Of a stretch of DNA of 64,000 bases, positions 1 to 64,000 are shown piece by piece; within the stretch, counting starts at the first letter, position 1, and each line of letters starts with the position of its first letter. The position numbers and the translations under genes are program-made. The notes below the pieces were generated by a model. It had not been told where the DNA came from and made no database searches. It was given only the letters and a program-made list of their open reading frames with translations. Source of the DNA: Armatimonadota bacterium (GTDB taxonomy: Bacteria; Armatimonadota; HRBIN16); assembly GCA_963677485.1 (NCBI GenBank), contig OY781964.1, positions 2,144,001 to 2,208,000 of the forward strand, read 5' to 3'.

Positions 1-1360
1 GAATGACGGCTGGGAACAGTACCCCCAGCAGGTAGTCCTTTAAATCCACCCGGAACTTCGCACATGCCATGCGTACGACATAAAGAAGGTTGACGAGGAT
101 GGCAGTTAACAGTGTGCCATACGCCACACCGTTCAAGCCGATCCAGTAACCCAGCAGGAAGCTGAATCCGATGTTGACGGCTATTCCCAGAACAGCCGCC
201 TTGGCAGCCATTTTGTGAAAGCCGGTCATGGCAAGCACCATAGAGGCTACTTCCTGCAGCATCGATATGGACATGGCCGTGACGAGGATGATGAGCACGG
301 GCCCTGCTTTCACGAAATGTTCACTTCTCATCCAGGTGACGATCAGGTGGGTGCCCAGCGTATAGATGACCACGGTGATCATGATGGTGATGGCCCAGGC
401 ATATTTACTGCCTCTCAACAGCACATTGCGGATGGCCCAGAAATCATCTTTGCCTTTTAACTCAGCCACATAGGGCGACAAGACATTCACGACCTGCTTG
501 GTCAGCAGGTAAAGTGTCTCCGAAATCTTCAAGGCGATGCCATAATAACTGACCTGCATGGTGTCTTTGAGCACCAGGTTGACCACAATGGGGTCGGTGC
601 GCAGATATACCAACGCAGCCACATTGATCACCAGTTGCGTGGCACCAAAGCTGGCGGCTTCCCGCAGCAGTTTGGGATCCCACTTCCGTGGATCAATGTG
701 CAGGCGATCCACCAATTTGTAGCTGAGCACGACGAATGGCAGATTATCAATGAACAGGCACACCAGGTTGACTATGGCCAGTGCCACCATGCGGTCTTTG
801 ATGGCCAGACCGCTGGCTGGTGAGAGCACATACCAGCCAATGAGCGCATAACTTGTGGCTGCGATCGCTTGATAGACGTTGATCATGCTGATGCGCTGTT
901 CGCCAAAGAGGATGCCGCGGAACATGGCCAGCGGTAGCCCAAGCGTGACGAACCGGGCGAGCAGGATATAATAGGTCAACATCGAGGCTCCCTGCCGGTC
1001 GACAGGGATGTGCAGGGTATGCAGCATGATCAGCGAAAACAAAATACCGACTACGGTAGTTCCTGCAGATATCCACAGATACACAGCGGCAAAGGTGCTA
1101 AGCATCTTGTTGCGGAATTCTATATCGCCGCTGCCCTTGCAGTGCGCCACATACTTCACAACGCTGGTGGCGAAGCCGAAGTCGGCCAGACCGAAAATAC
1201 CGACCACAGACATCACCAGAGTCCATATACCGAACTCACGTTCGCCCAACTGTCGGACCATGTATGGGGTGTAGAAGAAGAAGATGATGATGGTCAGCAG
1301 TGTCTGAAGATAGTTCGACACGCTGTTTTTCATGACTGTTTTGACGCTGTCGTCGTTCAT
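1..1360 (-). CDS. Wzx-type polysaccharide flippase, runs off the window edge
   Basis: Manual translation from ATG at 1360: MNDDSVKTVMKNSVSNYLQTLLTIIIFFFYTPYMVRQLGEREFGIWTLVMSVVGIFGLADFGFATSVVKYVA, a typical flippase N-terminus. ATGA overlap with the upstream gene's stop. Absent from the ORF track, presumably because its stop lies outside the window. Confidence 0.85.
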   Translation of the reverse strand, partial: MNDDSVKTVMKNSVSNYLQTLLTIIIFFFYTPYMVRQLGEREFGIWTLVMSVVGIFGLADFGFATSVVKYVAHCKGSGDIEFRNKMLSTFAAVYLWISAGTTVVGILFSLIMLHTLHIPVDRQGASMLTYYILLARFVTLGLPLAMFRGILFGEQRISMINVYQAIAATSYALIGWYVLSPASGLAIKDRMVALAIVNLVCLFIDNLPFVVLSYKLVDRLHIDPRKWDPKLLREAASFGATQLVINVAALVYLRTDPIVVNLVLKDTMQVSYYGIALKISETLYLLTKQVVNVLSPYVAELKGKDDFWAIRNVLLRGSKYAWAITIMITVVIYTLGTHLIVTWMRSEHFVKAGPVLIILVTAMSISMLQEVASMVLAMTGFHKMAAKAAVLGIAVNIGFSFLLGYWIGLNGVAYGTLLTAILVNLLYVVRMACAKFRVDLKDYLLGVLFPAVI

Positions 1361-2817
1361 GCCTGCTCATTCTCCTTCTGCAGCTGCAGCATCCGCTTTT
1401 CTCTGCGCGCGGCTAACATCTTTTGTATCTTGAATGCATGTTGTTTCTTTACCATCACCTGATCACGGTGGACGATACCGGCTACTGTGCCCATCATGAA
1501 GTGAACGAGCAGGAATAAAGGGGTTTGACGGAACTCCCATTCTGTCTGGCTTTGAATCAACGCAGCCGTGAGACCCCAAAAAGCACCGGTGCCCATCATT
1601 CGGAACAGGTCATTGCCTTTTTTGAACAGGAATGGGGTCACCAGACTATACCAGCGCAGCCACACTATCGCAAAAAACAGCACACCCGGATACCCCAGCT
1701 CCCCCTGTGTGAGAGCAGACAGGCTGTGTCCAGGTGCGGCCTGTGCCAAGTCAGGAGAGTTTCTGGGCACTTCCATGTCTGGCATCGTGTTTACGTCAGT
1801 GTAGGGGTTATATTCCATTCCCAGCATCGCACCATATTTATTGGTAGCTGCCCAACTCCAGTTGTTCAATCCAACCCCCAACGGCTCATCTGCACGCATC
1901 AATGCAGCAAGGTTGAAATAATAACCACGGCCTTGTGTGGGGTCATCGGTTATTTCCTCCTTGTTCTCCTCCATGCGTCCGCCGATGGTGTCCCAGCTTT
2001 GTGCAATCACGAAACTTCCTGCGATGACGGCGATCGACATGATGATGATGTTGCGCGGCTTCGGCTTGAACAATCCCGCACTCCAGGCGGAACCAGCACT
2101 CACCAGCATCACGGTCACAAATCCAGTGCGGCTTTGCGTCAGCACCACGGCAATGATAGCTAAAGGTATGCCGATGAAACAGAGTGTCCTGGTTTTCGAC
2201 GGGGCGTTACTGAAAGCCACCGAGATGCACACTGCCACACAGATACAACAATACATCGAGAGTGTGTTCGGGTTATCTGTCAGTCCCTTTACACGGTTCA
2301 TGCCCATACGGTATCTCTGCGTGATCGCCTCGTAACCCTGGTATATCGCCACCATGGCGAAGGCGTTGACGACTAAGATCAGATCATTCCGGTCCCGTAT
2401 ATTGATAGCCACCGTGGAATAAGCGACGATACCTCGAAGTATCTTCGAAAGCTCGTATACCCCAAAGAGCTTGGGTTCATGCATCAGCACATTGATGATG
2501 CAATAGACGAAGTAAAGCAACAAAGGAGCCATACCAGCCGGTGTGAATGGCTTCTTATCACGTTTGGTCTGGATTAATGCGACTCCAAGCAGAATCCACA
2601 CCATCATGTCGACGTAGCTGACTTCGATCCCGCGTGTGGTGCCTCTGTACCAATCGCGCCCTATGAAGTTGATATCCACCAGGTCTGTTTTCGTGGTGCA
2701 AAACACCAGTAAAAACATCAGCGCGTTTCGGAGCATCTTGTTATTCATCGCCAACACGATCCCAATTGGTGTTGCGATGATGAAGAGTCCGAGAACAATC
2801 GCCTCTTTAGCGGTCAA
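1357..2817 (-). CDS. O-antigen ligase / Wzy_C family membrane protein
   Basis: Multi-TM protein with NPNTLSMY, TQSRTG, PLGVGLNN and H-S-x6-ELGYPG motifs; lies between a glycosyltransferase and a flippase. Confidence 0.8.
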   Translation of the reverse strand: MTAKEAIVLGLFIIATPIGIVLAMNNKMLRNALMFLLVFCTTKTDLVDINFIGRDWYRGTTRGIEVSYVDMMVWILLGVALIQTKRDKKPFTPAGMAPLLLYFVYCIINVLMHEPKLFGVYELSKILRGIVAYSTVAINIRDRNDLILVVNAFAMVAIYQGYEAITQRYRMGMNRVKGLTDNPNTLSMYCCICVAVCISVAFSNAPSKTRTLCFIGIPLAIIAVVLTQSRTGFVTVMLVSAGSAWSAGLFKPKPRNIIIMSIAVIAGSFVIAQSWDTIGGRMEENKEEITDDPTQGRGYYFNLAALMRADEPLGVGLNNWSWAATNKYGAMLGMEYNPYTDVNTMPDMEVPRNSPDLAQAAPGHSLSALTQGELGYPGVLFFAIVWLRWYSLVTPFLFKKGNDLFRMMGTGAFWGLTAALIQSQTEWEFRQTPLFLLVHFMMGTVAGIVHRDQVMVKKQHAFKIQKMLAARREKRMLQLQKENEQA

Positions 2818-2820
2818 GTG

Positions 2821-3894
2821 CTATACCGCCTGCTGCGCGTCTGGGCGGAGTTCGCCCTTACTCTTCAACTCCATAAATAGCTTATCTAGCAGCCGACTGC
2901 CGGCATCATCGAACAGATACTGCTGTGCATATTCAAGACCCTGCGTGATCAGCTTCTGACGCAAAACCTCATCTGTGCTGACCCTCTCGATGGCCTGCTT
3001 CAACCCCTCTACATCACCCATCTCCACAAACAGCGCGTTTTCGCCATCCTGGATATAGTCTTCGGTACCGATACATCGTGTGGCGATACACGGGGTTTCA
3101 AGGGCAAGACTTTGGATGAAGGTCATCTGGCCGCTGGCGGTATCTTTGTTGCTGACCGGGATCACGCAGATGTCACTCTCCGCGATGATGCTCAGATAGT
3201 CGTATTGCGAAATACTTTGCAGCAAGGTGACATTTTCGGGCATTGGAAGCCCTTCCACCGCATAGGGATGCGTCACCACTACCAGGTGTACGGGCAGATT
3301 CTCGATCGCTTTGAACAGAGAGGCATAGTCGCGGCTGCTGCTGCCCAGCGCACTGATGAAGTGCTCAGGCAGTTTATATTTCTCGCGTGTTCCTGAATAT
3401 TCCTGACGGGTGATCTTGCTGATAGTCAGTGGTGTGAATACAAACTTCTCAATGGGCAGCTCCAGGGTTTGTGAATAAGCGGTGCGCTCATGATTACTAT
3501 AAACAATGAAACGGTTCACACTGCGCAGGAACTTCTTGCTTAGCCGCTGAGTAAGCCCCTGGTAGGCATGCCCCATGTTGAACAGCCACACGATGTGAGG
3601 TGTGGTGTCATGAAACATCAACTGCATCACACTCATTGCGAAGCCCACCTGGGGGAAAGATGTGACCACCAAATCGTAACGATGAAAGAACATATGCCAT
3701 CGCGCTTTGGCTGCCAGTCTGAAATACATCAGCCACTTCAAGGCACCTGTGCGTTTTTGGGTGATATCTGGTTTGATGTTGAGGCCGATATAGCCACATT
3801 CGTATTCCTCAGCGTTCAGGTACTCCCCCAGCCAGGTGCGCTCGGGGCGAAGGAACCAGGCAACGAATAGAATCCTTCGTTTACGTGGAGCCAT
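2821..3894 (-). CDS. Glycosyltransferase, GT-B fold (GT4-like)
   Basis: C-terminal SDICVIP...SGQMTFIQSLALETPCIAT...IQDGENALFV..GDVEGLKQAI is a Glycos_transf_1-like pattern. Confidence 0.8.
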   Translation of the reverse strand: MAPRKRRILFVAWFLRPERTWLGEYLNAEEYECGYIGLNIKPDITQKRTGALKWLMYFRLAAKARWHMFFHRYDLVVTSFPQVGFAMSVMQLMFHDTTPHIVWLFNMGHAYQGLTQRLSKKFLRSVNRFIVYSNHERTAYSQTLELPIEKFVFTPLTISKITRQEYSGTREKYKLPEHFISALGSSSRDYASLFKAIENLPVHLVVVTHPYAVEGLPMPENVTLLQSISQYDYLSIIAESDICVIPVSNKDTASGQMTFIQSLALETPCIATRCIGTEDYIQDGENALFVEMGDVEGLKQAIERVSTDEVLRQKLITQGLEYAQQYLFDDAGSRLLDKLFMELKSKGELRPDAQQAV

Positions 3895-4242
3895 AGAGTA
3901 TCCCCCTTATGATAGATGATGAATCAATAAACCGATAGATGATATGCAACAACAACCCGCACCCAATCTGGCCGAGTAGTTACTAGATGCATTTATTCTA
4001 CCATTCATGGTCATGTAATTGGTGTGTTGCGTGTTTACAGCTTATGTGAGGGGTGGTTGGCATCCGTAGCACGTTGGCACGGCTACACCTCCCCATGATG
4101 ATATGTTTGGGATATTTGAAATATGGCTAAAATCACACCCACATTGGCACATGCAAATGATAAAATGTTAAAGGCCTGTTAATCGGGCTTTAGACGATGT
4201 CCACAATGATGCTGATTGCACCATTTGAGAGGAGCCAACAGA

Positions 4243-4869
4243 TTGCGATTCACTAAGAAGGATAGCATCTTCTACGATATGCTGATTAAGCAGGCGGAGC
4301 TAGCATGTGAAGCCGCCGAAGCTTTCAAAACTATGGTCTCTGACATGGAGAACGCCTCCATGTATCAAAAACAAATCGTGACACTAGAGCACGATGCCGA
4401 CGAAGTGACCCATCAATTAGCCAATAAGGCGGATGCGACGTTCGTCACACCTTTGGATAAAGAGGATCTTCGCGTTTTAAGCTCGCAGTTGGATGATGTG
4501 ATGGACCACATAGAATCCGCTGCCAGTCGGCTGCTGTTATACCGACTGACGGAAGTACGCCCTGACCTGCTTCGGCATCTCGACATTCTATGCCGTGCGA
4601 CGCAGGCAACCAGAGTTGCAGTGACCAGTATGAAAGATGCCAGCCATCGCGCCGCTATGCATGACACCATCGTGGCCATTCACCGCATAGAAAATGAGGG
4701 AGACCTGGCTTTCCGTAAAGCACTGTCTGACCTGCATTTTGAAGTTGAACACCCAGATCCGCTGATGGTCATGCGTTGGAAAGAGATATACGACCGAGTA
4801 GAAGTCTCCGTAGATGCGTGTGAGGATGTAGCCAACTCAATAGAGAGCGTGCTGATCAAATATGCCTGA
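4243..4869 (+). CDS. DUF47 / PhoU-like phosphate transport regulator
   Basis: LEHDADEV...FVTPLDKED...LDDVMD...IENEGD...WKEIYD...DACEDVAN; in-frame TTG at 4243 preceded by GAGGAG; overlaps pit. Confidence 0.9.
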   Translation: MRFTKKDSIFYDMLIKQAELACEAAEAFKTMVSDMENASMYQKQIVTLEHDADEVTHQLANKADATFVTPLDKEDLRVLSSQLDDVMDHIESAASRLLLYRLTEVRPDLLRHLDILCRATQATRVAVTSMKDASHRAAMHDTIVAIHRIENEGDLAFRKALSDLHFEVEHPDPLMVMRWKEIYDRVEVSVDACEDVANSIESVLIKYA

Positions 4870-5884
4870 TTTCGCGCACATCCCGCCTGTCGTGATACTC
4901 ACGATTATTTTCGCGTTGGCATTTGACTACATCAATGGATTTCACGATACCGCCAACTCGATCGCCACTGTAGTCAGTACCCGAGTCATGACCCCGCGAT
5001 CCGCCATCATGATGGCGGCGATCTTAAACTTCGTAGGGGCTCTGGTAGCACACAATGTTTCGAAAACAATCTCTCAAGGACTAGTAGATCCTTCCGGTGC
5101 CCCGCAGACGGTGGTTTTGGCTGCCGTGATGGCAGGTATCGTATGGAATCTGATCACGTGGAAATACGGCATCCCAAGCTCCAGTTCTCATGCGTTGATT
5201 GGGGGACTGGTTGGCGCGGCCATCGTGCATGCCGGGACTGATGTGGTGAAGTGGGAAGGCGTCATCCATAAAGTGGTGCTTCCGCTGTTTTTATCACCCA
5301 TGATGGGCTTCCTGGTAGGCTGGATCATCATGCATGTCATCTACCGCGTGTTTAGCGATGCTCATCCTGGCAAAATCGGTGCAGGATTTAGAAATCTCCA
5401 GAGGTTCTCAGCCGCTTTCATGGCCTATAGTCATGGTATGAATGATGCGCAGAAGAGCATGGGCATCATCATGCTAGCTTTGGTTTCTGGAGGCATGGTT
5501 CCTCAATCGCAACTCAATAACCACCCACTCCTCTGGGTCATGATCGCTTGTGCCACTGCCATGGCCCTGGGAACTTCGGCTGGAGGCTGGCGCATCATCA
5601 AGACCATGGGCCATAAAATCATCCGCTTGGAACCCGTCCATGGTTTTGCAGCAGAAACAGCCGCCGCCACAGTGATTACACTAGCCAGCCGGTGGGGTAT
5701 GCCTGTCAGCACCACGCATGTGATCGCGGGCAGTATATTCGGCGTAGGCTGCAGCAAGCGGGCAAGTGCCGTCCGATGGGGTGTGGCCATAGAGATGGTC
5801 ATCGCCTGGTTCCTGACGCTTCCCGCCGCGGCAGCTTTGGCAGCCGTCATCTACTGGCTTCTAGAACATGTGTTCCATATCTAA
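4862..5884 (+). CDS. pit: PiT-family inorganic phosphate transporter
   Basis: Signature motifs NGFHDTANSIAT, PSSSSHALIG, HGMNDAQK, PVSTTH. Confidence 0.95.
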   Translation: MPDFAHIPPVVILTIIFALAFDYINGFHDTANSIATVVSTRVMTPRSAIMMAAILNFVGALVAHNVSKTISQGLVDPSGAPQTVVLAAVMAGIVWNLITWKYGIPSSSSHALIGGLVGAAIVHAGTDVVKWEGVIHKVVLPLFLSPMMGFLVGWIIMHVIYRVFSDAHPGKIGAGFRNLQRFSAAFMAYSHGMNDAQKSMGIIMLALVSGGMVPQSQLNNHPLLWVMIACATAMALGTSAGGWRIIKTMGHKIIRLEPVHGFAAETAAATVITLASRWGMPVSTTHVIAGSIFGVGCSKRASAVRWGVAIEMVIAWFLTLPAAAALAAVIYWLLEHVFHI

Positions 5885-6081
5885 TAGTAAGATCCGAAGA
5901 CCCGTTTGTCCGATCGCTGGGCGTCTGGTATTGGCTAGCGTAATACATCGTCCAGCGAATTCTCTCTAGATTTCGCAAAACCCCTCTGAAATGCTTGAAT
6001 CGGCATACCAGCTCTGGTAACATAGGTTTAAGAGCAACCGGCTGCCGTCAATCATCATCTAAGGAACAAGAGAATAAGCCA

Positions 6082-6753
6082 GTGTCTTCGGATATAGAAG
6101 CAATGAACCTTAGCGATTTTCGACGTTTCCAGGGGCAGACAGACCGAGAGGTCATTGTCTGTGCGCAATATGGAGACCAAACAGCGTCAGAGTATATACT
6201 TTTTAAGTATCGAAACCTTGTGCGCACCAAAGTGAAGACCTACTTCCTTTTGGGCGCCGAGCGTGACGACCTGCTTCAGGTGGGCATGATCGGTCTGTGG
6301 CAAGCTATTATTGACTACAGCGTGGAGCGGCCCATCTCCTTCCCCGCTTTTGCCAAAGTGTGCATTCAGCGGCACATCATCACGGCGATTAAAGCTGCCA
6401 CACGCCAAAAGCAGATGCCTCTCAACCACTCACTTTCGTTGGAGATATCTTCGTCTGACGAGGATTCCGACTGGAGCCTGGCAGACATGCTGCCCGCCAG
6501 CAACGAAAATGACCCTGAGAACCGGCTGCTGCGGGCCGAAGACACCCGGAACCTGAAACACGACCTGGATAACATGCTGAGCCACTTCGAGTGGAACGTG
6601 CTGCAGCACTACCGCTACGGCAAGTCCTACAAAGAGATCGCCGACAGCTTGGGCTGTAAGCCGAAGTCGGTAGATAACGCCCTGGCGCGCATCAAGCGCA
6701 AGGTGCTGGACATGCAGATCGGCGACGCCGACTTGCGGGATATTTTCGTGTAG
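6082..6753 (+). CDS. sigH: RNA polymerase sigma factor, SigH-like
   Basis: YFLLGAERDDLLQVGMIGL, FAKVCIQRHIITAIKAATRQKQMPLN, GKSYKEIA...KSVDNALARIKRK match the Firmicute SigH pattern. Start uncertain (GTG 6082 or ATG 6103). Confidence 0.85.
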   Translation: MSSDIEAMNLSDFRRFQGQTDREVIVCAQYGDQTASEYILFKYRNLVRTKVKTYFLLGAERDDLLQVGMIGLWQAIIDYSVERPISFPAFAKVCIQRHIITAIKAATRQKQMPLNHSLSLEISSSDEDSDWSLADMLPASNENDPENRLLRAEDTRNLKHDLDNMLSHFEWNVLQHYRYGKSYKEIADSLGCKPKSVDNALARIKRKVLDMQIGDADLRDIFV

Positions 6754-6761
6754 GGGTTTGA

Positions 6762-7550
6762 GGGTCGGTTTTGATTGCCACAGTCCGGGGCGGTTTTCTC
6801 CTAACCGCGCCGGTCTTTTTTTCGGGCCAAAGGCTTTCCGGCTATCCGTGGCGGTTTTCGTTGCCTGAGTCCGGGGAGTAATTCCATATCTACACCTGTC
6901 TTGATTGCCTGTGTCCGGGGCGGTTTTCTCCTAACCGCGCCGGTCTTGGTTTTTTCGGGCCAAGCGATTTCCGGCTAACCGCCAGACCGGCGCGGTCTTA
7001 AGCCATCCTCTACCGCTAGCTTACTGACAGACCGCCCCGGACATAGCCAATAGAGATTTATGGAAAAAAGACGCGCCTAAGTTTGGCGCGGTTTTCTCTA
7101 ACCACGCCTGTCTTGATTGCCTGAGTCCGGGGCGGTTTTCTCCTAACCGCGCCGGTCTTGATTTTTCGGGACAAGGGACTTTCAGGCTAACCGCCAGACC
7201 GGCGCGGTCTATAGCCTTCCTCTACCGCTAGCTTCCTGTCAGACCGCCCCGGACATAGCCAATGAGGATTTTCGGAAAGAAGATACGCCTAAGTCCGGGG
7301 CGGTTTTCCCCTAACCGCCCCGGTCTTGATTTTTCGGGCCAAGCGATTTCCGGCTAACCGTCAGACCGGCGCGGTCTTAAGCCATCCTCTACCGCTAGCT
7401 TACTGACAGACCGCCCCGGACATAGCCAATGGGGATTTTAGGAAAAGAAGAGGTGCCAACTTCCAGGGCAGTTATTTCTAACCTCGCCGGTCTTGATTTC
7501 GGGACAAGAGATATAGGGTTATCCGCCAGACCGCCCCGGCCAGTGCCGAT
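6762..7550. repeat. REP/REPIN-like palindromic repeat array, left flank of RAYT
   Basis: ~130-bp units GTCCGGGGCGGT...ACCGCGCCGGTCT...AGACCGGCGCGGT...ACCGCCCCGGAC at 6913-7042, 7125-7254 and 7293-7421, plus partial copies. Confidence 0.9.
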
Positions 7551-7579
7551 GGGTGCTTATTTATTCGCGGCCATTGGCC

Positions 7580-8176
7580 TTAGTCACTGTCATTGTCAAA
7601 CATATGATCCATGACGCCATATGAGATTACTTGCTTGTGGAACTCAATAATACTACTGCGGTTACCGAACAACTCCAGCAGCTCTTCGCGCTTGAGTATT
7701 GTCGGCTCATCCGATATAAGTGCGTGGTATGACGAATGTGGCCATGATGTAAAGTCATTGGTAAACGAGTGCTTCACCGGGTTCGTATGGATATAATAGA
7801 TCACTCTCGTCAAATAACTCTCAGACAAGATCAGTTGACGGCCGAATGGTTGCCGCCACAACCCACCAGATCGTTTGTAGGTATTGTTGTATGATTTGGC
7901 ATAGGCGTTTAGCAGGTTGTTGAAGCCGTGACTGACAGTGTTGGATGCATCTCCTACAGGGCCATCTACCGGTTTTGGTTTGACCTTGATTAGCATATGG
8001 AAGTGATTGCCCATGAGGCAATAAGCGTAGATATCCACAAGAGACGTCAGATGTTTATATGAAAGCTCAAGGAAATACGAGTAGTTTCGTTCTTCAATAA
8101 AAATGCGGGCATCTTGTATCCCTTTACCATAAATATGGTAAAAACACCCCTCACGAAAGACTGCACTCGCAGGCAT
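7580..8176 (-). mobile_element. REP-associated tyrosine transposase (RAYT / TnpA-REP, Y1 HUH family)
   Basis: FYHIY, AYCLMGNHFHML (HUH), GGLWRQPF, YIHTNP (catalytic Tyr), W..SSY; ATG 8176 with GAGGTGG RBS; AT-richer than its neighbours; repeat arrays on both sides. Confidence 0.92.
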
Positions 8177-8293
8177 ATCACCACCTCGTGTGACGAGAAC
8201 TGTGGCTTCAGTATACCGTAGAAAATAAGGTGATGGAAACCTGGAGACGGTAAGGTGAAGTTCGTGGGCAGTTGTCACCAGCGTCGGCCTTCG

Positions 8294-9022
8294 TTGCCTA
8301 AGTCCGGGGCGGTTTTCTCCTAACCGCGCCGGTCTTGGTGTTCGGGCCGAGCGATTTCCGGCTATCCGCCAGACCGGCGCGGTCTCAAGCCTTCCGCAGT
8401 CGCTAGCTTACTGACAGTCCGCCCCGGACATAGGCAATGGGGATTTTTGGAAAGAAGAGGCGCCAAAGTTGGGGGGCGGTATATGCTCACCGCGCTGGTC
8501 TTGATTTTTCGGGACAAGGGATTTCGGGCTATCCGCCAGACCGGCGCGGTCTAGAGCCTTCCGTTACCGCTAGCCTACTGACAGACCGCCCCGGACATAG
8601 GCAATGGGGGTTTTAGGAATGAAGACGCGCTTAAGTCCGGGCGGTATTCCTTGACTTCGCCGGTCTTGATTGCCTGTGTCCGGGGCGGTTTTCTCCTAAC
8701 CGCGCCGGTCTTGATTTCGGGACAAGCGATTTCAGGCTAACCGCCAGACCGGCGCGGTCTCAAGCCATCCGCTACCGCTAGCGTACTGTCAGACCGCCCC
8801 GGACATAGGCAATGGGGATTTTTGGAAAGAAGACGCGCCTAAGTTCGAGTAATATGCTAACGGCATCGGTCTTGATTTCGGGACAAGGGATTTAGGGCTA
8901 TCCGCCAGACCGGCGCGGTCTCAAGCCTTCCGCTACCGCTAGCTTCCTGACAGACCGCCCCGGACATAGGCAATAAGGACCACCCGAGCCGCCCCGGACA
9001 TTGGCAATCCAGACCGGCGCGG
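8294..9022. repeat. REP/REPIN-like palindromic repeat array, right flank of RAYT
   Basis: Same unit and orientation as the left array: 8302-8429, ~8468-8596, 8678-8804, ~8843-8965. Confidence 0.9.
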
Positions 9023-9055
9023 ATACAGCATTTCAACAACCCCCCCACGCGCACG

Positions 9056-9847
9056 CTACCGGTTCTGGCGGCGGGCCTCGAAGAGCAAGATGCCGCTGGC
9101 GACGACGACGTTCAGCGAATGCGCGCCGCCGCCCATGGGGATGGTGGCCATGTCGTCCAGCGAGCCTCGGGTGTCAGCGGTGAGGCCGCTGTCCTCGGTA
9201 CCGACCCACAGGCAGAGGGGCGCCTTGAGGGGGGCATCCCAGTGTGCCTGGTGCGAGCGGCTGGTGCTTCCTACCTGACGCCATCCCGACTGCCGGAAGG
9301 CCTGTATCGCCGGTTGCGAGTTATCCACGATGCACACCGGCACATCCGCGATGCTGCCGGTGGTGGCACGCACGCCAGCGCGGCTGTAGAGGTCGCCACA
9401 GGGGTGAATGAACACCACAGCCTTCACTCCCGCCGCATCGGCGGTACGCACCAGCATACCGCAGTTCCGGGGGTCTTGCAGGCACTCCGCCACCAGCACG
9501 ATGCCATCAGCCAGCTGCGCCAGGTCGCTCAAGCTAATCTGCTGCATCGGCATCACCGCCACCGCCATGCAGTTGGTGTCATACCCGGTGCCCATCAGTT
9601 TGGGAAACAGCCCCTTCTTGACCAGCATCACATGGACATGGGCCTTCAGGAGCTGTTCAGTGACCTGCGGGTCCACGTCCTCACGCAGCAGAACCCGTTC
9701 GGGTTTGATGCGGGCGTGGAGGGTTTTGAGCACCTGCTGCGCCCCCTCCAACAGAAACTTGCGTTCCTGCTGACGGGGGGCATTCTGGTTCAATCGGCTG
9801 GCGGAGACGAACAGAGGGTGTTTCTGCTCGGTGATCAGATCGGGCAT
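9056..9847 (-). CDS. TrmH/SpoU-family RNA methyltransferase
   Basis: SPOUT motifs LQDPRNCGMLVRTADAAG, VGTEDSGL, IPMGGGAHSLNV. Confidence 0.92.
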   Translation of the reverse strand: MPDLITEQKHPLFVSASRLNQNAPRQQERKFLLEGAQQVLKTLHARIKPERVLLREDVDPQVTEQLLKAHVHVMLVKKGLFPKLMGTGYDTNCMAVAVMPMQQISLSDLAQLADGIVLVAECLQDPRNCGMLVRTADAAGVKAVVFIHPCGDLYSRAGVRATTGSIADVPVCIVDNSQPAIQAFRQSGWRQVGSTSRSHQAHWDAPLKAPLCLWVGTEDSGLTADTRGSLDDMATIPMGGGAHSLNVVVASGILLFEARRQNR

Positions 9848-9849
9848 GA

Positions 9850-11661
9850 CTAGCTTTCCGCTACTTTAAGCACACTGAGGAAGGCCTCCTGCGGAAGCTC
9901 CACGGAGCCCACCTGCTTCATGCGCTTCTTGCCCTCTTTTTGCTTCTCGAGCAGCTTGCGCTTTCGGCTGATGTCACCACCGTAGCACTTGGCAATCACG
10001 TTCTTGCGGAGTGCAGACACTTTTTCCGCCGCGATGACCTTCGCGCCGATGGCGGCTTGCAGACGCACCTCGAACTGCTGCTTGGGCACTACTGTGCGAA
10101 GACGCTCTACGAGCGCCTTCCCACGGTTGAAAGCGCGGTCACGGTGTGTGATGAAGCTGAGCGCATCCACCGTATCACCGTTGATCATGATGTCCAGCTT
10201 CACTAGCTCGCTGCGCAGATAGCCGATGGGGTCGTAATCAAATGATGCGTAGCCTTTGCTGCGGCTTTTCAACTGGTCGTAAAAGTCCAGCAGGATTTCC
10301 GACAGCGGCAGGTTATAGGTCAGCATCACACGCTTGGGTGTGGGATACTCCATCTTCACGAACTCGCCGCGACGTTCGATGGCGAGGTCCATCATGGGCC
10401 CCACATACTCCTTGGGCACATAGATGTTTGATCGGATGAAGGGCTCTTCCACATAATCGATGAGCGTAGATGACGGCCAGTGGGCCGGGTTGTCAATGGT
10501 GGTAAATTCCCCATCGGTCTTCATCACGCGATAACTCACGGATGGTGCCGTCGCGATCAGGCTGATACCAAACTCGCGTTCCAGCCGTTCCTGCACGATG
10601 TCCATATGCAGCAGCCCGAGGAATCCGCATCGGAACCCAAACCCGAGGGCCGCAGAACTCTCCGCCTCGAAAATGAGAGAGGCGTCATTGAGTTGGAGTT
10701 TCTCCAACGCGTCGCGTAGCTCGTTGAAGTTTTCGCCATCCATGGGGAAGAGCCCGCAGAAGACCATCGGCAGCACCGGCTTATATCCGGGCAGCGGTCT
10801 TTTGGCGGGGAACTCCGCATTCGTCAGCGTGTCGCCCACGTTCACATCGCCCACGGTTTTCATGCTGGCTACCAGATAGCCCACTTCGCCGCAGCTCAAC
10901 TGCTCGCTGGCCAGCATTTTGGGCTGGAAGGTGCCCACGCCGGTGACTTCGAACTCTTTGCCGGTGCCCATACAACGAACCATGTCACCGGGTTTGACAC
11001 TGCCGTCGATGACGCGCAGATAGGTGACCACGCCCAGGTAGGCATCGAAATGGCTGTCGAAAACCAAGGCACGTAGCGGAGCTTCGGGCCGGCCGCTGGG
11101 TGCCGGCACCCGTGTGATGATCGCCTCCAGAATATCCTTAATACCCACGCCCGTCTTCGCACTGCAGGCGATGGCTTCGGTGGCATCAATCATCAAAACA
11201 TCGTCGATCTCTTCTGCGGCTCGATCAATATCGGCGGCAGGAAGGTCGATCTTGTTGATCACCGGGATGATGGTGAGGTTGGCGTTCATCGCCAGGTTTA
11301 CGTTCGCGATGGTCTGCGCTTCCACGCCCTGAGTGCTATCAACCACCAGAATCGCACCCTCGCAAGCGGCGAGGCTGCGTGACACTTCATAAGCAAAGTC
11401 CACGTGACCAGGGGTGTCAATCAAGTTCACTTGATAGGTCTGGCCATCTAAAGCGGTATAGTGAAGCCGCACGGTCGCCATTTTGATGGTGATACCGCGC
11501 TCGCGCTCCAGGTCCATTTGGTCCAGCATCTGCTCATGCATATGCCTTGGATCCACAGCCCCAGTGACCTCAAGGATGCGGTCAGCAAGTGTGGATTTAC
11601 CATGGTCGATGTGAGCGATGATACAGAAATTACGGATGTGAGATTGTGGGTCTAGTGACAT
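9850..11661 (-). CDS. lepA: Elongation factor 4 (LepA)
   Basis: [64 protein letters not shown]. Confidence 0.99.
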
Positions 11662-11759
11662 TCGGCCCCTCCCTGCATCCTTGATTTTACCATATACGGG
11701 GGCCTGGGCATGAATGCGGGACCATGAGACGGGTGGTTATCGTTTGTTTGGCTGCAGGA

Positions 11760-11975
11760 AGGGCGATTCGCGGTTCGCCCCTACACGGAACCTCCGCGCC
11801 GGTTTTCCCCTAACCGGGGCGGTGTTGTTCCGTCCCCCTGGGTACGCCAATCTCCCGATTGGCTCCCTCCCCATCCGAACCTATCCGTGTAATCCGTGGT
11901 TCAGACAATCCGGGTATCGGACGGATGAGACCGATTGGACTGACAACATAGTGGGCAACCACAGGGACTGCCCAT
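11760..11975. repeat. Intergenic mosaic of REP-like fragments
   Basis: AGGGCGATTCGCGGTTCGCCCCTAC (11760-11784); a RAYT-array fragment CCGCGCCGGTTTTCCCCTAACCGGGGCGG; GCCAATCTCCCGATTGGC hairpin; ATCCGTGTAATCCGTGGTT; GGGCAACCACAGGGACTGCCC. Confidence 0.7.
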
Positions 11976-11999
11976 AGTAAGCGTTCCGGCGGCTATTCG

Positions 12000-14486
12000 C
12001 TAATTCGCGACCACGTTCACGAGCTTGCCGGGCACGACGATCACCTTGCGCACGGTCATGCCTTCGGAGAAGCGCAGAACGGTGGGGTGGGCTAATGCCA
12101 GCTCCTCCAGCGTCTGCTGGTCGGTATCGACCGGTACGCTGATGTTGTCGCGCAGCTTGCCGTTGACCTGCAGCACGATGGTCAGCGCCTCGGCCGCCAT
12201 AGCGTCCTCGTCCACCTTCGGCCAGTTCTGCTTCTGCGTGAAGCCGGTATGGCCGATTTCCTGCCAGAGCTCATCGCAAAGGTGTGGGCAGATGGGCGAA
12301 AGAACCAGCACGAGATACTCAATCGCCTCGCTGAGTGCGGGGCTGCCGGGGATCTTTGACTTCATATCGTAGATCAGGTTCACCCATTCCATAATCACGG
12401 CCACGGCGGTGTTGTAGCTGAAGCGTTGGATGTCGTCGGCGACTTTCGCAGTGACCTGGTGCGTCTTGCGACGCAGCGCGCGCTCGTTGGCATCAAGATC
12501 GGTCAGCTTCTTCGCGTATTTACCGTCGAAGCTGCCGCGCAACTCTCCTACTAATCGCCACACACGACCCAGGAAGCGGTTGCCTCCGGCCACGCCTTCG
12601 TCACGCCATTCGATGGTCTGATCAAACGGCGCTACAAACAGCTCGTAGAGGCGCAGCGTATCGGCCCCAAACTTGGATACAACCTCATCGGGAGTGATCA
12701 CGTTGCCCTTACTCTTGCTCATCTTGATCATCGTGCCAGGGTTCTTGGGATCGGGTGCCAGCACCATCCCTTGATTCTTCAAGTTGCTGAAGGGCTCAAT
12801 GAAATCAATCAGATCAGCGTCATACATCACTTTGGTCCAGAAGCGGGCATACAGCAGGTGCATGACCGCATGCTCCGCGCCGCCCACATAGGTATCGACC
12901 GGAAGCCAGTATTTCACCTTCTCAGGGTCAAAAGGCCGGTCGTCTTCCTTCGGGCTGGCGAAACGCAGGAAATACCAGCTGCTACACGCGAAGCCGCCCA
13001 TCGTGTCGGTCTCACGTGAAGCCAGACCGCCGCACAGAGGGCAACTGACGTTCACGAAATCGGGGATTAGGGCCAACGGGCTGCGGCCGTCACCGGTGGG
13101 TTTGTAGTTCTCCACATCGGGCAGCACTACCGGCAGTTGGTCGTCGGGCACGGGCACCGCACCGCACTTGGGGCAGTGGATGATGGGGATCGGGGCGCCC
13201 CAATATCGCTGCCGGCTGATTAGCCAGTCGCGCAGGCGGTAGTTCACCACGCGGTGACCCACCTTGTGCGCTTCCATCCAGTCGGCGATGGCACTCTTGG
13301 CAGCGATGCTGCCCATGCCGTCGAACTCACCACTGTTCATCATGGTGCCGGGCTCGGTGTAGGCCTCGGTGAAGTCAGAGCCGTCCCAGCCGTCTGGCCG
13401 GATAACCACAGTGATGGGCAGGTTCTGCTGCTTCGCAAAGTCGTAGTCGCGGCTGTCATGCGCTGGCACCGCCATGATCGCTCCCGAGCCGTATCCTGCC
13501 AGCACGTAGTCGGCGATGAAGAGCGGCAGCTCCTGACCATTGACCGGGTTGATGGCGTAAGCCCCGGTGAACACACCGGTGCGCTCGTGCTCCGTGCTCA
13601 GCCGGTCGATCTCGCTGGTGCGCTTCGCCTCGGCGACATAATCCTCGACGGCGGCCAGGCACTCCGGCGTGGTGATCTCCGCCACCAGCGGATGCTCGGG
13701 GGCCAACACCGCGAAGCTCATACCAAACACGGTGTCGACACGGGTGGTGAATACTTCAAAACTCTTGTCCGAACCGGCGATGGGCATGGTAAACTGCACG
13801 CCTTCGCTGCGGCCGATCCAGTTGCGCTGCATCATCTTGATGCCGTCTGGCCAGTCCACGGTGTCCAGATCGTCCGCCAGGCGGTCGGCGTAGTCGGTGA
13901 TCTTGAAGAACCACTGGGGAAGGTTCTTCTTCTCTACCGGGTTACCGCATCGCCAGCAGTTGCCGTTCTCTACCTCTTCGTTGGCCAGAACAGTGCTGCA
14001 GCTCCCGCACCAGTTGGCGGGTGCACCGCTGCGGTAGGCCAACCCGCGCTTGAACAGCAGCAGGAAGAACCACTGGGTCCACTTGTAGTAGTCGGGGCTG
14101 CTGGAGTTGACTTCGCGCTCCCAGTCGAAGCTGATGCCCACCAGGTTCATCTGGCGGGTGTAGTTCGCGATGTAGGCCGGTACGGTCTTATTGGGGTGGC
14201 TGTTCTTCTTGATCGCCTCGTTCTCGGCAGGCAGTCCGAAGGCATCCCAGCCCATGGGATGCATCACGTTGCGGCCGTTCATGCGCATGAAGCGGCAAAG
14301 CACGTCAGTGGGGATATAGTTGCGGCAATGCCCCACAGAGAGCCCGTTGCCCGAGGGGTATGGGAAGAAGTCCAGCCCGTAGAACTTGGGTTTTCCACCT
14401 TCTTCCGTGGCCTTGAATAGCTTGGCCTCTTTCCAGGCTTGCTGCCACTTGGCCTCTATCTGTTCGGGAATGTATCGCTCATCCAT
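12000..14486 (-). CDS. leuS: Leucine--tRNA ligase
   Basis: FPYPSG..HCRNY (HIGH-equivalent region), GWDAFGLPAEN, RDWLISRQRYWG, KMSKS; start ATG 14486 (MDERY) with GAGGTG RBS. Confidence 0.99.
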   Translation of the reverse strand: MDERYIPEQIEAKWQQAWKEAKLFKATEEGGKPKFYGLDFFPYPSGNGLSVGHCRNYIPTDVLCRFMRMNGRNVMHPMGWDAFGLPAENEAIKKNSHPNKTVPAYIANYTRQMNLVGISFDWEREVNSSSPDYYKWTQWFFLLLFKRGLAYRSGAPANWCGSCSTVLANEEVENGNCWRCGNPVEKKNLPQWFFKITDYADRLADDLDTVDWPDGIKMMQRNWIGRSEGVQFTMPIAGSDKSFEVFTTRVDTVFGMSFAVLAPEHPLVAEITTPECLAAVEDYVAEAKRTSEIDRLSTEHERTGVFTGAYAINPVNGQELPLFIADYVLAGYGSGAIMAVPAHDSRDYDFAKQQNLPITVVIRPDGWDGSDFTEAYTEPGTMMNSGEFDGMGSIAAKSAIADWMEAHKVGHRVVNYRLRDWLISRQRYWGAPIPIIHCPKCGAVPVPDDQLPVVLPDVENYKPTGDGRSPLALIPDFVNVSCPLCGGLASRETDTMGGFACSSWYFLRFASPKEDDRPFDPEKVKYWLPVDTYVGGAEHAVMHLLYARFWTKVMYDADLIDFIEPFSNLKNQGMVLAPDPKNPGTMIKMSKSKGNVITPDEVVSKFGADTLRLYELFVAPFDQTIEWRDEGVAGGNRFLGRVWRLVGELRGSFDGKYAKKLTDLDANERALRRKTHQVTAKVADDIQRFSYNTAVAVIMEWVNLIYDMKSKIPGSPALSEAIEYLVLVLSPICPHLCDELWQEIGHTGFTQKQNWPKVDEDAMAAEALTIVLQVNGKLRDNISVPVDTDQQTLEELALAHPTVLRFSEGMTVRKVIVVPGKLVNVVAN

Positions 14487-14767
14487 TTGGGTATCACCTC
14501 TAGCACGAAAAACGCTGATTGGAAACTGCTTTCCTAGTATATTTAGTATAACCCAACGCATGAGGGGAGGCGGGCTGCCTCACACGGAGACGCAGAGGAC
14601 GCGGAGAGGGGGGTAAAGAGCCACCGTTTGGGTTGTGCGCAGCTTGTGATGCCACGAACTAACCGTGGTAGGGGATCCGACGGATTCGACCGATCCGACC
14701 GATAACCCGCCCATGACCCAAAACCACCCCTCGCGGCTGATATCCGGCGAACCAAACTGATCACCCC

Positions 14768-15874
14768 GTGCCATGCAGTACAATAAAACCTGTGAACACA
14801 CCGTCTAGCACCACCGTACAACTGGCCCAGACGACACTGCGGTATGATGAGCATATCCTTGATCTGGAGGCCTACAACTACCCGCTGCCAGAGGAGCGCA
14901 TCGCGCAAAGGCCCATTGAGCCGCGCGATAGCTCCAAGCTGCTGGTGGTCAACCCCGCCACGGATACCCTGTCTGACCTGGTGTTCCACCAGATCACCGA
15001 GCTGCTGCAGCCTGGTGACACGCTGGTGATGAACAACACCCGCGTGACGGCGCGGCGGCTTTTTGGTCAGCGGCCCACCGGCGGCAAGGTGGAAGTGGTG
15101 ATGATCCAGCAGCTTAACCACTCGGACTGGCTGTGCATCGTGAAACCCGGCAAGAAGTTGATGCCTGGCGCGCAGATGGAGCTGGACGACGGCATCTGTG
15201 CTGAGGTGCTGGAGCACCAGCCAAGAGGGCTGCGCGTTCTGCGGTTCGCCGACCCGGAGCTGCTGATGAGCTCCAAACACGGCGTGATCCCGCTGCCGCC
15301 TTACATACACGTGCCGCTGCCCAACGAGGAGCGGTACCAAACGGTCTATTCCCAGGCACCCGGCAGCGCGGCGGCTCCCACGGCTGGATTGCACTTTACC
15401 CCTCCGCTGCTTGAGAAAATCAGGCTGATGGGGGTCAGTATCGCCTTTGTCACCCTTGATGTAGGCCTGGGCACCTTCCATCCGCCGGATCCCGGCATGA
15501 TGCGCGAGTCGCGGCTCCATCGCGAGCATGTGACCATCAGCCCTGAGACTGCGCAGACCATCAACAACACATCTGGGCGAATCATCTGCGTGGGCACCAC
15601 CTCGATCCGCGCGGTCGAATCCGCGGCAGTGGGACCTCGTATACTTCAGGCTTTTTCGGGTGAAACGGAGATATTCATCGCACCAGGGTATGAGTTTCAG
15701 ATAGCCGAGGCGATGCTGACCAACTTCCATGTGCCGGCCAGCACTCCGTTGTTCATGACCTGCGCCTTTGGCGGACGACAGCGGATTTTGAATGCCTATG
15801 ATCATGCGCTGGCTGATAGCTACCGCTTTTTGAGTTTTGGCGACGCGATGTTCATCACCTGTAGGGGGAGTTGA
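14768..15874 (+). CDS. queA: S-adenosylmethionine:tRNA ribosyltransferase-isomerase
   Basis: LPEERIAQRP, NNTRV..ARL, PLPPYI, YQTVY, GSAAAPTAGLHF, VGTTSIR, TNFH.P, YRFLSFGDAM. Exact start uncertain. Confidence 0.97.
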   Translation: MPCSTIKPVNTPSSTTVQLAQTTLRYDEHILDLEAYNYPLPEERIAQRPIEPRDSSKLLVVNPATDTLSDLVFHQITELLQPGDTLVMNNTRVTARRLFGQRPTGGKVEVVMIQQLNHSDWLCIVKPGKKLMPGAQMELDDGICAEVLEHQPRGLRVLRFADPELLMSSKHGVIPLPPYIHVPLPNEERYQTVYSQAPGSAAAPTAGLHFTPPLLEKIRLMGVSIAFVTLDVGLGTFHPPDPGMMRESRLHREHVTISPETAQTINNTSGRIICVGTTSIRAVESAAVGPRILQAFSGETEIFIAPGYEFQIAEAMLTNFHVPASTPLFMTCAFGGRQRILNAYDHALADSYRFLSFGDAMFITCRGS

Positions 15875-15875
15875 T

Positions 15876-16355
15876 ATGGCTTTACAAAGATTTGAGGATT
15901 GGATGGATCAGTTGGAGCGGCAATACGCACCCTCAGGTATATCTATGCCTGCCGTGCTCATCCAGCCATTGGCACTCAGTAAGCACGCCTCCAGCCGTAG
16001 GGCACCCTACACCCGCCACATGCAGCCCAGCTCTGTGGTAGTGCCAGGCCTGGGCACGCTGCCTCAGCACATCCAGATATTGGCCAATCTGCCAGATGAA
16101 ACCAGTGAGGTGGCTGACAAGCATTATAAAAGGTATAAAGAGACGCGGCGTGAGATGCTGGAGCGTCTGCTGAACCCCGTGCTGAACCTTGAGGAAGCGG
16201 CACGCCTGCTTGGTGTCTGCCCGGCATCGGTCAGACGATACACCGACCGCGGGCTGCTGGCGCACCATCGCACCGAAGGCAACCAGCGCCGGTTCCATCT
16301 GGCGGATGTGGTGGCGTTCATTCAAGCCCGAGATCAGGTAGAGGACACACTGTAA
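15876..16355 (+). CDS. Excisionase/MerR-like helix-turn-helix protein
   Basis: C-terminal LNLEEAARLLGVCPASVRRYTDRGLL...RTEGNQRRF (HTH_17-like); ATG follows the queA stop, with GGGGAG RBS. Confidence 0.8.
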   Translation: MALQRFEDWMDQLERQYAPSGISMPAVLIQPLALSKHASSRRAPYTRHMQPSSVVVPGLGTLPQHIQILANLPDETSEVADKHYKRYKETRREMLERLLNPVLNLEEAARLLGVCPASVRRYTDRGLLAHHRTEGNQRRFHLADVVAFIQARDQVEDTL

Positions 16356-16358
16356 GTT

Positions 16359-17498
16359 ATGCACATCGCAATGTTTTCCGAAAGCTATACCCCTGTCACT
16401 AATGGTGTGGCGGTCAGCATCACCACCCTGAAGGACCAACTGGAAGCCCGCGGGCACAGGGTCACCATCGTCACCACCCGCCACGCCAAATATCGGGCAA
16501 AACAGGGTGAGCTGCGGGTGCCCTCCTTCCGGCTGCCTTACTGGCCCGAATATACGCTGCCCATGAGCACTATCTACGGCAAACTTGACAGGTTTTTCGA
16601 GCAAGAGCATGTCGATATTATTCATACGCACATCCCCTTCATATTGGGATGGGCCGCTATCCGCCTCAGCAAAATGCACCACATCCCAATGGTCGGTCAC
16701 TACCACACGCTGTATGACCATTATCTGCACTACGCGCCGTTCCTGCCGAAAAAGTTAATGTATAAAGGGCTCTCCACACACATCTGCGGATTCTACGGCC
16801 ATTGCCGGCAGATTATCACCCCTTCGCAGTTCTCCAAAGAGCGGCTGAGTGCCTTTGGGGTCGAAGCTGAGAAGATTAACATCATCCCCACCGGTTATAT
16901 TGATGAACCAGACCTTGTTCCGCGAGATGAGGCGAGGCAGCTCTACCACATTGAGCCGCAGCAGCGGGCATTGTTGTTTGTGGGGCGTATTGCCATCGAA
17001 AAGAACATCGGTCTGCTGATGGACATGATGGCGATCATCAAAGGCAAGCATCCCAACGCCTTCCTATGGATAGTGGGCAGCGGACCAGCAATCCACATCG
17101 TGCGACGCCAGGCACGCAAGGCGGGTGTGATGGACCGTGTTCGCTTCCAAGGCAAGGTGCCGCATAAGCAGATCGGTGCGGTTTACAGCGCGGCGGACCT
17201 GTTTGTATTCCCCTCTATCACCGAAACGCAAGGACTGGTGGTGGGCGAAGCGCAGGGTTACAGTCTGCCTTGCATCGCCGCCGATCATGCGGCCGCCGCG
17301 GAAAGCATTTTGAACGACGTTAGCGGTATGATAGTAGACGGAAGCCCTGAGTACTTCGCTGCGGCGGTCGATGAGCTTCTGTGTGATGAGGACAAACGTA
17401 ATCGGCTGGCCGCTGGTGCCTTGTCTGCCCCGCGAGTTTCTGCCGCGCAGATGGCTGATATGGTGACGAAAGTCTACGAGCACGCCATCAGCCGGTAG
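16359..17498 (+). CDS. GT4 glycosyltransferase (glycolipid synthase-like)
   Basis: MHIAMFSESYTPVTNGVAVS, HYHTLY, FVGRIAIEKNI, FVFPSITETQGLV. Confidence 0.9.
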   Translation: MHIAMFSESYTPVTNGVAVSITTLKDQLEARGHRVTIVTTRHAKYRAKQGELRVPSFRLPYWPEYTLPMSTIYGKLDRFFEQEHVDIIHTHIPFILGWAAIRLSKMHHIPMVGHYHTLYDHYLHYAPFLPKKLMYKGLSTHICGFYGHCRQIITPSQFSKERLSAFGVEAEKINIIPTGYIDEPDLVPRDEARQLYHIEPQQRALLFVGRIAIEKNIGLLMDMMAIIKGKHPNAFLWIVGSGPAIHIVRRQARKAGVMDRVRFQGKVPHKQIGAVYSAADLFVFPSITETQGLVVGEAQGYSLPCIAADHAAAAESILNDVSGMIVDGSPEYFAAAVDELLCDEDKRNRLAAGALSAPRVSAAQMADMVTKVYEHAISR

Positions 17499-17538
17499 GG
17501 CAGCAGCATCACGCAATAACCCATTGAGGGGTGGCTGC

Positions 17539-18453
17539 ATGAAACTTAACGACGATCGTTGGTGTCCGGCGCGGTTCGCGCTGATGCTGAGTTGCGTTCC
17601 TAACCTGGGTGAAAAGCAGATGCTGCACGTGATGCATCACCAGGCCTTGAACTGCGTGCCTGTGGGGGTGTTCCTGCACCTGCCCATTGAGGAGCTTCAA
17701 GCCGATTGGGGCTTAACCGAAGAAGCGGCTTACGCCATCTCAGAGGAACGGCACTTGTGGTGGAACAGGTTTTTGGAGTCCGATGAGCTGGTGAAGCAGC
17801 ACGGCGTTCAGATCATTACCGAACAGCACCACCTCTACCCTCAACAACTCAACGAATTCTGCGAAACCCCTCCCCCTGTTCTCCACGCCGCCGGTAACAT
17901 GCAGCTCATCACCGAGGGCTGGCGGTTTGCGGTGGTCTGCTCACGCGATATGCCCTCCGTGGCTGGCGATGCGGCGGATGAGCTTTGCTGCAGGGCCATC
18001 GAGGCCGGCGGCACGCTGGTCACCGGCCACAATACCCGCGCCTATCAACGCGCGGCCCTGGCGGCGCTGCGGCAGGATCGCGAGCATATCATGGTGCTGG
18101 ACCGCGGCTTGTGGGCGGCTCTGGGACCCGAGTTCAACCGTCCGCTGTTCAACGCCGCGCGGCTATACCAGCTTCAATTCGCCTTTGAGCGTGACCTGGT
18201 GCTGTCGCCATTCCCGCTGAAGCTGGGCTGTTTCGGGCTCAGCAACCAGCGGCGCGACGAGTTGATCTTTGCGCTGTGCGATGTGATTTTCGCCGTCTGG
18301 GTGCGCGAAGATGGCGTGATGCAGCGGTTGTGCGAGCAGGCGGTGCGGCTGGGCAAGCGGGTGAAGGTGTGGCAGAGCCCCAGCGGGGTGGTCAGCCCCG
18401 GCGGCCAGCGTATCCTGGTTGCTCAGGAGCGTTTCGAGGCGGGTGAGGGGTAG
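17539..18453 (+). CDS. Divergent DprA/Smf-like (SLOG fold) protein
   Basis: YPQQL.E....PPVLHAAGN, AVVCSR, LVLSPFP, RRDELIFALCDVIF follow the DprA layout; the SG(L/M)A.GID motif is replaced. Confidence 0.65.
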   Translation: MKLNDDRWCPARFALMLSCVPNLGEKQMLHVMHHQALNCVPVGVFLHLPIEELQADWGLTEEAAYAISEERHLWWNRFLESDELVKQHGVQIITEQHHLYPQQLNEFCETPPPVLHAAGNMQLITEGWRFAVVCSRDMPSVAGDAADELCCRAIEAGGTLVTGHNTRAYQRAALAALRQDREHIMVLDRGLWAALGPEFNRPLFNAARLYQLQFAFERDLVLSPFPLKLGCFGLSNQRRDELIFALCDVIFAVWVREDGVMQRLCEQAVRLGKRVKVWQSPSGVVSPGGQRILVAQERFEAGEG

Positions 18454-18478
18454 GGGCGAATCACCCGGTCTTTCGGAT

Positions 18479-18637
18479 TCTTTAACCACGAATAAACACG
18501 AATGAACACTAATAGGGACTGCATTCGGCTTGTTCGGTATGCCCGAAACACAACAACTGGTAAACGGCAAATCTCCACGCCAGTCTTGTGGATTACTCTC
18601 CCATTCGTGTCCCTTCGTGTTCATTCGTGGTTAAAGA
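18479..18637. repeat. 159-bp element with 24-bp terminal inverted repeats
   Basis: TCTTTAACCACGAATAAACACGAA (18479-18502) versus the reverse complement of 18614-18637, TCTTTAACCACGAATGAACACGAA: 1 mismatch. Confidence 0.8.
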
Positions 18638-18726
18638 CCCCTCCAATAAAGCCGAATTGCCATGAGCAGGCTGTTGTGGTAATCTGTGCCTGTTCCTGCG
18701 AAAACTAACCCGGAGAATGGTGCGCC

Positions 18727-19866
18727 ATGCAAACTGAATTGACCCCTCGCCAGCGATTCCTGAACGTGATGGAATATCAACCCGTAGACCGTGTGCCCAA
18801 CCACGAGGTTGGTGTTTGGCCGCAGACATGGGAGCGCTGGATACATGAGGGTATGAACCCCGCCGAACACAGCGCCTCGTGGTTCTGGGGCGATCCCGGC
18901 TTCAACCTGGACCCCCGTGAGTATGTGCGGACGAACTACCAGATGGTGCCATTGTTCGAACCGCAGGTCATTGAGATCACGGATAAATATGAGACCATTC
19001 GGAACGGGTATGGTATTGTCACGAAAGCGCTGCGCGCAGGCACAGTTCATGGCGGCCGCATGTCGATGGACCAGTATATCAGCTTCCCTGTGACCGACCT
19101 GGCCAGCTTCCGCGAGTTAAAGAAGCGCTACATCGCATCAGACCTTGGTCGGCAGCCCGCGGGTTGGCGTGAGAATGACCTTGAGCGTTGGAAAAACCGC
19201 GAGAATGTGCTGATTCTGGGTGAGAACTGCCAGACACTGGGCTTCTACTGGCGCGCCCGCGAGTGGATGGGCACGGAGGGTATCAGCTACGCGTTCTTTG
19301 AGCAGCCTGAACTCGTGCATGAGATGATGGAGTTTGTGGCGGATTTCACCATCGAGGTCTCACGCCCGTTTGTGGAAGCGGTGGACTTCGACTATGTGTT
19401 CATAAACGAAGACATGGCGATGAAGTCGGGCCCGCTGCTCGGTCCGAACACCTACAAGGAGTTCATCTGGCCGCATATGCGAAGGGTCGTGGAGTTCTTC
19501 AAATCTCGCGGTACTCGGTATGTGATGGTGGACAGCGACGGCAACCCCGACCCCCTGATTCCGCTGCTGATGGATGCCGGAGTGGACGGCATCTGGCCCA
19601 TGGAACGCGCCTCGCTGGATACCGACCCCATCCAACTCCGTAAGAAATACGGGAAACAGCTCAGGCTGTGGGGCGGGGTCGACAAACGCGAGCTGTCGAA
19701 AGACCGCAAAGCGATCGATAACCACCTGCGCACGTTCATCCCGCTGATCGAGCAGGGAGGGTTCATCCCGACGGTCGACCATACCGTGCCGCCGGATATC
19801 TCCTGGGAGAACTTCTGCTACTACATGGAGTGCAAGATGGAGCTGCTCCGTGGCGAGCTGAAGTAG
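18727..19866 (+). CDS. Uroporphyrinogen decarboxylase-superfamily protein (UroD/MtaA-like, function unknown)
   Basis: LTPRQRFLNVMEYQPVDRVP, EDMAMKSGPLLGP, DSDGN, LWGGVDK, GGFIPTVDHTVPPD. Confidence 0.85.
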   Translation: MQTELTPRQRFLNVMEYQPVDRVPNHEVGVWPQTWERWIHEGMNPAEHSASWFWGDPGFNLDPREYVRTNYQMVPLFEPQVIEITDKYETIRNGYGIVTKALRAGTVHGGRMSMDQYISFPVTDLASFRELKKRYIASDLGRQPAGWRENDLERWKNRENVLILGENCQTLGFYWRAREWMGTEGISYAFFEQPELVHEMMEFVADFTIEVSRPFVEAVDFDYVFINEDMAMKSGPLLGPNTYKEFIWPHMRRVVEFFKSRGTRYVMVDSDGNPDPLIPLLMDAGVDGIWPMERASLDTDPIQLRKKYGKQLRLWGGVDKRELSKDRKAIDNHLRTFIPLIEQGGFIPTVDHTVPPDISWENFCYYMECKMELLRGELK

Positions 19867-20035
19867 ATCGGGGGGCCGTCTGACAGCACAATAGCGGCAT
19901 CTCAAGACCGCGTGGGGGCGATTCGCGAATCGCCCTTTTTGAGGGCCACCGGAACGTCTGAACCACGGATTACACGGATGGGCACGGATTGGGAAGGAAA
20001 TGCGGATAGCCGAACCTGTCACAGTCGCAGGTGCA

Positions 20036-20300
20036 TCCCAACGCCCGCCGGAACGCGGGCCGGTACTGGTAAGCGACGGGTGACAGTGCCCGTACCGAGA
20101 CGAAGTCGCGGACGGGCCACGGAACCCGTCCCCATGGGCCAATGCTGTGGATCGGAGCAGTCAGCCACGCTGCCGCGGGTTTAGTCACCCCATGAATGGG
20201 GTTCCCTCACCGCGCGTCTATATTATTGCAGCCCGCAAGCGGGCGCAGGGGGCCCGCCGGAATGCGGGCTGTAAAGGGCGAATCACGAATCGCCCTGGGT
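20036..20300. repeat. Dispersed composite repeat, copy 1
   Basis: 20036-20190 is nearly identical to 50538-50693; 20163-20249 is nearly identical to 21244-21330. Confidence 0.85.
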
Positions 20301-20329
20301 GATTAATACGGATTAACTGGAGGCGACCT

Positions 20330-21265
20330 ATGCGTTGTAACCAGGCTATCATGTCGGCGTTTCTGGCTCACCCCCGCTATCGCAGCTATATCACATCACG
20401 TGACCTGCTGCATACGGCCGGTGCCGAGGCCGCACGGTTCGCGTCACCTGAAACGGCGCGGGCGATCATCGGGCTGCACACAAGCGACCTGGTGGCCAAT
20501 CAGCTTAAGTCCGGGCTGTGGAAGCAGAATTCGCGGGGCAAGAAACCGCACCAGTATGCTGTTTCGGTAGGCATACTCTGCGCCATCGAACGGGCTGGGA
20601 TGCTGACTGAGATCGGCTCCGAGATTTTACCCCTGCGTTACGATCCATACCGCCCATTTTCTGAGCTCGAAGACCGCCATGGTGTGCTGGTAAGGCGCAT
20701 GTTCGGCCGTTCTCGCCCTGAAGATTCCGCCCTTGCCCGTCGACTGAACCACCAGATCACTGACAACCAGGCATCGGATGGGAGCTGGGGCGGTACGATT
20801 GTGGAAACTGCATACGCCATCGAGCATCTACTGGAACTGGGTGACGCACCCGACTCGAGTGCTATTAAACGGGGAACAAGCTGGCTGTTGGCTCAGTATC
20901 GTGACACTGTGGAGCGGCAGGGCATTTATGTGCCGAGTCTGTTTTCGAGCGGTGATGGCGGCTCTGAACTCGCCAGTGCTCAACGAGTGATACCGGAGGC
21001 CATACCTGTGTTTGCCTGTTATGGGGTGCTGCCGTTGATCCCCACCGGTCTGGCACTGCGTGTGCTTGTGGCCACAGGATACGGCGATGATGAACGCGTG
21101 ATCGCCTCGTTTGAATCACTGCGGAAAATGGCGATACCGGTCGACGCTGCGGCAGGTTCGGGCATCAAAGGCTGGTGCTCGCATACCTGCAGGGATCTCC
21201 TGCTGGGTGCCAAGAAGGCCGATCACCAACACCGCAGGCGGTTAGCCACGCTGCCGCGGGTTTAG
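20330..21265 (+). CDS. Hypothetical protein with prenyltransferase/squalene-cyclase-like repeat
   Basis: QASDGSWG and GTSWLLAQ resemble QW repeats; GGAGG RBS; the last codons and stop lie inside the downstream repeat. Confidence 0.55.
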   Translation: MRCNQAIMSAFLAHPRYRSYITSRDLLHTAGAEAARFASPETARAIIGLHTSDLVANQLKSGLWKQNSRGKKPHQYAVSVGILCAIERAGMLTEIGSEILPLRYDPYRPFSELEDRHGVLVRRMFGRSRPEDSALARRLNHQITDNQASDGSWGGTIVETAYAIEHLLELGDAPDSSAIKRGTSWLLAQYRDTVERQGIYVPSLFSSGDGGSELASAQRVIPEAIPVFACYGVLPLIPTGLALRVLVATGYGDDERVIASFESLRKMAIPVDAAAGSGIKGWCSHTCRDLLLGAKKADHQHRRRLATLPRV

Positions 21266-21499
21266 TCACCCCACGAATGGGGTTCCCTCACCGCGCGTCT
21301 AGGCATTTGCAGCCCGCAAGCGGGCGCAGGATGCACTCCGCCCGCGAGGCGTAGGGGCGAACGGCGTTCGCCCTGGGGCCACCGAACCCGTCGACACGGG
21401 GCTGATCGCACACATCGCAGGTTACTCGTCAACGCTGCCGCGGGTTTAGGCATTTGCAGCCCGCAAGCGGGCGCAGGGTGCCTCCCGCCAGCGAGGCGT
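21244..21499. repeat. Tandem copies of the composite repeat; the second is interrupted by IS110
   Basis: ACGCTGCCGCGGGTTTAG...GCCCGCAAGCGGGCGCAGG...GCGAGGCGTAG occurs twice; only the first continues into GGGCGAACGGCGTTCGCCC. Confidence 0.85.
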
Positions 21500-21514
21500 A
21501 GATACTGTGGCTTT

Positions 21515-21520
21515 TGTCAA
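21515..21520 (-). promoter_or_regulatory. -35 half of the IS110 circle-junction promoter
   Basis: TTGACA near the right end; after circularisation it lies exactly 17 nt from TACGCT (23309-23304). Confidence 0.8.
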
Positions 21521-21772
21521 GTCCCCAGGGGCAAATCTGGGGATTTGGACCTGAATATCAGACACTGGCTCTAGACCACGTAGAATAACGTTAATGTGAT
21601 GTTTGTGGCATATAGACCAAACCTGGATCCGCGACAGAAACAGGCTCAGATGGCATCAGTTGGTCCGTAGCACCTCACATGACGCTCGGAGTCGCGAACG
21701 GACGTGCGACATCTTCGTGGCTTCGAAAGATATCGTTATGCTTCGATGCGTGCTATCGGCAGACTGCCGCAG

Positions 21773-23065
21773 CTAGGATACTGGTGTCAGAACCCTCGGT
21801 TTGTTGCCCACCCGACTGCGCGATGGCCGGTTTCGGGATGCGGGCCGACCACCGCCGGCAGGAGTGGGCTCATTGGTGGGATTTCCATCCACGCATCCCC
21901 GTCTTGGAACGCTCACGTCCAGCCCAGGATCATTGCCTACACCGGCTATATCATGGGCCGCTCCGGCACGATCCTGGACATGTCCGTTCGCGTCGGTCAG
22001 CGGTTGCTGGTTGGCCGCATTTGAAGCTTGTTCGATGCCGAAGTTTGGATCATATGGCTGACGGCTGATTAATACCGACCACATGAGCACCAGCTGCTTG
22101 CGCATGATTGCGCGCCGGACAACTCGCTTGGACTTCGGTTTCTTATTGGGATTCTTTACCAAATTCGGATGCTGCAGTTCCTTCACGAAGTCGTGCATGC
22201 TCTGGCCAAGCTTTTTCGACTTACCGTTGACCATCTTCACCACAGTGCTCGATCCACAGTAGAGTAATGTCCGCATATATCGGTCACCCATCTTGGATAT
22301 GGAGCCGTCGTATGTCTTGCAGCTTCCTGACCGTTGCGGGCAGGGGTTCATTCCGAAATAGCGCGCGACCGCTTTCGATGTTTCAAATCGTTTAGCATCA
22401 CCGATTTTCGCAAGGAAATAGCTTGCTGTGACGTCGCCGATACCCGGAATGCTCTTCAGCAGAGCCATATCTTCGGTCATCTGCGGTGAACTCATCACAA
22501 GCTCTTTGATCTGAACATCAAGCTTTTTGATGCCCATGTCATGAAAAGCGATCATCTCGTCCAGCACTGTGCTCCGCGTAAGCCGACAGCTTTGGCGCTG
22601 GGCGATCGCCTGTCTGTGTTGCACCAGCATACGGCGGTCATTGGTGTAACCAATAAGCGCATCATAGCATGCTAGACGAGGGACATAGAGTGAGACATTG
22701 TGACTTTTCACATAGTCAGCGATTAGCACGCTGTCAGAGCAGTCCGTCTTTTGTTCCCAGCCTTTGGCTTTGCGGTGATAGAGAACCCGTTTTGGCTCCA
22801 GTTGGACAGCATCGTGCTGGTGCTCGTAGAGGTAATCAAGCAGCGGTCGGCTGTAAGGCCCGGTGGCTTCAGCCGCATACAAGGCGGGAGTTCGGGTAAG
22901 CTTCTTCACCCATGACAACAACTCCTTGTATCCGGCCTTGTTGTTCTTGAACTCCTTATGGTCTATCGGCTTGTGCGATGAACCTAATACAGACGCGTCA
23001 AACGTCAATTTCGAGATGTCGATCCCGACATAATGGATGTAGATTTTGTCTTCAACTTCGTGCAT
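21773..23065 (-). CDS. IS110-family DEDD recombinase/transposase
   Basis: VGIDISK, AEATG, KTDCSDS (D-E-D-D), SIPGIG, QRSG (catalytic Ser region), ISKMGDRYMRTLLY; ATG 23065 with GGAGA RBS. Confidence 0.95.
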   Translation of the reverse strand: MHEVEDKIYIHYVGIDISKLTFDASVLGSSHKPIDHKEFKNNKAGYKELLSWVKKLTRTPALYAAEATGPYSRPLLDYLYEHQHDAVQLEPKRVLYHRKAKGWEQKTDCSDSVLIADYVKSHNVSLYVPRLACYDALIGYTNDRRMLVQHRQAIAQRQSCRLTRSTVLDEMIAFHDMGIKKLDVQIKELVMSSPQMTEDMALLKSIPGIGDVTASYFLAKIGDAKRFETSKAVARYFGMNPCPQRSGSCKTYDGSISKMGDRYMRTLLYCGSSTVVKMVNGKSKKLGQSMHDFVKELQHPNLVKNPNKKPKSKRVVRRAIMRKQLVLMWSVLISRQPYDPNFGIEQASNAANQQPLTDANGHVQDRAGAAHDIAGVGNDPGLDVSVPRRGCVDGNPTNEPTPAGGGRPASRNRPSRSRVGNKPRVLTPVS

Positions 23066-23099
23066 GTGGTAATCTCCAGTTGGTAGTGATTGATGGTGC

Positions 23100-23297
23100 A
23101 ATCAACCAAATCAGCCTAGCGAACACGGGGTTTTCTCCCAAGATACTGTTCGATATGGGTTGATTGGGAGAAGGATGCCTATCTACGTCACGGTGTTTTC
23201 CACCAGGGGCGGTTCCGGCATCCAATCCTTCTCCTTCACCCCCAGCTAAGGGGTGAGATTAGCTCCCCGACTGCTTTTGGTGTCCGGGGAGCTCACC
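23100..23297 (-). ncRNA. Predicted IS110 bridge RNA
   Basis: Two 5' hairpins, then a target loop with ACCGCCCCT (23213-23205) and ACGTAG (23188-23183), and a donor loop with ACAGTATCT (23149-23141) and CGCTAG (23121-23116). Each loop is closed by a stem and split by a small hairpin. RNA ends are estimated. Confidence 0.88.
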
Positions 23298-23310
23298 ATA
23301 TATAGCGTAC

Positions 23311-23460
23311 TAGGGGCGTTTCGCGAAACGCCCTTCGTGCGTCACAACCGGCCAACTGTCTCGGATGAGATCATAAAAACCCTCGCGATGGGGGCGTACC
23401 ACGGTGGATGGTGTGGCCGTTCCGCCTGCGAGAAGGGCGATTCGCGAATCGCCCCTACGT
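23311..23460. repeat. Inverted pair of GTAGGGGCG-type REP-like palindromes
   Basis: TAGGGGCGTTTCGCGAAACGCCCT (23311-23334) and AGGGCGATTCGCGAATCGCCCCTAC (23434-23458). Confidence 0.8.
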
Positions 23461-23501
23461 ACGCGCACACCGCAGCCGGCGTTCCCCTCCGGTCGCGCGG
23501 C

Positions 23502-25976
23502 CTACCGCTTGAGCATCACGCTGGTCATGGACGCGGGCTCCATGGGAACCGTCACGTTACCGATCCGCTTCATCACCGCCTTGTCGTTGTGGTTATACAC
23601 AATCACCTCTTTGGAGGGCAGCAGCGTGCAATACACACCGTCAAAGGCGGTATCCACCTCGACGGCGTTCTTCAGATGCTTGTCCAGCGAGGACAGATGG
23701 TAGACCACGTCGCGAAGCAGCTCGTAGTATCCCAGCTTGGCTTCCCACATGCCGCAATAGTAGATGCTGTAGCCCTTGCCCAGGGGATTAGCCCAGATCG
23801 CGTTGCCCTCATCGGTCTTGGCTAGCGGAATTACTGTGCTGGCTAACCCGGTCACCGTGCGGTCGACGGTAGTGTTGTGCGCATACTGCAGCAGCGGGGA
23901 GTTGCCCACCGCCTTCCCACCCTTCACCACGGTCAGCTCCTTGGAGAATCCAAACAACTCATACCATTTTGAGAAGTCACCATCGATAGTGGCCATGGGC
24001 CCAAAGTCGCAGGAAACCACCACACCGCCCGCCTTCACCCATTCGGTCAACCGCTGCATAGTCGTGTCATCCACCAGGTTCCCTTCGAACAGCACCAGCA
24101 CGCGGTAGCCCTTCAGCGCACCATCGTTGATCAGGTTGTCATCAAGGATGTCGTAGTCGATGACGTCGCGGATGGCGGATGCACCGTCCACAAGCATGGC
24201 GGGCATAGTGGCCTCAGGATGGAGCAGGAGGTCTGTGGTCGGCCAGAACACCGCCACATCCACCACGGGGTGTTCCTGCGTGAGGTAGGCTTTGTATTTG
24301 CGGAACACATCCGGCGATCCGGTGGGGTTGGCACCCCAATCCCAGAAGCCATATGCGCCGCTGGAGATCGACTCAAAGATGCGGCCCACTTCACCATTGG
24401 CGGTGATGCTGCCTGGCGGTTCGGTCCAGAATGGCACTTTGTAGTATTTGCACGATGTGGCCAGAAGGCGCATCATCGTGGCGTAGTTCTGCGGCATTGG
24501 CAGGTATCCGCCGTGGGTTGAGCGAATATGGGTGTTATACTTTTTGGCGATCTTGGCATATTTGGTATGCTCCATGCCAAGCTTTACGTTGACATCGCCG
24601 CCGCCCACCGGGATCTCCAACAGCGACTTCGGGAAGTACTTCCGTGCCATGCTGGCCACGTCCTCGGTGAGCCGGGTCATAGATCCGTTATACCAGTTGA
24701 TGAAGTCCAGCCAGCGATGGCGTGAGGCTGGGCTATCGATCTTAGGCACCGGCAGCGGGTAACTGAGCTCCATGAAGTATTGGTACTGTGTGCCCCAGGC
24801 TCGGTTCAGGGCGTCGATGGTGGTGTATTTGGCCTGCATCTTCATTCGGAAGTCGTGTTTGGCATATTTATCGCCGCACCACCAGTCATCATGACCGGCA
24901 CCATCGACACCAAACCTCGGGATCTCGCTGGGATGCATACCTAGCGGGTAGATGGTCTCGCCGAAGTCGCCGTGGACGCCTAGATAGATCGCCTTCATCT
25001 TGTCGTTGCCAGAGCCGTAATGGGCTGCCATCGCCTTATAACCGTCGTCCATCATACCCACAAGGTAGGGGCTCCAGACCGACATCGCGCCGATCTCTCT
25101 GCCGTGCGTGATACAGGTAGAGGGCACAAACTTGCTGGTCTTCTTCTGCCACTCGTTCGCCCAGTGCAGGTGCGGGAAATACTGCCAGTCCACGCCTATC
25201 TGTCTGCATCGGTCCAGTTCCGCATCGGTCACGCTCCAGTCCCACACGCCGGGTTCCGTCTGGTTCGTGGCAAGGTGGTCGGAGTCGGTCTGGAACATGG
25301 TGAAGCCGATGCTCTTCGCCTTTCGCATCTCGCGGAAGCTCATGATGCTGGTGCCTTGCGCTATGGGCTTGCCTGTCTTGCCTGCTCTCTTTACGGGCAC
25401 TACCACGACGGCGGCCCGTTTGGTCAGTTTGGGCACATCGGCCTGTGTCACCAAGCCGTCAGGGGTGATCTCTTCATCGGTGATCAGCAGCGCGTCGACG
25501 TAAGTCAGGTAAGCCTTCTCGTTGTTCTTGCGCCGCTCATTCACCATGATCGTGATGGTGTGCTGACCTGCGGAGAGTTTCTGCAGTCCCAGACGCTGCC
25601 AGGCCATGGCATTCGACACCCCGAATATCGTGCTGTCCTCACCATCCATGTCGTCCGAGACATGGTGGTAGGCACCACCGTCCACCCGCCACCAGAAGTT
25701 GGAGGTGCCGCCTGGCATGGCGATGGCAGTCAAGAGGTGGTAACTGCCCGCCTTTTTGACACTGAACTTCCAGTTCGCGGCGTAGCCCTCTTTTCCGGGG
25801 TCGGTATTCATCCACAGCCGCAGCACCTGATCGCCACTGACAACCCCCGGGAAGCGCTCCACCCCCTCGAAGTTTCGAGAGCTGGTGTTTTCGCCTTCAA
25901 TAAAGATGCGTTCCGCATGACAAGCAAGAGGCATCGTCAGCATCAGCCCTAACGCGAGTGCCCAAATATACTTCAT
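23502..25976 (-). CDS. Secreted glycoside hydrolase, GH42/GH14-like TIM barrel with trimerisation-like domain
   Basis: Signal peptide; PGVWDWS, GDFGET, KYTTIDALNRAWGT, RWLDF, WTEP, L.GYRVLVL....WVKAGG. Confidence 0.65.
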   Translation of the reverse strand: MKYIWALALGLMLTMPLACHAERIFIEGENTSSRNFEGVERFPGVVSGDQVLRLWMNTDPGKEGYAANWKFSVKKAGSYHLLTAIAMPGGTSNFWWRVDGGAYHHVSDDMDGEDSTIFGVSNAMAWQRLGLQKLSAGQHTITIMVNERRKNNEKAYLTYVDALLITDEEITPDGLVTQADVPKLTKRAAVVVVPVKRAGKTGKPIAQGTSIMSFREMRKAKSIGFTMFQTDSDHLATNQTEPGVWDWSVTDAELDRCRQIGVDWQYFPHLHWANEWQKKTSKFVPSTCITHGREIGAMSVWSPYLVGMMDDGYKAMAAHYGSGNDKMKAIYLGVHGDFGETIYPLGMHPSEIPRFGVDGAGHDDWWCGDKYAKHDFRMKMQAKYTTIDALNRAWGTQYQYFMELSYPLPVPKIDSPASRHRWLDFINWYNGSMTRLTEDVASMARKYFPKSLLEIPVGGGDVNVKLGMEHTKYAKIAKKYNTHIRSTHGGYLPMPQNYATMMRLLATSCKYYKVPFWTEPPGSITANGEVGRIFESISSGAYGFWDWGANPTGSPDVFRKYKAYLTQEHPVVDVAVFWPTTDLLLHPEATMPAMLVDGASAIRDVIDYDILDDNLINDGALKGYRVLVLFEGNLVDDTTMQRLTEWVKAGGVVVSCDFGPMATIDGDFSKWYELFGFSKELTVVKGGKAVGNSPLLQYAHNTTVDRTVTGLASTVIPLAKTDEGNAIWANPLGKGYSIYYCGMWEAKLGYYELLRDVVYHLSSLDKHLKNAVEVDTAFDGVYCTLLPSKEVIVYNHNDKAVMKRIGNVTVPMEPASMTSVMLKR

Positions 25977-28900
25977 TTACTTCCCTTTCATCAACTGTTC
26001 GATGGCTTGAGCCACCTTCTCGCGCTGCTGTTTGATCGGGTCTGGGTTGTTGGTATAGCTGGTGAGCGACTGACTGATACTCTCCGGCACCTTCAGCAAA
26101 GCCTCGTATTCGGCTCTCTTCTTGGCAGCTAGTCCGGGGCCTTTTTCGGCCAATAGATGCTTCAGAATGGTCAGATATTCGTAATCCTCCACGCCATCGC
26201 GCAGCATCTCCCAACGGATACTGGGCACAGGGTCGTCCATCACAGACTCGGACTGTATGCCAGTGGCGCTCTCCGGCGGGTAGAAGAAGCGGCCGTCGCC
26301 GGCTTTCCAGCGGAGCTTTGTTCCGGACGGAGTGCCGTAGCCGCTGACCCAGCTCATAGAATCTTGCCAGGGGTTCTGCGGCCCGTCGGGATATGCGGTG
26401 AAACTCGTCCAGTAGCTGCTCTCCCACACGAGGATGCCATCCACGCCGTTCTGCCAGCTCTGCCACAGCCAGACCCGAAGGTCGGTGCCGGGGCGGTCGA
26501 TAAACTCGGCCACGTATGGCGCGGTTGGACCGCAGCAGATGTACCAGTTGTATCGGTCACCGGCAGCCTGCCTGGCCGAGGAGAACTTGGAACTGTGCGA
26601 GTTCAGGATGGGGCACCACTGGTCGATGTAACCCACAAACGCATCGGCAGCACCCAGATTCATCGGCACCATGCGATGCAGGTTCGGGAAGTATTGCTTC
26701 AGCAGCTTCAGTTGGTCGACCACAAACTGGTAGTCCTTCTCAGCAGGCTCATCGAAGGGGTAGACGTAGCCCTTATCGAGAATGCCCAGCCGCTCCAACC
26801 GCTCAGAGGCACCCTGGCACCAGGCTGAGAACAACGCATCATGCTCGGGAGTGCCCACCGGATAACCCAGGATGTTGCCGCCCACCTGCTCGTAGAAAGT
26901 GCCGGTGCCCAGTCCAGGCACACCGAAATTGAAACTGTTGAAGTGGTATTTGGCCATCGCCAGTTTCATGGCGGACTCCCACTTCGCGGTGTCCCACTCC
27001 ACCTTCGCGCTACGTTCGGTGGGGATGGCTCCCTCGAAGCCGTCGCGCAGCACCTGCTGGCCGTGGCTGACTATGGTGAGGTCGTCGATCTGCAACTCGC
27101 CATCTTTGGTGTCCGGCAGCTCAAACCGAGGGCGCACGTAGCCAGTTCCCGCGGTGAAGGTGCTGGTATCAAGACTGTATTCGCGCCATTCGGTGCTGAC
27201 GGGCAGGCTAACGCTCTGTTCTGGCATGGGTTTCATAACCATATCCCACAGCTCTATGTGGAGCTTGGCAGGGCTGTTGCCCTTCACATTTCGATACCAG
27301 AAGCTCAGTTTGCTATTCGAGCTCTGATGGAATTCCACAGGATCAGCGTACTGAGCGGTCAGCTGCGCCTGCACGCTGAGGCACTGCTTGCCGGGATATG
27401 CGCCGACTGTGGCGAATCGGCCGCCCGGCCACTTGTGACCCATCGCAAAGCGGTATTTGAACTCCTCCATGGGTGCCGGGTTGTATGGCGAAATTCGATG
27501 GCTGGCAAACATCTTGAGATACTTGTCCATCATCTCGGCCTTCTGGGCTTCGTCTTTCAGGTTATGATACTGATATACCATTCCCGGGCTGAAGCCGAAC
27601 ATGCTGCGCACGCTGCTTTCGTCCGGCAGACTGAAGCCGTAGACCTGCACGCTGATGGGCACTTTCGCAGAATATCCATCGGCCTTCAGCTTGATCTCCG
27701 CCTTGTAGATGCCCGCCGGGGTGTCCTTTGGCGCGGTGACACAGAGCCATATCGGTAGGTTTTCGCCCGCGGGTAGGTTCAACCCAGCGGGCAGCAGCGG
27801 CAGAGGGTCGGGCCAGTTGCCCACCTGACCGATGGGGTCGGAGGCCGTTTCTACAAACAAATAGCGTACCTGACGGAGCTGCACAGCCTCTTTGGGCAAC
27901 TGCTGCCCATTGGCACCGGTGAGGGTGCCGATGCTGACATTCAGTCCGCGTAGCTCCTTCTCAGGACGCAGCACGAGCTGCACTGCCTCGCTCTCGTTAC
28001 CGGCCAGCGAGAGGCTTATTTGTGCGCTCTTGTCCGTGGGTGCCGGGCGGGTCTGGCTCACCTTCCAGCCGCTATCAGCCCACCACAAGGCCACTGTGCT
28101 ATCTGGGCTTGGCAGGCTTTTGCCGTAGGATTGAGCGTTCAAGATGGATACCGGGTAGTCGGTGCTCAATGCGGGCATCGTAGCATCACCCAAGCTGAGC
28201 GTCAAGCGGTTCATGCCGACCGGCATCGCCGGATATGCGGCTTTCAGTGTGCTGTTTTCGCCCGGTTTTATTGTGAGTTTCGTCAGACGCCTGATAATCG
28301 ATTGGCCGGTATCTGTGGTCACTGAAATAGATGGATTGAGGCTGACACTCTTCGCACCCGTGTTCTTGATATTGATCGTCGCCTGGTTATGGTCATCAAC
28401 TCCGGGCACAGGTGATATCACCAGATCCGCATGCGGATGTTGCACCGCCCAGTAGGTTGTGCTACCCACCAGCTTCGGGAAGCTCTTGTCTGTTTTGGCC
28501 TTTAATGTGTATTGCGTCAGGGCAAACCAGCCGGGTGTTGTGTTATCGCTGCTGTCGATGCTCATGCGTATGTGCAGTTTGTCAGCTGGAAGCATGGTGG
28601 GAGGGATATCGATGCTCGCACTCGTAGTATTACTTCCCACACGGCCTATATCAATGAAGTGAGTGCCGTCGACGCTGGCCTCGACTTTGAGTTTCCATGT
28701 AGTCGGTTGGTGAAACAGGCAGTCGATCGCTATCGCAGCCTGCGTAAAGCGAACGCCATCTAGCTCATGTTGGTATTCCACAAAGGAGTCTTGGTTCATG
28801 AACCAGCGGTTCTCATGGAACTGCGTGTTGTGCGCCTTGAACGCACGGTCGATGGGTGCATCCGCGCTGTAGTCTGGCTTGAACTCATACTGGTTACCCT

Positions 28901-29438
28901 CAAGGCTTTCACCGCGTCCAAGCATCACTCCTTGTTGGATGAGGTGCTGCCGAACGACGGGCAATATCTCGATATCATCGAAGTCGATGTTGCAGTTTGC
29001 TTCCCAATGACGCAGCCGGATTGAGCTTTTCACATCCGGTGTGCCTACACCAGTCACCAGCCTGAATGTGTATGGACGCCATCGGCTATCAGCTTGCACA
29101 GGGAAGATATCAGTGCTGAAGTCAGACTCGACCACAATCGAGCCTTGTCCGGTGCCTTTGGCTGGTCGGCAGCGTGCTGAAAAGCGGAGTTCATAAACTT
29201 CGTTCGCTTTAAAGCTGACGGGGTCGCTTCTCCACTCCGCCTCGGCTGGTGCCGATATGCTGACGTAGCGTGCTCCAGTGGCCCCGCCGTCTTTCAGGTA
29301 CGCGCCTGGACCGGTCAGGTGCCAGCCAGTGGGTGCTGTGCTGCCCTGCTCGAAACCGCCGTTGACCAGTGGGACGGCCTGTCCGCTTCCTGTGATTATT
29401 ATGCTCATGAGTGCAACCAATACCCCGCAAAACCGCAT
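25977..29438 (-). CDS. Secreted DUF4091/GH123-like glycoside hydrolase with CBM-like modules
   Basis: Signal peptide; NGGFE CBM-like start; NESEAVQLVL, WPDPL, YPFDEP, WYIC, SIRWEMLRDGVEDYEYL. Confidence 0.75.
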   Translation of the reverse strand: MRFCGVLVALMSIIITGSGQAVPLVNGGFEQGSTAPTGWHLTGPGAYLKDGGATGARYVSISAPAEAEWRSDPVSFKANEVYELRFSARCRPAKGTGQGSIVVESDFSTDIFPVQADSRWRPYTFRLVTGVGTPDVKSSIRLRHWEANCNIDFDDIEILPVVRQHLIQQGVMLGRGESLEGNQYEFKPDYSADAPIDRAFKAHNTQFHENRWFMNQDSFVEYQHELDGVRFTQAAIAIDCLFHQPTTWKLKVEASVDGTHFIDIGRVGSNTTSASIDIPPTMLPADKLHIRMSIDSSDNTTPGWFALTQYTLKAKTDKSFPKLVGSTTYWAVQHPHADLVISPVPGVDDHNQATINIKNTGAKSVSLNPSISVTTDTGQSIIRRLTKLTIKPGENSTLKAAYPAMPVGMNRLTLSLGDATMPALSTDYPVSILNAQSYGKSLPSPDSTVALWWADSGWKVSQTRPAPTDKSAQISLSLAGNESEAVQLVLRPEKELRGLNVSIGTLTGANGQQLPKEAVQLRQVRYLFVETASDPIGQVGNWPDPLPLLPAGLNLPAGENLPIWLCVTAPKDTPAGIYKAEIKLKADGYSAKVPISVQVYGFSLPDESSVRSMFGFSPGMVYQYHNLKDEAQKAEMMDKYLKMFASHRISPYNPAPMEEFKYRFAMGHKWPGGRFATVGAYPGKQCLSVQAQLTAQYADPVEFHQSSNSKLSFWYRNVKGNSPAKLHIELWDMVMKPMPEQSVSLPVSTEWREYSLDTSTFTAGTGYVRPRFELPDTKDGELQIDDLTIVSHGQQVLRDGFEGAIPTERSAKVEWDTAKWESAMKLAMAKYHFNSFNFGVPGLGTGTFYEQVGGNILGYPVGTPEHDALFSAWCQGASERLERLGILDKGYVYPFDEPAEKDYQFVVDQLKLLKQYFPNLHRMVPMNLGAADAFVGYIDQWCPILNSHSSKFSSARQAAGDRYNWYICCGPTAPYVAEFIDRPGTDLRVWLWQSWQNGVDGILVWESSYWTSFTAYPDGPQNPWQDSMSWVSGYGTPSGTKLRWKAGDGRFFYPPESATGIQSESVMDDPVPSIRWEMLRDGVEDYEYLTILKHLLAEKGPGLAAKKRAEYEALLKVPESISQSLTSYTNNPDPIKQQREKVAQAIEQLMKGK

Positions 29439-29520
29439 CTGTATTCTCCTTAAGCCTAAAGGCTACAACGTTAGGTTAGTCGTGCGTTTGCATAATCCTG
29501 CATTCGGGGGGAGAGAGATT

Positions 29521-30040
29521 CTCACGCGGAGACGCGGAGCGCGCGGAGGAGATGGGTTAATCCACAGATGACGCAGATGACACAAATTAGTAGTGAACCA
29601 CGAATGAACACCGATACACACGAATAGACACGCATGAACGCGGATGGTGGGAGTACAACGCAAAGGAATGTTGTAAATCCGTGGTTCAAACGGACCGCCC
29701 AGCGAAGTCACACACCTGTGGGCCATAGCCTCTTGGCGTTTTTGCGTTGAATCCCATCCGCATAGTCCGGTGTTCAGACAGCAAGGAACGACGAATGAAC
29801 ACCGATACACACGAATAGACACAAATGAACGCGGATGGTGGGAGTACAACGCAAAGGAATGCTGAAAATCCGTGGTTCCAACCGACCGCCCAACGAAGTC
29901 ACACACCTCTGCGCCATTGCCTCTTGGCGTCTTTGCGTTGAATCCAAACCGCATAGTCCGGTGTTCAGACAGCAAGGAACCACGAATGAACACCGATGAA
30001 CGCGGATGGCGGGAGTACAACGCAATGACGCAGAGGTGCA
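29521..30040. repeat. 191-bp tandem repeat (~2.3 copies) built from short periodic motifs
   Basis: AAC(C/G)ACGAATGAACACCGAT starts at 29596, 29787 and 29978; preceded by CACGCGGAGACGCGGAG and CCACAGATGACGCAGATGACAC. Confidence 0.9.
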
Positions 30041-30199
30041 AAGGCGGCTGCCTGTCCGTTAAGCATATAGCTTAATTTGCATACCATATGGGTAAATGTG
30101 CGCATCTTGCCTACACGGCCTTTTCGGCGCGTCAACACCGACCGTTACCGGGTAGAATAGCCTCAGTAAGTCTATTCGTACCCTTGGAGGTTGACACCT

Positions 30200-33100
30200 A
30201 TGTCTTATCTACGAGTGGCGCTGTGTCTGGCACTGGCGTTCATGATGACGGTATCCATCAACGCGGCCACTCTGCTGGCTGGCGGATCGGCCGGCTGGGA
30301 TGGCTGGCAGGCGGGCAACGGCTGGAGGCTGGGCGTGTTCACTCGCCCTGGCGACCCTTTCCCCGCTTCGCCGCACTACGAAAGTTCGGAGACAAGCACG
30401 GGCAGTCTGTTGTCACCACCCTTCACGGTCACCGGCGAGGTGCTTCGGCTTTCGCTCAACGGCTGGAGTGGCGCCCGCGGCGGAGGCTCGTGCGAGTTCC
30501 GCGTGCTGGATGACAGCGGCTTGGTCGTGGCCTCGGTGAACCCGCCGGATCAAGACGCCTTTGCGACGGTGGTGATTTCCATCGCAGAGCAGATGGGCAA
30601 GAGCATCCGGCTGGAGCTGCGCGACGACAGTCCGGGCGGGATGTTTGCCTGGGCGGGCATCGCCAAGGTGGAGATGTTGAACATGCCTAAATCCACCAAG
30701 CCCCGTAATGTGCTGCTCATCAGCCCCAAGAACGACTTTGGCATCTGGGCGATCACCAAAGACCGACTGGACCGTGCCTGCCTGAACACCCTGACCTCGG
30801 GTGAAAAAGAGAAGGGCACGCTCTGCTCTCCGAAGTTCGAGCTGAAGTCGGCGAAACTGCGAATCCAGTGGCGCGGCTGGAGCGGTCGTGACGGTAAGGA
30901 TGGCCTCTGCCGGATGGACCTGCGCGATGCGGAGAGCCGCCAGGTGCTGGCTACGCTGGCTCCGCCCTGCACCGACTCAGCCACCTGGGCAGAGATGGAC
31001 ACATCCGCGTTTGTGGGCAAGAAAGTGCAGATTTGGCTGGTAGATGACCGTTCAGACCAGGGTTTCTCATGGATCGGTGTGGACAGCATCGATGCCGGCG
31101 ACAACATGCGCGTGGAGTTCAACAACGAACGTAATGTGGTGGGATGGACTAACGCATCCGGCGGTAGCAGCAAGACAATGGTGGGCGGAGTGCCTTTCGC
31201 AGTAGCCACTGGCAGCATGTTCGCTGCGGACGGCACCAGAAAGCTTCCGATCAACCAGAAGCTGGCGGGTCTGTATCTGCTGGGCATGACCAACAACAAT
31301 GACGTGGGCGGTAATGTGTGGGAAGACCCGCGCAATGCCCAAAACCGCAACTGGGTGGGCGACCTGCTGGGCCATGTGGTGATTACCTACGCAGGTGGTA
31401 AGAGTGTTTCGTATCCCATCGTGCTGGGCGAATCCGCCTTTTGGGGCACCATGTTCACGGGTTTTCCTGACCCTTACGGCAAGGACATGGCTTTCACTAA
31501 GGCGCTGGATAACTGTCTGCGACTTTACCCCAAGGGCCCTTCTGATGTGGGACGCTACATCGCCTACATCAAAACGGAGCCCGGGAAACAGGTTGTCAGC
31601 GTGCAACTGGTTGACAACCCCAAAAAGCCTGGCTTCCCCATGGTGTTTGGCATCACCGCAGAGTTAGGTGCTGGTCAGCCGAAGCCCAAAGAGGCCATCT
31701 CCACCGCATGGGAGTTTGAACCAGGCATCAACAGCTTGCGCTCGCTTCTGCCGACCGGGGTCGAAAAGGCTCAACGCAGCAAGGCTCTGACCGCGTTGAT
31801 GGACAACCTGTATAACACCGTCGACCGCGTGAAGAATGCCACCGAGCCGATCATCCCTGCGGGGTATAACGGCCCGAAGGTGCTGTTCGAGGGCACTCCA
31901 GAGGCGAAGGTGCTGAGCGGAATCTTCCACCATAACATACAGGATATGCTGGATAAGCTGGAGCCCAACGGCTTCTATAACACCTCCACACTGAACGCAC
32001 CTTCTTGGGGCGGCTACCAGGGGTTTGGCAGCTTCCTGAGCAAATACAACTCCTACCACGGCCAGATGTGGACGCGTGATATGGGTCGGACTTTAGTTGA
32101 GTTAGCGAACCTTGGTTTTCCTGAAAAGTCGAAAAAGAGCGTCGAATACGCGCTGTTGATGAGCCGCGTATGGGAGACCGGCCCTCAGGCAGGGATGGAT
32201 GTCCGAGAGCTGGGCCGGCTGGATGTGGATGGTGTGAGACTGCCACGGCATATCTGCCGCCGATTGAACTATCCTACCACCAACCCGGGCGAGGGCTGCT
32301 TCGAGAATGACGGCCATGCGCTGATAAGTCTGGCCGCCTGGAAGGTATGGCAGCGGATTCAAAACCCAGAACAGTGGTGGCAGCAGAACCGTGAGGATCT
32401 GGTTGGTCTGGGCGACTGGATCGTGTGGCAACTGGATAACCCCAAGACCTCCGGTGCCAAAGGCGTTCTACGCACCGACAGCGAGTGTGCCGGCGGTACC
32501 GGCTACAGTGTGTATGCCGACTACCTCTGCCATGAGGCCTTGTTGGGTCTGGCTGAGATGGCTGATGGCTCGGGTGACTCTGAGAAGGCGAAGCTCTGGC
32601 GAGAGACGGCCAAACGCCTCGAAGCTGGGATTGACAAATACTACATCACCGACGACAAGCAGTTCGGCCGCATGTGGACACTGCAAAGCTCAGGCTGGCC
32701 GAACCAGAGCACCGTGTTGGGACCAGTGATCGTGCAGAGCGACCGCGCCGGCTCACTTCCCGAACAGGGCAGGTCTGACTGGCGTGCCATCACCGAGGGC
32801 AACTTCAACCGCATGTTGAAAGTGTACCAGCCGGTGGGCTTCTACGGTGTGGCCATGGGCTACGGGCAAGGTTTCACCACACAGGCCGCGCTTCTGCTTG
32901 ACCGCATGAAAGAGGCCAGTGTGATGCTGGACTGGACCGCGCGCATCGTGTATGATCCCCGTCAGGGTTGCTACATCGTGCCCGAGGGGTCAGAGCTCCA
33001 TCCCGATGGCAAGCATTGGCACCGCACCGGCGACCTGGGTAACGGCGTGCAAGAGGCGGAGATCGTGAAGGCGATCCGTCTGGTGGTGGGCATCGACGAC

Positions 33101-33436
33101 ACCAACCCGAATCTGATCGGCATCTACCCGCGGATGCCGCTTGCCTGGAAGAAGATCAGTGCCGACATGCCGGTGTTGGTCAACAACGGTGCGAAGCGGA
33201 TGAACATCAAAATGGAGCTACAGCGCGTGGGGAAGAGGATGCTGATGGAGCTTCGTCCCACCGATTCGCTGAGCAAGGTCGCCTTCCGTGTAGGACCATT
33301 CGCCAAAAAACCGGCGGGTAAAGTGAGCAACGGCTCGCAGGCCATTGCGGCCGCGGTGAAGTTCAGCGGCGATAGCTGGTGGGTCAGCTTCAGCGCCGCC
33401 CTTCCGCAGTCGGGCCTCGACCTGAGCGTGGAGTAG
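30200..33436 (+). CDS. Large secreted protein, probable (alpha/alpha)6 glycosidase-like; paralog of 38628-41453
   Basis: Signal peptide; two N-terminal beta modules (G.L.SP.F...GWSG...D....F.W.G); WTRD, ENDGH, DSECAGG, GYGQG, VPEG, GDLGN. Confidence 0.6.
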   Translation: MSYLRVALCLALAFMMTVSINAATLLAGGSAGWDGWQAGNGWRLGVFTRPGDPFPASPHYESSETSTGSLLSPPFTVTGEVLRLSLNGWSGARGGGSCEFRVLDDSGLVVASVNPPDQDAFATVVISIAEQMGKSIRLELRDDSPGGMFAWAGIAKVEMLNMPKSTKPRNVLLISPKNDFGIWAITKDRLDRACLNTLTSGEKEKGTLCSPKFELKSAKLRIQWRGWSGRDGKDGLCRMDLRDAESRQVLATLAPPCTDSATWAEMDTSAFVGKKVQIWLVDDRSDQGFSWIGVDSIDAGDNMRVEFNNERNVVGWTNASGGSSKTMVGGVPFAVATGSMFAADGTRKLPINQKLAGLYLLGMTNNNDVGGNVWEDPRNAQNRNWVGDLLGHVVITYAGGKSVSYPIVLGESAFWGTMFTGFPDPYGKDMAFTKALDNCLRLYPKGPSDVGRYIAYIKTEPGKQVVSVQLVDNPKKPGFPMVFGITAELGAGQPKPKEAISTAWEFEPGINSLRSLLPTGVEKAQRSKALTALMDNLYNTVDRVKNATEPIIPAGYNGPKVLFEGTPEAKVLSGIFHHNIQDMLDKLEPNGFYNTSTLNAPSWGGYQGFGSFLSKYNSYHGQMWTRDMGRTLVELANLGFPEKSKKSVEYALLMSRVWETGPQAGMDVRELGRLDVDGVRLPRHICRRLNYPTTNPGEGCFENDGHALISLAAWKVWQRIQNPEQWWQQNREDLVGLGDWIVWQLDNPKTSGAKGVLRTDSECAGGTGYSVYADYLCHEALLGLAEMADGSGDSEKAKLWRETAKRLEAGIDKYYITDDKQFGRMWTLQSSGWPNQSTVLGPVIVQSDRAGSLPEQGRSDWRAITEGNFNRMLKVYQPVGFYGVAMGYGQGFTTQAALLLDRMKEASVMLDWTARIVYDPRQGCYIVPEGSELHPDGKHWHRTGDLGNGVQEAEIVKAIRLVVGIDDTNPNLIGIYPRMPLAWKKISADMPVLVNNGAKRMNIKMELQRVGKRMLMELRPTDSLSKVAFRVGPFAKKPAGKVSNGSQAIAAAVKFSGDSWWVSFSAALPQSGLDLSVE

Positions 33437-33445
33437 GGTGCCCAC

Positions 33446-33471
33446 TAGGGGCAGCTTATCGCTGCCCCCTT
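33446..33471. terminator. Hairpin after stop codon (terminator or REP-like)
   Basis: AGGGGCAGC-TTATC-GCTGCCCCT, a 9-bp stem. Confidence 0.5.
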
Positions 33472-33570
33472 GGCGCAGTTTGTTGAGACGTGGATACTGG
33501 CAATTGGTATATTGTACATACTGTATAACAACTGCTACATGCAGAACTGTGCATAGAAGGAGAAGGCCTA

Positions 33571-34884
33571 ATGGACATAGATGAGCTAAGCCGAAGGGTG
33601 TACAAAGTGTTCTCACCGTCTCCATTGACAGTTGAACAAAACGATTTGTATGTCAACTTGGATGATGTGCGTGGCGACGCTGACATAGTCAAGCGGTTAA
33701 CAAATGTGATCCGCCTCTCAGATGGAAGTTTTACTCACCAGGTACTGGCTGGGCATCGTGGTTGCGGGAAGTCCACGGAACTGACTCGCATTCGGACCGA
33801 ACTGCAAACAGGGAAACCAAAATACTTCGTTGTTTACTGTGATGCGTATGAGAACCTGGACCTCAATGATGTTGATTTCCCTGATCTGCTATTAGAAATG
33901 GTCCGGCAGATCGCGGATGCCCTGCGAAATGATGCTAAAATTGAGCTTCGTCCTAGCTACCCCAAAGAAGTGATAGAACGAGTAGGTAAATTTCTACACA
34001 GCGACGTAAACCTGGGGTCTTTTGAGATCGGTAATGATTTGGCCAAGATATCTGGAACGATCAGAAACAGCCCAGATATGCGTGCGAAAATCCGCGAAGT
34101 GTTGGAACCTCACACTGACAGCCTGCTTAATGCCGCCAATGACCTGATCAGCAAGGCTGCTTTAGAGCTATATGATAAGGGTTACGCCGGAATCGTGCTG
34201 CTTGTTGACAACCTGGACAAAATGCCACTTCGAGCTAAGGAAAACAGCAGTTGTGACACCGCTGAGTATCTGTTTGTCAATAGAGCCGCGCAACTGACAG
34301 CTATAAAGTGCCATGTGATATATACCATTCCGCTTTCACTCGCTTATTCGCATCTAGAGCAGGCCATCAAGAGCCAATATGAAGGTCACCTCCCTGTGGT
34401 ACCGGCCACGAAAATCGCCGGACGTCCCCCATTTCAGAAGCCGTTCTCAGAAGGTATTGCAAAATTCAAAGCGATCGTTGATCGAAGGCTGAAGTCTGTT
34501 GGAGTTTCTAAGGATGAGGTTTTTGCGAGTGATGAGGTACTGCTCAAGATCATCGCCTTAAGTGGTGGACAACCAACGGAGTTGATGACTATTATTCGTG
34601 AAGCCATTATCACGGGAAGCCTTCCCATCACTGCAAAAGCTCTGAGCCGTGCCGAAAAAGAAGGCCAGCGCGAATATGCCAGGATACTGCTTGCTGAGCA
34701 TATAGATATCATCAATGAGGTTGCCCTGAATGGTGAGTTTGCGAGAAAAGCGGAGACGGAGGATGCCTTCCGGGAGGTTTTGAATAGCCGCGCCATACTT
34801 CAGTATGTGAATGATGAAGAGTGGTATGGGCTAAATCCGATGGTAACAGAACTGATCAATGATAGAAAACAGGGCAAAGAGTGA
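33571..34884 (+). CDS. P-loop ATPase (KAP/STAND-like)
   Basis: Walker A GHRGCGKST, Walker B LLVDNLDK, downstream SGGQP; AAGGAG RBS. Confidence 0.85.
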   Translation: MDIDELSRRVYKVFSPSPLTVEQNDLYVNLDDVRGDADIVKRLTNVIRLSDGSFTHQVLAGHRGCGKSTELTRIRTELQTGKPKYFVVYCDAYENLDLNDVDFPDLLLEMVRQIADALRNDAKIELRPSYPKEVIERVGKFLHSDVNLGSFEIGNDLAKISGTIRNSPDMRAKIREVLEPHTDSLLNAANDLISKAALELYDKGYAGIVLLVDNLDKMPLRAKENSSCDTAEYLFVNRAAQLTAIKCHVIYTIPLSLAYSHLEQAIKSQYEGHLPVVPATKIAGRPPFQKPFSEGIAKFKAIVDRRLKSVGVSKDEVFASDEVLLKIIALSGGQPTELMTIIREAIITGSLPITAKALSRAEKEGQREYARILLAEHIDIINEVALNGEFARKAETEDAFREVLNSRAILQYVNDEEWYGLNPMVTELINDRKQGKE

Positions 34885-36533
34885 ACATTGAACCTAGTCT
34901 ATCAATTCAAGAACGAACCCGGCAAACAGCCGAACTGCAGGCACTGCTACGTATGCTCAGCTTGTCGTCAGGCTCTTTTTCTCTCAGTATCAGCGTGTGT
35001 AACAGCCCAGCGTTAAGGGATTATCTCATTGAACAGACTATGTTGGTGCACTCAGACATCAATGTAGTAAACGTACCAAACGGCACAACTGACATATTTC
35101 CGTATGTAAAGAAGGATGCTGATGAGGTTGGCTGTTCTGCACTATACATCACCGGAATCGAGAATAGCCTCACCTCATCTGACTTACCTCATCCGCTTTT
35201 ACAGTCGTTGAATGTTTCAAGGGAATTGTGGGAGAGGTATTATCATTGCCCCGTGGTGATATGGCTTCCTGAGTATGCCGCAGGATTAATGTCACTTGAA
35301 GCACCAGATTTCTGGAGATACAGAAGCCACCGGTTCGAGTTCGTCTCTGAATCTGCTCATTTCACTTCCGAATTACTTGAAGACGCATTCAAGAATGTGA
35401 ATTCAGCATCCGACCTATCTGTTGATGAGAGGCAGTTCCGCATTGCCGAACTAGAACAGAGGCTTGAGGAGGCTGGGCCGACTATCGATACCGGGCTCAG
35501 GCAATACGTGCTGATGTGGTTGAATGAGCTTGCGTATTTATATAGAGTGAACGGCCAAAGACATGACGAAGAGCAGACCATCAGCAGACTCAGGACAATA
35601 TACGGTGATTCAGAAGACAGTGATGACATTGCTCATAGCATGTTACTTCTCGGCGATTTATATGCCGAATGGGGGCAATATGAATCCGCAGAACGAATGT
35701 ATGGTGCATCAAAGGAGATCTCAGAGCGGCTGTTAACAGCAGATCCAGCAGTGTTGGCGCGGCTGATAGATATTTCGAATTGTGAGGACAGGCTAGGAGG
35801 ATTATTTCAGGTTAGAGGTGCTTATGATGACGCAGAACGGCTATATCGACAGGCACTAGTGACCAGAGAACGGGTTTTGGGAAGTGAACACCCACACACA
35901 ATCCTCAGTGTGATCAAGCTGGCAGGACTTCGTTTAATCAAGGGTGACGTCGTTGGTGCTGAGTCCGAGTTGACTCATGTGCTATCTTTTTGCGAGAAGG
36001 TTTTGGGAGCAGACGACCGTCTCACCCTGATGGCAGCTAATTATCTGGCCTATTCACTCAAGAGTAAAGGTGACTTAGCTGGCGCTGAAGCACTTTATCG
36101 AAGGGTTTTAGCAACACGCGAGCAGATATGGGGTTCAGACCACCCAGATACGCTGAATAGCATGAACAATCTGGCTATACTGCTGATGACAAAAGGAAAC
36201 ATCGACGCTGCGGAGCAACTCATCCGGTATGTGTTGTCAGCACGGAACCGCATACTCGGACCAGAACACCCAGACACCCTGACTATTGAAGTCGAAATGG
36301 CAGGAATACAGATTCTGAATGGTGATTTCGACAATGCTGAACACCAGTTCCGCCAGGTACTCGAAACGCAGAAAAGAGTGCTGGGCGCAAACCATCCCGA
36401 CACAATGGCTACTCTATCAAATCTGACATTTTTGCTGGACAAAATGAACGAAGCGGATAGGCATGGACTTTTAAACAACACGGTGCAAAGAGCTGGCGAA
36501 ATCATGACTGATTATGACGTCAGTGACCCTTAG
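34881..36533 (+). CDS. Tetratricopeptide-repeat protein with uncharacterised N-terminal domain
   Basis: ~42-aa kinesin-light-chain-type repeats (LGSEHPHT, WGSDHPDTL, LGPEHPDTL, LGANHPDT); 4-nt overlap with the ATPase stop. Confidence 0.85.
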   Translation: MNIEPSLSIQERTRQTAELQALLRMLSLSSGSFSLSISVCNSPALRDYLIEQTMLVHSDINVVNVPNGTTDIFPYVKKDADEVGCSALYITGIENSLTSSDLPHPLLQSLNVSRELWERYYHCPVVIWLPEYAAGLMSLEAPDFWRYRSHRFEFVSESAHFTSELLEDAFKNVNSASDLSVDERQFRIAELEQRLEEAGPTIDTGLRQYVLMWLNELAYLYRVNGQRHDEEQTISRLRTIYGDSEDSDDIAHSMLLLGDLYAEWGQYESAERMYGASKEISERLLTADPAVLARLIDISNCEDRLGGLFQVRGAYDDAERLYRQALVTRERVLGSEHPHTILSVIKLAGLRLIKGDVVGAESELTHVLSFCEKVLGADDRLTLMAANYLAYSLKSKGDLAGAEALYRRVLATREQIWGSDHPDTLNSMNNLAILLMTKGNIDAAEQLIRYVLSARNRILGPEHPDTLTIEVEMAGIQILNGDFDNAEHQFRQVLETQKRVLGANHPDTMATLSNLTFLLDKMNEADRHGLLNNTVQRAGEIMTDYDVSDP

Positions 36534-36594
36534 TTTCATTGACGTGATGAACAGTAGTAAGCAGCCCCGCATCAAGCACTCAATGGAGTAAGCC

Positions 36595-36980
36595 ATGGTA
36601 TTCCAATGGATTGTGATCGGGCTTCTGGTCTGCCTGGGCAGCATATGAAAAGCCAATGACTATGTGTGCGTGAATCCGCCTACATTGCAGACGGAGGTCT
36701 GGACCTCCACGATGTGGAACGCGAGCGGGGGTAAGCAGGCTCTGCAGCTCATCTCGCGTGTGCTGGCTGAGTTACCGTCACCAGGCCGCGATGAGGCGCT
36801 TCCTGTGAGCTCACCGAGTAGCAGGGACGGGTCGTGCGTGTCGGACCTCACGCCGGTCAAGCGATGGCTGACATCATGGCGCAGAAGATGAATACCCAGG
36901 GCTGGAGCGTCCGTAAAAAGACCAGCGGTCATACTAAAAACAAGCCGGCTATCTGGCTGTGGCTGCTAAGGAGACTGTGA
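36595..36980 (+). pseudogene. Internally deleted relic paralog of the 38628-41453 gene
   Basis: Similar leader and RBS; MVFQWIVIGLLVCLGSI* (TGC to TGA at 36646); then LAELPSPGRDEALPVS joined directly to the C-terminal ...QGWSV..TSGHTKNKPAIWLWL. Confidence 0.9.
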
Positions 36981-38599
36981 TGAACCTGATACCTAATGGT
37001 GAATTCCTGAGTTTGAAGGGGTGGACACCGGCAAATGACCCGCTGGTGGCCCTCGAACGTGTTGATGGTGTATCCTGTGTGAAACTGAGTGCCAACCCTC
37101 CTGCTCCAGAAGGCACAGAGAGCACTTCAATAGAGCAGATGCTGGATATCCGATCTTTCGAGACGAATTCTGAGTATCGTCTGCAGTTCAGAGCGAAGTC
37201 TGACCACTTCCCGCAGTTGTACAACCTCTACCTGGCCACGATGCGTGGAGAGCGGCTTGTGACGTCTATTGGCTATGAGTGGCGGCAGGTGGGCGGCGGA
37301 TGGCAGGATGTGAAGCTGGATTTTCGTGATGTGAACACGGATGCTACTGCCGCCAAGGTGGTCATTCAAGTGAAGGCACCGGGGCAGGTTTGGATCGCCG
37401 ACCTGCGTGTCGAGAAGCTGCTTGCTGGCACCATCGGCGCTGAGGAGCGGCAACTGAAGGACCTACCCCGGTATGCTGGTTCACCGAAGTATGTGCAGAT
37501 TACCAGCGACCGTAGGTTCATCGTGAATGGCAAGCCGTTTTTCCCCATCGGACAGTGGGACATGGCTTACCCCAACGAAAAGGCGATGGACGACATGCAG
37601 GAGTGCGGGTATAACCTGACCGGCTCGGGTATGTTAAACCTAAAAACCCCTGAAGAGGTGAAGACGTTTCTTGACCAAGCCCAGGCACGGAGCCTGCATG
37701 TGCTTGGACTGCTTCGCTATGATGCCTTCGGTGAAGCGGCAGCGGCGGTGGCGGTAGCGGAACAACGGCATATCATGCATAAGCCCGTCATTGATGTCAC
37801 AAGGGAGCATCCTGCCTTCTTCGTGTATGACGTTGCAGATGAACCGGGTTGGATTGGCAATAGTCTTTCGGCGTTAGCAGCAGGTGCGCATTTCATCCGG
37901 CAGCATGACCCCAACCATCCGATCTTTTCTAATCAGGCTCCGCGCGGCACGATATCGCTGCTGCAGCGCTGGTACCGCTTTGTGGATGTGGGCGGCTGCG
38001 ACATCTACCCCTGGTGGAATGGTGAACCGGATAGGCACTCCGATCAGCCGGATAAGACCCTGTCTGTGGTGGGTGCTGAGACTATAAAGAATCTGACTGC
38101 ACTGGGCAGCCGCAAGCCGGCGATCATGACGGTTCAAGGATTTGGGTGGTCGGAGGGCACAACATCGGAGCTGGCCACGAAGGGGTATGGGTATCCACCC
38201 GCCAACATCCAGCGTTACATGGTGTACGATGCCATCGTGTGTGGTGCCACAGGCATCCTAGTGTTTCAAGATCAGCGTTACCCTGGAGTGATCAACATGA
38301 AGATCAAGCCGCTTACGCTTGAATTGAAAGCTCTGCACGATGTGCTGGCTTCTCCGACGGAGGCAGGGTATGCCCGTGCTTCCGATAAGCGTGTGAAACT
38401 CATCACGAAGATTCATCAGGGCAAACGAACAGTTATCGCCGTGAACCGATCTGATCGCGCATTAGACTGTCGGATTTCGCACTCCGCCAGTGCCCAAACT
38501 TGGCAGGAGCGAATCAGCCGTCGCCGCATGAAGAGCACGGAACAGGGCTTCACCGATCGGTTCGATGCCTGGGGCGTGAATATCTACGAACAAAAATAA
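36980..38599 (+). CDS. Putative glycoside hydrolase (CBM-like N-terminus + TIM-barrel-like domain)
   Basis: NLIPNGEF; FIVNGKPFFPIG, YDVADEP, DPNHP, GCDIYP; AAGGAG RBS before ATG 36980. Confidence 0.6.
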   Translation: MNLIPNGEFLSLKGWTPANDPLVALERVDGVSCVKLSANPPAPEGTESTSIEQMLDIRSFETNSEYRLQFRAKSDHFPQLYNLYLATMRGERLVTSIGYEWRQVGGGWQDVKLDFRDVNTDATAAKVVIQVKAPGQVWIADLRVEKLLAGTIGAEERQLKDLPRYAGSPKYVQITSDRRFIVNGKPFFPIGQWDMAYPNEKAMDDMQECGYNLTGSGMLNLKTPEEVKTFLDQAQARSLHVLGLLRYDAFGEAAAAVAVAEQRHIMHKPVIDVTREHPAFFVYDVADEPGWIGNSLSALAAGAHFIRQHDPNHPIFSNQAPRGTISLLQRWYRFVDVGGCDIYPWWNGEPDRHSDQPDKTLSVVGAETIKNLTALGSRKPAIMTVQGFGWSEGTTSELATKGYGYPPANIQRYMVYDAIVCGATGILVFQDQRYPGVINMKIKPLTLELKALHDVLASPTEAGYARASDKRVKLITKIHQGKRTVIAVNRSDRALDCRISHSASAQTWQERISRRRMKSTEQGFTDRFDAWGVNIYEQK

Positions 38600-38627
38600 C
38601 CGCATCAAACACTCAATGGAGTAAGCA

Positions 38628-41453
38628 ATGGTATTACAATGGATCGTCATCGGAATTCTGGTCTGCCTGGGCAGCATATGCAATGCCAACGACTATGTGT
38701 GCGTGAAGCCGCCCACACAGCAGACGGGGGCTTGGACCTCCGCCATGTGGCATGTGGGTGGGGGCAAGCAGGTGCTGCAGCTCAACTCGTATGTGCAAGG
38801 CGAGTCGCGCACCGGTGTGCTGCGCAGCCGAGAGTTTATCTGCCCAGCAAAACTCAGCTTCCGGCTGGCGGGGCACAGCCACCGCAACGCGAACTTTGCG
38901 CGCTTGATTGATGTGGAGACCGGCAAAGTGCTGGCGGAACTGCCGTCACCAGGCCGTGATGAGGCGCTTCCGGTGAGCTGGGATCTCACCCAGTGGCAGG
39001 GCCGGCCGGTACGTATGGAGGTCACGGATGGCGATGATGGCCCATCATGGGCCTGGATATCCATCTGCGAGATGCAGCCGGAGCTGGTGCCGATGCCCAC
39101 CGTGGCTGGTAAGTTGCCAGACGGCTGGGAGGAGATTCCGCAGCCGATGCAGCGTAAAGTGGTGGAGGGGGTTCCCTTCATCAGCCGCTCGGTGCTTTGG
39201 AGCCCTGGACGCGAGGGCGACAGCCTGAAAATCCCCGCAGACGGGCTGCAAGCGGAATACCTCTATCTGCTGGGCGGTGGTTATACGCCGGACGAATCCC
39301 AGCCTGGCTGGGGTGGCAGCGACGACAAGATTTGCCATTTCGTAGGGGACCAAGTCGGGGAACTACGGATCAGCTATAAAGATGGTTCTGTGGACCGCGT
39401 GCCCCTGACCTTTGGCTTCAATGTGTGGTGGCGGGAGCCGTGGCGACGCTCGCCGGAGCCCTTCATCGGTGAGACGCCCCAGGCTCAGGCGATGCGCGAC
39501 TCGCTGTGCGTCTACAGCCCAGATTGGGACAAACCCTGGCTGATGCGGATAGGGCTGCGTCCAAAGGCGGTTCAGCAGATTGAGCTGGTGGATAACGCCA
39601 GCAAAACCGGTAATGTGAGCATCCAAGGCGTCAGCTTTGGCGGCTGTCGTGAGCTGTCCTCTGGAATGACTGCCCAGCCGGGCGAGCCGATGTCTGCCAC
39701 TTTCACCGAATGGCTGAAGACGCATACCATCGACGGCGCGAAGCCGATGTCTGCGGCCCGCAAGGCGGCTCTGAACAAGCTGAAAAGCTATTGTGACACC
39801 GACCCCAGCGACTTCACGGTCGCGGGGGTGAAGCGCACCATCGCCATAAACCCACCGATGGCCTTCATCGGCCCGAAACTGAGCTTTGACGGACCGGTGG
39901 CTGCTCTGGTGATGGGTCAGGTCTACGAAGAGAACAGTGCCGAACTGCTTAGCCGCATCGACCTTGACGGCATGGTGCATGAATCCAACAAAGAGGCCGA
40001 TAACTACGGCGCGTTCGGCGGTGTGACCCCGAAGCTTGGCCCGTTCTACACAGCGGCCTACACCCGCAACCGTGCAGCATTGCTGCTGGCGAATGTGGGT
40101 CTGCTGACGCCGGCCAACGCGGCGGTCAACTTCTGGGACAAGTGGCTGATGTATTTCCCGCAGTCCTACCCCGAGATTCAGATGGGCGGTAAACCGGTGC
40201 CGGGCCATGCCACGGTCATCGCGAACCAGCCGCACGTGTACTTCGACTCACTAAGCAAAGCGGGCTGGCCCACTGCCTTCAAAACACGCGACTACGGAAA
40301 CCCCGAGACCGATGGTCACGGCATACTGATGCTCAACCGGTATCGCGTGTGGGTGAAGGAAGGCCGTAGCCCAAAATGGACGCGCGACCACTGGGCAGCA
40401 CTGAAGGAAGCCGCGGAGTGGATTCCCTGGTGCCTCGATAACCCGGAGCTCTCGCTGAGTAAAAACGGGCTGCTTTACGCCGAAAGCGAAGGCGGCATGC
40501 AGACGACCACCATCTACTGTGACACCCCCAACTATTACGGCCTGCTGGCCTATGCCGAGATGGCGGACAGCATCGGTGAGCAGGCGATGGCCAGCAGATG
40601 GCGTCTGACCGCTGCGCGCTTGAAGCGCGCGATTGAGGCCTACTACCCGGCCTCCGCGAAGCCGTTTGGCGACACCTGGCAGCCCGGCGAGCGGCTGTGG
40701 GGCTCTGGCGATGCGAACAACGCGCCGCTGCTGTTTGCCGCTGACCTCTACGGCTACGATGCCGCGAGCGCCATGGACCCTAAATGGTTGAAGATCAGTC
40801 AGAACACCCATCGGCTGCAGATGTCCCGCAAGACTCCAGCCGGCTGCTCCCCCACCGGCTTCGGATACGGGCAGGGTTACGCCACCGAATCGGCATTGCT
40901 GCTGGATGAGATGGATGATTCCGCATTGCTGCTGGAGTGGATGGCCAAGCTCTGTTATGCACCACGGCAGAAGAACCCCTTCCGTGTGCCGGAGGGTGCC
41001 ACCGTGAAGACGGACGGCTCCACTTGGCGGCGATGGGGTGACCTGGGCAACCTGTTCCAGATGAACGAAGCGGTGTATACCTGTCAACTTCTGGCCGGGG
41101 TGGATGACACCTCACCGGACGAGTTGAAGCTGATGCCGCGCATCCCCACCGGTTGGAGCGGCGTGGAGCTCTCCGACTGGCCAGCGGCCGTGAAGAGCGG
41201 CGGTCAGATGCAGATGGTGAAGCTATCGATGAGCGTGAAATGCGATGCCAGCGGTCCTGTATCGGTCACGCTGAAATCCAGCTCACCCGTTGATAAAGTG
41301 GCTGTCCGCGTGGGGCCATATGCCAGCAGCGACGCGGCTGACCGCATGGCGGTTAAGATGCAGTCGCAGGGCTGGGCCGTCAGCCAAGTCACCAGCGGTC
41401 AGACTAAAGGCAAACCCGCCATTTGGTTGTGGCTGAAGGGGAGTATTCGGTAG
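38628..41453 (+). CDS. Large secreted protein, probable (alpha/alpha)6 glycosidase-like; paralog of 30200-33436
   Basis: Signal peptide; one beta module; YTRN, ETDGH, ESEGG, GYGQG, VPEG, GDLGN. Confidence 0.6.
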   Translation: MVLQWIVIGILVCLGSICNANDYVCVKPPTQQTGAWTSAMWHVGGGKQVLQLNSYVQGESRTGVLRSREFICPAKLSFRLAGHSHRNANFARLIDVETGKVLAELPSPGRDEALPVSWDLTQWQGRPVRMEVTDGDDGPSWAWISICEMQPELVPMPTVAGKLPDGWEEIPQPMQRKVVEGVPFISRSVLWSPGREGDSLKIPADGLQAEYLYLLGGGYTPDESQPGWGGSDDKICHFVGDQVGELRISYKDGSVDRVPLTFGFNVWWREPWRRSPEPFIGETPQAQAMRDSLCVYSPDWDKPWLMRIGLRPKAVQQIELVDNASKTGNVSIQGVSFGGCRELSSGMTAQPGEPMSATFTEWLKTHTIDGAKPMSAARKAALNKLKSYCDTDPSDFTVAGVKRTIAINPPMAFIGPKLSFDGPVAALVMGQVYEENSAELLSRIDLDGMVHESNKEADNYGAFGGVTPKLGPFYTAAYTRNRAALLLANVGLLTPANAAVNFWDKWLMYFPQSYPEIQMGGKPVPGHATVIANQPHVYFDSLSKAGWPTAFKTRDYGNPETDGHGILMLNRYRVWVKEGRSPKWTRDHWAALKEAAEWIPWCLDNPELSLSKNGLLYAESEGGMQTTTIYCDTPNYYGLLAYAEMADSIGEQAMASRWRLTAARLKRAIEAYYPASAKPFGDTWQPGERLWGSGDANNAPLLFAADLYGYDAASAMDPKWLKISQNTHRLQMSRKTPAGCSPTGFGYGQGYATESALLLDEMDDSALLLEWMAKLCYAPRQKNPFRVPEGATVKTDGSTWRRWGDLGNLFQMNEAVYTCQLLAGVDDTSPDELKLMPRIPTGWSGVELSDWPAAVKSGGQMQMVKLSMSVKCDASGPVSVTLKSSSPVDKVAVRVGPYASSDAADRMAVKMQSQGWAVSQVTSGQTKGKPAIWLWLKGSIR

Positions 41454-41461
41454 CGCTCGCT

Positions 41462-41491
41462 TTCATGGGCGGTCGGTTGACCGCCCATGAA
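41462..41491. terminator. Perfect hairpin between convergent genes
   Basis: TTCATGGGCGGTC-GGTT-GACCGCCCATGAA, a 13-bp stem. Confidence 0.6.
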
Positions 41492-41505
41492 CAGCCACTT
41501 GCGAG

Positions 41506-41724
41506 GCGGTCTGGATTGCCTATGTCCGGGGCGGTCTGACAGTAAGCTAGCGGCAACAGAAGTCTATCGACCGCGCCGGTCTGGCGGATAGCCATAAGTC
41601 TATCGTCACGACGAGATTAAGACCGGCGCGGTTAGGGAAAACCGCCCCGGACTGTGGCAATTGTCGCCGGTCTGGCGGATAGCCTAAAGTCTATCGTCAC
41701 GACGGGATCAAAACCGCCCGGACA
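41506..41724 (-). repeat. Solo dispersed copy of the RAYT-associated repeat unit
   Basis: ATTGCCTATGTCCGGGGCGGTCTG...ACCGCGCCGGTCT...AGACCGGCGCGGTTAG...ACCGCCCCGGACTGTGGCAAT (41515-41661), plus a partial copy. Confidence 0.9.
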
Positions 41725-41736
41725 TTCGAAATGACC

Positions 41737-42537
41737 CTACTTCCGCCCGTTGGTGACCCGTGCCAGCCAGCCCTCCGCGGCGGACGGCCATACGTCGCAG
41801 CTTTTGCCTTGTTTGCGCTGACCGTACCCGTGGCCGCCATCGGGGTAGAGGTGCATCTCCACCGGCACGCCGGCAGCCTTCAGCGCGATGTAGTAGGTCA
41901 GGCTGCTGTCAATCAGCGGTACATCGTCCTCGGCCTGTATCAACAGCGTGGGCGGGGTGTCGGCGGTCACCGGCAGGCCCGACGCCATCACTTTGAAATC
42001 ATCTGTGCTGAGGTAGGCGGGGTAGATGATCATGGCGAAATTCGGCCGGCTGGACAGCGCATCCGCCTCATCGATGGGCGCATAGAAGCGGCTACCGAAG
42101 TTGGTGCTGGTGCGCACGGAGAGGTGCGATCCCGCAGAAAAGCCGATGATGCCCAGCATCTTCGGGTCGATGTTCCACTCGGAGGCGTTCTGGCGGATCA
42201 ACCCCATCGCCCGCTGAGCGTCGCAGAGGGCCGCGTCGCGCATCTTGGGCACGCGGTATTTCAAGATGAACGCCGAAACGCCTTGATCGTTCAGCCACTC
42301 CGCGATCTCGATACCCTCATGGGTCCAGGCCAGGAACTCATACGCGCCGCCCGGGCAGATCAGCACCGCGGGGTTGGGCTTGCCCGTGTCAGGCACCAGG
42401 TAGGGTGTGATGCTGGGCACCGTCACGCCGCTCAGCAACTGCATATCGTTGCCATGCGTGCTCCATTGCTCCTCCGCGAGCGGGGTTTCGATGGGCATCT
42501 GGCCTTCAGGCCACAGGTTGATTTGGTTCATATCCAT
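41737..42537 (-). CDS. Alpha/beta hydrolase (carbohydrate esterase-like)
   Basis: CPGGAY, GFSAG nucleophile elbow, AEDD, GGHGYG. Confidence 0.9.
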   Translation of the reverse strand: MDMNQINLWPEGQMPIETPLAEEQWSTHGNDMQLLSGVTVPSITPYLVPDTGKPNPAVLICPGGAYEFLAWTHEGIEIAEWLNDQGVSAFILKYRVPKMRDAALCDAQRAMGLIRQNASEWNIDPKMLGIIGFSAGSHLSVRTSTNFGSRFYAPIDEADALSSRPNFAMIIYPAYLSTDDFKVMASGLPVTADTPPTLLIQAEDDVPLIDSSLTYYIALKAAGVPVEMHLYPDGGHGYGQRKQGKSCDVWPSAAEGWLARVTNGRK

Positions 42538-42595
42538 TATTGGTTACCTCCAATTTTAGTCAACATCGGTACCATAGCCCAAAACCCGCCGCACG

Positions 42596-45500
42596 TCAAC
42601 GAGCAGGGCCAACCGTCTTTGTGGCGTGGAGCTGCTGCTGGTAGTGCCTGGCGACCTCGCCATCTGTAAGCGCATACGGAAAGATGCGCAACCCAGCCAT
42701 GTAGCCGTTCACGGTCCAGGCGTCACCCTCTTGATCATAACGGCCCAGATACAGCGGCCGCGAGCAAGGTGTGATCTCACCATTGGCGGGCAGGGCACCC
42801 GCGCGTTGGCCGTTGATGTAGACCACCATCTTGGAGCCTTCATAGGTGGCGGCTATCTGTGTCCAGCGGCCGACTTCAATCCCGCCCGTGTCCAGCGTGC
42901 CCACACCGGCCAGGTAGAACCTGACACGCCCTGCCAGCAACTGCACGAAGTAGCCATCCATGCTCCACGCCCCGTGGCACACGAAAACCGGCATGTCGCC
43001 GGGGCTGCTGAGCTTCACCCAGAACTCGATGCCGATGTCCTCTCGGGCGTTAAAGGCATCGAGATGCGGAAGCTGCGCGAAACTGCCTTTATCGACCCGC
43101 ATGGCTGGAAACCCGTCCTCGGTGACTGTGTTCGGGACCTTTACCGCATCGGTGCCGTTAAAATCCAAGCTCACGATGGGTTTGGCATTGAGCGGCATCG
43201 CCGCGGTAAGGGTAGGTAGTGAAGCCGGTCCCTCTTTGCCATTCAATGAAAGGGCACGGAGCTGATAGTAGTATGCCTTGCCCGGATCGGCTTGAACCAC
43301 ACAACGGCTGCCCGATCCGGTGAAATCCACTATTTCAAACACGCCATCGGCTTTTTCTGCCCGGTAGACGTGGTACCCGCCGACCTCGTCTCCGCCGTTA
43401 GCTGTTTGCAACCGAACACGGCCCGGTAGCGGCACCGTAGTGAGCTCGGGGGCAGCGGGAATCGGCGGTTCAGGTATCGTTACGGCATCCGACTGAGCGA
43501 TGACGGCTCCCGTGAGCACATCCTGCACGCGGTAAATGTAGCTGCTGCCCACCTGCACGCCTCGGTCTTCATACCAGTTATCGACAGTGCTGCCGACCTC
43601 AGCCCACGTGGTCTCGCCGCTCATCTGGCGTGTCAGACGAAACGCCTTGAGCCCTGTGATGTCTGGCCAACTCAACGTCACCGCCATCGGACCAATTACA
43701 TAGTTGGCTTTTGCGATCTTGCCGATTTTGGGATCTGGAGCGGGCTTCACGGCTATGCCAGGACTGCCAATGCCGCGCACCACACTTAAGTGCTGCACGG
43801 ATTTCGGGGCCTCTTTGGGCCAACTCACGGTCTGGTTGCCGTCGGTCACGCGGAGGTAGTAGTCCAGCACGTCTCCTTTGACACCTGCAGCGGGGATTTC
43901 ACCCTCAATTCGTGCGGTGTTCACAAGCTTCAGAGGTGAACTGGCGTAGGTGCCATTGTTTCTCTTGTAAAATACCTCCGCCTTTGCTGCCGATGAGGCA
44001 CCATCAACGACCGCCGAAATCCGGAACGGCTGACCAGCCAGCGCAGTGCTCAGCGGTAGGATGGACCTCACCGCGAGCGGTAGTTTTGCGATCACCGGGG
44101 GTTGAGGCGTCTGAGAGGTCACCTGCTGGACCGCTTCTCGGGTGGCTCGGATGTCCGCCACAGCTTTGGTGTTGATGGTGGCCAGCACCCCGAGTTCCCC
44201 ACGGTTGGACATGCGTGAGGCGTAAGCCAGAATGCCATTGCCGAGTATAGTGTCCGCATCAGCGAGTGCGTTGGTCAGCATCTCACGCTCTTGGGCGGTG
44301 GCGGCTCGTTTCTCCGCCTTGATGCGATCCAGCGTGGTGCGAATCTCGCCGCCCATATGCAGAAGCCGCGATGTTCCGTCAAACGCGATGGACCAGTCAT
44401 AGGTGGCTTTCAGATAATCCAGAGCCTCGCTTGAGCGGAGTTTACCTGTGTTGAATACCTCTTTCAGTCGTTCGACATTCTGAAGAGGTGCCGGCACCCA
44501 CGTGAAATTGGCGCACTCGTTCTGTCCACCAGCACCCAGCCAGCGATAACCCAGCTCCTGCAGTGACATCAGCAGCTTGGCCGCGCGCTCATCGCCGAAG
44601 CGCCGCTGCGCGTAACCACGGTAGAAGCCCTCATAGCTCAAGTTGGCGTCCCAGGCATATTGCGAAATATAGGCTTGCGATTCCTCCATGTCGCGGGTCC
44701 GCCAGTGGATCCCCAGCAGCCCCTTGGTGCCTTTTTTTACGGAATCTCTGGCATTGTTGAAGAAATGCTTGGTGTTGGGTTGAGGCATCCACTGGTCACC
44801 GTCGTATTCGAACCAGGGAATGGGCCAGAACTCGCGATCTTTCGACAGTTTACCGTAGGCCTCGCTCACCGTGTCGGAGGTGATGATGTTGTCCAGTGCT
44901 GAGAACACGATATCCTTGGGAAGTATCTTGTCTAGTCCCGGGTAGAAGTCGCTGAAGTGCAGGTGATTGTCCCCACCCCATCCGCTGAGCACCATGCGCA
45001 CTTTGGGTGCCTCACTCTGCAGTATCCGATGCGCCGCCAGTGCGTATATGCCCATCCTGACCGCTTCGGTCTTGCGCTTTGAGTCGGTGATATCGGCGAA
45101 GTGATCCTGCCACCGGCGGTAGTAAGCCCCAAAGTCGCTGCGTGAGGGATGCTGCAGTGAGCCGGTCAGACCCATCGCTTCGGGCTCCCATATCCATACG
45201 TAGTCCAGCATGGGATAGGTGCGGATCAGTTCTTTGAGCCGAAGCTCCAGATTGTCTATCTCTCCCGGCGCGGTCGGGTCTCCGGAGACCTCGAACCCAA
45301 CGCAGGTTCTCACGCCCCTGGCCTTCGCATACCACAGCGCATCGACCAGCAGCTTCTTGGCATCAGCGATGCCTTGCTCAGGTGTTTTAGTGTCTATCGA
45401 GCAATCCGCACCGAAGTAGCCTTTGGCGAAATAGCCACTGGTGCCGTAGCCGAATTCGCTGGTTTTCATCGGCGATGTACCCCAGGTGGGCTGCGCGGTC

Positions 45501-46162
45501 GATATCAGCGGTGCTCCGGCTACGGTGTGCCCGTCCTTCGAGGTGTAGGTGCAGAAGGGCTCCGAATCGTAGCTATGGAATCCGAGGAAGTTGTTCTTAG
45601 ACTTCGCAAGCTGGTCGATGAAAAACCGATAGTCCTTCGCGTTCCAAGCCGTGGGGCTATCGAAAAAGTTATACCACGGCAGCACCCCGCGGACTTCCAG
45701 TATCGGCTTGTTCGCCACATCCATAGTCGGCAGTGCAAATGGCCTCTTCGTCACAGGCAGCGCATCGCCGCCCAGGTAAAATCCTGCGCCAAAACGCTCC
45801 GCCAGAGAGTAGAGCGCGTATGTGGTGGCGACTGGGGTCGCCCCCGTTGCGATGAGCATGGTCTTGCGGCCTTCATTGAAGCTCTTCAGCACGTACCCTT
45901 GATCTCCGAGGGTGCGGACCGACAGGTCTACCTTCACTCCAGGCGCAAAGCCCACGGCGATCACATTAGTGTCGCTGCTGCTGATCGCTCTGATGGGTAG
46001 AAGGCTGCCTGTGGCGGCATAGATCACCCGCTGCAAATCCGCGGCCGCGGCACGCTCCATCCACACCGCTCTTGGCCTCAGAGCGATGCAGTCCGCCGAA
46101 ACAGTTGCCGTAAACACGAATAGAACCCACACAGCAAGAAATAGTCGAAGACGCATCGTCAC
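42596..46162 (-). CDS. Large secreted multidomain glycoside hydrolase-like protein (GH67/GH20-N-like domain, TIM barrel, FN3, LamG)
   Basis: Signal peptide; LGDQGYVL...YALYSLAE, RGVLPWYNF, GIHWRTR; FN3-like segments; C-terminal WTQIAATYEG...YING...LRIFPYAL (LamG). Confidence 0.65.
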   Translation of the reverse strand: MTMRLRLFLAVWVLFVFTATVSADCIALRPRAVWMERAAAADLQRVIYAATGSLLPIRAISSSDTNVIAVGFAPGVKVDLSVRTLGDQGYVLKSFNEGRKTMLIATGATPVATTYALYSLAERFGAGFYLGGDALPVTKRPFALPTMDVANKPILEVRGVLPWYNFFDSPTAWNAKDYRFFIDQLAKSKNNFLGFHSYDSEPFCTYTSKDGHTVAGAPLISTAQPTWGTSPMKTSEFGYGTSGYFAKGYFGADCSIDTKTPEQGIADAKKLLVDALWYAKARGVRTCVGFEVSGDPTAPGEIDNLELRLKELIRTYPMLDYVWIWEPEAMGLTGSLQHPSRSDFGAYYRRWQDHFADITDSKRKTEAVRMGIYALAAHRILQSEAPKVRMVLSGWGGDNHLHFSDFYPGLDKILPKDIVFSALDNIITSDTVSEAYGKLSKDREFWPIPWFEYDGDQWMPQPNTKHFFNNARDSVKKGTKGLLGIHWRTRDMEESQAYISQYAWDANLSYEGFYRGYAQRRFGDERAAKLLMSLQELGYRWLGAGGQNECANFTWVPAPLQNVERLKEVFNTGKLRSSEALDYLKATYDWSIAFDGTSRLLHMGGEIRTTLDRIKAEKRAATAQEREMLTNALADADTILGNGILAYASRMSNRGELGVLATINTKAVADIRATREAVQQVTSQTPQPPVIAKLPLAVRSILPLSTALAGQPFRISAVVDGASSAAKAEVFYKRNNGTYASSPLKLVNTARIEGEIPAAGVKGDVLDYYLRVTDGNQTVSWPKEAPKSVQHLSVVRGIGSPGIAVKPAPDPKIGKIAKANYVIGPMAVTLSWPDITGLKAFRLTRQMSGETTWAEVGSTVDNWYEDRGVQVGSSYIYRVQDVLTGAVIAQSDAVTIPEPPIPAAPELTTVPLPGRVRLQTANGGDEVGGYHVYRAEKADGVFEIVDFTGSGSRCVVQADPGKAYYYQLRALSLNGKEGPASLPTLTAAMPLNAKPIVSLDFNGTDAVKVPNTVTEDGFPAMRVDKGSFAQLPHLDAFNAREDIGIEFWVKLSSPGDMPVFVCHGAWSMDGYFVQLLAGRVRFYLAGVGTLDTGGIEVGRWTQIAATYEGSKMVVYINGQRAGALPANGEITPCSRPLYLGRYDQEGDAWTVNGYMAGLRIFPYALTDGEVARHYQQQLHATKTVGPAR

Positions 46163-46227
46163 ACCTCACCGGACCGGCAATGAATAGGTTAATTCTACCA
46201 CGTACCAATGAGCCATCACATTACACA

Positions 46228-46256
46228 TTGACAAAGCACCAAAACATGCATAACAT
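46228..46256 (+). promoter_or_regulatory. Sigma70-type promoter candidate
   Basis: TTGACA-17 nt-TAACAT in the divergent intergenic region upstream of 46322. Confidence 0.55.
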
Positions 46257-46321
46257 TCAGATAAGGCGGAGCTCAATCCGAATAAATACACAGGTATGAC
46301 ACAACACGAGGTGCGCGAACG

Positions 46322-48520
46322 GTGAGGAGATCGAACATGCTATATATGGTATTACTGGTAATAATGCTGGCCGCAGGCTCAACGGCATTCGCAACCCCAA
46401 ACGTGCGTCGGCTGGAGGTGATCCCGGAGCCCCGCGAGGTGGTTTACCAGGGCGAGCCTTTCGCGTATCAAAAGGCGATGGAAATCCGTGTATCCGACAC
46501 GAAGCCCGACCTTTTTGCCGCCGATCTGCTGATCAAGGAGCTGCGTGATCTCGGTGTCACGCCCTCCCTGAACCTGCTACCCGCCGGCAGCACACATACC
46601 TTAACTGTGACGGCATCCGAGCTTCTACCCGCTATCCCGCCCTCCGTATCGCCGGAGCAAGCCGCGGAAGGATACAACCTGCTGGTGGAGGGGCGTGGGA
46701 TTAACCTGACCGCCCGCAGCGAGGCGGGGCTGTTCTACGGCGTGCAGACCATCATCCAACTGCTGCAGCAGGCGGGCCGAGAGCGTGGTGACATCCCCGG
46801 TATGGTGATTCGCGACTGGCCGGAGTTCGAGTTCCGCAGTGCCTCATATATCGAAGGCTCGCAGGCCAAGAGCTCGGTGCTTGTCAGCAAGGCGGAGCTG
46901 GAGCTGACCATCCAGCGGCTGGCCATGTACAAAATGAACTACCTGGTGGTGGAGATATACAACCTGGCACCGCTGACCTCATTCCCAGGATGCGCCAACG
47001 CCAACACGCTTTCGCGCGCCGACTGGAAGGCGCTGGTGGAGGTCGGCCGACGCTACCACGTGATCATCGTGCCCAGCATGATGTCGTTTGGCCAGATGTC
47101 GGATATCATCTGGAACTGCGATGAGGGCATTCCATACCGGGAATCCACATGTCCAGGGCTGCTTTGCCCCAGCCGGCCAGAAAACATCGAGTTCCTGAAG
47201 GGGCTGTATAAGGACCTGCTGGAAATCTTCCCCAACACACCCTATCTGGGCATCGGCTGCAGCGAGGTGTGGATGCAGTGGAACAAGAATTACTGCCCGA
47301 AATGCCAGGCGCGCATCGACGCGGGCGAGACCGAGTGGGACCTCTACACGAAGCATGTTCAAAAATGCGCCGAGGGCGTCTCCGCGGTGGCGAAGCAGAT
47401 GAACCGCGACGTCCGCCCGTTGATGTGGGCCGATGAGTTCTATATGTATAACTCGCGGCCGCGCTACGAGGGTCTGGAGATAATGCCGAAGCAGATGGTG
47501 ATGGGGCACTGGCAGTATTTCGACAAATACTGGGTGCTGGATAACCGCCATTATGACGGCATCGAGGGACTGGCTTCGCGTGGATTCGATGTGATGTGGG
47601 TCTCCGCCTGCTGGCCATCGAACACATTCCTGGTGGACCTGTCACCAGAAGAGCCTACTGCCGACGAGGGGAAATTCCCGTTGATCGTGGATTCGGGCGT
47701 GTTGAACATCGTGGACCAGGCCCGTTATGCCTACGAATACAGGACCAAGGGTCTGCCCGGCAAGGTGCTTGGAGGGGTATGTGCCACCTTCTCGCAGCAC
47801 GACATCCGCTGCTGGGACACCACCTGGCTGGGGTATGCGCTGCAGGGAGACTACACCTGGGGTGACCCCACGCGGCCTTGGGCTAAACGCAAGAACGACT
47901 TTGTGCATGACTACGCGGCCACTTTCTACGGCCCACGGGATGCGAAATCGGCTGATCTGATCGCACAGGCGTTCCTGGAGATTGACGCCGCGAAGTCCGA
48001 TATTGAGCGCAACCACTACCTCATCCGCGACATCATCGGTGAGTACGATGCGGCAGACGCCAGCTATACGGGCAACTCGCTGGAGCAGTCGGGTAAGCTG
48101 ATCCGCGAGCTGATGGCGGCACCGGCTGCGAAGGGCAAGAGTGTGGCGGACATCCGCGCCCGCGCAGAAAAGGCGCGCCTCATCGCCATCAAGTGGCGCG
48201 GGACGCTCGCCGCCTTGGACGACAGTGTGAGCAACACCAGCAGTCTGGGGTATCTTCAGATGGCTGCGCACAAGATGCTCAACCACACTGAGCGCACTAT
48301 ATTGCTGCTGGATATCGAGGCGGCACTGGCCGCTCACGGCGGGAAGCCCAGCCTCGCCTCGCTGCAAAGTCGGCTGGCAGCTCTTACCGATGACACCCGA
48401 ATGATACTGGATGAGATGCGCAAACTGACCTGGTTCACGGATGACTACGCCACCGGGTATTACCTGGTCATGGACCAATTGGATGGGCTTCAGAAGCGGC
48501 TGGCTGAAGCGTCGAAGTAA
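46322..48520 (+). CDS. GH20-like protein with atypical active-site motif
   Basis: IPEPRE, EGYNL, GLFYGVQT, IRDWPEF, YKMN, LCPS, MWAD. Start may be ATG 46337. Confidence 0.75.
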   Translation: MRRSNMLYMVLLVIMLAAGSTAFATPNVRRLEVIPEPREVVYQGEPFAYQKAMEIRVSDTKPDLFAADLLIKELRDLGVTPSLNLLPAGSTHTLTVTASELLPAIPPSVSPEQAAEGYNLLVEGRGINLTARSEAGLFYGVQTIIQLLQQAGRERGDIPGMVIRDWPEFEFRSASYIEGSQAKSSVLVSKAELELTIQRLAMYKMNYLVVEIYNLAPLTSFPGCANANTLSRADWKALVEVGRRYHVIIVPSMMSFGQMSDIIWNCDEGIPYRESTCPGLLCPSRPENIEFLKGLYKDLLEIFPNTPYLGIGCSEVWMQWNKNYCPKCQARIDAGETEWDLYTKHVQKCAEGVSAVAKQMNRDVRPLMWADEFYMYNSRPRYEGLEIMPKQMVMGHWQYFDKYWVLDNRHYDGIEGLASRGFDVMWVSACWPSNTFLVDLSPEEPTADEGKFPLIVDSGVLNIVDQARYAYEYRTKGLPGKVLGGVCATFSQHDIRCWDTTWLGYALQGDYTWGDPTRPWAKRKNDFVHDYAATFYGPRDAKSADLIAQAFLEIDAAKSDIERNHYLIRDIIGEYDAADASYTGNSLEQSGKLIRELMAAPAAKGKSVADIRARAEKARLIAIKWRGTLAALDDSVSNTSSLGYLQMAAHKMLNHTERTILLLDIEAALAAHGGKPSLASLQSRLAALTDDTRMILDEMRKLTWFTDDYATGYYLVMDQLDGLQKRLAEASK

Positions 48521-48564
48521 CCTTGGTTGCCCCATCGCTGCGACTGTGGTGGGGCTTCCGTGCA

Positions 48565-50265
48565 TCACTCGGGATGAGTGACCGCCTCCAGCGATTTGCG
48601 GCGGAGCGCAAACAATCCCTCGCCCACCGTGGTCTGCTCCATTTTACGCAGTGCTGATATCGCCACTACGCGGTTGTCCATGAGCTCTACAGTCAGCTTG
48701 TCTGCCCATCGTAGCATGTAGAGGTCCATTATGCGACTTACCATCCAGACGATGCACAACGCAGTTATAAACACAACTGCCGATTGCGTCATCGGCGTCC
48801 AAATAGCGGACAATAGAATCATAAACATGATGTACGCAAAAAACCAGTTCCCTTTTTGCTTGCGGATTACCTTCTCTTGGATCAAGTGCTGGCAAATGAA
48901 GTATAGCAGCTCGTCATCGTTGAGCGTGCCGATCACCTTGTATGGTACCGCCATTTGACAGGTGGCAGTGTCACTCAGCGGCTCTTGACTACTGTGGGGC
49001 ACTGACACCAATAGCATACTCGGGCATTCGATTTTATGCGGAGCTAACAATGAAGTGGCCTTGGTTTGAAGGCGGCGCAACCTTTCGTCTTCCTCCGCCG
49101 TTTTTGGCCTCAAGTTGATCGAGTGTAGTTTAGCGTCACATTTCGCATTAAATTGGTAGGGTATTACTGCAATTAACCCTATACATACCAACAGCCACGT
49201 ATTATTGCTGGGCACCATGGAAGACGCAATCACGAAAAACACCAGAGAGGCTGCATATATCGTATTCCTAATGTTAGCTAGTTTGTAGTATCGGGTACTG
49301 CTGTGCGTGGCACGTAGTAACACACTTTTGGTTATGGCCCATCCCGCATAGGGTATAACAAGATTGACCGTTATCGCAACGACACGAATCCACTTCACAT
49401 CATCCGGCGAATACCACATAGAAAGCACCCGCTCCAACCCTGTGGCACACAGCGCGGTCAACGGCAGAATCAAGGCGTAAGTCCTCAACATCCACAAATA
49501 TACTGAGTGCATTATCTGCTGTCGCCGACCTTCATCCGGTGATGTGTCTGAACGGTGAATGACTGGCGATAGATATAACAGGCACAGCAGAGTCATGCCG
49601 AAGCACCCTAACGGCCAAAGATCACGAGGCTGTAGATTTGCTGACACCGTGATCGTGCTTAGTTCCGGGTGTCGGGCAAGGTCGTAATAGCTGCTGGTGA
49701 AGGTTTGTTGATCGGGCTTCACACTGGGTTTTATCCGCACCCAGCGCGGAACTTCCAGAATACCGGGCTCACCAATGCCGCAAATTGCGAGGAAGACGGT
49801 GTCGGTATATTTCATTAACCCAAACCGAGATTTGTCTCTCACCGTCATCGCGACAGAATAGCCAGCCTCCTTAACATAGAATTGTTTCTCGAAAGACAAG
49901 GATTTAAATGGGCTAGTACCACCGGGAACGTCAACCGACTCAGGCCCGATTCGCCATATCTTGACTGTGGCGGGTGTGACACGGATATATCTGAAATACC
50001 GTTCGTTGGTGACTATTGGAGACGGCACGGCATTGGCTAACACACCCTGGCGTTTGATCGTGCGCAGGATGCTGCCATCCATATATGGGGTATCTGGCCA
50101 GTCGATATCCCGGGCATCCACGATTGGATGCTTGGGTAAATTGGTTGGCAGACCAGCCGGGAAAGGCGGTGGGGGATGAGCCATGCCTGCGCAATGTGCC
50201 CCCGTGCCAAAACTCGCTAATGCCAAGACAGCAAACAACAAATGAACGATCGGCTTTTTGTACAT
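48565..50265 (-). CDS. Membrane protein with a degenerate peptidase M48-like C-terminus
   Basis: Signal peptide, soluble region, several TM helices, LNDDELLYFICQH and WADKLTVEL...ISALRKM; AT-richer. Confidence 0.5.
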   Translation of the reverse strand: MYKKPIVHLLFAVLALASFGTGAHCAGMAHPPPPFPAGLPTNLPKHPIVDARDIDWPDTPYMDGSILRTIKRQGVLANAVPSPIVTNERYFRYIRVTPATVKIWRIGPESVDVPGGTSPFKSLSFEKQFYVKEAGYSVAMTVRDKSRFGLMKYTDTVFLAICGIGEPGILEVPRWVRIKPSVKPDQQTFTSSYYDLARHPELSTITVSANLQPRDLWPLGCFGMTLLCLLYLSPVIHRSDTSPDEGRRQQIMHSVYLWMLRTYALILPLTALCATGLERVLSMWYSPDDVKWIRVVAITVNLVIPYAGWAITKSVLLRATHSSTRYYKLANIRNTIYAASLVFFVIASSMVPSNNTWLLVCIGLIAVIPYQFNAKCDAKLHSINLRPKTAEEDERLRRLQTKATSLLAPHKIECPSMLLVSVPHSSQEPLSDTATCQMAVPYKVIGTLNDDELLYFICQHLIQEKVIRKQKGNWFFAYIMFMILLSAIWTPMTQSAVVFITALCIVWMVSRIMDLYMLRWADKLTVELMDNRVVAISALRKMEQTTVGEGLFALRRKSLEAVTHPE

Positions 50266-50344
50266 GTCATATTACCTTTCCTGAGCAACCATCAGGTTTA
50301 CCATCATCGATTCTTAATACACCAGCTATGTATCGGTTTCCTGC

Positions 50345-50925
50345 ATGGCCACGAAATCCATGTACGGGACAGCGATGAGCAGCTGTGTGGATCGTAGTCG
50401 GTTTGCCCACGCTGCCGCGGGTTTAGTCACCCCACGGGACTACGTTCCGGGAGCTGACGCTCCGGGAATTACGTCCAGTGCGGGTTCCTGCACCGCACGG
50501 CTGATCAAAAACGGCCGGCGCCGTGGAGACGCGGCCTTCCCAACGCCCGCCGGAACGCGGGCCGGTACTGATCAGCGACGGGTGACAGTGCCCGTACCGG
50601 GACGAAGTCACGGACGGGCCACCGAACCCGTCGCCAAGGGCCTACTGTGTCGATCGCAGGTGATCAGCCACGTTGCCGCGGGTTTAGTCACCCAGTCGTT
50701 TACCCACAAATCATACCTTTCCCCCGCGCCCTGAAGGACGCGGCTTATTATCCGAAAAGCCGGCTAAAGCCGTCTGAGGCACTGCCTGCTGTAGGTGTTA
50801 ACGACACCGCAGGCTGCTTCAGCAGCCTTGTTGATCAATAGCCGAGACATTTATGTCGCGGAATCGGTGACCATACGGCTCCGTATACATCCGTGGGTAG
50901 CAGGCTGGGTTCAGTCACCCCACGA
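50345..50925. repeat. Intergenic repeat mosaic including composite repeat copy 2
   Basis: CCACG(C/T)TGCCGCGGGTTTAGTCACCC at 50407 and 50668; 50538-50693 matches 20036-20190; further hairpins at 50722-50861. Confidence 0.8.
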
Positions 50926-51031
50926 CTGATGAGTGGCTGCACGCAAGCGTCACGAACAACTCCGTTCTGACGGGCCTCCATGATATATAATGTAGCTATG
51001 ATTTTAACCTTCAGTAGCGATGAGGTAAAAC

Positions 51032-53389
51032 ATGCCCACCACGAACTATAAAGAGGGAAAACGTATGGATCAGGCTTTCACTAACTCAATCGGAATGCGG
51101 ATGCTGCCCATATCACCAGGTTCGTTCGTGATGGGTGGCCAAACGTCCATCGCTGAGGGCTGGTATGAAAAGCCGGCGCACAGTGTGAAGATCACAAGCT
51201 CCTTTTGCATCTCGGAAACTGAGGTCACACTGGCTCAGTTCCGCAAGTTCCGACCCGACTTCGTGGCGGTTCCGGGCAGTGAGCTGTACGTATCGGGCGT
51301 AAGCTGGCACGATGCGGTGGCATTCTGTGAGTGGTTAAGCCGCGCTGAGGGCAAACCCTACCGTCTGCCCACCGAGGCCGAATGGGAATACTCCTGTCGA
51401 GTCGGCTCCACCAGCCTGTTCTGGAACGGCGATACCCGCCCGGAGCTGGGTCAGCCAAACCCCTGGGGGCTGAAGAACCTGCATGGCGGGGTCCGTGAGT
51501 GGTGCCTGGACTGGTATTCGGATTATCCCGCCGACGGTGGGGATCAAACAGACCCCATCGGGCCTGCCGACGGCATGGCCCGAGTGGTCCGCGGAGGCGG
51601 CCTGGATAACGATGATGCGCAGTATGCGCATTCGGCCAGCCGGGCGGGTATCGCACCGGATTTCGGATGGTTGCCAGGATCGGCCGTTAACACAATGGCC
51701 GGACAACACCGCATCGGCTTTCGGCTGGTCCAGGGCGCGCTGCCTAAAACGCGGCCAATGCCTGCTACTGCACCCTTCCCGCTGGCGTGCATCAAGCAAA
51801 CGGCCACTGGCATCACCAAGGGGCCTGACCCTTCAAAGCCCTGGTACCATAGAAGGTACCTGCTGCCCACACCGCCCGAAAATGTGGAATACTCGGACTA
51901 CGCCCCCTCTGGTATTCAAGCAGGCGTGATGCGGCACAACCACAGCCCGGCACTGGAGGTCTGCCCCAACGGCGACCTGCTTCTGGTAATCTACACATCA
52001 GCGGGTCAGGAGTATGAGCCGGAAGTGGGGATGATTGCCTCCCGTCTGCGCTACGGTTCAGAGGAGTGGGATATGCCGGAGAGGGCGTTCGACTTCCCCG
52101 GGGTGAATGACCATGCGCCCTGCCTCTGGCGTGATAAACGCGACCTGCATCTCTTTTGGGGCTGCCCAAACCTTCCTGGCGGCTATCCGTTCAATTGGAT
52201 GAGCTCAAAGGACAGCGGAGCGACCTGGAGTGATGTGAGATTCCCCAAATTCAACGCACCCGTTGGGCCCCACGCACGGCAGCCGATTGCCACCGCCTTT
52301 AGGGGCGCTGATGGCGCCATGTATCTCTCCAGCGACGGGGCGGGTCAGACGTCGGTGCTGTGGAGCAGTCGGGACAACGGTAAAAGCTGGCATGATGCTG
52401 GCGCACCGAATGTGTTAAACGCGGCCGCCCGGCCCAAGCTGACCGATGGACTGAACCTGACGGATGGACGTAGTGCGGGTAGGCACACCGCTTATGTGAT
52501 GCTTAAGGACGGCAGCATCCTTGCGATGGGCGGCAAGAACACCGACATCGATGGGCACATGCCAAAAGCCATCTCAAAGGACGGCGGGAAGACATGGACG
52601 GTCAGTAAAACACCGTTCCACACCGTGGGCGGCAACCAACGCCCCTGCATTGTCAGGCTGCAAAGCGGTCGGCTGTTCTTCTCCACCGACATGCACTCCA
52701 ACACATCACCCCATACGCCCGACATCAAGATGACTGGTGCTGTGGTGGCCCTTTCGGATGATGAAGGTCAGACTTGGACGATCAAACTGCTGCCGGGCAC
52801 ACTTGCGCACGAAAGCGGCCAGCTAGGAACCCAAACCACTCTGGGATACAGCGTGGCACGGCAGGCGGCCAACGGCATCATCCACCTCATCACCACAATG
52901 AACAGCCCCTGTCTGCACTTCGAGCTCAATGAGGCCTGGATCCTTTCGGATTCCGCCGGCGTATCGCAGCACCAACAGCCGAAGGTGACGGGTGTCCGCA
53001 AGTATAAGGAGAGTTCGCGGGGCAATCTCAGAGCGGAGTGGTCAGCCGGCACCGCGGAGGATGGCCGTTACCTGCTCGATGGCCGTCAGGTGGTGTATTA
53101 CCCCAATGGCCGCATCCAATGGGAGGCGGTGTATAAGGCCGGAGTGAAAGCCGGCGATGAACACTACAACGCCCCAGATGGGAAACGCATCTGGGCTTGG
53201 CGTCACCATGACGATGGCACGAATACCTGGAGCCAGTGGTGGCCCAACGGGCAGATGAGGTGCGAATCGACCTGGCGTGACATGCACTGCGAAGGCCTGG
53301 CCCGAAGCTGGGATGTGAAAGGCAGGCTTGTAAACACATCCACCTACACCGCTGGTCGAGTGACAACCAGCAAGAAATCTGGCCAATGA
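51032..53389 (+). CDS. FGE-sulfatase (SUMF1) domain + BNR/sialidase-like propeller + MORN-variant repeats
   Basis: [32 protein letters not shown]; Asp boxes [32 protein letters not shown]; YYPNG/WWPNGQ repeats. Start may be ATG 51065. Confidence 0.8.
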
Positions 53390-53420
53390 TGGGTACGGCC
53401 ATCCGCCCGGCTCACAGTAG

Positions 53421-55343
53421 GTGGCCGTCACTCTCATGAAATGGATGGGGATCATCATGCTCATCGCCATGTGCTGCGCAGCGTATGCCCAGACCGGCCC
53501 GCAGAGTGGCCGGTATTTCGTGATCACTGTCGTGGATGACGAGACCGGCAGAGGCGTGCCTTTGGTAGAGCTCTCCACCACCAACAACATCAAATTGTAT
53601 ACCGACAGCAACGGCATCATCGCCTTCTACGAGCCGGGTTTGATGGGGCTGGATGTCCACTTCATGGTGAAGAGCCATGGCTATGAGTATCCCAAAGACG
53701 GCTTCGGCTACGCTGGTATTACTCTCAAGGTAGTCGAGGGTGGCAAGGCGGAGCTGCGTATCAAGCGCATCAACCTTGCGGAGCGGCTCTACCGTGTCAC
53801 CGGCCAGGGCATCTACTCGGACAGCGTGCTGGCAGGGATCAAGCTGCCCACGAGTCAGCCGGTGATCAATGGGCTGGTGATGGGCCAGGATTCCGTGCTA
53901 ACCACTATATATAAAGGTAAGCTCTGGTGGTTCTGGGGCGACACCGGTCGCCCGGCCTACCCGCTGGGGAACTTCCATACCACCGGGGCCAGCTCGCTGC
54001 TGCCTGGTTCTGGCGGGTTGGACCCTTCGGCCGGTGTTGATTTGGACTACATCCTGAACGAGGAGGGGTTCACTAAGGAGATGGCCCGCTTCTCTAAGGT
54101 TGGCCCAACCTGGCTTGGTGGACTGGTGACCTTAAAGGACGCCTCGGGCACGGTGCGGATGTACGCCATGTATTCGAACGTCGACCAGTCGATGAACACA
54201 CTGAACGCCGGTATCGCCGAGTTCCAAGATGAGCTGCAGCAGTTCAAACCCGTGCGCCGTATTGACCACAAGGGCCCCATCATGCCGGGTGGGCACCCGT
54301 TTAAAGTCAGCGATGGAGGCCAGCCCTTCATCTTCTTCTCACCGGGCAGCCGTGTGGTTGCTGACAAGGAACACCTGCTGAACCCCGGCAGCTATGAGGC
54401 GTTCACGTGCACCAAACCGGGCAGCCGCGAGAAGAGCATCAGCATCGAGCGCGTCCGCAACGGCCGTCCCGTGTTTGGATGGAAGCGCGATACGCCGTTC
54501 CTGTGGCCGGCCGATGAAGCGCGGCTGATCAAAGAGGGCGTGTTGAGGCCATCCGAGGCGTTGTTTCACATCCAGGACATTGCCACCGGCAAACCTGTGG
54601 GATACCACGGCGCGAGCATCAACTGGAACGCCTACCGTGGCCGCTGGGTCATGATTATGTCGGAGCTGTTCGGCAGCTCCACGTTGGGTGAGGTTTGGTA
54701 TCTGGAGGCCGACACGCCGCTTGGTCCCTGGGTGTATGCCCGCAAGATCGTCACCCACGACACCTACAGCTTCTATAACCCGCGCCACCATCCCATGTTC
54801 GACCAGCAGAACGGCAAGCTGATCTACTTCGAGGGCACCTACACCACCACCTTCTCTGGTAACACCAACCCCACACCGCGTTACGAGTATAACCAGATGA
54901 TGTACAGGCTGGATTTATCGAACCCCAAACTGGTCTTACCAGTGCCGGTGTATGTGCTGTCAAATCCGGACTTGCCAGATCAGTTCGCCACACTCTCAGG
55001 CGTGCCAGACGATGTGCAGAAGCTGCCGATCGCTTTCTTCGCGCCAGATCAGCCAGGCGAGGGCACGGTGCCCATCTACCAGCAGGATGGCGCATTGGTG
55101 ACGGGCAGCAAGGCCACCAAGCAAGCCGCCCCACTCTTCTACGCGCTTCCGGCGGACACCGCCAAACCGCCTGCTGCGGCCGTGGCTCTCTACGAATATG
55201 TCTGCGCGAACGACGGCAAACGCGTCTACAGCACCAACCGACGATGGGCGAAGAAAGGCTTCCAACGCTCAGAGCAGCCGCTCTGCTACGTCTGGAAGAA
55301 CCCGATGGGTGTGGAGCTGCCGCTTCATCGCTACGGCAGATAG
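53421..55343 (+). CDS. Secreted hypothetical protein (possible beta-propeller)
   Basis: Signal peptide (likely start ATG 53436); VVDDETGRGVPLV N-terminal domain; WFWGDT, PLGPW, FYNP. Confidence 0.55.
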   Translation: MAVTLMKWMGIIMLIAMCCAAYAQTGPQSGRYFVITVVDDETGRGVPLVELSTTNNIKLYTDSNGIIAFYEPGLMGLDVHFMVKSHGYEYPKDGFGYAGITLKVVEGGKAELRIKRINLAERLYRVTGQGIYSDSVLAGIKLPTSQPVINGLVMGQDSVLTTIYKGKLWWFWGDTGRPAYPLGNFHTTGASSLLPGSGGLDPSAGVDLDYILNEEGFTKEMARFSKVGPTWLGGLVTLKDASGTVRMYAMYSNVDQSMNTLNAGIAEFQDELQQFKPVRRIDHKGPIMPGGHPFKVSDGGQPFIFFSPGSRVVADKEHLLNPGSYEAFTCTKPGSREKSISIERVRNGRPVFGWKRDTPFLWPADEARLIKEGVLRPSEALFHIQDIATGKPVGYHGASINWNAYRGRWVMIMSELFGSSTLGEVWYLEADTPLGPWVYARKIVTHDTYSFYNPRHHPMFDQQNGKLIYFEGTYTTTFSGNTNPTPRYEYNQMMYRLDLSNPKLVLPVPVYVLSNPDLPDQFATLSGVPDDVQKLPIAFFAPDQPGEGTVPIYQQDGALVTGSKATKQAAPLFYALPADTAKPPAAAVALYEYVCANDGKRVYSTNRRWAKKGFQRSEQPLCYVWKNPMGVELPLHRYGR

Positions 55344-55773
55344 CGGAGTCTACAGGCTGATGTAGTCTGTTATGTCACATTTGGTTGTGCAATGCTTATA
55401 TCGCGGTTGCGATCACAATGAAGCCCCTGAATGTCTGTGTGTTATTTGGTTACACGAAGATAATTGCACTACGGTGCCTCTCGTATTGTCTAAATGCGAG
55501 TTGATGCAATGATGCCGAAATGTTGTCGAATAATCCCGTGCAGTCACGTATAATATGTATGTGGCTATGACTTGAGTCACTAGATATCTGCTCATACATA
55601 TTTGTTATAAATCTTCATAACAACGTTGCTAAGATCAGTTTGTGTCACGCAAATATGCCACATCAAACCAACAGTATGGTGGTATATCATCACAAATATG
55701 ACATAGCTTGGTTCGATCTTTTCAAACCGATTGCCCGCGGTAGTCGTCAGCATCAGCAAGAGGGAGACTCAAG

Positions 55774-58700
55774 ATGGCCATAGATGGAGATTCGACCAAT
55801 CTAATCGATCAACCTGAACATCAAGGGGGATTGACCAGTTCCGCTCTACCTCAGGATCTCACTGTACGCAAACAGTCAGAATTGGCACTGGAGGTCCGTC
55901 TTCGCCTTCTTCAACTCGCACCCACAAGCTCGTTTTCTGATCTCTTAATAGCCATGTTAGACGAAGGTGAGGTTCTGACAGGCAGCCAGATCGGCTTCTT
56001 TCACTTCGTAGCGGCTGACCAGGTCACTCTCTCGCAGCAGGTCTGGTCAACAAATACCACCCGGAATATGTGCAAAGCCGAGCCATTAGCGCACCATTAC
56101 CCTATTGATCAAGCGGGAGTATGGGTGGACTGTATCCGTGAACGCAAGCCGGTCATACATAACGATTATGCCTCCCTTTTGCATCGCAAGGGTTTTCCTG
56201 AGGGACACGCATCGGTCATACGCGAACTGGCGGTACCCATCATACGAAATAATAGCATAGTCGCCATAATCGGTGTCGGTAATAAACAGGTTGACTACAC
56301 GGAATTTGATGTATCAATTGTATCCTCTCTTGCTGACCTGGCTTGGGACATCGTGGATAATAAACGCGCTGTCGAGGCCTTACGTGACAGTGAAGAGACA
56401 TACAGAACCCTTGTCAACGGTGTTCCTGATCTTCTGATGCGTTTTGACCGCCAGTATCGGCCCCTTTTTGTATCTAAAAACATCAGTAGTTTCGCTGACC
56501 TGCAGCCTGCGCAGATGATAGGTAAGACACATCGCGAGCTGGGTTACCAGGAAAAAGACTGCCAGTTCTGGGAAAAATCAATACGTAAGGTTTTTGATAG
56601 TGGATTGCCGCTAGAGACTGAATACACCATCGAAACCGAACAAGGTACATTGGTAAGAAACTGGCGCATATGGCCTGAATTCGATGCCCAGGGTGCTGTT
56701 AAATCGGTGTTCACGATGACCCGTGATATTACCGCACAGCGTCAAGCAGAGCGTAACCATCAGACGCTGTTCCGTGAGATGATCAATGGATTCGCTGTGC
56801 ATGAAATCATCTGTGACGAACAAGGAAACCCAGTCGATTACCGCTTCCTTGATGTTAACCCCGCCTTCGAGAGGATGACCGGACTACGATCAGAAGATAT
56901 CATCGGGCGGTCTGCTTTGGAGTTGTTACCAGGAACAGAGCGGTACTGGATTGAAACTTACGGTAAAGTGGCACTTACTGGTGAACCTGTTTCGTTTGAG
57001 AACTACTCCTCTGAACTGGGTAAATACTTCGAGGTGACGGCATTCCAACCGGCACTTAACCAGTTCGCTTGTATCTTCGCTGACATTACGGAACGAAAAC
57101 AAGCCGCAGACGCCTTGCGGAAGAGCGAAGAGCAGAGCAAGGGTGTCATAGAGACTCTTCCTCTGGCTATCTATATCACTTCTGCGAAGGACCAGTCATC
57201 GGTTTATATCAACCCTACGATGGTTCAGTTTTTTGGTTATACCAAAGATGAAGTACCATCAATCAAGCACTGGCTGCTGCTTGCTTACCCCGATCCTGTG
57301 TACCGCCAACAGATAACTGATGAGTGGTCAAGGCGGGTGAAGCGATATACGGAAACACAGACACCATTCCAGCCGCTTGATGCAGAAGTGACATGCAAAG
57401 ACGGATCCAAGAAGATCGTTTTGTGGGCCTACATCGCTCTTGGCGACGTGAACTATTACTGTGGTCTGAACCAAACCAAGACGAAACGTGCCGAGGCGAA
57501 TTTGCGTCGCAGCGAGCAAAGGTATGCCCGAGCTATTGCGGCTACTTCGGAGGCTATTTGGGAACGGGACCTTATTACCAACAAGACGTTCTATAGTCCT
57601 CGATGGTATGAGATGCTGGGGTATGAAGATGGTGAGTTTGAAATGACATTTGAGGCATGGAAGATGATATGCCATCCAGATGACTTCCCGAACGCCATCG
57701 ACAAGATACAAAAAACTCTGGATAGCGCTGATGATATCAGGTACGAGGCCGAATTCCGTATGAAGACTAAAACGGGCGAATGGCGATGGATATTAGGCAA
57801 AGGTAACGTAGTCGAGCGGGACGCCAGCGGAAAGCCTTTGACCCTCAGTGGCACTAATACAGACATCACTGATCGAAAGCGTACCGAGATTTACCGGCAT
57901 ATGGATACCGACATTTTACATCATCTCAACGAACCTTGTGATATTTCAGAATCGCTGAAACGCGTTGTGGCATGTATCAAAACAAACATCGGGTTTTCGG
58001 CGGTAGGAATCCGCCTGCTGGATGGCGATGAATTCCCTTACCATGCACAAGATGGCTTTCCAAGGCCATTCTTGACGGTCGAAAATACTATTGTGGAGCG
58101 TGGAGCAGATAGCGGCATTTGCCGCGATGACAAAGGTCTGCCCAGACTCGATTGTATCTGCGGATGGGTGATATCTGGAAAGGTTGACATCACGCTGCCG
58201 TTTTGCACACGGGGCGGTAGTTTTTGGACCAACGACCTGGCAAATCTGCTTGATATCCTTTCGAACAATATCCCGTGGCACCAACCGCACTACACATGCA
58301 TCTCACAAGGCTATTCCTCTATGGCAATTGTGCCAATCCGAAACAGTGAACGGATTATTGGCACAATTCAACTCAACGACATGAGTAAAGGCCGCCTTTC
58401 ACTTGATGCAGTTGAGGCACTCGAAGGCATTGCCACGCACATCGGAGCAGCGTTAATGCGTAGGTTAGGCGAAGGCTTGCTTAAACAAGCGTACGTACGT
58501 GAGTCCGTGATCAATGATATTCTACGGTTGGCACTACTGGATGAATCGCTGGATAGTTTGATGAATAAGGCCTTGAACCTGCTGCTCAGTGTACCCATTC
58601 CTGGTCTAGAACCTAAGGGAGCAGTGTTCCTAGTTGACACAACCGGTAATGAGTTAGTGTTGATGGCACAACAAGGATTGGATGAAATGGTGCGGGGTGC

Positions 58701-60522
58701 TTGTGCTCATGTGCCATTTGGTAAATGCCTGTGCGGTCGGGTGGCAACTACTGGGAAACCTCTGTTTGTTAGCCATATAGATGACAATCACGATGTGCGC
58801 TATGATGGGATACAGCCTCACGGACACTACTGCATACCGATGCGTTACGGTGACAGATTGGTGGGAGTCTTAACTACATATACTCGGCCAGGTGAGGCCC
58901 ACTCACAAAAGCTGGAGCATTTCCTAGTCAGTGCGGCTGATATATTGGCTACCGTAGTCACTCGTAAACAATCCGAGGCAACCCTGCGGGCCAGCGAGGA
59001 GCGGTTCCGAAGCTTTTTTGATCTGCCTCTGCACGGAAGAGCTATTACCTCAACAGACAAAAGATGGATAGCAGTGAATGACCAGCTCTGCACATTCCTT
59101 GGCTATGATCGAGACGAAATTTTACACATGACCTGGGAAGAGATGACGCACCCAGATGATATCGCCATCGATCGTGTGCAGTTTGATCGGATGATGTCCG
59201 GCGAAATTGAACGATACAAGATGGATAAGCGCTTCATTCGCAAAGACGGTAAATTGATCTGGGCATCGATCTCGGTAGGCTGTGTACGACGAGCCAACGG
59301 CTCTGTAGAATACGTGGTTTGTGTGTTGGATGATATCACAGATCGTAGAAATGCGGAAACTGAGAAGGCCAAGCTAGAAGAACAACTTCACCAGGCCCTG
59401 AAGATGGATTCGATCGGGCGCCTGGCGGGTGGTGTGGCTCATGATTTTAACAACATGCTAGGGGTGATTATCGGTCACGCGCAGATGGCAATGGATGGCG
59501 TCAACCCGATGGAACCGCTTTATGACGATCTGCACGAAATTTACAAAGCGGCAGACCGCTCCGCTGATCTCACCCGTAATCTGCTGGCGTTTGCCCGAAA
59601 ACAGACCGTTACCCCCAAAGTGATAGACCTAAATACCACAGTTGAAGGCATGTTGAAGATGCTACAGCGACTGATTGGCGAGAACATCGAGCTTCGCTGG
59701 AGTCCTCAGGTAGAGATGTGGCTGGTGAAGGTAGACCCTTCACAGATAGACCAGATATTGGCTAACTTATGTGTGAATGCTCGTGACGCTATCGCCGACA
59801 TCGGTAGAATCACCATACAGACGAACACCATCACCATCGAATCGTCCGATGTGAGCCCCCATATGGAGCTTGCTGCTGGTGACTATGTGCGGCTGACTGT
59901 GAGTGACACCGGTTGCGGGATGGATAAGGAGATGCAGGCTAAGATATTTGAGCCCTTCTATACCACCAAGGGTGTGGGAGAAGGCACCGGCCTGGGTCTT
60001 GCCACTGTGTATGGCGCGGTGAAGCAAAACAACGGATATATCCATGTATACAGCGAGCCCGGTGAAGGAACCACCTTCAATATATACCTGCCCCGGCACA
60101 TTCCAATGGCTCAGCAGGCCGAAACACCGCGGTCAGTAGCACCCGATGCACCAGGGAATGAAACCATCCTGCTGGTTGAGGATGAACCTTCTATACTACG
60201 TATGGTGACCATGATGATCACACGCTCAGGATACAATGTCATATCCGCCTCCACACCTAGAGAGGCAATTCGGCTGGCGGACCAGAATGCCGGTACGATT
60301 GACCTGTTGTTAACCGACGTCGTGATGCCTGAAATGAACGGCCGCGACCTGGCGAAGAACCTGCTGGCACGCTACCCCAGTATGAAACGGCTGTTTATGT
60401 CGGGATATACCGCCGATGTGATCGCCGATCAGGGTCGGGTAGATGACGGGGTTCACTTCATCCAAAAGCCATTTACACTGAAAGATATCAACTTAAAAAT
60501 TAGACAGGCCATAGATGACTAA
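55774..60522 (+). CDS. Hybrid sensor histidine kinase/response regulator (3 GAF, ~5 PAS, HisKA, HATPase, REC)
   Basis: H-box GVAHDFNNML, NLCVNARDA, DTGCGM, FEPFYTTK, GTGLGL; receiver LLVEDE...LLTDVVMP...KPF. Domain counts are by eye. Confidence 0.95.
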   Translation: MAIDGDSTNLIDQPEHQGGLTSSALPQDLTVRKQSELALEVRLRLLQLAPTSSFSDLLIAMLDEGEVLTGSQIGFFHFVAADQVTLSQQVWSTNTTRNMCKAEPLAHHYPIDQAGVWVDCIRERKPVIHNDYASLLHRKGFPEGHASVIRELAVPIIRNNSIVAIIGVGNKQVDYTEFDVSIVSSLADLAWDIVDNKRAVEALRDSEETYRTLVNGVPDLLMRFDRQYRPLFVSKNISSFADLQPAQMIGKTHRELGYQEKDCQFWEKSIRKVFDSGLPLETEYTIETEQGTLVRNWRIWPEFDAQGAVKSVFTMTRDITAQRQAERNHQTLFREMINGFAVHEIICDEQGNPVDYRFLDVNPAFERMTGLRSEDIIGRSALELLPGTERYWIETYGKVALTGEPVSFENYSSELGKYFEVTAFQPALNQFACIFADITERKQAADALRKSEEQSKGVIETLPLAIYITSAKDQSSVYINPTMVQFFGYTKDEVPSIKHWLLLAYPDPVYRQQITDEWSRRVKRYTETQTPFQPLDAEVTCKDGSKKIVLWAYIALGDVNYYCGLNQTKTKRAEANLRRSEQRYARAIAATSEAIWERDLITNKTFYSPRWYEMLGYEDGEFEMTFEAWKMICHPDDFPNAIDKIQKTLDSADDIRYEAEFRMKTKTGEWRWILGKGNVVERDASGKPLTLSGTNTDITDRKRTEIYRHMDTDILHHLNEPCDISESLKRVVACIKTNIGFSAVGIRLLDGDEFPYHAQDGFPRPFLTVENTIVERGADSGICRDDKGLPRLDCICGWVISGKVDITLPFCTRGGSFWTNDLANLLDILSNNIPWHQPHYTCISQGYSSMAIVPIRNSERIIGTIQLNDMSKGRLSLDAVEALEGIATHIGAALMRRLGEGLLKQAYVRESVINDILRLALLDESLDSLMNKALNLLLSVPIPGLEPKGAVFLVDTTGNELVLMAQQGLDEMVRGACAHVPFGKCLCGRVATTGKPLFVSHIDDNHDVRYDGIQPHGHYCIPMRYGDRLVGVLTTYTRPGEAHSQKLEHFLVSAADILATVVTRKQSEATLRASEERFRSFFDLPLHGRAITSTDKRWIAVNDQLCTFLGYDRDEILHMTWEEMTHPDDIAIDRVQFDRMMSGEIERYKMDKRFIRKDGKLIWASISVGCVRRANGSVEYVVCVLDDITDRRNAETEKAKLEEQLHQALKMDSIGRLAGGVAHDFNNMLGVIIGHAQMAMDGVNPMEPLYDDLHEIYKAADRSADLTRNLLAFARKQTVTPKVIDLNTTVEGMLKMLQRLIGENIELRWSPQVEMWLVKVDPSQIDQILANLCVNARDAIADIGRITIQTNTITIESSDVSPHMELAAGDYVRLTVSDTGCGMDKEMQAKIFEPFYTTKGVGEGTGLGLATVYGAVKQNNGYIHVYSEPGEGTTFNIYLPRHIPMAQQAETPRSVAPDAPGNETILLVEDEPSILRMVTMMITRSGYNVISASTPREAIRLADQNAGTIDLLLTDVVMPEMNGRDLAKNLLARYPSMKRLFMSGYTADVIADQGRVDDGVHFIQKPFTLKDINLKIRQAIDD

Positions 60523-60779
60523 GCGTGATCGCTATCTGTCGGGTGGAGGGTGCAGGGATTACAACGCAATGACGCAAAGGCGTATGAGACGCTGAGGGTA
60601 TTTGACCGGGCCGGTATGTCGGTAGGGGCGTGCCTGTCTGAACCACGGAATACACGGATGACGCGGATGGGGACGGATAGCGACGGATAGGGACGGAAAA
60701 TTCAATCGGGAGATTGACGTTTGCAGGGAGGCACGCTGTATGTCACGAGTTTGCATATTCATATGATGTGTTCGTAACA

Positions 60780-63503
60780 CTACCAGCTTCTATACACCGC
60801 ATTTTCGAGGTATAGAGGCTCTTTTGATTCGGATGTATTAGTCAACCGGACGAAGAGCTTGCCGCTGTTGAATACTCCATACACCGTCAGTCTGTTCAAG
60901 GCAGCAGGCTTGGATTCCTTCGCGTCTGACTCTGCGGTATCGTCCAGCTTAACATAGACGGACTTGTGCCCAAGATACTTTGAGATGTCCACAAATCGAA
61001 TCCAGCCAGCGTCTACCTCGGACTTCACATCAAACTGTTTGGCACTGAGCTCCTCCTGCCAGCTTTTGCCGTCAGTTGAACACAAGATGCGGTAGCCGTT
61101 CGTGACAATGAGCTCTAGCCAGCACTCGGTCATATCGGCCAGTTCCAGCTTGGCAATGCCTCGTTGTCGAGTCATCCGCTTTATCTGAATGAGCTCATCA
61201 TGGCTGCCAGTGAATGCGGAAAGGTCGACGGACTGATCAACCGCGTCGCTGCTCCAGGATTCACGCCGCGTGTACCAGCGCAACCCATCAGGCGAGACAT
61301 CGATGCGGAAACGACCCTTAAGCCGAAAATCTACACCGGCTCCACCGCCGGTGTGATCGAACTGATAGATCAACGGAGTGCTGCCCGCGGTGATCACACG
61401 CTGGCCATCTTTGAGTGTCCCCACAGACCGGTGAAGATGGGTCTTCTCAACCGAGCTGCCTGGTGTGAGTGCTGTGATTGCCACTTTCGGGGCTGTCGGC
61501 TTTTGGCCTTCAGGAAGCATTTTTAGTTCATCATGGCCTTTTGGGAAGCAGGGGTTATCGACCATCGGCTGATGAGGTATTTCCACACGGCCAGATGCAT
61601 CGTATACCGGGAAAGCCCCCAGCGGCAGCAGATACTTTTGTTGCTGAGGTATATTGGCACCCTTGAGCGCGTATCCAAGATACTCGGGGTTGGCATCGTC
61701 CTGCGCCCACGGGCCTGCGCCAGTGTCGTTCCATATGTCCTTCAGGGGCACCGTGGGGTTATTCCAGCCGTTGGGCACGTCCAGGTTTATTAGCGCGCGA
61801 ACATCATCCAGTCTGCCAGCATTGCCCCAAGCCCCCAACGGCAGAGCGCCGGAGTAGGTCTCAAATCCGCCAGGAGCCTGCATGGCCACACCGTAGCGGT
61901 AGATGCCCTTTGAGTCGATGGTGTATACCGTCTGTGCCCGCTCATAGGCCGCGAGATACTCAGGGTTGCCGGTGGCATCATACGCCAGCCATGCAGCTTT
62001 TATCGCATTGAAATGATCCCATCCGCTGGCCCATCCCTTGCCGTCGTATCCCGATTCGCTTAGCATACGCCGCATCGCCTGATCTACGAGCGGGGTATAC
62101 TTTTTAACCATTGGCTGGTCTCCTGTGACCTGTCCCGTTTTCACCATCCAGGCAGCGGCCTTGACGACGTGGAAGACCCGGACCAGCCTCATACCCTCTC
62201 GTTCCGCATCGAAGAGCTGATCTACGGCATTCGCTGCGTTGATACGCGCGGTCACAGCCAGGGGGTCACCGTATTTCGATAGTAAATAGGCACCCGCCGC
62301 CAACCCAGTGGCCGCTGCATTAACCAACTGCTGCGATGGGTAGCCGTTGTGCATCAGCTTACCATGTTTGAGGAAGTATCGGGCGTTTTGATGGATGTAG
62401 TCCATGTCGCTGGAGTTGACCCACTGGAACGGCAACAACCATACCTTACCGCCTGTTCGTCCAAAGCTCAGCCTGATCTCTCCATATCCATTTGGAGAGA
62501 AGGCCTCGATCTTCTCTGGCTGATCCTTCCACATGATTAACAATGCGGTGGAGTAGCCAGGGCTGGCGAAAGCGATCGGTTTTCGCACGATCAGGTAGTG
62601 AAAGCACGGCTTCGTGAAGCTCTTGTCACCCGCAATGTTTGATGCGAAGCTGGTGCTGCGGTCTGGCATGTGCAGTGTTCCGGGCACCTTTGGGTCACCA
62701 AGCAAGGCCATCGGCTTGCCTGGTTCACCGATGACCACTTGCAGTTTGTCTGTATCTTTAGATTCGAACCCATACTCCAACGGCATATCTTCATCGCTCA
62801 GCCAATACCGGCCTGTGAAAGCCACATTCAGACCATTCGAGATGTAGTGGCGTTTGATGACATACGGAGACTGGTTCCAGTAGCGCGGACTGCGGGCCAG
62901 GCCCAGACTTGCCGCTCCCTCGGGGGTATCGGTGTATTTGAACTGGTCTACGTTGTACCATTCAGCATGTTTCTGCACCCGGAAGCCCACCTTAATGGTG
63001 TCCTCTGCGGAATCGTTCCAATTGACCAGTGATAGTCGGCCCTGTTTCGAGGAGCCGGAGTCGTCAGAGATCAGGAAGCTCTTGCCTCCGCTGCGATGCC
63101 TGAAAAAGTAATATGACTTCGTCCCCGGTACATGCGCCGCGAGCATGCCCTTGACCATCCGCCTCATGAGCTCCAGCCGCACTACCGGTGAGTACTGATC
63201 CTCCCAGGCGATGCCCTCCATCAACCTGCCTGCATCATCGGGAAAGTGCAGGTGCCAGGCGTCCGATGTGATGCTGTCGAAGCCCAGGTGCGTGTACGCG
63301 GGCGTGTTCACGCGCATATCCAGCAGGTTCTCGCAGTAATTCATGCCCAGGTAGTTCAGTTTCACCAGGTCGTAGGGTTTGAAATCCTGCCGTAGCGCAT
63401 CGGCTGAACCCAGCAACCTAGGCCCCTCAGCCGCGGCCATGGCAGCCGCTCTGGCGAGTATGAGTATGGTACACATGATGAGCGTTTTATATATCATGGA
63501 CAC
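60780..63503 (-). CDS. Large secreted hypothetical protein, possible (alpha/alpha)6 domain
   Basis: Signal peptide; helical segment AAWLAYDATGNPEYLAAY; C-terminal beta modules (VSPDGLRW, CSTDGKSW). Confidence 0.55.
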   Translation of the reverse strand: MSMIYKTLIMCTILILARAAAMAAAEGPRLLGSADALRQDFKPYDLVKLNYLGMNYCENLLDMRVNTPAYTHLGFDSITSDAWHLHFPDDAGRLMEGIAWEDQYSPVVRLELMRRMVKGMLAAHVPGTKSYYFFRHRSGGKSFLISDDSGSSKQGRLSLVNWNDSAEDTIKVGFRVQKHAEWYNVDQFKYTDTPEGAASLGLARSPRYWNQSPYVIKRHYISNGLNVAFTGRYWLSDEDMPLEYGFESKDTDKLQVVIGEPGKPMALLGDPKVPGTLHMPDRSTSFASNIAGDKSFTKPCFHYLIVRKPIAFASPGYSTALLIMWKDQPEKIEAFSPNGYGEIRLSFGRTGGKVWLLPFQWVNSSDMDYIHQNARYFLKHGKLMHNGYPSQQLVNAAATGLAAGAYLLSKYGDPLAVTARINAANAVDQLFDAEREGMRLVRVFHVVKAAAWMVKTGQVTGDQPMVKKYTPLVDQAMRRMLSESGYDGKGWASGWDHFNAIKAAWLAYDATGNPEYLAAYERAQTVYTIDSKGIYRYGVAMQAPGGFETYSGALPLGAWGNAGRLDDVRALINLDVPNGWNNPTVPLKDIWNDTGAGPWAQDDANPEYLGYALKGANIPQQQKYLLPLGAFPVYDASGRVEIPHQPMVDNPCFPKGHDELKMLPEGQKPTAPKVAITALTPGSSVEKTHLHRSVGTLKDGQRVITAGSTPLIYQFDHTGGGAGVDFRLKGRFRIDVSPDGLRWYTRRESWSSDAVDQSVDLSAFTGSHDELIQIKRMTRQRGIAKLELADMTECWLELIVTNGYRILCSTDGKSWQEELSAKQFDVKSEVDAGWIRFVDISKYLGHKSVYVKLDDTAESDAKESKPAALNRLTVYGVFNSGKLFVRLTNTSESKEPLYLENAVYRSW

Positions 63504-63854
63504 ATTGTAGCACGCTATGAGGAAGTGGGCAATGGTCGGATGGGCGTGGTGAATTTTGGTGGCTACTCCTCTTCCTGAACGTAGTAGCGTGGGTGACTTA
63601 ACCGCGGTAGGGAGGCTAACCGGCTACAATCCACGCTGTTGGCCTCTGGCTACGAGTTCAACGAGCTGCCAGAACGGCACGGTCTACAGCCAACCTGACC
63701 GGCATATCTGCCCGAAATACCATTGTGGCACTTCGGGAGTAATTTGCAGATAATGGTTGTAGTGTTGCACATCATATCAGCGGCAAGGATATATGAGAAA
63801 CAAGGGCAAGCGACAATAGCGGTGAACCCCTAGCTTCATCCCTGAGGTAGATAT

Positions 63855-64000
63855 ATGACTAAGCGTGACCGGTACCTGAGAGCTCTGCACAACGAGAAGG
63901 TGGATGAGCTGGTATGGGCTCCCAACTTCGACTACTGGCTGAACGTCAACCGCGCGGAGGGCACCCTGCCTGAGCGTTACCGTGAGATGTCGCGCAACGA
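63855..64000 (+). CDS. UroD-superfamily protein, N-terminal fragment running off the window
   Basis: GAGGT RBS then MTKRDRYLRALHNEKVDELVWAPNFDYWLNVNRAEGTLPERY, similar in pattern to the 18727 protein's N-terminus. Confidence 0.6.
   Translation, partial: MTKRDRYLRALHNEKVDELVWAPNFDYWLNVNRAEGTLPERYREMSRN

Follow-up and report, generated by a model that had tools for sequence, protein, structure and literature searches.

An IS110-family element with a predicted bridge RNA at REP-like palindromes of an Armatimonadota bacterium

The element, its recombinase and its copies

The analyzed window is a 64,000-nt stretch of the genome of an Armatimonadota bacterium (HRBIN16; assembly GCA_963677485.1, contig OY781964.1, positions 2,144,001-2,208,000, forward strand). 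Its minus strand carries an IS110-family element of 1810 bp, designated IS-A (window positions 23311-21502), with CT on either side. The element is composed of (i) a non-coding left end (LE), (ii) a recombinase gene and (iii) a non-coding right end (RE), and is devoid of terminal inverted repeats (AGTAC... versus ...CAGTAT). The junctions were found exactly where the first-pass annotation of this DNA had placed them, with AACGCCC-CT-AGTAC on the left and ACAGTAT-CT-ACGCC on the right (Table 1).

Table 1. Features of IS-A and its flanks (window coordinates). LT and RT, left and right target; LTG and RTG, left and right target guides; LDG and RDG, left and right donor guides.
Feature	Position	Strand	Remarks
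Left target LT, AACGCCC	23314..23320	minus	3' arm of REP-like palindrome; fits LTG at 6/7 plus core
Left-junction core CT	23312..23313	minus	CT in 12/12 copies
Left end LE, 246 nt, non-coding	23066..23311	minus	encodes the predicted bridge RNA; invariant in 12 copies
Putative -10 box TACGCT	23304..23309	minus	LE nt 3-8; TATGCT at the same position in IS-B and IS-C
5' stem-loop, AGCUCCCCG / CGGGGAGCU	23261..23293	minus	from the fold; helix 1 has 5 pairs with compensatory change
Target-binding loop stem-loop	23167..23234	minus	outer stem 23234-23217 / 23180-23167
LTG ACCGCCCCT	23213-23205	minus	target loop
Inner hairpin GGTG-GAAAA-CACC	23204-23192	minus	target loop
RTG ACGTAG	23188-23183	minus	target loop; followed by handshake AU, 23182-23181
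Donor-binding loop stem-loop	23100..23165	minus	stem AATCAACC/GGTTGATT, 23165-23158 / 23107-23100; inner hairpin
LDG ACAGTATCT	23149-23141	minus	donor loop
RDG GU + GCUAG	23124-23123 + 23120-23116	minus	donor loop; by IS621 template
Handshake bases GC	23115-23114	minus	donor loop
Recombinase CDS, 430 aa	21773..23065	minus	RBS GGAG, 23077-23074; DEDD RuvC-like and Tnp domains
Conserved long imperfect hairpin, ~50 bp	21880..22021	minus	codons ~351-394, start of the C-terminal extension
Right end RE, 271 nt, non-coding	21502..21772	minus	contains the -35 box and left donor
Putative -35 box TTGACA	21520-21515	minus	in RE
Left donor ACAGTAT	21502..21508	minus	terminal RE bases
Right-junction core CT	21500..21501	minus	CT in 12/12 copies
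Right target RT, ACGCC	21495..21499	minus	RTG pairs with CTACG

The recombinase matches PF01548 (DEDD RuvC-like; E 1.8e-21) and PF02371 (Tnp; E 3.9e-22). Its best relatives of solved structure are IS621 (E 2.3e-28) and ISCro4 (E 4.6e-26), with ~30% identity over 265 residues. The catalytic residues D16, E66, D108 and D111 align with D11, E60, D102 and D105 of IS621, and S246-G247 with S241-G242; these four acidic residues and the catalytic serine-glycine are invariant in all nine recombinase sequences. The closest protein relatives (P0001-P0005) share 94-61% identity with the IS-A recombinase, and their DNA was absent from the results of both collection scans. A tblastn search against plasmids returned 3386 matching records, all below 60% identity (best 30.7%), with no IS621 by name among the matches. 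An AlphaFold model based on the nine-sequence alignment had a mean pLDDT of 59.5, falling below 40 in the C-terminal tail.

Twelve near-identical copies of IS-A, differing by at most a few bases, are present in the host genome, and the bridge-RNA region is the same in every one of them. Ten of the ORFs are intact and two are frameshifted. One 16-bp frameshifting deletion is common to two copies at different loci, which shows that a defective copy was mobilized in trans. In the assembly of a public run (X1), IS-A appeared as a single collapsed unitig of 1820 nt, with a depth of 117 compared to ~8-15 for the flank pieces. No circle or empty-site joint across IS-A was listed in the assembled contigs of four public runs, a form of the data from which rare forms are dropped. 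In RNA runs, the fraction of words present was 0.05-0.11.

The two frameshifted copies might suggest that IS-A is a dead relic, and that segmental duplication or homologous spread, not guided transposition, produced its 12 copies. We regard this as very improbable, given that the right flank is different for each of the 12 copies and their ends are identical and precise, and that a search for flanking DNA common to the 12 copies beyond the REP revealed none. Moreover, ten ORFs are intact, the divergence among the copies is near zero, and the guide predicts the insertion sites (see below). We consider IS-A a genuine, probably active bridge recombinase element that has apparently transposed recently.

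Bridge RNA, guides and target sites

In the predicted fold, the LE forms a 5' stem-loop and two further stem-loops, each of which contains a large internal loop; the bridge RNA is predicted to start near position 23297, and its last stem ends at 23100. The minimum free energy was -88 kcal/mol (z = -3.45), and none of 200 shuffled sequences was as stable. Folding of this region had been proposed in the first-pass annotation, and the minimum-free-energy structure indeed yields the stems of both guide loops, which sit where they had been claimed (the motif CGCTAG corresponds to 23121-23116).

Four guides were identified in the LE: LTG (ACCGCCCCU), RTG (ACGUAG), LDG (ACAGUAUCU) and a discontiguous RDG (GU..GCUAG), together with the handshake bases. 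The match of LDG to the right end (9/9) and that of LTG to the flank of the window copy (8/9) were both as originally described, and LTG matches the commonest genomic flank, found in 6 of the 12 copies, at 9/9. With regard to the right guides, the complementarity of RTG to CTACG was upheld, while that of RDG to CTAG had been understated: the IS621 template gives seven donor bases (CT-AG-T-AC), in a pairing that contains one G.T wobble and a bulge of two RNA nucleotides. The target-loop handshake AU, located after RTG, pairs with donor A6 and T7. The donor-loop handshake G, located after RDG, pairs with target C7, and the second base, C, is unpaired with target C6.

In a consensus structure of five elements, 93.4% of the cells were paired (33-47% in slid controls) and 12 pairs showed compensatory change (0-4 in slid controls), counts which refer to a structure derived from the same five sequences, four of them close kin, with most of the compensatory pairs representing a single split. 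A scan of positions 21000-24000 against Rfam 15 identified no family at E ≤ 1, and thus provided no curated model for scoring the predicted IS-A bridge RNA. A full-text literature search for the 9-mer ACAGTATCT produced, among the matches listed, only unrelated texts. The RNA layout and every guide fit the IS621 scheme as published (Durrant et al., 2024; Hiraizumi et al., 2024), in agreement with the architecture first proposed for this locus, and IS-A may fairly be considered a candidate programmable recombinase.

A putative promoter, TTGACA-17-TACGCT, recognized by its match to the consensus, is present only across the RE-LE (circle) junction; in the integrated copies the -35 score is 1-2/6. 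The -10 box is weak (3/6), which counts against the bridge-RNA explanation. The following cycle is proposed by analogy with the IS621 literature. Rare excision would join RE to LE through the CT core, producing the predicted circle junction ...TTGACAAAAGCCACAGTAT-CT-AGTACGCT..., and this would rebuild the promoter and raise the levels of bridge RNA and recombinase. The donor loop would hold the junction ACAGTAT-CT-AGTAC and the target loop would hold ACCGCCC-CT-AC at the foot of a REP-like palindrome. A recombinase tetramer would then swap strands at CT, aided by the handshakes (AU with donor positions 6-7, G with target position 7). The 3' half of LTG (GCCC-CT) and RTG (CTAC) would read a terminus common to many REP-like families, with LTG positions 1-3 picking the REP-like sub-family.

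Comparison of the flanks across the genomic copies, another check suggested in the first-pass annotation, showed that the insertion sites obey the guides, in a pattern common to all 12. The CT core was present in 12/12 cases, the 7-nt LT had at most one mismatch in 11/12, and the right side began with AC in 11/12. The LT was ACCGCCC in six copies, ATCGCCC in three, and AACGCCC, CCCGCCC and CCGCCCC in one each. Two observations count against the bridge-RNA explanation: the copy at G000 2863787 has three LT mismatches, and the right flanks past AC do not track RTG, the third base being G in only 4/12. The perfect 11-nt target (ACCGCCC-CT-AC) occurs nine times in the genome, with six sites occupied; the three empty ones are a further point against the bridge-RNA explanation. 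Within the REP family, six perfect sites were occupied and one was empty, compared to four occupied and 16 empty sites with one mismatch (Fisher p = 0.004).

Ten of the 12 copies are inserted at one palindrome, GGGCGNTTCGCGAANCGCCC, which bears out the earlier suggestion of retargeting to another REP-like family. The target repeat is a short extragenic palindrome, present in many copies and with a conserved GTAG head. A census revealed ~38 loci of GGGCGNTTC[G/T]CGAANCGCCC (76 hits, counting two strands) and 197 sites of [CT]GCCCCT-ACG. Three PF01797 (Y1/RAYT) genes were found, and neither GTAGGGG[CT] nor its complement occurs within 1.5 kb of them. Since no RAYT gene is flanked by the target repeats, the target is referred to as REP-like.

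The position of these ten copies, at the 3' foot of a single palindrome family, raises the question of whether the RNA guides and the structure of the REP hairpin together determine the target, with the guides alone being insufficient. The remaining two copies adjoin short G+C-rich palindromes (as judged by eye), the sole perfect 11-nt target that is not part of a palindrome (G000 2591099) is unoccupied, and a preprint on ISPpu10 reports a "sequence-structure dual-match logic". We nevertheless consider such a joint requirement doubtful: perfect guide matches are rare outside REPs, hence sequence and structure are confounded here, and IS621 was reprogrammable to non-REP targets (Durrant et al., 2024).

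The agreement between guide and flank can also be followed in four related elements, which carry other left-target guides, each fitting its own flank. The LTGs of the five elements read ACCGCCC, CGCGCCC, GTCATCC, GTGGCCC and CGTGCCC, and their flanks, in the same order, ACCGCCC, CGCGCCC, GTCATCC, GTTGCCC and CATGCCC; in this small sample, the own flank was the unique best match in four of five rows and tied in one. One of these elements, IS-C, is present in nine copies, with a perfect LT in six and one mismatch in three. RDG covaries with the left end, as GU..GCUAG with AGTAC (IS-A), AU..ACAAG with TGTAT (IS-B and IS-C) and AU..GCAAG with TGTAT (IS621). The flank pattern shared by the 12 copies and the matching LTGs of the four relatives therefore indicate that the agreement between guides and flanks is more than chance. 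We conclude that IS-A is, with high probability, an autonomous IS110-group insertion sequence which, like IS621, transposes through recombination guided by its bridge RNA.

REP sites that contain CT and the first 7 nt of LE without the element also exist (half-junction sites). The orthologous locus of one of them in the sister genome differs in REP content, and the flanks of the other are not syntenic. An alternative scar form, CTAGTATCTAC, was rejected, as neither of its two occurrences is at a REP.

A hairpin in the C-terminal extension

A conserved, clade-specific hairpin of ~130 nt was identified within the C-terminal extension of the recombinase ORF, a region predicted to be disordered. 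A search with its covariance model (R1), which covered 100 of the 102 distant IS110 loci (all except L054 and L158), yielded one chance-level hit (E 0.44). The literature was searched for IS110 elements with a tail or hairpin, and no paper relevant by its title or the start of its abstract was returned. An ORF antisense to the tail, 129 aa long in IS-A, was rejected as a gene: its length is not conserved (~46 to 152 aa), and the ratio of synonymous to non-synonymous changes over the tail is 33:60 in the antisense frame versus 25:78 in the sense frame.

The hairpin could derive from a palindromic element that once inserted at the terminus of the ancestral gene; as a relic, it would simply be translated through without contributing to transposition. 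Consistent with this, the tail (aa 342-430) is predicted to be disordered and lacks a third-codon-position excess (changes 33/51/33, compared to 183/118/349 in the core), and the IS621 protein terminates approximately at the residue that corresponds to the beginning of the hairpin. However, the pairing is kept between lineages only ~45% identical in protein, with seven compensatory pairs versus 0-1 in slid controls, DNA conservation between IS-A and the IS-B group reaches its maximum at the hairpin (0.70-0.71), and the ORF is open throughout in all nine proteins. In view of these features, we find a relic possible, although rather unlikely.

More speculatively, and with a still lower probability, the sense-strand hairpin of ~130 nt in the 3' ORF extension of IS-A, IS-B, IS-C and their metagenomic kin may represent a third module, conserved at the nucleic-acid level and additional to the recombinase and the bridge RNA, which could act in the transposition cycle or as a control point for the recombinase; the half-junction REP sites might have been generated by half-site recombination or might serve as substrates for it. 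A single-stranded circle has been reported for IS621. The hairpin could, for example, act on such a circle (second-strand priming), or serve as an RNase or ribosome control point.

Comparison with known bridge systems

Bridge recombinases have been thoroughly described as a kind, and published work has already analyzed thousands of orthologues in this way. IS-A is a new member of this kind and opens no new question by itself. It is a divergent and apparently active natural system, ~30% identical to IS621, in which four guides and the handshakes are readable and can be checked against 12 insertions in one genome and against sister elements. The published model thereby gains a clean natural control and engineering, possibly, an extra orthologue. 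A specialist might be surprised only by the hairpin inside the ORF and by the half-junction REP sites.

IS-A resembles IS621 of Escherichia coli (PDB 8WT6) in (i) both protein domains and the catalytic residues, (ii) a left-end RNA with a 5' stem-loop, target loop and donor loop, (iii) a 9-nt LTG, an RTG reading CTAC(G), the left donor ACAGTAT-CT and the CT core, (iv) a discontiguous RDG with one G.T wobble, (v) the target-loop handshake AU and the first donor-loop handshake base G, and (vi) a promoter split across the junction and a natural target in the form of a REP "GTAG head". The supplement of Durrant et al. (2024) gives the IS621 donor as ACAGTATCTTGTAT and the target-loop specificity as ATCGGGCCTAC; these sequences agree with the comparison drawn in the first-pass annotation, in which the left donor was identical and the REP target different.

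The two elements differ in several respects. Protein identity is ~30%, and the recombinase has 430 aa in IS-A versus 326 in IS621. IS-A measures 1810 bp, while the non-coding RE-LE of IS621 is 298 bp, including an LE of 191 bp (Durrant et al., 2024). In IS-A, the 5' stem-loop and the target loop are separated by an additional stem-loop, the right donor of IS-A is AGTAC (TGTAT in IS621), the last LDG base pairs (U against A), and its target is ACCGCCC-CT-AC, compared to ATCAGGC-CT-AC. It also carries the conserved hairpin inside the C-terminal extension. ISCro4/IS622 (PDB 9T56), the second-best solved relative, is alike in architecture and differs from IS-A as IS621 does; ISCro4 is described as active in human cells.

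By their description, ISPpu9 and ISPpu10 of Pseudomonas putida are similar to IS-A as multi-copy IS110 elements in repetitive extragenic palindromes. ISPpu9 is described with a separate small-RNA gene downstream of the transposase, whereas the downstream structure of IS-A lies inside the ORF. The IS1111 group (seekRNA type) has the protein family and the RNA-guided logic in common with IS-A. In contrast to that group, the guide loops of IS-A are simple internal loops that precede the gene, an arrangement that characterizes the IS110 group (Durrant et al., 2024).

The IS-A element and its copies

The IS110-family element of the window, termed IS-A together with its near-identical copies, contains a single long ORF (see table). 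Its product carries both IS110 transposase Pfam domains (PF01548 and PF02371), and the only solved relatives detected at E ≤ 0.001 were the bridge recombinases IS621 (E 2.3e-28) and ISCro4 (4.6e-26). Residues D16, E66, D108, D111 and S246-G247 align with the catalytic residues of IS621 named in Hiraizumi 2024, and are invariant in an alignment of nine clade members; the IS-A recombinase is ∼100 aa longer than that of IS621. No relatives were detected at E ≤ 1e-40 in 59 further genomes drawn from the family and the phylum. A large protein database yielded seven relatives at 94-41% identity, beyond which identity was ≤ 30%. The public run X6, labelled as an anaerobic digester metagenome, contains a 1772-nt contig ∼94% identical to IS-A; a protein relative, P0001, was noted alongside this contig, and relatives of 61-84% protein identity exist only on short metagenome contigs.

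The host genome (G000), a single 5.22-Mb contig of 54% G+C, carries 12 copies of IS-A, of which 10 are 1810 bp in length. The copies show six single-base differences in total, none within the first 246 nt, and all 12 have the core dinucleotide CT on both sides. Two share a 16-bp deletion (element positions 685-700) that splits the ORF. The occurrence of the same deletion at two loci implies that a defective copy has been mobilised by recombinase supplied in trans.

The seven bases to the left of the core were ACCGCCC in six copies, ATCGCCC in three, and AACGCCC (the window copy), CCCGCCC and CCGCCCC in one each. The right flank started with AC in 11 copies (followed by G in four, A in four, T in two and C in one) and with AT in the remaining one. 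Ten of the 12 copies are inserted at the 3' foot of members of a single family of palindromes, GGGCGNTTC[G/T]CGAANCGCCC.

Coordinates of IS-A, related elements and associated sites (G000:C1, contig of the host genome; G001, a genome of the same genus; L-numbers, extracted loci)
Feature	Location	Strand	Remarks
IS-A, 1810 bp	window 23311 (AGTACGC...) to 21502 (...ACAGTAT)	minus	CT on each side
Recombinase ORF, 430 aa	window 23065-21773	minus	ATG preceded by GGAG
Junction -35, TTGACA	14-19 nt from right end		
Junction -10, TACGCT	left-end nt 3-8		
Long imperfect hairpin, ∼50 bp	window 22021-21880	minus	codons ∼351-394, in 3' extension of recombinase ORF
Same hairpin in sister elements	L042:2509-2664; L022:2518-2673; L046:1976-2131; L048:1329-1484		
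Deleted IS-A copies	G000:C1:1369196-1370989 and 1871161-1872954		different loci, different perfect targets
IS-B copies	L016:1431-3145; L014:∼2108; L203 (G000:C1:2667500-2672600)		
IS-A-type solo sites	G000:C1 near 2010708, 2851066, 2869711, 2382961, 1990839, 264921, 3436709		
IS-B-type solo sites	G000:C1 near 3495663, 2307945, 1083735		
Solo-site loci in G001	L169, L172, L173, L176, L177, L184, L192, L200		

Predicted bridge RNA and junction promoter; sister elements

The 246-nt non-coding left end folds more stably than any of 200 shuffled sequences (z = -3.45) into four parts: two long stem-loops containing internal loops, preceded by a 5' stem-loop and a second, small one. These match one for one the IS621 bridge RNA and design template presented in the Durrant 2024 supplement. 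The first-pass annotation had reported a bridge element here from sequence alone; its ends, CT cores and guide loops were all read where it had placed them, and its interpretation as an IS621-type recombinase is supported by the protein domains, the catalytic residues and this correspondence of RNA parts. Its statement that IS621 shares the left donor but has a different REP target is borne out by the same supplement, which gives the donor as ACAGTATCTTGTAT and the target-loop specificity as ATCGGGCCTAC; the wild-type target in the genome is reported as ATCAGGCCTAC.

The left target guide (LTG), ACCGCCCCU, corresponds to the commonest left flank plus core (9/9), and the right target guide (RTG), ACGUAG, complements CTACGT. 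The AU directly following the RTG forms the target-loop handshake guide, which complements AT at donor positions 6-7 rather than CC at the same positions of the target; according to Hiraizumi 2024, a handshake complementary to the donor and not the target favours strand exchange. The left donor guide, ACAGUAUCU, corresponds to the right end plus core (9/9). The right donor guide (RDG) consists of GU, a 2-nt bulge and GCUAG; its partner is CT-AG-T-AC, and a G.T wobble occupies the position that it has in IS621 (where AU..GCAAG pairs with CT-TG-T-AT). In the donor-loop handshake, the first base, G, pairs with target C7, and the second, C, is unpaired with target C6.

When the right and left ends were joined in silico, TTGACA was placed 17 nt from TACGCT, the split junction promoter arrangement described for IS621. 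When integrated, each of the 12 copies offers this -10 only a -35 scoring 1-2/6. According to 2026 work on IS621, bridge-RNA expression from integrated copies is weak and excision is inefficient while insertion is efficient, and a preprint describes mainly single-strand excision, i.e. copy-and-paste. The 12 near-identical IS-A copies would fit this picture.

Two related elements, IS-B and IS-C, carry TTGACA-17-TATGCT at the same place. IS-B, whose protein is ∼45% identical to that of IS-A, is present in two copies in the host genome; in copy 2 the recombinase gene is broken by a ∼2.5-kb IS21-family insertion that encodes IstB and an IstA containing rve and Mu-transposase C domains. The LTG of IS-B is CGCGCCCCU; the element has the IS621 donor, ACAGTAT-CT-TGTATGC. 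IS-C occurs in nine copies in G001, and two more sister elements lie on two metagenome contigs. The LTGs of the five elements differ, each fitting its own left flank at 7, 7, 7, 6 and 6 of 7 bases; the own flank was the unique best match in four of five cases and tied in one. The RTG, ACGUAG, is common to all five, as are right flanks that begin with ACG (8/9 copies for IS-C). The RDG of the sister elements, AU..ACAAG, complements CT-TGTAT at their left end exactly, while IS-A has altered both. In the five-sequence alignment, in which four sequences are close kin, a curated 52-pair structure was 93.4% paired, with 12 compensatory pairs, versus 33-47% and 0-4 when partners were slid.

Further end features were observed. 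Left-end nt 1-8 complement the RBS region (UGUAUGCU with AGCAUAC; A2 columns 2-8/240-246) in IS-B, IS-C, L046 and L048, more weakly in IS-A (2/7 pairs broken); such pairing would require read-through transcription of an integrated copy. In the right end (window ∼21700-21730, minus), all five elements have a small hairpin with a conserved stem (ATCTTT/AAAGAT) and variable loop, and a second hairpin immediately precedes the -35 box.

Guides and genomic target sites

The host genome has 64 occurrences of the 9-mer ACCGCCCCT, 12 of them as the guide itself inside copies. The other 52 are followed by the element (6), AC (3), AGTACG without the element (3) or other sequences (40). Perfect 11-nt targets were occupied in 6/9 cases, and one-mismatch 11-mers in 3/25 (ATCGCCC), 1/7 (AACGCCC) and 1/45 (CCCGCCC). 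Within the palindrome family only, 6 perfect sites were occupied and 1 empty, versus 4 and 16 one-mismatch sites (Fisher p = 0.004, a value that overstates independence since the sites are related repeats).

As reported for IS621, the effective right guide of IS-A comprises only 4 nt (CTAC). These bases complement the GTAG head common to many repeat families of this genome, and therefore the 3' half of the LTG together with the RTG reads a generic repeat terminus; judging from the sequences, it is LTG positions 1-3 that would choose the repeat sub-family. There are 197 [CT]GCCCCT-ACG sites in the genome. None of its three PF01797 (Y1 transposase) genes has this repeat within 1.5 kb.

The genome is dense in REP-like (repetitive extragenic palindrome) families ending in GCCCCT-ACG (e.g. 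27 ACGACCAG and 20 ACGACCGT). An empty target, ATCGCCC-CT-ACGT, which differs from the LTG at one base and matches all 6 nt of the RTG, lies at window 23435-23460 (plus), ∼140 bp from the IS-A left end and in opposite orientation, and the REP variant TTCGCCC-CT-ACGCC is located at ∼21350-21375 (minus).

Some REP-like sites carry CT and the first 6-8 nt of an element left end, followed by unrelated DNA, without the element. Seven such solo sites of IS-A type were found in the host genome (perfect left target in three, one mismatch in two, three mismatches in two of one repeat family), along with three of IS-B type; six of IS-C type were found in G001. They are far commoner than chance predicts (∼0.4 AGTACG expected among 1586 [CT]GCCCCT sites). 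Three other relatives without these elements showed no excess of such sites over a control pattern. The solo sites may represent footprints or products of half-site recombination, a process of the kind described in two 2026 preprints; alternatively, they may be variants of the repeat head to which the element's end is similar. G001, in which IS-A was not found, also contains eight CCCTAGTACGC sites; the two inspected were both REP-flanked. Three 23S rRNA gene copies (G000:C1 near 197328, 2015239 and 3003231) carrying GGGGTCGCCC-CT-AGTACGAGAGGACC were rejected as coincidental look-alikes of the left junction.

The embedded hairpin and relation to known bridge recombinases

Residues 342-430 of the IS-A recombinase are predicted to be disordered, in a model weak overall (mean pLDDT 59.5). 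In four IS-B-type genes, changes by codon position numbered 33/51/33 in this tail versus 183/118/349 in the core, and the lack of a third-position excess appears to reflect a nucleic-acid constraint. The corresponding DNA contains a long hairpin conserved in all five elements (50 pairs; 94.8% paired versus 24-37% when slid; seven compensatory pairs versus 0-1; single-sequence z-scores -3.2 and -4.8). No other DNA stretch is as well conserved between IS-A and the IS-B group (0.70-0.71 identity). The consensus energy (-59.1 kcal/mol sense versus -47.7 antisense) and three invariant G.U pairs favour the sense strand. Of the possible explanations, one in which the hairpin controls or stabilises the recombinase mRNA ranks first, though tentatively; a relic palindrome that is read through is somewhat less likely, and a role on a single-stranded DNA circle, or any other role, would be improbable.

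A covariance model of the hairpin did not detect it in any of 100 distant IS110 loci (best E 0.44); among the loci sampled, the hairpin is specific to the IS-A/IS-B/IS-C clade. A single full-text search found no such hairpin in the IS110 literature, which does not imply absence from print. The C-terminus of the IS621 protein falls close to the start of the hairpin.

On this sequence evidence, IS-A is a divergent member, probably active, of the IS110-group bridge recombinases. It adds a member to a known kind and is not itself a new kind. In Durrant 2024, 2,201 donor-RNA and 5,511 target-RNA pairs were analysed, and the supplement includes at least one reconstructed target with AACCGCCC-CT-AC.
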